Source of the DNA: Bacillota bacterium | GTDB taxonomy: Bacteria; Bacillota; Sulfobacillia; RBS10-35; JAJYVM01 | DNA: 30,943 nucleotides | Assembly (NCBI GenBank): GCA_021792015.1 | Contig: JAJYVM010000001.1 | Span: 1 to 30,943, forward strand | Direction of reading: 5' to 3' | Shown here: piece by piece, positions 1-30,943 of the stretch | How positions within the stretch are numbered: position 1 is the stretch's first letter | Layout of the letters: every line of letters begins with the position of its first letter | Translations under genes and position numbers: made by a program | Notes under the pieces: generated by a model | What the model was told of the DNA's origin: nothing | Databases searched by the model: none | Seen by the model: the letters and a program-made list of their open reading frames with translations, nothing else

Positions 1-1359
<1,359 letters not shown>

Positions 1360-1499
1360 CGGCCGCTGACAGCGGTAATATTGGGTCTGGGTGCGCTTGG
1401 GGGCTGGGCCCATGCCCGGACGGCGAATTCGTGAGGCGCCGGCGTGCGCCGGCGCCCCCGTGCCCGTTCCGTCGCGGCTGAAAGGGGTTGGGCGACCGC

Positions 1500-3083
1500 A
1501 TGGCGGAAACCCATGAGATCACGACGGCGTCCGGGCTGGCCGTGCCGCCCTGCGCGGAGCCGCGGCCGGTGGACCCGGGCAGGCTCGGCCAGCCGGGGCA
1601 GTACCCGTTCACCCGCGGCGTGTACCCCACCATGTACCGCGGCCGCCTGTGGACGATGCGCCAGTATGCCGGCTTCGGCGACGCCGACGAGAGCAACCGC
1701 CGCTACAAGTACCTCCTGGAGCAGGGGCAGACGGGGCTCTCGGTGGCTTTCGACCTGCCGACGCAGATCGGCTACGACTCCGACCACGCCATGGCCCAGG
1801 GCGAGGTCGGGCGCGTGGGCGTGGCCATCGACTCCCTGGATGACATGTCGCGGCTGCTGGACGGGCTGCCGCTGGACAAGGTCAGCATCTCGATGACCAT
1901 CAACGCCACGGCGGCGACGCTGCTGGCGCTGACCGTGGCCGTGGCCGAGGCGCGCGGCATCCCGTCCGCGGCCCTGTCCGGCACCCTGCAGAACGACATC
2001 CTCAAGGAGTACGCGGCCCGCGGCACCTACATCTACCCGCCGGCGCCCTCCATGCGCCTGTGCACGGACGTCATCGCCTGGTGCAGCGAGCACGCGCCGC
2101 GCTGGAACCCCATCAGCATCTCCGGCTACCATATGCGCGAGGCCGGCTGCACGGCGGTGCAGGAGGTCGCCTTCACGCTCGCCGACGGCATCGCCTATGT
2201 GGAGGCGGCGCTGGGGCGCGGCCTTGCCGTCGACAGCTTCGCCCCGCGCCTGTCCTTCTTCTTCAACGCGCAGATGGACGTGCTCGAGGAGGTCGCCAAG
2301 TACCGGGCGGCACGGCGCATGTGGGCGCGCATCATGCGCGAGCGCTTCGGCGCCAAGGATCCCCGGTCGATGATGCTGCGCTTCCACGTGCAGACGGCCG
2401 GCTCGGCCCTCACGGCCCAGCAGGTGGACAACAACGTTGTGCGCGTGGCCCTGCAGGCCCTGGCGGCCGTGCTCGGGGGCTGCCAGTCGCTGCACACCAA
2501 CGCCAAGGACGAAGCCCTGGCCCTGCCCACCGAGGAGTCGGTGCGGGTGGCGCTGCGCACCCAGCAGATCATCGCCCACGAGTCGGGCGTGGCCCTGTCC
2601 GCCGACCCGCTGGCCGGCTCCTTCTACCTCGAGGACCTGACGGATCGCATCGAGGCGGAGGCGCAGGCCCTGATCGCCCGGGTCGACAGCCTGGGCGGGG
2701 CGGTGGAGGCCATCGCGCACGGGGTGGTCCAGCGCGAGATCCAGGAGAGCGCCTACCGCATCCAGCGGCAGATCGAGGCGGGCGAGCGGGTCGTGGTGGG
2801 CGTCAACGCCTACCAGGCGGAGGGGGAGCCGCCCGCCGACATCCTGCGCATCGATCCCGCCCTGGAGCGGCGCCAGGCGGAGCGCGTGGGCCAGGTGCGG
2901 GCCCGGCGGAACCCCGCCGCGGCCGGCACGGCACTGCGGGCCCTTGAGCAGGCGGCGGCCGATCCGGCGGCGAACCTGATGCCGTTTGTCCTGGACGCCG
3001 TCCGCGCCCTGGCGACCGTCGGCGAGATCGCCGACGCCCTGCGCCGGGCCTTCGGCGAGTACACGGCGCCGAGTCCGTTCTAG
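1500..3083 (+). CDS. Methylmalonyl-CoA mutase, substrate-binding (large) subunit of a split mutase
   Basis: [14 protein letters not shown] (Tyr typical of methylmalonyl-CoA mutase rather than isobutyryl-CoA mutase), [39 protein letters not shown]. No B12-binding domain in this ORF. Confidence 0.92.
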
Positions 3084-3091
3084 AGTCTGAG

Positions 3092-3502
3092 GTGAGTGCC
3101 ATTTCGCGACCCATGCGTGTCCTGATCGCCAAGCCGGGTCTGGACGGCCACGACCGCGGGGCCCTGGTCGTCGCGCGCGCGCTGCGGGATGCCGGGATGG
3201 AGGTCATTTACACGGGGCTGCGCCAGACCCCGGCCCAGATCGCCCAGGCCGCGGTGCAGGAGGACGTGGACGTCGTGGGGCTCTCCAGCCTCTCCGGCGC
3301 CCACCGCACGCTCTTTCCCGCCGTGGTGGCGGCCCTGCGCGATGCGGGCGCGGGCGAGATCCTGGTGATCGGCGGCGGCGTGATCCCGGCCGAGGACATC
3401 CCCGGGCTGCGGGCGGCCGGCGTCGCCGCCGTCTTCGGGCCCGGCACCCCGACGGCGGACATCGTCGCGTTCCTTTCCCGAGAGGTGGGCGCCAAGCGGT
3501 GA
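3092..3502 (+). CDS. Cobalamin-binding small subunit of methylmalonyl-CoA mutase
   Basis: [11 protein letters not shown] (DxHxxG), [21 protein letters not shown]. The start could instead be ATG 3113. Confidence 0.92.
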
Positions 3503-3927
3503 CATTCGATCACGTGGCCATCGCCGTGAGCGACCTGGATGCGGCGGTCGCCCTCTGGTGCGATGCGTTCGGACTCGTGTGCGAGCACGTCGAGGAGGTG
3601 CCGGCGCAGCGGGTGCGGCTCGCCTTTCTCGGACCGGGTGGCCGCGCGGGGGAGACCCGCGCGGTGCATCCCGGCCAGGCGCGGATCGAGCTGATCCAGG
3701 CGACGGATCCCGACGCCGGCGTGGCCCGCTTTCTGGGCGACCGGGGCGCCGCCATGCACCACGTGGCGTTCGCCGTGACGGATCTGGCGGCGGCGCTGGG
3801 CGCCACCACCCTGCCGAAGATCGACGCCGCGCCGCGGCCGGGAGCGGAGGGCCACTCCGTCGCGTTCCTGCATCCGCGGGGGACGGGAGGCGTGCTCGTG
3901 GAACTGGTGGGCGAAGGCGGTGCCTGA
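3499..3927 (+). CDS. mce: Methylmalonyl-CoA epimerase (VOC superfamily)
   Basis: [28 protein letters not shown]; operon context; GTGA overlap with the upstream gene. Confidence 0.88.
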
Positions 3928-5455
3928 GCGCATCGGCGAGGTGCGGGAGCGGCTGCTCCAGGGCGGCGGGGCCGAGGCCGCAGGCAGGCAGCGCGGCCAG
4001 GGCAAGGGCACGGCCCGCGACCGCCTGGCGGCCCTCTTCGATCCGGGCTCGTTCACCGAGCTGGGGCTCTTCGTGCGGCACCGGGCTACCGAGTTCGGCC
4101 TTTCTGGGCGTGAGCTGCCGGCCGACGGCGTGGTGACCGGGTTCGGCACGGTGGACGGACGGCTCTGCTACGCCTTCTTCCAGGACTTCACCGTCAAGGG
4201 CGGTACCCTGGGCGAGATGCACGCGCGCAAGATCATGAACGTGCAGGATCTGGCCCTGAAGGCCGGGGCGCCGATCATCGGCGTCAACGACTCCGGGGGC
4301 GCGCGGATCGAGGAGGGGATCGACGCCCTCGACGGCTTTGCCGGCATCTTCCGCCGCAACACCCTGGCCTCGGGCGTCGTGCCCCAGATCTCCGTCATCA
4401 TGGGCCCCTGCGCCGGGGGGGCGGTGTATTCGCCGGCCCTCACGGACTTCGTGTTCATGGTGCAGGGGACAAGCCACATGTTCATCACGGGTCCTGAGGT
4501 GATCAAGACGGTTCTGGGCCAGGAGATCAGCTTCGAGGCCCTGGGCGGGGCCCAGGTCCACAACGCCCAGTCCGGCGTGGCCCACTTCCTGGCCGCGGAC
4601 GAGGCCGCCTGCTTCGCCCAGATCCGGCGGCTGCTCGCCCACCTCCCCGCCAACAACCTGGAGGATCCGCCCGCCGCGGCGGGTGCGGACCCCGCCGACC
4701 GCGCCGAGCCCGCCCTCTCCACCGTGGTGCCGGAGGATCCCAACCGCCCCTACGACGTGCGCGAGGTCGTGCGCCTGATCGCCGACGGCGGCGACTTCCT
4801 CGAGGTGCACGAGCGCTGGGCGCGCAACGTGGTCGTCGGGTACATCCGGCTTGGCGGCCGGAGCGTCGGGGTGGTGGCCAACCAGCCGCGTGTGCTGGCC
4901 GGGACCCTCGACATCAACGCCTCCGACAAGATCGCGCGCTTTGTGCGCACGTGCGACTGCTTCAACGTGCCGCTCCTGACCCTGGTCGACACGCCGGGCT
5001 ACCTGCCGGGCAAGGACCAGGAGCACGGCGGCATCATCCGCCACGGCGCCAAGGTCCTCTTCGCCTACGCCGAGGCCACGGTGCCGAAGATCAGCCTGGT
5101 CCTGCGCAAGGCTTACGGCGGCGCCTACATCGCCATGTGCGCCAAGGGTCTCGGCGCCGACCTCGCCGCCGCTTGGCCGACGGCCGAGATCGCCGTGATG
5201 GGGCCCGAGGGCGCCTGCAACATCGTTTTCCGGCGGGAGATCGCGGCGGCAGAGGACCAGGCCGCCGCCCGGGCCGCCAAGGTGGCCGAGTACCGCGAGC
5301 GCTTCGCCAGCCCGCTGCTGGCGGCCGGCCGCGGCTACGTCGACGAGATCCTCGACCCGCCCGCCACCCGCGCCTGGCTGATCGCCGGCTTCCGCTCGCT
5401 CGCCGGCAAGCGCGAGGAGCGGCCGCAGAAGAAGCACGGGAACCTGCCGGTATGA
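3920..5455 (+). CDS. Acyl-CoA carboxyltransferase (PccB/MmdA-type)
   Basis: DGVVTG, QDFTVKGGTLG, DSGGARIEEG, SGVVPQIS, GPCAGGAVYSPALTDF, DTPGYLPG, RKAYGGAY, KKHGNLP. Confidence 0.93.
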   Translation: MPERIGEVRERLLQGGGAEAAGRQRGQGKGTARDRLAALFDPGSFTELGLFVRHRATEFGLSGRELPADGVVTGFGTVDGRLCYAFFQDFTVKGGTLGEMHARKIMNVQDLALKAGAPIIGVNDSGGARIEEGIDALDGFAGIFRRNTLASGVVPQISVIMGPCAGGAVYSPALTDFVFMVQGTSHMFITGPEVIKTVLGQEISFEALGGAQVHNAQSGVAHFLAADEAACFAQIRRLLAHLPANNLEDPPAAAGADPADRAEPALSTVVPEDPNRPYDVREVVRLIADGGDFLEVHERWARNVVVGYIRLGGRSVGVVANQPRVLAGTLDINASDKIARFVRTCDCFNVPLLTLVDTPGYLPGKDQEHGGIIRHGAKVLFAYAEATVPKISLVLRKAYGGAYIAMCAKGLGADLAAAWPTAEIAVMGPEGACNIVFRREIAAAEDQAAARAAKVAEYRERFASPLLAAGRGYVDEILDPPATRAWLIAGFRSLAGKREERPQKKHGNLPV

Positions 5456-5607
5456 GCCGGGAGATCGTGGCGGCCATCGTCGCCGCCATCGCGGCGCGGG
5501 AGGGGAAGCAGCCGGCCCAGCTGCGGCTGGTCGCGGCCCAGCGGGTGGGCCCGGATCCCTGGGCGCTGGCCGGCCGGCTGCAGCAGATGAGGGGGCTTTC
5601 TCGGTGA
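5452..5607 (+). CDS. Small accessory subunit of the carboxyltransferase (MmdD C-terminal / AccE-like), 51 aa
   Basis: MSREIVAAIVAAIAA...W ALAGR LQQM pattern. ATGA overlap with the upstream stop and GTGA overlap with the downstream start. Appears in the supplied track only as the tail of ORF 4951..5607. Confidence 0.7.
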   Translation: MSREIVAAIVAAIAAREGKQPAQLRLVAAQRVGPDPWALAGRLQQMRGLSR

Positions 5608-6035
5608 TCCGGCGCTACCGCGTGACCGTAAACGGCCAGAGCTATGACGTGAGCGTCGAGGATGCGGACGCGCAGGCCCCGGCGGCGGCGCCGGCGGCGA
5701 CCCAGGCGGCGGCAGCACCGCGGTCCGAGCCGGCGGTCGTGCCCGCCGCATCGGCCCCGGCTCGGGCCCCGGGCACACATCCGACGGGCGGCCGCGCAGC
5801 CGCCAAGGCCGCCGCGGCCACCGGCACCCAGGTGACGGCGCCGCTGCCGGGCGTGGTGCTGGATGTCCGCGTCCAGGCCGGCCAGGCCGTGGCGGCCGGG
5901 GACGTGGTGCTGATCCTGGAGGCCATGAAGATGGAGAACGAGATCACTGCCCCGGTGGACGGCACCGTGGCCGAGGTCCGGGCGGCCCGCGGGGCGACCG
6001 TCGAGCTGGGGCAGGTTCTGGTGGTGATCGGATGA
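5604..6035 (+). CDS. Biotin carboxyl carrier protein (MmdC-type)
   Basis: YRVTVNG N-terminus, Ala/Pro linker, APLPG and EAMKMENEI biotinylation motif. Confidence 0.93.
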   Translation: MIRRYRVTVNGQSYDVSVEDADAQAPAAAPAATQAAAAPRSEPAVVPAASAPARAPGTHPTGGRAAAKAAAATGTQVTAPLPGVVLDVRVQAGQAVAAGDVVLILEAMKMENEITAPVDGTVAEVRAARGATVELGQVLVVIG

Positions 6036-6289
6036 CGGGGAAGTACGCACCGCTCTACGAATGGCTCAAGGGCCGCGGCGCAGCCGTCCAGGCGATCGCG
6101 CTGGCCTTCGACGAGCTGGACCGTCTGCTCGGGGGCGCCCTGCCGCGCTCAGCCCGCATCCGCCGGGGGTGGTGGGCGAACTCCGCCAGTGGCCACAGCC
6201 CGCAGGCGGGCGCCTGGCTGCAGGCCGGCTGGCGGGTCGCCCGCGTCGAGCGGGAGGGCGGCTGGGTCCGGTTTGAGCGGGCCGCCTGA
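6032..6289 (+). CDS. Small conserved protein, 85 aa (resembles the family I recall as DUF7662)
   Basis: KYxPLxxxL...LxFxEL..LLG..LPxSA....WWAN...QAxAWLxAGWRV..V pattern; ATGA overlap with the biotin carrier gene. Confidence 0.7.
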   Translation: MTGKYAPLYEWLKGRGAAVQAIALAFDELDRLLGGALPRSARIRRGWWANSASGHSPQAGAWLQAGWRVARVEREGGWVRFERAA

Positions 6290-6899
6290 GCGGCCCGGCG
6301 CACCCGGGGCCGTTCCGGCGGGCTCCGGCGGAGCCTCCGTCGCCAGCCGGGAAACGCGCGAGGCAGTCCTGGCCTGGCGCCGTGGCCTGCCCCCGGCCGA
6401 GGTGGCCGCCCGCAGCGCGCGCATCGCTGCCCGCATCGCGGCCTGGGACGCCTTCCAGCGCGCAGGCTGCGTGCTGGCCTACCTGGCGACGCCCAGCGAG
6501 GTGCAGACCGGCGGCCTGCTGCGGGCCGCTGCGCCGCGGCGTGTCTGCGTGCCGGCCGTGGTGGGTTCCGACCTCGTGCTGCGGGCCCTGGCGCCCGGCG
6601 CCCGCCTGGTGCGCGGCGTGCTTGGCATCCGCGAGCCGGCGGGGGCGGCGGCCGTCGACCCCGCGGAGGTCGACCTGGCCCTGGTGCCCGGAGTCGCCTT
6701 CGATCGCGCCGGTCACCGCCTGGGCCGCGGCGGCGGCTACTACGACCGCCTGCTGCCACGCCTGACCCGCGCCACCACCTGCGGCCTGGCCTTCCGCGAG
6801 CAGGTGCTGCCGGCCCTCGACCCGGCGCCCTGGGATGTCGCCCTCGACTACGTCTGCACCGAGGACGGGCTCCTGGCGGCGCGTCAGCAGCCCTCCTGA
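6273..6899 (+). CDS. 5-formyltetrahydrofolate cyclo-ligase
   Basis: AYL...SEV, GIREP, DLALVPGVAFDRAGHRLGRGGGYYDRLL, DVALDYVCTE. Start uncertain: TTG 6273 is the nearest in-frame start before the conserved core at about 6345. Confidence 0.88.
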   Translation: MSGPPERPGAPGAVPAGSGGASVASRETREAVLAWRRGLPPAEVAARSARIAARIAAWDAFQRAGCVLAYLATPSEVQTGGLLRAAAPRRVCVPAVVGSDLVLRALAPGARLVRGVLGIREPAGAAAVDPAEVDLALVPGVAFDRAGHRLGRGGGYYDRLLPRLTRATTCGLAFREQVLPALDPAPWDVALDYVCTEDGLLAARQQPS

Positions 6900-7684
6900 G
6901 GCGCGCTCGCCGCAATCGGCGGGCGCGGCAGGTGGACGCCGGCCGCCGTCAGGATCGCCCAGAGGTGGCTGGGGTCGATCCGCTGGCTCTTATGCACCTC
7001 CGAGTTCAGGAAGTGGATGCAGAAATGGCCCGGAAAGTCGTTGCCGGCGATGCTGCCGGCACCGTGGGGCATTCCGTTGATGGAGGCGGCGAGGCGATGG
7101 CCGCTGACCTCCACCAGCACGGGCCGGCGCGCCCATGACCAGGCGCCGCCGTAGATCTCCTTCAGCGTCGCCGTGTCGGCGGCGGTGAGCGGCTGCACGT
7201 CCGCGTGCCGGCTGCCGGCCAGGCGCCGCACCCAGAAGCGCAGCCCGGTGGCGTAGTCGATGACCAGGGCGTCCGAGCGCAGGGGGAAGAGGCGGTTGAC
7301 GATGTCCCATGGCACCAGCTGGCCGTGGAAGCTGGCCGTGGCCGCCGCGGCGGCCTGGGCGAAGGCGGCGGCCGGCAGGGGCGGCAGGCGGCGCCAGGTG
7401 CCGGACAGCTCCACCGCGGCTGCGCCGGGCGCGTAGACGACGTCCGTCCGCCCCACGGTGAGGCGGTAGCGCGTCGCGTCCGCAGGGGGTGCGGCGGCCC
7501 GGGGGCCGAGCGCGCGCAGGGCATCGGCCACCGCGGCCGCGTCGGTGGCCGGGAGGGTGTCGGTCTGCCAGTAGCCGACCCGGGCGACGACGACCGCCGG
7601 CACCGGCTGCCGCCGGCCGCCCGCCCACACGGCCACGCCAACGGCCACCGCAAGGCCCGCCGCAATCAGCACCAATCGCCGCAC
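6884..7684 (-). CDS. Secreted or membrane-anchored protein with a conserved C-terminal domain seen in Firmicute peptidoglycan-binding proteins
   Basis: N-terminal RR + hydrophobic segment; C-terminal HADVQPLT..DT..LKEIYGG.WSW.RRP...AASINGMPHG...GHFCIHF..S..H motif set. Confidence 0.75.
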   Translation of the reverse strand: MRRLVLIAAGLAVAVGVAVWAGGRRQPVPAVVVARVGYWQTDTLPATDAAAVADALRALGPRAAAPPADATRYRLTVGRTDVVYAPGAAAVELSGTWRRLPPLPAAAFAQAAAAATASFHGQLVPWDIVNRLFPLRSDALVIDYATGLRFWVRRLAGSRHADVQPLTAADTATLKEIYGGAWSWARRPVLVEVSGHRLAASINGMPHGAGSIAGNDFPGHFCIHFLNSEVHKSQRIDPSHLWAILTAAGVHLPRPPIAASAPQEGC

Positions 7685-7765
7685 GCCCGGAGGATTATGC
7701 GCGGCAAACCCCAGCCAGAAGGTCGCTGGAGGGGATCAGCCGCCGACAGGCGAAGGTTCGCAGCC

Positions 7766-8533
7766 ATGCCGGCCACGGGCGTCGCACTGTCGGTCATCGC
7801 CGCGATGCAAGCCGAGCTGAGCCGCGGCGGTCTTCGCCTGCCCGACATGGCCGACATCGCCCACCTGAGCCAATTCCACTTCATCCGCAGCTTCCGCGAC
7901 GACGTCGGCCTGCCGCCCGGCGCCTTTCAGGCGGCGCTGCGCCTGGCGGAGGCCAAGCGGCTCCTGCGGGATACGGACGCATCGGTCACCGAGGTCTGCT
8001 TCGACCTCGGCTACGCCAGCCTCGGTACCTTCGTGACGCGGTTCGCGACCGACGTGGGCGTGTCGCCCAGCCGCTACCGGGCGCTCTGCCGCGAGGTGGA
8101 GGTCGCCGCCCGGCCCCCGGCCGGGCAACGCCAGGCGGCGGTCCCGCGCCTGGGCGTCACGGGCGAGGTGGTGGCCGGCAAGCTGCCCGTCGGACCGGTG
8201 TTTCTCGGCCTGTTCCCGCGCCTTCTGCCAAGCGGCCTTCCGCGCGCGGGGACGGCCGTGTGGGGCGGCGGACCGTTCACGCTGGAGCCCGTCGCGGACG
8301 GCGCGTATATCCTGCTGGCCGCCGGCTGCCCGAACGGCGCCGGCCTCCAGGCGGCGGTGTCCCAGGACAGACCCGCGTGGGTGGGCGTCGGTGGCCCCGT
8401 GGAAGTCAAGGGTGGCCGGTCGGCACCGGTGACGGTCGTCCTGCGTCTGCCAGCCCCGACCGACCCGCCCGTGCTGGTTGCCATCCCGCTGCTCATGGCC
8501 CGTGCCACGGCCCGCTGGGCGGTGCGGCGGTGA
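7766..8533 (+). CDS. AraC-family regulator with N-terminal HTH and a C-terminal beta-rich domain
   Basis: LSQFHFIRSF..DVG..P, LRLAEAKRLL, SVTEVCFDLGYASLGTF..RF...VGVSPSRYR. Start inferred; in-frame ATG 7697 is also possible. Confidence 0.85.
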   Translation: MPATGVALSVIAAMQAELSRGGLRLPDMADIAHLSQFHFIRSFRDDVGLPPGAFQAALRLAEAKRLLRDTDASVTEVCFDLGYASLGTFVTRFATDVGVSPSRYRALCREVEVAARPPAGQRQAAVPRLGVTGEVVAGKLPVGPVFLGLFPRLLPSGLPRAGTAVWGGGPFTLEPVADGAYILLAAGCPNGAGLQAAVSQDRPAWVGVGGPVEVKGGRSAPVTVVLRLPAPTDPPVLVAIPLLMARATARWAVRR

Positions 8534-8661
8534 GCCTGCCCCGCGGCGACCGCCTGCGGCCCGTGATGGCCCGGCACGTGGCGGGCGGGTCGATGCCGGG
8601 GCTGGTGGGCCTCGTCCGCCGGCGTGGGGACGTGCGTGCCGAGGCCATCGCCGATGGCTGA
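8530..8661 (+). pseudogene. N-terminal remnant (43 aa) of a beta-lactamase-like serine hydrolase
   Basis: RLRPVMARHVAGGSMPGLVGLVRRRGDVRAEAI matches the typical first helix and strand of class C beta-lactamase-like hydrolases. GTGA overlap with the AraC stop; ends before any SxxK motif. Confidence 0.6.
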
Positions 8662-9202
8662 GCGTCCCTGGCGCACGCTCGGCTCGCGGCGCATCTTCCG
8701 CTCCCCCTGGGTCGATCTGCGCGAGGACGAGGTGGAGCTCCCGGGCGGCCGCCGCATCCGCCACGCCGTCGTCACCCTGGCGACCGGCCACAGCGTCGGG
8801 GTCCTGCCCCTGCTGGCGGCGGGCGAGGTCGTGCTGGTCCGCCAGTACCGCTACGTCCAGGACGGCTGGTACTGGGAGGCGCCGTCCGGCGCCCCCCGCC
8901 CGGGGGAGGCGCTGGAGGCCGCCGCCCAGCGCGAGCTCCGCGAGGAGGCCGGCTACCGCGCCGGCCGCCTGCTGCCGCTGACGGCCTTCCACACGAGCAA
9001 GAGCGTGTGCCGCGAGACCGCCCACCTCATGCTCGGGCTGGACCTTGTGCCCGACCCCCTGCCGGCCGATCCGACCGAGGACATCGAGGTCGCAGCCTTC
9101 CCGGCGGCGGAGGTCCTGCGCATGGTGGAGCGGGCGGAGATCATGGACGCGATGACCGTCGTCGCGGTGCTGTCCGCCCTCCGGGCCGGCCTGCTCGCCT
9201 GA
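8654..9202 (+). CDS. Nudix hydrolase (ADP-ribose pyrophosphatase-like)
   Basis: Complete Nudix box GAPRPGEALEAAAQRELREEAGY; VLVRQYRY; I.DAMTV C-terminus. Confidence 0.9.
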   Translation: MAERPWRTLGSRRIFRSPWVDLREDEVELPGGRRIRHAVVTLATGHSVGVLPLLAAGEVVLVRQYRYVQDGWYWEAPSGAPRPGEALEAAAQRELREEAGYRAGRLLPLTAFHTSKSVCRETAHLMLGLDLVPDPLPADPTEDIEVAAFPAAEVLRMVERAEIMDAMTVVAVLSALRAGLLA

Positions 9203-9333
9203 TCGGCTGAGGCTGGCGGCAGGTTACCAGCGGGCCAGCCAGGTCGCGGCCACGCTGCCGGCAGGCCGCGGCCTGGCCGCGGGTACGCCGGCGCCGGCTG
9301 CCCGCCCGCCGTGCGGCCCCCGGCCGCGACCCC

Positions 9334-10701
9334 TCAGCCCAGGACCCGGGCCAGCGCCGCAATGGCCGGCTCGACGTCCTCCTCGGCCAGGCGCCCGAAC
9401 CCCAGCACCAGGCCCCGGCCAGTCGAGGCCCGCGCGAACTCGGAGAGGGCGGCCACGCGGATTCCGGCCCGCTCGGCACGCTGGGCGGCGGCGCGGTCGT
9501 CGGCGTCCTTGGGCAGGCGCAGCAGCACGTGCACCCCGGCTGCGATGCCCTCGACGGCCAGGCTGGGCAGGTGGCCGTCGAGGGCCGCGATGAGCCTGTC
9601 GCGGCGCCGCCGGTAGACGGCGCGGACCCGCCGCAGGTGGCGCTCGTACTCGCCGGAGCGGAGCAGGATGGCAAGGGCCCGCTGCGGGAAGGTCGGCGAG
9701 CCCGCATCCAGGAGGTTCTTGAGGCGCGCCGCCTCCGCGACCAAGGTGGCCGGCAGCACGACCCAGCCGAGGCGCAGCGCGGGCATCAGCGTCTTGGACG
9801 CGGTTCCCACGTAGGCGACGCTCTCGGGGCCGAGACCCTGCAGGGCGGGCACGGACTCCTGCCCGTAGCGGAACTCGGCGTCGTAGTCGTCTTCGATCAC
9901 CAGGGCGCCGCAACCCCGCGCCCACGCCAGCAGGGCCCGGCGGCGCGGCCCGCTCAGCACCGCGCCCGTGGGGAACTGGTGGGCGGGGGTCGTCAGCACG
10001 GCGTCGCCGTGCATGCCGTCTACCACCAGCCCCTCCGCATCCACCGGCTGCCCGGCGACCTCCAGGCCGGCCTCCACGAAGCGGTCCCACTGGCTTGGCA
10101 GGCCCGGGTCATTCAGCACCGCCCGGCGGGCGCCGCGGGCGGCCAGCACCCGAGCCAGCATGTCGATGCCCTGGGCCGTTCCCTGCACGATCACCACGCG
10201 CTCGGCGTCGACCACCGCGCCCCGCACCCGGCCGAGGTAGTCGGCCAGGGCCTCCCGCAGCTCGATCGCGCCACGCACGTCGCCATAGTCGAACGAGCGC
10301 GGCGGCGCCTGCCCAATTGCCGCCCGCATCGCCGCCAGCCAGCGGTTGGCTGGGAAGAGCGTGACGTCGGGGGTGGTCGCCGTGAGGTCGAAGCGAATGC
10401 GGCCGACTGGTGCCGGGGCGCGGTCAGGGCGCGGGGAGGCTGTCCACACCTCCGCGACGACGGGCGTGGCCTTGGCGCGCGCGGCGAGGAAGCCCTGACC
10501 CGCCAGCCTGGCATAGGCCTCGGACGTCACCCCGCGCGAGACGCCCAGCGACTCGGCCAGGCGGCGCGAGGAGGGCAGGCGCGTGCCGGCGCGCAGGGCC
10601 CCGCCGGTGATGGCCTCGCGCAGGGCGCGCTCCACGGCAGCCCGCAGCGTCTCGCGCGGGCGCCGGTCGAGGTGCAACCAGCTGGCATCGTCGGCCGACA
10701 T
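9334..10701 (-). CDS. MocR/GabR-family PLP-dependent transcriptional regulator
   Basis: GntR wHTH (GTRLPSSRRLAESLGVSRGVTSEAYARLAGQG), TPAHQFPTG, IEDDYDAEFRY, GTASKTLMPALRLGW. Confidence 0.93.
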   Translation of the reverse strand: MSADDASWLHLDRRPRETLRAAVERALREAITGGALRAGTRLPSSRRLAESLGVSRGVTSEAYARLAGQGFLAARAKATPVVAEVWTASPRPDRAPAPVGRIRFDLTATTPDVTLFPANRWLAAMRAAIGQAPPRSFDYGDVRGAIELREALADYLGRVRGAVVDAERVVIVQGTAQGIDMLARVLAARGARRAVLNDPGLPSQWDRFVEAGLEVAGQPVDAEGLVVDGMHGDAVLTTPAHQFPTGAVLSGPRRRALLAWARGCGALVIEDDYDAEFRYGQESVPALQGLGPESVAYVGTASKTLMPALRLGWVVLPATLVAEAARLKNLLDAGSPTFPQRALAILLRSGEYERHLRRVRAVYRRRRDRLIAALDGHLPSLAVEGIAAGVHVLLRLPKDADDRAAAQRAERAGIRVAALSEFARASTGRGLVLGFGRLAEEDVEPAIAALARVLG

Positions 10702-10744
10702 CGATCTGGACCTTACCGGAGATCCAGATCGCCGTCAAACTGGT
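10702..10744. promoter_or_regulatory. Candidate MocR operator overlapping the mocR promoter
   Basis: Perfect 9-bp inverted repeat CGATCTGGA-N12-TCCAGATCG (10702-10731) plus a third AACTGGT copy (10738-10744). Minus-strand TTGACG-N17-TAAGGT lies 8 nt before the mocR ATG. Confidence 0.6.
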
Positions 10745-10763
10745 CGTGGGGAGGCGACTCGGC

Positions 10764-11102
10764 ATGCACTTCGTCGTCCGGGAGGGCGCCGGTGCGGCCT
10801 GGGTGCACGGTTCGCCCATGCGCGCGCAGCCGCTTTGGCCCGCGCATGCGGCCTTCATGAACGGCCTGGCCGCCGAGGGGCTCGTGGCGCTGGGCGGGCC
10901 CCTGGGGCACGTGGCGGGCGGCCGTCACGAGGCGCTCCTGGTGCTGCGCGCCGCCTCCGCGGAGGAGGCCCGGACCCGCCTGCAGGGCGATCCCTGGATC
11001 CGCCATCATATCCTGCTGATCGACGCCATCCACCCGTGGGAGATCCTGCTCGGCGAACTGCCCACCGAGCCTGGCGCGCACTCCGCCGACGCGATACCGT
11101 AG
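10764..11102 (+). CDS. YciI-like protein
   Basis: W..HAAFM..L...G.V.LGGPL...ALLV..A.S.EEA..RL..DPW pattern; GGAGG SD at 10750-10754. Confidence 0.75.
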   Translation: MHFVVREGAGAAWVHGSPMRAQPLWPAHAAFMNGLAAEGLVALGGPLGHVAGGRHEALLVLRAASAEEARTRLQGDPWIRHHILLIDAIHPWEILLGELPTEPGAHSADAIP

Positions 11103-11136
11103 GAACGGAGTGCGACCGGCGAGGGGGCTTCCCGGG

Positions 11137-12033
11137 TTGGAGATCTACGTCGACGGCAGCTTTGTCAGCAAGGATGACGCCCGCGTCTCGGTCTTCGATC
11201 ACGGTTTCCTATACGGCGACGGGGTGTTCGAGGGCATCCGCGCATACGAGGGCAGGATCTTCCGTCTCAAGGAGCACATCGACCGTCTCTACCAGTCGGC
11301 GGGCGCCCTGATGCTGGAGATCCCGGTCAGCCCCGCCGAGATGGCGGAGGTCGTGCGCGAGGCCTGCGCCCGCAACGGCCTGCACGACGCGTACATCCGC
11401 CTCATCGTCTCGCGCGGCCCGGGCGACCTGGGCCTCGACCCCCGCAAGTGCACGGAGCCCACGGTCGTCTGCATCGCGGACCGCATCGCCCTCTTCCCGC
11501 CCGAGACTTACGAAAAGGGCATCCGGGTCGGCGCCGTGTCCACGCGCCGCACGCCCACCGAGTCGCTCAACGCCCGCATCAAGTCGCTCAACTACCTGAA
11601 CAGCATCCTGGCCAAGATCGAGAGCAACCTCGCCGGCCACGCCGAGGCCCTGATGATGACGCAGGAGGGCTACGTGGCCGAGGGGCCGGGCGAGAACATC
11701 TTCATCGTGCGCGGCGGCCGCCTGCTGACGCCGCCATCCCACCTCGGCATCCTGGAGGGGATCACGCGCGCCGCCATCATGGATCTGGCCCGCGGGCGCG
11801 GCATCCCCCTCGCGGAGGCGGTCTTCACGCGCCACGACGTGTGGACCGCCGACGAGGCGTTCTTCTGCGGCACGGCGTGCGAGATCATGCCCATCACGGC
11901 CTGCGATGGCCGCCAGATCGGCGACGGCCGCCCCGGGCCGGTCACGCGGCAGCTCACGGCGGACTTCCGGGCCCTGGTCGCCAGGGAGGGTGTGCCGATC
12001 GCCGCGCCGGCCCACGCCGACAATCAGGAGTAG
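11137..12033 (+). CDS. ilvE: Branched-chain amino acid aminotransferase (class IV PLP)
   Basis: SVFDHGFLYGDGVFEGIR, KSLNYLN (PLP Lys), EGPGENIF, LEGITR, ADEAFFCGTACEIMPI. TTG 11137 has a GAGGGGG SD; GTG 11110 is an alternative start. Confidence 0.93.
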   Translation: MEIYVDGSFVSKDDARVSVFDHGFLYGDGVFEGIRAYEGRIFRLKEHIDRLYQSAGALMLEIPVSPAEMAEVVREACARNGLHDAYIRLIVSRGPGDLGLDPRKCTEPTVVCIADRIALFPPETYEKGIRVGAVSTRRTPTESLNARIKSLNYLNSILAKIESNLAGHAEALMMTQEGYVAEGPGENIFIVRGGRLLTPPSHLGILEGITRAAIMDLARGRGIPLAEAVFTRHDVWTADEAFFCGTACEIMPITACDGRQIGDGRPGPVTRQLTADFRALVAREGVPIAAPAHADNQE

Positions 12034-12061
12034 TCCGCGGCGCCCGGGGCTCTCCAGCGCC

Positions 12062-12936
12062 GTGTATGGTTCCGTGGTCCTGGCCGGCTCGCTCTGGGGC
12101 CTTGGCGGCGTCGCCGCCAAGGCCCAGTTTGCGTCCGGCCTCTCCCCGGCGGCGCTGCTCTCCCTCCGGATGTGGGGTGCGGCGCTCCTCTTTGCGGCGC
12201 TGCTGCGGGGCCGCCTGCTGCCGCCGCCGCGGTCGGCCTGGGCCCTTTTCGGCCTCGGCCTGGCCATGGCCGCCGTCCAGTTCACCTTTTACGCCACCAT
12301 CGATCTCTTGGGCGTCGCCACGGCCATCTTTCTGCAGTACACGGGGCCGGCCATGATCGCCCGCGAATGCCTCACGCATGGCCTTCGCCCTCCATGGCTA
12401 CGGAGCGGGGCCAGCGGCCCAACTGGCTGGCCCTCGGGGTCGCCACGGCCGGCTGCCTGCTCCTGGTCGGCGGCGGCATGCGCCTCAGCGCCGCGGGGCT
12501 GGCGTACGGCCTGGTCTCGGCCGGCCTGATGGGCGTCGTCAACGTCCTCACCCGCGAGCGGGTGGCCCTTGGCGACGATCCGTGGGGGCTCGTCGCCTGG
12601 AGCATGGCCATCGCGGCTGTCGCCTGGTCGTTCGCCGCGCCGCCATGGCGCGCGGTGGCGGCCGTGGGATCGCCGGCCGGCTGGATCCTGACGGCCGCCA
12701 TCATCGTGCTGGCCACCGTGGTGCCGTTCGGCATCTTCTCCGCCGCCCTCCGGGTGCTGGACGCCGGACGGGCCAGCATCGTGGCCATGGTGGAGCCGGT
12801 GGTCGGTGCCGTGGCGGCCTGGCTGCTGCTGGGCGAGGCGCTCTCGGCCGGCCAGATCACCGGCGGCGCCCTGATCCTGGCGGCGGTCGCGCTGCTCCAG
12901 GTCGAGGGGCAGCGGCGAAGGCCGGTGCCCGAGTGA
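12062..12936 (+). pseudogene. EamA/DMT transporter split by a frameshift (or sequencing error)
   Basis: First EamA repeat (LWGLGG...GVATAIFLQYTGP) is in the frame of ORF 11906..12529. The remainder (LALGVATAGCLLLV...ASIVAMVEPVVGAVAAWLLLGE) is in the frame of 12172..12936. The shift lies between about 12356 and 12423. Confidence 0.75.
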
Positions 12937-13061
12937 TGCGCGCGCGCACCCAGCCGGCGGCAGGACCCCGCGGCCCGGGGGCGCTTGGGTGGCGCGGCGC
13001 ACGCCCGGGAAGCCGTCCGAACGGCCGACGCGCAGGCGGCGGCCGTCACAAAATGGGCTGC

Positions 13062-13091
13062 TTGCCCCGCGCGGGCCCCGGGGGCTACAAT
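13062..13091 (+). promoter_or_regulatory. Sigma-A-type promoter for the T-box/serS transcript
   Basis: TTGCCC-N18-TACAAT immediately 5' of the T-box leader. Confidence 0.6.
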
Positions 13092-13096
13092 TGGCG

Positions 13097-13283
13097 CGGA
13101 CGCAGGGGGAACCATGGCCGACGCGCACCGCGCCGCAGAGAGCCGGGGGAGGTGCGACCCGGCGCGCGCCGCCCGGCTTCCAGTCCCCGCGGACGGAGCA
13201 TAGCGACGACCGATCCAGAGCGAAAAATGCGGGTGGCACCGCGGGCATGACATGGCCCGCCCCGGCTGGGGCGGGCCGCTTTG
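13097..13283 (+). ncRNA. T-box riboswitch leader with serine specifier (UCC)
   Basis: Stem I with AGAGA and GGUG motifs, UCC-A specifier at 13179-13182, T-box AAUGCGGGUGGCACCGCG at 13226-13243, alternative terminator stem GGCCCGCCCC/GGGGCGGGCC (13254-13277). Lies upstream of serS. Confidence 0.9.
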
Positions 13284-13303
13284 CATCTTGGGGGGATGGG
13301 ACC

Positions 13304-14554
13304 ATGCTGGATCCAGAGATCATCCGCACGCAGCCGGAGGCTGTGCGGGAAGCCGTGCGGGTCAAGGGGGCGCCCATCGACGTCGACCGGCTGCTGTCCG
13401 TCGACGGGGAGTGGCGCCAGCTCACCTTCGCCGCCGACGAGCTGCGGGCGCGGCGCAACCGCCTCAGCAAGGCCGGGCCCTCCGCCCGCACGGAGGGGGC
13501 GCAGGTGCGCGACGAGTTGCGCCAGGTCGAGGACCGGTTGCGGGTGGTCAGCGAGGAGCGGGATCGCCTGCTGCTGCAGGTGCCGGCCATCCCGGCGCCG
13601 GATGTGCCCGTCGGGCCCGACGCCAGCGCCAACGTGCCCGTCAAGCACTGGGGCCGGCCACCGGAGCTCGGGAGCTGGCAGCGGGACCATGTCGAGCTGC
13701 TGCATGGCCTGGGTGCGCTGGAGACGGAGCGGACGGCCGTCTTCGCCGGCTCGCGGGCGTACACGCTGCGCAACGCGGCCGTGCTGCTGGAGCAGGCGGT
13801 ATTCCGGCTGGCCCTCGACCTCATCCGCCCCCACGGCTTTGACCTGGTCGAGGTGCCGACCCTGCTGGGGCCGCGGCCGTTTTACGGCACCGGGCACTTC
13901 CCTGACAACGAGGGCCAGACGTACGAGGTGGACGGGCGCTTTCTGGCGGGCACGGCGGAGGTGCCGCTGCTCGGCCTGCACCTCGACGAGATCGTGGATG
14001 GCGCCCGGCTGCCCATCCGCCACCTCGGGCTGTCGGCCTGCTACCGGCGCGAGGCCGGGGCCGCCGGGCGTGACACGCGCGGCCTCTATCGGGTGCACGA
14101 GTTCCGGAAGCTGGAGCAGTTCGCCGTCTGCGCGGCCGACCCGGCCGCGTCCGATGCCCTGCACTTCGAGCTGCTGGGCCACGCCGAGACGCTCCTGCAG
14201 GCCCTGGAGCTCCCGTACCGCGTCGTGGCCGTCTGCACGGGCGACATGGGGCTGGGCAAGGTCCGCATGCACGACATCGAGACGTGGATGCCGGGGCGCG
14301 GCGACTACGGGGAGACGCACTCCTGCTCGTCGCTCGGCGACTGGCAGGCGCGGCGGGCCGGGCTCCGCTACCGCGATGCGGAGGGGCGGCTGCGGTACGC
14401 CTTCACGCTGAACAACACGGCGGCGGCCTCGCCACGGCTCCTGATCCCCCTGGTCGAGTGCCACCAGCAGCCGGACGGCAGCGTGCGCGTGCCGGCCGCG
14501 CTGCGGCCCCACATGGGCGGGATCGAGGTCCTTTCGCCCGAGCCCGCGGTCTGA
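13304..14554 (+). CDS. serS: Seryl-tRNA synthetase
   Basis: MLD..IR..PE, coiled-coil arm, P.DVPVG, GTAEVPL, YRREAGAAGRDTRGLYRVHEF.K.EQF, ETHSCS...DWQARR, TLNNTAAASPRLL. Confidence 0.96.
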   Translation: MLDPEIIRTQPEAVREAVRVKGAPIDVDRLLSVDGEWRQLTFAADELRARRNRLSKAGPSARTEGAQVRDELRQVEDRLRVVSEERDRLLLQVPAIPAPDVPVGPDASANVPVKHWGRPPELGSWQRDHVELLHGLGALETERTAVFAGSRAYTLRNAAVLLEQAVFRLALDLIRPHGFDLVEVPTLLGPRPFYGTGHFPDNEGQTYEVDGRFLAGTAEVPLLGLHLDEIVDGARLPIRHLGLSACYRREAGAAGRDTRGLYRVHEFRKLEQFAVCAADPAASDALHFELLGHAETLLQALELPYRVVAVCTGDMGLGKVRMHDIETWMPGRGDYGETHSCSSLGDWQARRAGLRYRDAEGRLRYAFTLNNTAAASPRLLIPLVECHQQPDGSVRVPAALRPHMGGIEVLSPEPAV

Positions 14555-14937
14555 TGCGACCCCTGTGACGGATACTACTGGAGGGCCGGTTGGCGGCAGG
14601 AACCAGCCCCGCCGGCGCGAAAAGCCCGTCACGAAAGCGGATGCCGATGACCGGAGGGAGCGCCGCTTGCAGGTGCGCCGGCTGACGGATGGGTTCCGGG
14701 TGGGGGCGGGGCGCGCGGGCCGGTGCGTGGCCGCGGCCGGGACGCCGGACCGTGGACCCACGCCGGCCGAGCATCGGTGGTCCGACCTGGCCGCATCGCG
14801 CTTCACACCCGCCACAGTCCTCCGGAGCCCCTCACAACCAGCTCGGCCCGTGGCAGCGCCGGCGCTGGCCGCCGTGCGGCAGCCCGGACACAGGCACGCC
14901 CCGGCGGCGTGGCCGGGGCGCGCAGGTCATTCCAGGT

Positions 14938-15013
14938 TGGTGGAGATGACGGGACTTGAACCCGTGGCCTCCGCGATGCGAACGCGGCGCTCTCCCAACT
15001 GAGCTACATCCCC
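14938..15013 (-). tRNA. tRNA-Ala (anticodon CGC), CCA encoded
   Basis: Reverse complement GGGGATGTAGCTCAGTTGGGAGAGCGCCGCGTTCGCATCGCGGAGGCCACGGGTTCAAGTCCCGTCATCTCCACCA (76 nt); cloverleaf, G3:U70 Ala determinant, TTCAA T-loop. Confidence 0.97.
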
Positions 15014-15022
15014 AGCACACGC

Positions 15023-15052
15023 ATTGTGCGCTGCGGGGCCGGAAAAAGTCAA
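15023..15052 (-). promoter_or_regulatory. Probable promoter of tRNA-Ala
   Basis: Minus-strand TTGACT-N18-CACAAT ending 9 nt before the tRNA 5' end. Confidence 0.5.
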
Positions 15053-15111
15053 CGAGGGAGGAGGGGGGCCGCGACCGGTTTCCGACGTACCCGAAAGGTG
15101 GCGAGGCGTTG

Positions 15112-15318
15112 ATGGCGCAGAGCAGGGCGGCCAGATACGTTTGCGTCGGGTGCGGCAGCGAGGGGTTGCTTGCCGAGGACCAGGTCGGGAGCGGGCGTGC
15201 GCGCTGCCCCCAGTGCGGTCGGGCCCTCGATATCGAGCGTGAGGCCATGCAGCCGGTCGGCGCGGGTGAACCCGTTCTGACATCGGGCCCGGAGACGAGG
15301 CTGCTGCCGGCGAGCTAG
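15112..15318 (+). CDS. Small zinc-ribbon protein (68 aa)
   Basis: CVGC-x17-CPQC; purine-rich AAAGGTGGCGAGG upstream; followed by an intrinsic terminator. Confidence 0.7.
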   Translation: MAQSRAARYVCVGCGSEGLLAEDQVGSGRARCPQCGRALDIEREAMQPVGAGEPVLTSGPETRLLPAS

Positions 15319-15359
15319 GCGAAGCAGGGCGCGACGGAGCACACGGCGGCAGGTTGGCG

Positions 15360-15405
15360 CGGGCCAGGGCCGGGTGCGGCAAATGCCGCTCTGGCCCGTT
15401 TTTTT
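15360..15405 (+). terminator. Intrinsic terminator
   Basis: CGGGCCAGGGC...GCTCTGGCCCG stem followed by T7 (15399-15405). Confidence 0.8.
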
Positions 15406-15457
15406 GCCCAGCCGGGCGGAAGGAGGTGGACCGCGGGTGGCGTACTACCCCCCGTAA

Positions 15458-15482
15458 GTGGGTCTAGGTGGGGCAAAGTGGG
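15458..15482 (+). promoter_or_regulatory. MraZ-binding direct repeats
   Basis: GTGGG at 15458, 15468 and 15478 (10-bp period) just upstream of mraZ, the arrangement known for MraZ autorepression. Confidence 0.8.
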
Positions 15483-15494
15483 GGATCCGGCCGG

Positions 15495-15926
15495 GTGTTC
15501 ATGGGTGAGTACCGCCATGCGTTGGACGAGAAGGGGCGCCTCACCCTTCCCGCCCGCCTGCGCGAGGGGCTGGGCCAGCCCTTCGTGGCCACGCGCGGCT
15601 TTGAGAACTGTGTCTTCCTCTATCCCCAGCCCGAGTGGGAGGCGCTGGAGGCCCGCATCCGCGCGCTGCCCTTCAACCAGGCCAACGCGCGCGCCTTCGC
15701 CCGCATCTTCTTCGCCGGCGCCGCCGAGTGCCGCCCCGACGGGCAGGGCAGGGTACTGCTGCCGCCCGCGCTGCGCGAGTACGCGCGCATCGCGCGCGAG
15801 ACCGTGATTCTCGGCGTCAGCGGCCGCGTGGAGGTCTGGGCGGAGGCGGAATGGGACCGGTATGCCGCCGCGGCCGCCAACGACTACGCGGCTTTGGCCG
15901 AGCAGCTGCAGGGGCTGGGCGAGTGA
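15495..15926 (+). CDS. mraZ: Division/cell wall cluster transcriptional regulator MraZ
   Basis: (M)[37 protein letters not shown]; 143 aa from GTG 15495. Confidence 0.96.
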
Positions 15927-16807
15927 GCGTGCACGTGCCGGTGCTGGGCGCCGAGGTGCTGCAGTGGCTGCAGCCCCGTGCGGGTGGCGTCTACGTCGAC
16001 GCCACGGTCGGCTACGGCGGCCATGCGGCGGCGATTTTGGCAGCCGCCCCGGGCGGCCGCCTGATCGGCCTCGACCGTGACGAGCGGGCGCTGGCGGGTG
16101 CCCGCGAGCGCCTGGCGGCCTTCGGCGCGCGCGCCCACCTCGTCCACGCCGACTTCGCCCAGCTGGGCGAGGTTCTGGCCGGTCAGCCGGCCGACGGCAT
16201 CCTGTTCGACGTCGGCGTCAGCTCCGCTCAGCTGGACGATCCTGTGCGTGGCTTCTCCTTCCGGGCGGACGCGCCGCTCGACATGCGCATGGACCCCAGC
16301 CGGGGCCAGACGGCGGCCGATCTCGTCAACACGCTGCCTGGGCCCGAGCTGGCCGAGATCCTCCTGCGGTACGGGGAGGAGCGCTGGGCGGCCCGGATCG
16401 CGGACTTCGTGGTCCAGGCCCGACGCCGGCGACCCATCGCCACGACCGGGGACCTCGTGGAGATCATCCGCGCGGCCGTGCGCGCCGGCGCCCGCCGGGG
16501 GCCCGGCCACCCGGCCCGGCGGACCTTTCAGGCCCTGCGCATCGCTGTCAACGGGGAGCTGGATGCCCTGCGGGCCGGCCTGGCCGCCGCGGCGGCCGCC
16601 CTCGCCCCCCTCGGCCGCGTCGTCGTCATCGCATTCCACTCCCTGGAGGATCGCATCGTGAAGACAACCTTTCGCGGACTCGGCCAGCACGGCTTCGCCG
16701 TCCTGACCAAAAAGCCCGTCCGGCCCACCGCCGCTGAGACCGCGGCCAATCCGCGCGCGCGGAGCGCCCGGCTGCGCGCCCTGGCCAGGGAGGGGATCGG
16801 AGCATGA
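15923..16807 (+). CDS. rsmH: 16S rRNA m4C1402 methyltransferase
   Basis: [27 protein letters not shown]...[45 protein letters not shown]. Confidence 0.96.
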
Positions 16808-17280
16808 CGGCCACACGCGGTGCCGTGGCGCCCCAGCTGGAGCGGCGCCCGCAGCCCGGCCCGGCGCGAGCCCCCTCGACCCGGCTCAGCTTGGCCACCT
16901 TCTCCGAGGGCCTGACGGCGATCCTGATCTGCGGCGGGCTGCTGCTCGGCGTGGCGTCCGCTGCCGCGGCCATCACGCAGGCCGGCTACAACCTCGACCA
17001 CGCCAAGCACGTCCTTGCCACCACCCAGGACGCCGAGCAGCGCCTCGCCGTCCAGGTGGCCTCCCTGCAGGCGCCCGCACGGCTGGCCGCCATCGCCACC
17101 TCGCGCCTCGGCATGTCCCTACCCACCTCCTTCGACACGGTCCAGCCGCAGCCCGTCCAGAACCCGCCGGCGCCACGGCCGCACGCCGCCGTGATCACCA
17201 TCGCCGCCGTCAGCCCCGGGCCGGGATCTCTCACCGCACTATGGGACAGCCTTCGCACGTTTGTTGCGCACATGCGATAA
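16804..17280 (+). CDS. ftsL: Cell division protein FtsL
   Basis: Position after rsmH, one TM, coiled coil ending L..P.RL..IA...LGM..P. Confidence 0.8.
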
Positions 17281-17345
17281 CCAGGGAAGGGAAGCCCTCG
17301 CGGATCGCATAACAATGGACGGTGCCCACCCGGCCCCCGGAGGCA

Positions 17346-17564
17346 TGGATGCCGGAGGCCATGCGGGATGCATTCTGGATGCCGGAGGCCATGCGGGATG
17401 CATTCTGGATGCCGGCGGCCATGCGGGATGCATTCTGGACGCCGGAGGCTACGCGGGATGCATTATGGATGGCGGCAGCCATGCCGGTGCGTTGTGGATG
17501 GCGGCAGCCATGCCGGTGCGTTGTGGACGCCGGAGGGCGCGCGGATGCATTCTGGACGCCGGAG
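17346..17564. repeat. Tandem array of 29-30-bp units (TGGATGCCGGAGGCCATGCGGGATGCATTC), seven units plus a partial
   Basis: Units start at 17346, 17376, 17406, 17436 (30 bp), then 17466, 17495, 17524 (29 bp), partial at 17553. Units 1 and 2 are identical, as are 5 and 6. No spacers. Confidence 0.95.
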
Positions 17565-17693
17565 CCCGCCCGCGACGGGGTGGACCGGGGCCATGCGTGC
17601 ATGCCGGTGACCCCACGGCGACCGCGGGACCGCGTAAGGTGGGTGGGGGCGCCCTTGGCCAGCCGGGCCCGGGCGCGTGGGGAGGCAACCTTG

Positions 17694-19205
17694 ATGGAGC
17701 GAGGTGGCACGGCCGGATCGTGGGCCCTGCGCGACCTCCTGGCGGGGGTAGGCGGCGCTGAGGTGCGGGGCGATCCGGGTTGCCGCGTCGCGGGCCTGGC
17801 GTACGATTCGCGCCGGGTGGCCCCGGGGGATCTTTTCGCCACATGGGTGGGCTTTGAGAAGGACGGGCACGCGTTCGTGCGCGAGGCCGTGGCGGCCGGA
17901 GCCGTCGCCTGCCTGGTCGAGCGCCGGGGTGTCGTCCCGGCGGACGCGGTCGAGGTCTACGTGCAGGACAGCCGGCGCGCCCTGTCGCGGGTCGCGGCCA
18001 ACTTTTACGGCCACCCCGCGCGGTCGCTGCACGTCATCGGCGTGACCGGGACGAAGGGCAAGACCACCACCACCTACCTGTGCCGCGAGGTGCTGGGCAC
18101 CATCGCGCCCGTCGGGCTGATCGGCACGGTGCAGACGATCGTGGGCGGACAGCCGCGGGTCAGCCGGGGTGCGCACCTGACCACGCCGGAGGCGCCTGAC
18201 CTGCACGCGGCCTTCGCCGACATGGTGGCCGCCGGTGACCGCTACTGTGTGATGGAGGCCTCCTCGCTCGCCCTCGCCCGCCATCGGGTGGACGACTGCA
18301 TGTTCCGCACGGCGGTCTTCACCAACCTCACCCATGACCACATCGGCGGGCGGGAGCACCCGGACCTGCAGAGCTACCAGGCGGCCAAGGAGCGGCTGTT
18401 CCGGCTGTGCGATCCCACCGGCCACGCCGTGGTCAACGCCGACGATCCGTCGTCCGAGCTGATGACCCGGGCCACGTCGGCCGCGGTCGTCACATACGGG
18501 TTGCGGCCGGGGGCCGACGTTCGTGCCGAGGGCATCGAGATCGACCCGGCCGGCGCCTCGTTCGTGCTGGTGCACCACGGCGTGCGCCATCCCGTGCGCC
18601 TGCACCTGACGGGCCGCTTCAACGTGTACAACGCCCTCGCGGCGTTCGCCGTCGGCATGACCGCCGGCGTCGATCCCGCCGCGGCGGTTGCCGCCCTCGA
18701 GCGTGTGAGCGGGGTGCCCGGCCGCTTCCAGGTGGTGCCGAGCCTGCTGCCGTTCAGCGTCATCGTGGACTACGCCCATACGCCGGACAGCCTGCAGAAC
18801 GTGCTGGGCACGGCGCGCGAGTTCGCCCGCGGGCGCGTGATCGCCGTGTTCGGCGCGGGCGGCGACCGGGACCGCGGCAAGCGCCCGCGCATGGGGGCCA
18901 TCGCCGCCGCCTCCGCCGACGTCGTGATCCTGACCTCCGACAACCCTCGCAGCGAGGACCCCGAGGCGATCCTGGCCGACATCGCGGCCGGGATCGTGCA
19001 GGCCCCGGCCGGCGGCATGCGCATGATCGCCGACCGGCGCCACGCCATCGAGACGGCGATCGCCGAGGCGCGCGAGGGGGACGTGATCATCATCGCCGGC
19101 AAGGGGCACGAGACCTACCAGATCTTCTCCGACCGCACCATCGACTTCGACGACCGCGAGGTGGCCGCGCAGGCCCTGCGCGCCCGCTCCGAGGACCGGG
19201 CCTGA
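17694..19205 (+). CDS. murE: UDP-MurNAc-Ala-Glu:meso-DAP ligase
   Basis: YDSRRV, VTGTKGKTTT, LTTPEA, VMEASS, FTNLTHDH, GRFQ, VDYAHTPDSL, GGDRDRGKRP.MG, TSDNPR (DAP-type), IAGKGHETYQ. GGAGG SD at 17681-17685. Confidence 0.96.
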   Translation: MERGGTAGSWALRDLLAGVGGAEVRGDPGCRVAGLAYDSRRVAPGDLFATWVGFEKDGHAFVREAVAAGAVACLVERRGVVPADAVEVYVQDSRRALSRVAANFYGHPARSLHVIGVTGTKGKTTTTYLCREVLGTIAPVGLIGTVQTIVGGQPRVSRGAHLTTPEAPDLHAAFADMVAAGDRYCVMEASSLALARHRVDDCMFRTAVFTNLTHDHIGGREHPDLQSYQAAKERLFRLCDPTGHAVVNADDPSSELMTRATSAAVVTYGLRPGADVRAEGIEIDPAGASFVLVHHGVRHPVRLHLTGRFNVYNALAAFAVGMTAGVDPAAAVAALERVSGVPGRFQVVPSLLPFSVIVDYAHTPDSLQNVLGTAREFARGRVIAVFGAGGDRDRGKRPRMGAIAAASADVVILTSDNPRSEDPEAILADIAAGIVQAPAGGMRMIADRRHAIETAIAEAREGDVIIIAGKGHETYQIFSDRTIDFDDREVAAQALRARSEDRA

Positions 19206-19206
19206 C

Positions 19207-20613
19207 GTGCGCCTGAGCTTGGGCGAGTTGGCGCATCTCACCTCCGGCCGGGTGGCCGCCGGCGATCCATTCCAGCTCGTGCTGGGCATGGCCACCGACA
19301 GCCGGCGCGTGCGTGCGGGCGACCTGTTCTGCGCCCTGCCCGGCGAGCGCACCGACGGTCACCGCTTCATCGGCGCGGCCCTGGCGGCCGGTGCAGTGGG
19401 CGCCCTGGCGGCGGAGACGCCGCCCGACCTACCGGCCGGCAAGGCGCTGCTGCTGGTGGACGACCCCGTGAAGGCCCTCGGCCGGGCGGCGGCCACGTGG
19501 CTGAGCCGGCTGCGCCCGCGCCTGCGGGTGATCGGGGTGACGGGCAGCGTCGGCAAGACGACGACCCGGACGCTCGCCGTGGCGGCGGCCGCGGCCCGCC
19601 TGCGGGTCCTGGAGCCGCCCGGCAACTACAACACGGAGATCGGGCTGCCCATCGCCTGCCTGGAGGCGACCCCGGAGCACGATGTGGCGATTCTCGAGCT
19701 GGCCATGCGCGGCGCCGGCCAGATCGCCCGCCTGGCGGAGATCTGCCGGCCCGAGATCGGTGCGCTGACCCTGATCGGGCCGAGCCACATCGAGGTCCTC
19801 GGCAGCATGGAGGCCGTGGCCGCGGCCAAGGCCGAGCTGCTGGAGGCCCTGCCCGCGGACGGCCTGGCCGTGCTCAACGCGGACGACCCCTGGCAGCGCC
19901 GCATTGCGGCCAAGTCGCCGGCGCCGGTGCGGTGGTATGGGTGCGGTCCGGACGCCGACATCCAGGCCAGCGACGTGGTGGTGCTGCCGGGCGCGGGCAC
20001 CCGCTTCCGGTTGCGCCTGCCCGGGCAGGCTCCTGTCGAGGTGTGCCTGCGCCTGCCGGGCCGCCACCAGGTGGGCAACGCCATGGCCGCGGCCGGGGCG
20101 GTGGCGGCCCTCGGGCTGCCGGCCGAGGCCATCGCGCAGGGCCTGGCCCGGGCCGAGCCGCCGCACGACCGCCTGGAGATCCACCATGTGGGCCCGGTCA
20201 CGCTGATCAGCGACGTGTATAACGCGAGCCCGGCCTCCTCCGCCGCGGCGCTCGATGTCCTCGCGCAGGTATCATCGCCGGGCCGTGCCCTCATCCTGTT
20301 CGGCGACATGCTGGAGCTCGGCGAGGTGACGGAGCCGGGGCACCGCGAGGTCGGCGGCGCGGTGGCCCGCTCGCCGGCGCGGGCGCTCGCCACCGTCGGC
20401 AGATCGAGCGCGACCTGGCTGCGGCCGGCCTCCGGCTTGCCGGGTCCCGACTGCGACGAGCCCGAGGCGGCCGCGGACTGGGCCCTCCGTGAGGTGCGTC
20501 CCGGGGATACGGTTCTGGTCAAGGGGTCCCGCGGCATGGAGATGGAGCGGGCCCTGGAACGCCTGCGGCGGGGGCTGGCGGCGGCCACCGGCGGCCGCGT
20601 GGGCCCCGGATGA
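19207..20613 (+). CDS. murF: UDP-MurNAc-tripeptide:D-Ala-D-Ala ligase
   Basis: TDSRRV, GERTDGH, GVTGSVGKTTT, GNYNTEIGLP, ELAMR, D.YNASP.S, GDMLELG, VLVKGSRGM.ME. Confidence 0.95.
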   Translation: MRLSLGELAHLTSGRVAAGDPFQLVLGMATDSRRVRAGDLFCALPGERTDGHRFIGAALAAGAVGALAAETPPDLPAGKALLLVDDPVKALGRAAATWLSRLRPRLRVIGVTGSVGKTTTRTLAVAAAAARLRVLEPPGNYNTEIGLPIACLEATPEHDVAILELAMRGAGQIARLAEICRPEIGALTLIGPSHIEVLGSMEAVAAAKAELLEALPADGLAVLNADDPWQRRIAAKSPAPVRWYGCGPDADIQASDVVVLPGAGTRFRLRLPGQAPVEVCLRLPGRHQVGNAMAAAGAVAALGLPAEAIAQGLARAEPPHDRLEIHHVGPVTLISDVYNASPASSAAALDVLAQVSSPGRALILFGDMLELGEVTEPGHREVGGAVARSPARALATVGRSSATWLRPASGLPGPDCDEPEAAADWALREVRPGDTVLVKGSRGMEMERALERLRRGLAAATGGRVGPG

Positions 20614-20660
20614 AGCGCGGACGCCGCCTGCCAGCCGCGCGCGTCGCGGGCCACGTCGCC

Positions 20661-20744
20661 GCCACGGGCAGAGGCCGTGCCGCGGCGGGCGGAAGCCGCG
20701 TTGCCACGGGCAGAGGCCGTGCCGCGGCGGGCGGAAGCCGCGTT
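20661..20744. repeat. Perfect 42-bp tandem duplication with two hairpins per unit
   Basis: GCCACGGGCAGAGGCCGTGCCGCGGCGGGCGGAAGCCGCGTT at 20661 and 20703; internal CACGG/CCGTG and CGCGGC/GCCGCG inverted repeats. Confidence 0.95.
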
Positions 20745-20788
20745 GCGCGAATGGCAGCGACATGCCGTGGGTCGAGGGGGGCGGGCGG

Positions 20789-21781
20789 ATGACGGCGGCC
20801 CTCGCCGGGCAGGCGCTGCTTGCGGGGATCGCCGCGGCCATCGCCGCGGCACTCATCGTGCCAGCCGGGATCCCCTGGCTCCGCGGACTCGGCTTTCGCC
20901 AGCAGGTGCGCGAGCAGGGACCGCAGAGCCACCTCGCCAAGGCCGGCACGCCGACCATGGGGGGCCTGCTCTTTCTGCCGGTCGGCGCGCTCGCGGCCAT
21001 CGCCACGTTTCCCTTCGACCCCGCCCTGTACGTGGCGCTGGCGATCTCTCTCGGCCACGGCGCCCTCGGCTTCGTCGACGACTACCGCAAGACGGCGCTG
21101 GGGCGGCCGCTCGGGCTCAAGGCGCGCGAGAAGCTGGTCGGCCAGACCCTTCTCGGGCTCATTCTGGCGCTGGCGGCCCTCGGGCCGCTGCACGCGGGCG
21201 GCGCGGTGTCCGTGCCCTTCACGGGCCTGATGATCACGCCGGCGCCGGTGCTCTTCGTCGTCTTCGTCGTGCTGGTGGTGATCGCCACCACGAACGCCAC
21301 CAACCTGACCGACGGCGCCGACGGGCTGCTGGCCACCACCGCGCTGCCGCCGCTCGCCGCCTTCGCCCTGCTGGCCCTGCTCCAGGGACAGGGCGGGGCC
21401 GCGGCCGTCCTGCTAGGCTTGGCCGGTGCCCTGCTGGGCTTTCTCCGCGTCAATCGCCACCCGGCCAAGGTCATCATGGGTGATACGGGCTCCATGGCCA
21501 TCGGCGGCGCCCTGGCGGCCGTCGCGGTGCTGACGCACGCGGAACTTTGGCTGATCTGGATCGGCGGCCTGTTCGTCCTCGAGGACCTCTCCGTGATGGT
21601 GCAGGTGGCCTACTTCCGCCGCACGGGGCGGCGGGTGCTGCGCATGTCGCCCCTGCACCACCACTTCGAGCTGGGCGGGTGGAGCGAGCCGACCCTCGTG
21701 AGCCGCTTCGCGCTCGCCAGCCTGCTGCTCGCGGGCACCGGGCTGCTGGCGGCCCTCGCCCAGGGGGTCGGCCTGCGTTGA
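20789..21781 (+). CDS. mraY: Phospho-MurNAc-pentapeptide translocase
   Basis: QVREQGP.SH..K.GTPTMGG, GFVDDY, NATNLTDGADG, N.HPAKVIMGDTGS, MSPLHHHFE. GAGGGGG SD before ATG 20789. Confidence 0.96.
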   Translation: MTAALAGQALLAGIAAAIAAALIVPAGIPWLRGLGFRQQVREQGPQSHLAKAGTPTMGGLLFLPVGALAAIATFPFDPALYVALAISLGHGALGFVDDYRKTALGRPLGLKAREKLVGQTLLGLILALAALGPLHAGGAVSVPFTGLMITPAPVLFVVFVVLVVIATTNATNLTDGADGLLATTALPPLAAFALLALLQGQGGAAAVLLGLAGALLGFLRVNRHPAKVIMGDTGSMAIGGALAAVAVLTHAELWLIWIGGLFVLEDLSVMVQVAYFRRTGRRVLRMSPLHHHFELGGWSEPTLVSRFALASLLLAGTGLLAALAQGVGLR

Positions 21782-23427
21782 GCGAGCGCGTCGGCCCCGC
21801 AGGGGAAGGTCGCGGTGGCCGGGACCGGGGCTGGGGTGCCGGTTCGCCGGGTCCTGCGCGCGGTCCCGCGGATGGCGCCGCCGAAGGTCCCGCGCGGGGC
21901 GGGAGCGCCGGGCGCTCGGGCGGCGATGCGGACCGCCGTCCCGATCGCGGGGGGGCCATGGGCCGTGACGCTCGCCCAGCCGGCGCGCCCTCCGGCGAGG
22001 CAGGCGGCAGCCGCACCGGTGCCGCCTCGCGCCTGCGTCCCGACGCGCGGCCTCCGGCCGCGGCCGATGACGACTTCCTGGCTTCCGCGGTCCCGTCGGG
22101 CCTCTCCCGGCCACGGCGCGCTCCTGCGGCAGACCCCATGTCGCCGTACGCGGGCCTGCGCGGCGGGGACAGCGCCGACCGCGTGCGCCCCACCCGTGCC
22201 GCCTACGACCTGGACGGCGAAGCCGGGACCGGGCTCGGGGTCCGCGCGGGCAGGCCCGCCCGACCCGAGACCGAGCCGGAGACCGCCTCGCGCTGGCCCG
22301 TCCGCCCCGTCCGCCCCGGCCGCCCCGCGGGCGTGACCCGGCAGGCGCCGGACTACCTTGTGCTGCTCGTCGTCGCCGCGCTGGTCGCCATCGGCATGGT
22401 GATGGTGTACTCATCCTCCTCCGTCGACGGCGCCGTCAACTACCACGACCCCGCGTACTTCCTCAAGCGCCAGCTCGCCGGCCTGGTGGTCGGCGGGCTC
22501 GCCCTGCTCTTTTGCATGAACTGGCCGTACTGGAACTGGCGCCGCTTCGCCCCGGCGATGCTGGTCGTGACGGTGGTCATGCTGTTTCTGGTGCTGGTGC
22601 CGCATGTCGGCATCCAGGTCCTCGGCGCCCGCCGCTGGCTCGGCTACCACAGCCTGCGCCTGCAGCCGTCGGAGATCGCCAAGCTCTCGCTGATCGTGTT
22701 CTTCGCCGACTGGCTGGCGCGCGCCGGCCCCCGCCTGCAGAACTGGCGCACCGGCGTGCTGCCCTTTCTGGTGATGATCGGCGTCATCTTCGGCCTGATC
22801 CTGGCCGAGCCCGACCTCGGCACGGCCGCCGCCATCACGGGCACCTCGCTGATCATGCTCTTTCTGGCCGGCGTGCCCATCCTGCACCTGGCGGCGACGG
22901 CCCTTGCCGGCGTGCCCGTGCTCGCGTACGCCATCCTGGGATCGTCGTACCGGCGCGCCCGCCTGTTCTCCTTTCTGAACCCGCAGGCCCACCCCCTGAG
23001 CAGCGGGTACCACATCATGCAGGCCCTGTATGCCCTTGGCTCGGGCGGCCTCTTCGGCCTCGGCCTCGGCCTCAGCCGCCAGAAGTACTTCTACCTGCCC
23101 GAGCGCCACACTGACTTCATCTTCGCGATTCTGGGCGAGGAGCTGGGCCTGGTCGGCGGCCTTTTGCTGCTGGGGCTCTTCCTGGTGCTGATCTGGCGCG
23201 GTTACCGCATCGCGGTCGCCGCGCCCGACACCTTCTCCTCGCTCCTGGCGTCCGGCGTGACGACGATGATCGCCGTGCAGGTGGTCATCAACATCGGCGT
23301 CGTGACGTCCGTGCTGCCGATCACCGGCATCACGCTGCCCTTCATCAGCTTCGGCAGCAGCTCGCTGGTCATCGTGCTGGCGGGAATGGGCATATTGTGC
23401 AACGTGTCGCGGTATGCGCGCCTATGA
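21778..23427 (+). CDS. ftsW: FtsW/SpoVE SEDS peptidoglycan glycosyltransferase with long low-complexity N-terminus
   Basis: MVYSSS, GARRWL, QPSEIAK, EPDLGT, YLPE.HTDFIF..LGEELG, GITLPFISFG.SS. Start uncertain: TTG 21778 overlaps the mraY stop; alternatives are 21958, 22138 and 22333. Confidence 0.92.
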   Translation: MSERVGPAGEGRGGRDRGWGAGSPGPARGPADGAAEGPARGGSAGRSGGDADRRPDRGGAMGRDARPAGAPSGEAGGSRTGAASRLRPDARPPAAADDDFLASAVPSGLSRPRRAPAADPMSPYAGLRGGDSADRVRPTRAAYDLDGEAGTGLGVRAGRPARPETEPETASRWPVRPVRPGRPAGVTRQAPDYLVLLVVAALVAIGMVMVYSSSSVDGAVNYHDPAYFLKRQLAGLVVGGLALLFCMNWPYWNWRRFAPAMLVVTVVMLFLVLVPHVGIQVLGARRWLGYHSLRLQPSEIAKLSLIVFFADWLARAGPRLQNWRTGVLPFLVMIGVIFGLILAEPDLGTAAAITGTSLIMLFLAGVPILHLAATALAGVPVLAYAILGSSYRRARLFSFLNPQAHPLSSGYHIMQALYALGSGGLFGLGLGLSRQKYFYLPERHTDFIFAILGEELGLVGGLLLLGLFLVLIWRGYRIAVAAPDTFSSLLASGVTTMIAVQVVINIGVVTSVLPITGITLPFISFGSSSLVIVLAGMGILCNVSRYARL

Positions 23428-24542
23428 CTGCGATTCGTGACCGGGGCCGCCTGCGCGGCCCCGGCGAGCATGGTTCCCGCTGGCGTCTGCTGGTGACGGG
23501 CGGGGGTACGGGCGGGCACATCTACCCGGCGCTGGCCGTCGCGGGGCGGGCCGCGGAGCGGTTTCCGCCGGTGGACGTCCTCTTCGTGGGCGCCGAGGGG
23601 GGCATGGAGGCCGCCATCGTGCCCAAGGAGGGCTTCAAGTTCGAGGGGGTCCCCGTCAGCGGGATCGTGCGCAAGCGGCCCGTCGAGATGCTGCGCGGGC
23701 TCGTGCGGCTGGGTGCGGCGGAGAGCCGCGCCCTGCGAATTGTGCGCCGCTTCCGGCCTGACGTCGTGGTCGCCACGGGCGGGTACGCCTCCGGACCCGT
23801 CGGGCTGGCCGCCTGGTTGCTGGGGGTGCCGCTGGTCCTGCAGGAGCAGAACGTGGTGCCCGGTGTGACGAACCGCCTGCTGAGCCGCGTCGCCGTCGGC
23901 GTCGCCGTGCCGCACGCGGAAGCCGCGAAGGCGCTTTCACGGCGGGCGAGGGTCTGGGTGGTGGGCAACCCGATCCGCCGCGAGCTCATGGGCGCCGAGC
24001 GCGCGGACGCGCGCCGGCGCCTCGACCTTCCCGGCGGTGGCCAGGTCGTGCTGATGGTGGCGGGAAGCCGCGGATCAGCGGTTTTCGTCAGGCTCCTGAA
24101 GGAGTGGGACGGGCCCGGGCTGCTGTATTTCGTGGCCGGGAGGGCGCACTACGCTGCGGCGAAGCCGCTTGCGCGCGACGGCGTGCGCGTGGTGCCGTAC
24201 CTGGAGGATGCCGGCCTCGGCTACGCGGCGGCCGATCTGGTGGTGTGCAGGGCCGGAGCGATCACCCTGGCGGAGCTGGCGGCGGTCGGAAAGCCGTCCA
24301 TTCTCATTCCATCCCCGCATGTCACCCACCACCACCAGGAGGCCAACGCGGCCGTGTTCGCGAAGGCCGGGGCGGCCGTCGTCCTGCCCGAGGCGGGCTT
24401 GGACGGGGTGCGTCTGGCCGCCGCGGTGCGGGAGCTGCTCGATGACCCGCAACGCCTGCGGCGGATGGCGGAGGCAGGCCTGCAGTTGGGACGGCCAGAC
24501 GCACTCGATGAATTGGTGGAGCGGGTCCATGCGCTGGTGTAG
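23424..24542 (+). CDS. murG: Undecaprenyl-PP-MurNAc-pentapeptide GlcNAc transferase
   Basis: GGGTGGHIYPA, GGYAS.P, EQN.VPG.TN, GNPIR, GSRG, RAGA.TLAEL, HQE.NA. ATGA overlap with ftsW. Confidence 0.96.
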   Translation: MTAIRDRGRLRGPGEHGSRWRLLVTGGGTGGHIYPALAVAGRAAERFPPVDVLFVGAEGGMEAAIVPKEGFKFEGVPVSGIVRKRPVEMLRGLVRLGAAESRALRIVRRFRPDVVVATGGYASGPVGLAAWLLGVPLVLQEQNVVPGVTNRLLSRVAVGVAVPHAEAAKALSRRARVWVVGNPIRRELMGAERADARRRLDLPGGGQVVLMVAGSRGSAVFVRLLKEWDGPGLLYFVAGRAHYAAAKPLARDGVRVVPYLEDAGLGYAAADLVVCRAGAITLAELAAVGKPSILIPSPHVTHHHQEANAAVFAKAGAAVVLPEAGLDGVRLAAAVRELLDDPQRLRRMAEAGLQLGRPDALDELVERVHALV

Positions 24543-24563
24543 CCGAGGGCGGGGAGTGCGGGT

Positions 24564-25931
24564 ATGAGCGGCGTCCACTTCGTGGGGATCGGCGGCGCGG
24601 GCATGAGCGCCTTAGCCCAGATCGCCCTGGCCCAGGGTCTCCGGGTCTCCGGCTCGGACCAGCGCACCTCGCCCGTGCTGGAGCACCTGCGCGCCCTTGG
24701 GGCGGAGGTGCGTGCCGGGCACGACGGGGCCCAGCTGCCCGCCCACGTCACCGAGGTTGTGGTCTCGACGGCCGTGCCGGCGGACAACCCCGAGGTCGCG
24801 GCGGCCAAGGCCCGCGGCCTGCCTGTCCTGCACCGCTCGGAGTGGCTGGCGCGTCTGATGGCGGGCGGGGACGGCATCGCCGTGGCGGGCAGCCACGGCA
24901 AGTCGACGACGACGGCCATGACGGCCCTCGGCCTGTTGGATGGCGGTCTGGACCCGACCGTGGTCATCGGCGCCGACCTGCCGGCCATCGGCGGCAACGC
25001 CCGCCTGGGCGACGGCCGGTATGTGGTGGCCGAGGCGGACGAGAGCGACGGCTCCTTCCTCCGCCTTGCGCCGCGGATCGCGGTGGTCACCAACGTCGAC
25101 GACGACCACCTCGACCACTACGGGAGCCGGCAGGCCCTGGCGGCGGCCTTTGCCACCTTCGTGAGCAGGCTGCCGGACGACGGCTGCGCGGTGCTCTGCG
25201 CCGACGACCCGGGGGCGGCTGCCCTGGCGGCGGCCTGCACGGCGCGAGTGCTGCGCTATGGTTTGGCGCCGGATGCCGACGTGGTGGCCGCCGACGTGCG
25301 GATCCAGGGCCTGCGGTCCCGCTTCCGGGTGCGGGTCGGCGGCGAGGACTTCGGCGAGTGCGTGCTTTCGGTGCCCGGCCGCCACAATGTCCGGAACGCC
25401 TTGGCGGCCGTGGCCGTCGGCGTGGCCCTCGGCCTTCACCCGCGCGCGGTCGCCCGCGCCCTCGCCCCGTTCGGCGGCGTCGGACGCCGCTTCGAGATCC
25501 TGAACCCCGGCGGCGACCCGCTGGTGGTGGACGACTACGCCCACCACCCCACGGAGATCGCGGCCACGCTGGCGGCGGCGCGCGCGGCCTGCCGCGGCCG
25601 CATCTACGTCGCCTTCCAGCCCCACCGCTACACGCGCACCCAGCTGCTGCTGCCGGCCTTCGGCTCCGCCTTCCAGGCAGCCGACCGGGTTCTGGTGCTG
25701 CCGATCTACGCCGCGGGCGAGGCGCCGCTGGCCGGTGTCGATGCCCGCCAGATCGTGGCGGCGGTGTGCGAGGCCGGCGGTCCCCCCGTGGAGTTCTGCG
25801 CCGACTTCGCCGCCGCGGAGGACCGGCTGCGCGCCTGGGCCGGCCCGGGCGACGTCGTGATGGTGATGGGCGCGGGCGATGTGCGCAGGCTGGGCGAGCA
25901 GATGGTGGCGGCCGCGTCTCCGACGCCGTAA
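24564..25931 (+). CDS. murC: UDP-MurNAc:L-alanine ligase
   Basis: HFVGIGGAGMS, GSD, VAGSHGKSTTT, EADESDGSFL, HNVRNA, GV.RRF, DDYAHHPTEI, FQPHRYTRT. Confidence 0.96.
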   Translation: MSGVHFVGIGGAGMSALAQIALAQGLRVSGSDQRTSPVLEHLRALGAEVRAGHDGAQLPAHVTEVVVSTAVPADNPEVAAAKARGLPVLHRSEWLARLMAGGDGIAVAGSHGKSTTTAMTALGLLDGGLDPTVVIGADLPAIGGNARLGDGRYVVAEADESDGSFLRLAPRIAVVTNVDDDHLDHYGSRQALAAAFATFVSRLPDDGCAVLCADDPGAAALAAACTARVLRYGLAPDADVVAADVRIQGLRSRFRVRVGGEDFGECVLSVPGRHNVRNALAAVAVGVALGLHPRAVARALAPFGGVGRRFEILNPGGDPLVVDDYAHHPTEIAATLAAARAACRGRIYVAFQPHRYTRTQLLLPAFGSAFQAADRVLVLPIYAAGEAPLAGVDARQIVAAVCEAGGPPVEFCADFAAAEDRLRAWAGPGDVVMVMGAGDVRRLGEQMVAAASPTP

Positions 25932-26031
25932 CCATGGGTCGTGAAGGCCACGCGGGGCGCCGTAACCATGGATGGCGAAGGCCATGCGGGACGCCGTAAC
26001 CATGGATGGCGAAGGCCATGCGGGACGCATT
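25924..26031. repeat. 34-bp tandem repeat x3 (CGCCGTAACCATGGATGGCGAAGGCCATGCGGGA), related to the 30-bp array
   Basis: Units at 25924 (diverged), 25958 and 25992 (identical). The murC stop TAA is part of unit 1. Confidence 0.93.
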
Positions 26032-26045
26032 GGGGAGGCCTCTCC

Positions 26046-26963
26046 GTGACCGACATCGCCGCCATCGCGGGCCAGCTGCGGCGCGACGAGCCTCTGGCCG
26101 GCCACACCACCCTGCGGATCGGGGGGCCAGCGGCCTGGTTCGTGCTGCCGGCCGACGAGGCCGCGCTGATCGCCGCCGTGACCTGGGCGCGCCAGGCGGG
26201 CGTGCCCTGCTGGCTCCTCGGCAACGGCAGCAACCTGCTGGTGCCGGATGAAGGCGTGGCCGGCTGCGTCGTGGCCACCGGCACGGCCTGCCGCTGGGTG
26301 CGGTGGGAGGCGGGGGGCATCGAGGTCGGCGCCGGCTACCCCGTGCAGCGGCTGCTGAACGAGGCTGGCCGCCATGGCCTCTCGGGGCTGGAGGGCCTGT
26401 CCGGCGTGCCCGGGACGGTTGGGGGCGCCGTGGTGATGAACGCGGGCACGGCCGCGGGCGAGACGTCGGGCGTCGTGGTCTCCGCGCGGGTCCTTCTGCC
26501 CACGGGCGAGGTCGCCGAGTGGGGCCCGGCGGATCTGGGCTTTGGCTACCGCAGCAGCCGCCTGCAGGCCCCTGGCCACGTGGTCCTCTCCGCACGCCTG
26601 CGCCTTCTGCCCGGCGACCCGGAGGCCATCCGCCGCGACCTCGCCGCCCGGGCCCGCCGCCGGCGGGACACCCAGCCGCTGGAGCTGCCGAGCGCCGGCA
26701 GCATCTGGACCAACCCGCCCGGCGATCACGCCGGCCGCCTGGTGGAGGCCGCGGCGTGCAAGGGCCTGCGCGTGGGCGATGCCATGGTCTCGCCCAAACA
26801 CGCCAACTTCATCGTCAACGTCGGCGCCGCCAGGGCCGCGGACGTCCTGGCCGTGATGCGAACCGTGCGCGCTCGCGTGCGCGAGCGCTTCGCCATCGTC
26901 CTGGAGCCGGAGATCCGCTGGATGCTGGGCCAGGAGGACCTTCACCACCGCCTGGACGCCTGA
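26046..26963 (+). CDS. murB: UDP-N-acetylenolpyruvoylglucosamine reductase
   Basis: HTT.RIGGPA, GNGSNLL, PGTVGGA..MNAG, QPL..PSAGS..NP, S.KHANF.VN, LE.E. GGAGG SD at 26034-26038 before GTG 26046. Confidence 0.95.
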   Translation: MTDIAAIAGQLRRDEPLAGHTTLRIGGPAAWFVLPADEAALIAAVTWARQAGVPCWLLGNGSNLLVPDEGVAGCVVATGTACRWVRWEAGGIEVGAGYPVQRLLNEAGRHGLSGLEGLSGVPGTVGGAVVMNAGTAAGETSGVVVSARVLLPTGEVAEWGPADLGFGYRSSRLQAPGHVVLSARLRLLPGDPEAIRRDLAARARRRRDTQPLELPSAGSIWTNPPGDHAGRLVEAAACKGLRVGDAMVSPKHANFIVNVGAARAADVLAVMRTVRARVRERFAIVLEPEIRWMLGQEDLHHRLDA

Positions 26964-26985
26964 AGGCGGCCGCACGGGCGCAGCG

Positions 26986-27002
26986 TGTCGAACGATTCGA
27001 CG
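26986..27002. promoter_or_regulatory. Inverted pair of Spo0A-type boxes
   Basis: TGTCGAA (exact 0A box) at 26986-26992 and TTCGACG (CGTCGAA on the minus strand, 6/7) at 26996-27002, intergenic. Confidence 0.45.
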
Positions 27003-27094
27003 AAAGTACCCTCACATCGCCAGCGGCCGCCGCGAAGGGCTACCCATGGGGCGACGGTTGTCCTCAATTCGCCGTGCCCCCGGGCGGTGTCGCA

Positions 27095-29062
27095 GTGGCG
27101 GGAAGCAAGCGCGGCTTCTGGGCGCGACTGGTCGACTGGTTCACGATCGAGGTCGAGGAGCCGGTGCTCGACGAGCTCGACCAGGATGGTCGGACGGCCT
27201 GGGAGGAGGCGGCGGCAGCCGCCGAGTACCTGCCGCCGGCGGCGTCGATCGCGCCTCCGGTGCCGGCGGGCCCGCCGCCCGCGGCGTCTCCGGCCCCGCG
27301 GCCGGCCGCCGGGCGCAGGCGGGGCCTCGTCGAGCGGGCCTTCGATTGGATGGCGGCCGAGGATCCGGAGCCCGCCGGCCAGCGCGGGCACGCGGCCGCA
27401 ACGGCGGGCAGGGTGGCGGCGGCACCGGCGCGAGACCGCCGGGCGCCCGCGGACACCGCCGTCGCCGCCTTCGCCCTCATGCTGGGCTCGCTGGTCGAGC
27501 TCGGAAGCGTGGTGCGCGCGCACGCGGCCAGCGTGTTGCACCCGTCACGGCGCCCCCGCGCCGCGGGTCGCGCCTCGGCATCGGGCCGGCTGCGGGAAGG
27601 CTGGCTCGCCGGGACGGGGGCGATCGGCTCGGCGATCGCGGGCACGGCGGCGGTCCGCACACAACGCCCGCCGGCAGCGCCCCGGCAGGCTCCCACCCGC
27701 AGGTCCGTCGCGGCCCCGCCGGCCGCCTCCCGGCGGTTTGTGGGCGGCCGCCTGGTGGTCTTGCTGGCGGCGCTGGCCGTGGCCGGGCTGGGGGTCCGCC
27801 TGGCCGTGGGCGGGCACGCGGTGGCGGACGGGCCCGCCGTCCCAACGGCGCGGGACATCGCCGTCGCGCGGGCCCAGGTCGCGGCGGCCGCCTCCGCCAG
27901 CGCGGCCCAGGACGCCCAGGCGGCCGGGGGGAGGATCCGGACGCAGCTCGCCACCGCCCAGCGGGCGGCGCAGCAGGTGGCCAGCCTGGCCACGCCGGCC
28001 CTTGCGCGCCAGCCGTCCGCCCAAGACCCGTCGGGGCCCCTGGCCACCCTGCAGTTGCTGCAGTCCCAGGCCGCGGCAACCGTCACCGCGATCGGCCACG
28101 ACGTGAGCACCGCCGAGGGCGGGGTCGCGGCGGCCGCCTCCGACCCGTTGGCCGCCAAGCAGGCGGCTGCAGCGGCCGCCACGGCGAAGGCGGCCCTCGC
28201 CGCCGCCCAGGGGGGAGCCAGCCAGATCGCGGCCCTGGTGCCCCCAGCCCAGCGCGCGGCCGCGACCTGGCGGCAGATTCATACGGCGCCGCCGGGGACG
28301 CTCGGCGTCACCACCCAGGATCCGCCCGCCGGCTGGGGCGTGCGGGGGTGTGAGGTGCGCACGGTGGCGCCGGGCGGGGCCGGGCAGCGGCTGGGGCTGG
28401 TCGGGGCCGCCGGGTTCCTCCACCCCGTGGGCGACGTGATCACCCTCGTGCGCGACACGACGGACGGCAACGCCTCCTGGCCGGTCGCGAGCTGCGCCGC
28501 CCTGCAGGCGGCCATGGCCCAGAGCCGGGCCGGCGACCGCATCACGGTCTCGTACGAGCAGCGGGCGACCGTGGACCTTGTGCTGGGCTTCTGGCTCTCC
28601 CACACCGGCACGGTCGTACTCGGGCAGGGGGGCGCGGCCCAGAGCGTCTGCCCCGGCCCCCTGACGGGTCGCACGGGACCCGGCGGCACCGTGCCGCTCA
28701 CCGTCGCCGTCTCCGGACCCGCCGGCACGCGGCCGGGCGTCGCCGTCACCATCGACCCGGCCGGGGGGATCAGCTACTTCCCCGACGCCCTGCTGCGTGC
28801 CCTGGGCTACCGGCCCTACCAGTCGGAGTCCGGCAGCGGCGTGCTGCCCGGCTCGAAGGCGACCGTCAACCTGTATAACGTGCCGGGGTCGTCCCTGACG
28901 GTTCAGGATCACGGGCAGGCGGTCCCGCTGGCCGACGGCATTCTGAGCGTGGTGGGCGTCCCGGGCGGGAGCGGCTCGGTGGTGGGGGCGGCCGTCCTCA
29001 GTCAGGGCGCCCAGCTCACCGTCAGCGGCGGGACATGGTCGCTGACACCGCCGTGCCACTGA
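27095..29062 (+). CDS. Bitopic membrane protein: duplicated amphipathic motif, TM, Ala/Gln coiled coil, PDZ-like and retropepsin-like domains
   Basis: TM about 27752-27814. PDZ-like LGV..G..V..V.PG...GL...GDVI..V...V.S...L.......GD.I.V.Y. C-terminal IDPAGGISYFP..LL..LG ... VVG..VL. Start uncertain (GTG 27074 or 27095); the upstream part of ORF 26303..29062 overlaps murB in another frame. Confidence 0.75.
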   Translation: MAGSKRGFWARLVDWFTIEVEEPVLDELDQDGRTAWEEAAAAAEYLPPAASIAPPVPAGPPPAASPAPRPAAGRRRGLVERAFDWMAAEDPEPAGQRGHAAATAGRVAAAPARDRRAPADTAVAAFALMLGSLVELGSVVRAHAASVLHPSRRPRAAGRASASGRLREGWLAGTGAIGSAIAGTAAVRTQRPPAAPRQAPTRRSVAAPPAASRRFVGGRLVVLLAALAVAGLGVRLAVGGHAVADGPAVPTARDIAVARAQVAAAASASAAQDAQAAGGRIRTQLATAQRAAQQVASLATPALARQPSAQDPSGPLATLQLLQSQAAATVTAIGHDVSTAEGGVAAAASDPLAAKQAAAAAATAKAALAAAQGGASQIAALVPPAQRAAATWRQIHTAPPGTLGVTTQDPPAGWGVRGCEVRTVAPGGAGQRLGLVGAAGFLHPVGDVITLVRDTTDGNASWPVASCAALQAAMAQSRAGDRITVSYEQRATVDLVLGFWLSHTGTVVLGQGGAAQSVCPGPLTGRTGPGGTVPLTVAVSGPAGTRPGVAVTIDPAGGISYFPDALLRALGYRPYQSESGSGVLPGSKATVNLYNVPGSSLTVQDHGQAVPLADGILSVVGVPGGSGSVVGAAVLSQGAQLTVSGGTWSLTPPCH

Positions 29063-29212
29063 ACGCATCGCGTACGGACAGAGCCCTCCCCAGCGGGCAT
29101 GCGGGCCCCTCGAGGCGGGCGGCGAGGTCGGCGAGCGCCTCGGATGCCGCGGCCGCGCGTCGAGCGCCGGAGCATGGACGGCCTTGCGGCGCGCAGTGGG
29201 CGAGGCGGCCGC

Positions 29213-30667
29213 CTACGGGCGGGCGCGCGCCTGCTCCCTGCCGCGCACGGCCGAGGTCACGAGGCCGATCACGGCCAGGGCCGCCGCCAGGGTGTACGAG
29301 GCGTGCAGTCCGCGGAGGAACGCGCCCTGGAACGACGGGGACGGCGCGGCGGCCGCCGCGCCGGGCGAAGCGCCCAGCTGGTTTCCACCCAGCCCTGAGG
29401 CATGCGCGAACAGGGCCGCGGTGAGGCCGATCCCTAGCGCCATGCCGAGGTAGCGCATCATCGCCAGCACCCCGCCGGCGATGCCGCGGCGGCGGCCCGG
29501 GGCGGCGCCCATGACCGCGCTGTTGTTGGGGGCGCTGAACAGGCCGTTGCCGGCGCCGAACAGGGCCAGCTCGCCGGCGATACGCAGGGGGGAATCACCC
29601 ATGCCGAGGCGGGCGATCAAGAGCAGCGCCGCGATCTGGACCGCCATGCCGCTGACGGCCAGCAGGCGGCTGCCGATGCGGTCGGAGAGGCGCCCGGCCA
29701 GGGGGGCCGTGAGCATCATCATCAGCGGGAAGGCGGTCAACACCAGGCCCGTCTGCTCCGGGCTCATCCGGCGCAGGGTCTCCAGGTAGAACGGCATCAG
29801 GAACGTGACGGCGAACTGGGCCAGGAAATTGAGCAGCGTGGCCGTGCTGGCGGCCGCGAACACCCGGTGGCGGAAGAGGTTCAGGTCCAGCATGGGGAAG
29901 CGGTAGCGGAGCTCGCGGAGGATGAAGGCGAACAGGCCGCCGGCGCCCAGGGCGAAGAGCGCCACCACGGGCGGGGTGCCGAAGCCGTTGGTCGGGCCGA
30001 GGGAGAGCGCCGAGAGGATGCCGAGGAACGCCACGGCGGCCAGGGCGGCGCCGGGGATGTCGAACGGCTCGGCGACGCGCGTCCTGCTGGCGGGCAGGAT
30101 GCGGGACGACCAGATCACGCCGATGATGCCCACCGGCACGTTGACGAAGAAGATCCACGGCCAGCCGAGGGAGCCGGTCAGAAGCCCGCCGAGGGGCGGG
30201 CCCAGGGCGAGGCCGAGGGCGACCACGACGCCGTTCAGCCCGAGGGCCTGCCCGAGCTCGGAGGCCGGGAAGGCCTCCGTGATGATGCCGGGGCCGACCG
30301 ACAGCAGCATGCCACCGCCGATGGCCTGCAGGATGCGCCAGGCGACCAGCAGGCCCAGGGCGTGCGAAAGGCCGCAGAGCAGGGAGCCGGCGCTGAACAG
30401 GGCCATGCCGACGAGGTAGATGCGGCGCAGGCCGATCAGGTCGCCGAGGCGGCCCCAGGTGAGGACGGTGGTGCCGACCACCAGCAGGTAGGCCGTCGCC
30501 ACCCACTCGACCGACGTCAGGTCGGCCCGCAGCGAGGCCGACATGGCGGGGAGGGCGACGTTGATGATGCTGCCGTCGAGCGGGGTCATCAGCGAGCCGA
30601 AGGCGACGGCGGTCAGGATCCACCAGCGTCGCGGATCACCGGCTTGGGCGGAGCGCGCTGCCGTCAT
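29213..30667 (-). CDS. MFS drug:H+ antiporter (DHA2/EmrB-QacA type, 14 TMS)
   Basis: LDGSIINVALP, WV.TAYLL, WGRLGDLIG.RR, LGPPLGG.L, W.WIFFVNVPVG, LDL.LF, AGRLSDRIG.R. Confidence 0.93.
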   Translation of the reverse strand: MTAARSAQAGDPRRWWILTAVAFGSLMTPLDGSIINVALPAMSASLRADLTSVEWVATAYLLVVGTTVLTWGRLGDLIGLRRIYLVGMALFSAGSLLCGLSHALGLLVAWRILQAIGGGMLLSVGPGIITEAFPASELGQALGLNGVVVALGLALGPPLGGLLTGSLGWPWIFFVNVPVGIIGVIWSSRILPASRTRVAEPFDIPGAALAAVAFLGILSALSLGPTNGFGTPPVVALFALGAGGLFAFILRELRYRFPMLDLNLFRHRVFAAASTATLLNFLAQFAVTFLMPFYLETLRRMSPEQTGLVLTAFPLMMMLTAPLAGRLSDRIGSRLLAVSGMAVQIAALLLIARLGMGDSPLRIAGELALFGAGNGLFSAPNNSAVMGAAPGRRRGIAGGVLAMMRYLGMALGIGLTAALFAHASGLGGNQLGASPGAAAAAPSPSFQGAFLRGLHASYTLAAALAVIGLVTSAVRGREQARARP

Positions 30668-30726
30668 GGCCCCATTTTACAGGAGGGGGCACCCCCACAG
30701 AGCAACCCAGGGATCTGGGGGAGGCG

Positions 30727-30733
30727 TGTCGAA
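30727..30733 (+). promoter_or_regulatory. Spo0A-type box in the MFS/SIMPL divergent intergenic region
   Basis: TGTCGAA within GCGTGTCGAAC, the same 11-mer as at 26983-26993. Confidence 0.35.
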
Positions 30734-30796
30734 CTTGGAGGGACCTTGCAGGGTAGCCACCCCATGGTAGTCCCCCGGAAGGCGGTCGATGACGAC

Positions 30797-30943
30797 ATGG
30801 TGCGCAGATGGGCGGCGGCGCTCACGGTACTGGCCGTGATGGCCATGCAGGCGGGGGCGTGGGCGGCGAGCAGCAGCTCGACCCCGTCCCTACCCCTTGA
30901 GCTCAGTGGAGCCATCTCGGTGAGCGGCCGTGGGACGGTAGAT
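30797..30943 (+). CDS. Secreted protein, probably SIMPL (DUF541) domain; truncated by the window end
   Basis: MVRRWAAALTVLAVMAMQAGAWA signal peptide followed by AISVSGRGTVD, resembling the SIMPL first strand. Not in the ORF track because there is no stop. Confidence 0.55.
   Translation, partial: MVRRWAAALTVLAVMAMQAGAWAASSSSTPSLPLELSGAISVSGRGTVD

Follow-up and report, generated by a model that had tools for sequence, protein, structure and literature searches.

A membrane-anchored PDZ protein with a retropepsin fold and a degenerate catalytic motif, encoded behind murB in a high-GC Bacillota genus

Introduction

In Bacillus, murB is followed by divIB/ftsQ. The locus analysed here draws its question from this arrangement: what is the long protein whose gene lies directly after murB in a Bacillota genome, and does it belong to division or sporulation or to some other process of the cell envelope? 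The window, meaning the whole stretch of DNA analysed, is a contig of 30,943 nt from a metagenome-assembled genome (534 contigs, 85.6% complete). An initial annotation, made from the letters alone, had compared the place of the gene with that of divIB/ftsQ in Bacillus and read its product as a trans-membrane signalling or scaffold component linked to division or sporulation. The position after murB stands, but the organism is not Bacillus-like in composition, as the GC content of the window is 75% overall and 70–80% throughout; the source is a GC-rich bacterium of the Bacillota, not a Bacillus.

Results

The gene and its neighbours

The gene, P0002, occupies positions 27095–29062 of the plus strand and encodes 655 aa; the coordinates of all its parts given below are likewise on the plus strand. 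It is a real gene, and the ~655-aa product proposed directly after murB had been given the right coordinates, as both the GC3 frame plot and the orthologues indicate. The codon-position GC plot shows plus-strand coding from ~27100 to 29060, with GC3 of 0.87–1.00 and low GC2. The reading frame is that of a longer ORF (26303–29062), whose part upstream of 26963 overlaps murB and is non-coding in the P0002 frame. The start was placed at the GTG at 27095, which gives an N-terminus in agreement with that annotated for P0004, the nearest of the orthologues (MA..RG..ERLVDWFTIEV). Two minus-strand ORFs lying over the gene, at 27064–28182 and 27545–29068, were dismissed since the codon-position GC pattern favours the plus strand.

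P0002 is the last plus-strand gene of a truncated dcw cluster, in which it is preceded by mraZ, mraW, a small ORF, murE, murF, mraY, ftsW, murG, murC and murB. It begins 131 bp after the end of murB at 26963, the product of which matches MurB_C and FAD_binding_4, and it is followed by an MFS transporter gene on the opposite strand. No promoter or terminator was detected in a scan of 26800–29400, the 131-bp gap between murB and P0002 included.

Membrane helix and stalk

A single transmembrane helix was located at residues 220–238 (27752–27808), with a Kyte-Doolittle maximum of 2.50 at residue 220 and a helix at residues 218–231 in the AF2 model of this region; a disordered cytoplasmic tail of ~217 residues lies upstream of it. 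A hydrophobic helix at residues 121–144 was considered as a second membrane segment and dismissed, as it is absent from the orthologues P0006 and P0007. The C-terminal part is placed outside the cell because the sequence on the N-terminal side of the membrane helix is rich in Arg, four Cys residues (419, 467, 519 and 654) do not vary within the family, and shorter relatives start with signal-like hydrophobic N-termini. The four extracytoplasmic Cys proposed earlier are thus all present, and they may pair as disulfides.

The membrane helix is followed by an Ala/Gln-rich stalk (36% Ala, 11% Gln) at residues 252–396 (27848–28282), which the full-length AF2 model builds as three long helices, 252–298, 313–346 and 351–396, with pLDDT of 95–98. 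This architecture, one membrane helix and a helical stalk, had been foreseen in the initial annotation. The helices probably pack antiparallel, as the loops between them are short, and three helices of 34–47 residues would place the PDZ domain some nanometres off the membrane. Between helices 1 and 2 lies the loop LARQPSAQDPS (residues 303–313, 28001–28033), in which L303, A304, R305, P307, S308, A309, D311 and P312 are invariant among orthologues, and the same motif is present in the stalk-bearing paralogues. Foldseek with the full-length model returned no structural match to the stalk, and a word-based search with residues 1–396 returned nothing outside the family.

Amphipathic motifs of the cytoplasmic tail

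In the full-length AF2 model residues 1–245 are essentially disordered, apart from short, low-confidence helices at two amphipathic motifs. Motif M1a, KRGFWARLVDWFTIEVEE, at residues 5–22 (27107–27160), occurs in all orthologues, with W15, T17, E19 and V20 invariant, and has a hydrophobic moment of 0.49 against a mean of 0.24 for P0002. Motif M1b, RRGLVERAFDWMAAEDPE, at residues 75–92 (27317–27370), is a second copy, with a short helix at 79–86 predicted at low confidence. The consensus is R-G-h-L-x-R-L-I-D-W-L-T-V-E-V-P-E. Orthologues carry one to three copies, and the motif is also found in the live paralogues P0008 and P0013; with a loose regular expression it was detected in the source genome only in P0002 and its live paralogue. 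The long cytoplasmic N-terminus with amphipathic motifs that had been claimed for the protein is confirmed.

M1a is similar to the N-terminal sequence of SepF from this genus, GVWDRMLNFLGFEEV. More broadly, the start of SepF in the same genus and order, G-V-W-D-R-M-L-N-F-L-G-F-E-E, follows the same pattern as the tail motif, G-h-h-x-R-h-h-(D/N)-(W/F)-(L/F)-x-h-E-E, and its 11-residue hydrophobic moment, 0.49, equals that of the tail motif; SepF sequences of the genus and order were used for this comparison, as the copy in the source genome, on contig C387, is cut at the contig end. Residues 1–12 of SepF form a membrane-targeting amphipathic helix (PMC13507996). Because both pattern and hydrophobic moment match the SepF N-terminus, we read the tail motifs, by resemblance, as putative membrane-surface helices. 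P0002 differs from SepF in that the motif is repeated and stands on a protein that already bears a transmembrane helix. It also lacks the SepF core domain PF04472, and is not a member of that family. The two motifs of P0002 combine low AF2 confidence with a moderate hydrophobic moment.

PDZ and retropepsin folds

For the C-terminal 265 residues, a model built from an alignment with 47 relatives reached a mean pLDDT of 91, and structure prediction with a fold search, which had been proposed as a check, found both expected folds; in the numbering of this model they span residues 6–123 and 122–265. The first is an HtrA-type PDZ domain at residues 396–513 (28280–28633), which carries Cys419 and Cys467; the fold had been correctly recognised, but its limits, set at ~28290–28565, had been drawn too narrowly. 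Its best structural match is Rv0983 of M. tuberculosis (1y8t; VIA Z 14.4, rmsd 1.3 Å over 89 residues, 28% identity); it is followed by Deg1, DegQ, HhoA, HtrA, CtpB and DegS at Z 10–13, and VIA gives Z 13.2 for 3qo6 and 11.7 for 4yo1. The carboxylate-binding loop G401-x-L403-G is conserved. By fold and loop this is a PDZ domain; P0002 itself falls below the Pfam thresholds, and five of the 47 relatives match PDZ models.

The second fold comprises residues 514–655 (28634–29059), with Cys519 and Cys654 and a C-terminus of the form W-x-L-T-P-P-C. It matches the Rickettsia protease APRc (5c9b) with VIA Z 12.5 and rmsd 2.9 Å over 123 residues, and 5c9f with a Foldseek E of 4e-4; Ddi1 and the HTLV, HIV, EIAV and RSV proteases follow at Z 8–10, with many of the retroviral enzymes at Z 8–9. 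The domain has the retropepsin beta-barrel fold of clan AA, so the retropepsin pattern read earlier from the sequence corresponds to an actual predicted fold. Neither Pfam (E <= 0.01) nor NCBIfam gave a match on P0002, and a sequence-profile search of the PDB gave only weak matches to PDZ and HIV-protease motifs (E >= 0.01). P0002 nevertheless hits DTG-bearing relatives at E 1e-60 to 1e-30, and 17 of the 47 relatives match PF13650.

A degenerate active site

The catalytic D-T/S-G motif is not found in P0002. At the position where the family has D-T-G-G/A, the alignment places D554-P-A-G (28754–28765), and the orthologues read EPAG, DPAA, RPGG and QPQG, none of them keeping Thr-Gly. All other complete retropepsin domains of the family keep D-T/S-G, with the consensus (I/L)-L-D-T-G-G. 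In the P0002 clade a second motif conserved in the family, L-G-P-D-(I/V)-L, has likewise degenerated, and the A-T-G-(T/E)-L of the family is A-D-G-x-L there. The pseudo-retropepsin proposed for P0002 thus extends to the whole murB-linked clade. Asp554 itself is kept in the P0002 species, where some residual activity is conceivable.

In a maximum-likelihood tree the five DTG-less sequences are monophyletic (support 100/99) and nested among DTGG proteins that share their tail motif. Their sister is P0008 (97/96), in which both DTGG and this motif are present; P0013 and P0015 branch next (93/94). This topology fits a single loss of D-T-G, which would have followed a duplication. Between genomes G000 and G002, the dead retropepsin domain shows dN of 0.206 and dN/dS of 0.33, and that of the live paralogue dN of 0.067 and dN/dS of 0.15. 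Judged from these sequence comparisons, the murB-linked clade is apparently a pseudoprotease under purifying but relaxed selection.

Family and distribution

A word-based search over 5.8 billion proteins returned only four full-length relatives. The orthologues are 49–62% identical to P0002, and five divergent sequences have unbroken reading frames of 590–878 aa. When the C-terminal 265 residues were searched exhaustively with phmmer against 1.84 billion representative proteins, 84 representatives were reached at E <= 1e-3, 25 of them with E <= 1e-30; the DTG-bearing proteins scored E 1e-60 to 1e-30. Among the 47 relatives, 17 match Asp_protease_2, 13 gag-asp_proteas and five PDZ models; the PDZ and retropepsin halves are also found apart from each other. 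Judged from sequence, the family is a small set of secreted or membrane-anchored PDZ-retropepsin proteins, nearly all of them with D-T/S-G.

The combination of domains had been described as unrecognised, a claim that we drop because relatives carry pairs of Pfam PDZ and Asp_protease_2 domains. Atlas clusters named 'Aspartyl protease/PDZ' (scores 0.77) occur in other phyla; we treat them as leads to PDZ and clan-AA protease architectures already annotated there. What is new in the present variant is the transmembrane anchor, the SepF-like helices, the three-helix stalk with its conserved loop, and a PDZ domain that precedes the protease fold.

Of 61 genomes searched (the source genome G000 and 60 related ones), the three of the genus all encode members of the family, as do two of six from another family of the order and a few further genomes of the class. 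A metagenome scan yielded only contigs resembling the species of G001, with the same identity values. The distribution of the P0002 family proper is very narrow, comprising one genus of uncultured, high-GC Bacillota.

Gene contexts of the dead and live copies

At the loci found by genome searches, the order murB, P0002 orthologue and opposite-strand MFS gene is kept in G000, G001 and G002, so that the check on murB synteny and phylogenetic profile gave a mixed answer: linkage is conserved in three species, but these form one genus. In G004 and G008, which belong to the same order, the homologues lie away from murB; behind a more distant homologue of G004 comes an ECF sigma factor gene.

In addition to the dead copy, all three genomes of the genus encode a live paralogue that keeps DTGG and shares the tail motifs. 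In the two genomes in which its context was read, G000 (C77) and G002 (C103), it comes immediately after a GH3 (NagZ-type) gene and anmK, and all three genes share one strand. Genes nagZ (GH3) and anmK serve peptidoglycan recycling. Each copy is thus associated with genes of peptidoglycan metabolism, the dead one with precursor synthesis, as read in one genus, and the live one with recycling; this dead/live pair split between two peptidoglycan operons is also new. Because the live paralogue adjoins nagZ-anmK, we favour peptidoglycan metabolism over division or sporulation, and the cell-wall link is the better supported of the two.

Division and sporulation genes

The position after murB loses its force as a functional hint, since a genuine FtsQ block exists elsewhere: FtsQ (with POTRA_1), FtsA, FtsZ and SpoIIGA are encoded together on contig C499 of the same genome, with SpoIIGA at C499:8073–8900 and followed by an ORF that is presumably sigE. 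Spo0A is encoded in this genome too. Just downstream of P0002 in the window, and of its orthologues on the contigs of G001 and G002, no ftsQ, ftsA or ftsZ was found, and in G002 no block of the C499 type lies within 6 kb downstream of the P0002 orthologue. P0002 has neither POTRA_1 nor FtsQ_DivIB_C and its fold is unrelated, which places it outside FtsQ/DivIB, and it has no Peptidase_U4 match, which places it outside SpoIIGA.

The spacer between murB and P0002 holds a single TGTCGAA box at 26986, of the form TGNCGAA. It is missing from the spacer of G001, a sequence that otherwise could not be aligned; over the whole genome the density of such boxes is 0.58 per kb, and ~0.08 would be expected by chance in 131 bp. 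We dismissed this Spo0A-like box as a sporulation signal since G001 does not share it, and the claimed link to sporulation is not supported.

Discussion

We regard it as probable that P0002 is a bitopic, catalytically dead member of a lineage-specific family of extracytoplasmic PDZ-retropepsin proteins that acts in peptidoglycan or envelope homeostasis. Three other readings have to be weighed against this one. That P0002 is a division or sporulation scaffold, replacing or aiding DivIB/FtsQ at the septum or forespore, would agree with its place after murB, where divIB lies in Bacillus, with tail motifs that resemble the membrane-targeting helix of SepF, with a genome that has Spo0A and SpoIIGA, and with the one TGTCGAA box upstream at 26986. 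Against this, FtsQ (POTRA_1), FtsA, FtsZ and SpoIIGA stand together on C499, P0002 has no POTRA domain or FtsQ fold, and the synteny with murB covers one genus while homologues of the same order lie elsewhere. Moreover, G001 lacks the 0A-like box, which has a chance expectation of ~0.08 for the spacer, and the sister paralogue adjoins peptidoglycan-recycling and not division genes. The reading is weak, because the FtsQ block is elsewhere, the murB linkage is confined to one genus and the box is not conserved, and we hold it unlikely. Of the original proposal of a trans-membrane signalling or scaffold component, the idea of a non-catalytic scaffold or regulator survives, but the tie to division or sporulation is weak.

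Retained activity is still less probable: in this case P0002 would be an aspartic protease with an unusual D-P-A-G, activated by PDZ ligands in the manner of HtrA or CtpB. Asp554 is kept in P0002 and P0005, the fold is intact in a high-confidence model and the retropepsin domain is under purifying selection, but in other orthologues Glu, Arg or Gln stands in place of the catalytic Asp, none has Thr-Gly, and the second motif of the family has degenerated too. Non-synonymous change is also ~3 times faster than in the live paralogue, and the Pfam protease models that match 17 of the 47 relatives miss P0002. The same loss of catalytic motifs and faster non-synonymous change, together with the very narrow distribution of the family, could be taken as signs of a duplicate that is in decay and has no separate function. 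This is the reading to which we give the least credence, in view of the unbroken frames of 590–878 aa in five divergent sequences, dN/dS of 0.33–0.50, not near 1, many invariant residues including the four Cys and the clade-specific A-D-G-x-L, and a position after murB kept in three species.

If P0002 is indeed a catalytically dead envelope protein, its amphipathic helices would rest against the cytoplasmic side of the membrane, like the N-terminus of SepF, and outside the cell the PDZ domain and the crippled substrate cleft would bind envelope peptides or protein tails without cutting them. Retropepsins are obligate dimers to which each subunit contributes one Asp. Having lost D-T-G, the dead copy could not supply its half-site, yet fold, PDZ loop and Cys are kept, as is its place behind the genes of wall synthesis. 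Read most simply, it would be a peptide-binding module without catalysis; by analogy with retropepsins, which act as dimers, it may form a non-catalytic homodimeric scaffold, or it may pair with the live paralogue and modulate it. Such an activity would serve peptidoglycan or envelope homeostasis and not a divisome assembly like that of FtsQ/DivIB. A bolder extension, which we consider quite improbable, is that the dead and live copies form a heterodimeric, switchable envelope protease set by the ratio of synthesis to turnover, its dead subunit made with the murB precursor genes and its live subunit with the nagZ-anmK recycling genes, and that the SepF-like helices direct it to curved septal membrane.

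The closest known counterparts of the protease fold are APRc of Rickettsia (5c9b) and RloA of Pseudomonas (9g59), which share the fold of P0002 (Z 12.5 and 7.1, respectively) at a sequence identity of only 9–12%. The dimeric nature of retropepsins has been restated for the bacterial enzyme RloA, and in secreted bacterial retropepsins, which are dimers, a disulfide staples the C-terminal tail (PMC11957051). P0002 shares the extracytoplasmic location and has a Cys in its C-terminal tail, as in the stapling disulfide of RloA; it differs from both proteins in lacking D-T/S-G and in adding a PDZ domain, a three-helix stalk, a membrane anchor and a cytoplasmic tail. RloA mutants have cell-shape defects, possibly from a peptidoglycan imbalance (PMC11957051), and this parallels the peptidoglycan gene context of the P0002 family. 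An HtrA-type PDZ domain joined to a protease fold outside the membrane is also known from HtrA/DegP/DegS, Rv0983 PepD and CtpB. Compared with the HtrA-type enzymes, the partner in P0002 is a catalytically degenerate clan-AA aspartic fold instead of a serine protease, and the PDZ domain comes first, followed by the protease fold. With FtsQ/DivIB, P0002 has in common the bitopic topology and the position after murB, but it has no POTRA domain, its ectodomain is unrelated, and the gene of the genuine FtsQ sits on C499.

Bacterial retropepsin-like proteases have barely been studied, and the first functional work, on Pseudomonas RloA, tied them to cell shape and possibly to peptidoglycan. The P0002 locus adds a Bacillota branch that is anchored in the membrane and bears a PDZ domain on a long stalk, and in which a membrane helix of the SepF type appears to have been reused on an integral membrane protein. 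It also offers a natural pair of live and dead paralogues, each linked to a different peptidoglycan pathway. If the two interact, they would represent a bacterial pseudoprotease that regulates a dimeric aspartic protease.

Composition of the dcw cluster and its flank

The dcw cluster, which spans positions 15468-26963 of the window, contains no murD between mraY and ftsW, and no PBP gene (ftsI/spoVD) is present between a small ORF (16738-17280) and murE. An ftsQ-ftsA-ftsZ-spoIIGA block was located on a separate contig, C499. The murE ORF itself (17322-19205, 627 aa) has a long N-terminal extension, its Mur ligase domains beginning at about residue 156; this extension overlaps a repeat array reported in the window. 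At the 3' end of the window, an open-ended plus-strand ORF (29867-30943) encoding at least 359 aa gave no Pfam match.

A putatively live paralogue and the SepF-like motif

A paralogue of the PDZ-retropepsin protein encoded after murB was found in the source genome G000 (contig C77, L028:2519-4576, minus strand) and in G002, of the same genus (contig C103, L032:8341-10380). Both copies, of approximately 680 aa, carry the active-site motif DTGG and are termed live as predicted from this motif. A low-complexity Thr/Ala/Ser/Gly-rich linker is inserted between their PDZ and retropepsin domains, and same-strand genes for a NagZ-like GH3 protein and AnmK lie upstream. Two tail motifs are present in this paralogue, one of them followed by YEYEYED, a sequence shared with Bacillus subtilis SepF. 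SepF N-terminal helices were compared using sequences from G001, G002, G004 and G008 in place of G000, whose own SepF gene (L035, C387:17035-17136) is interrupted by the contig end.

An alternative N-terminal motif

Downstream of the family copy in G004 (L027), the next gene encodes an ECF sigma factor. In this copy, as in L026 (G008), L029 (G002, contig C185) and L033 (G031), the SepF-like motif is replaced by a different cytoplasmic N-terminal motif, (M/V)P(L/I)x(L/I/V)(D/N)PE(D/E)(L/I)..(L/F)GP(E/K)AR.QI.
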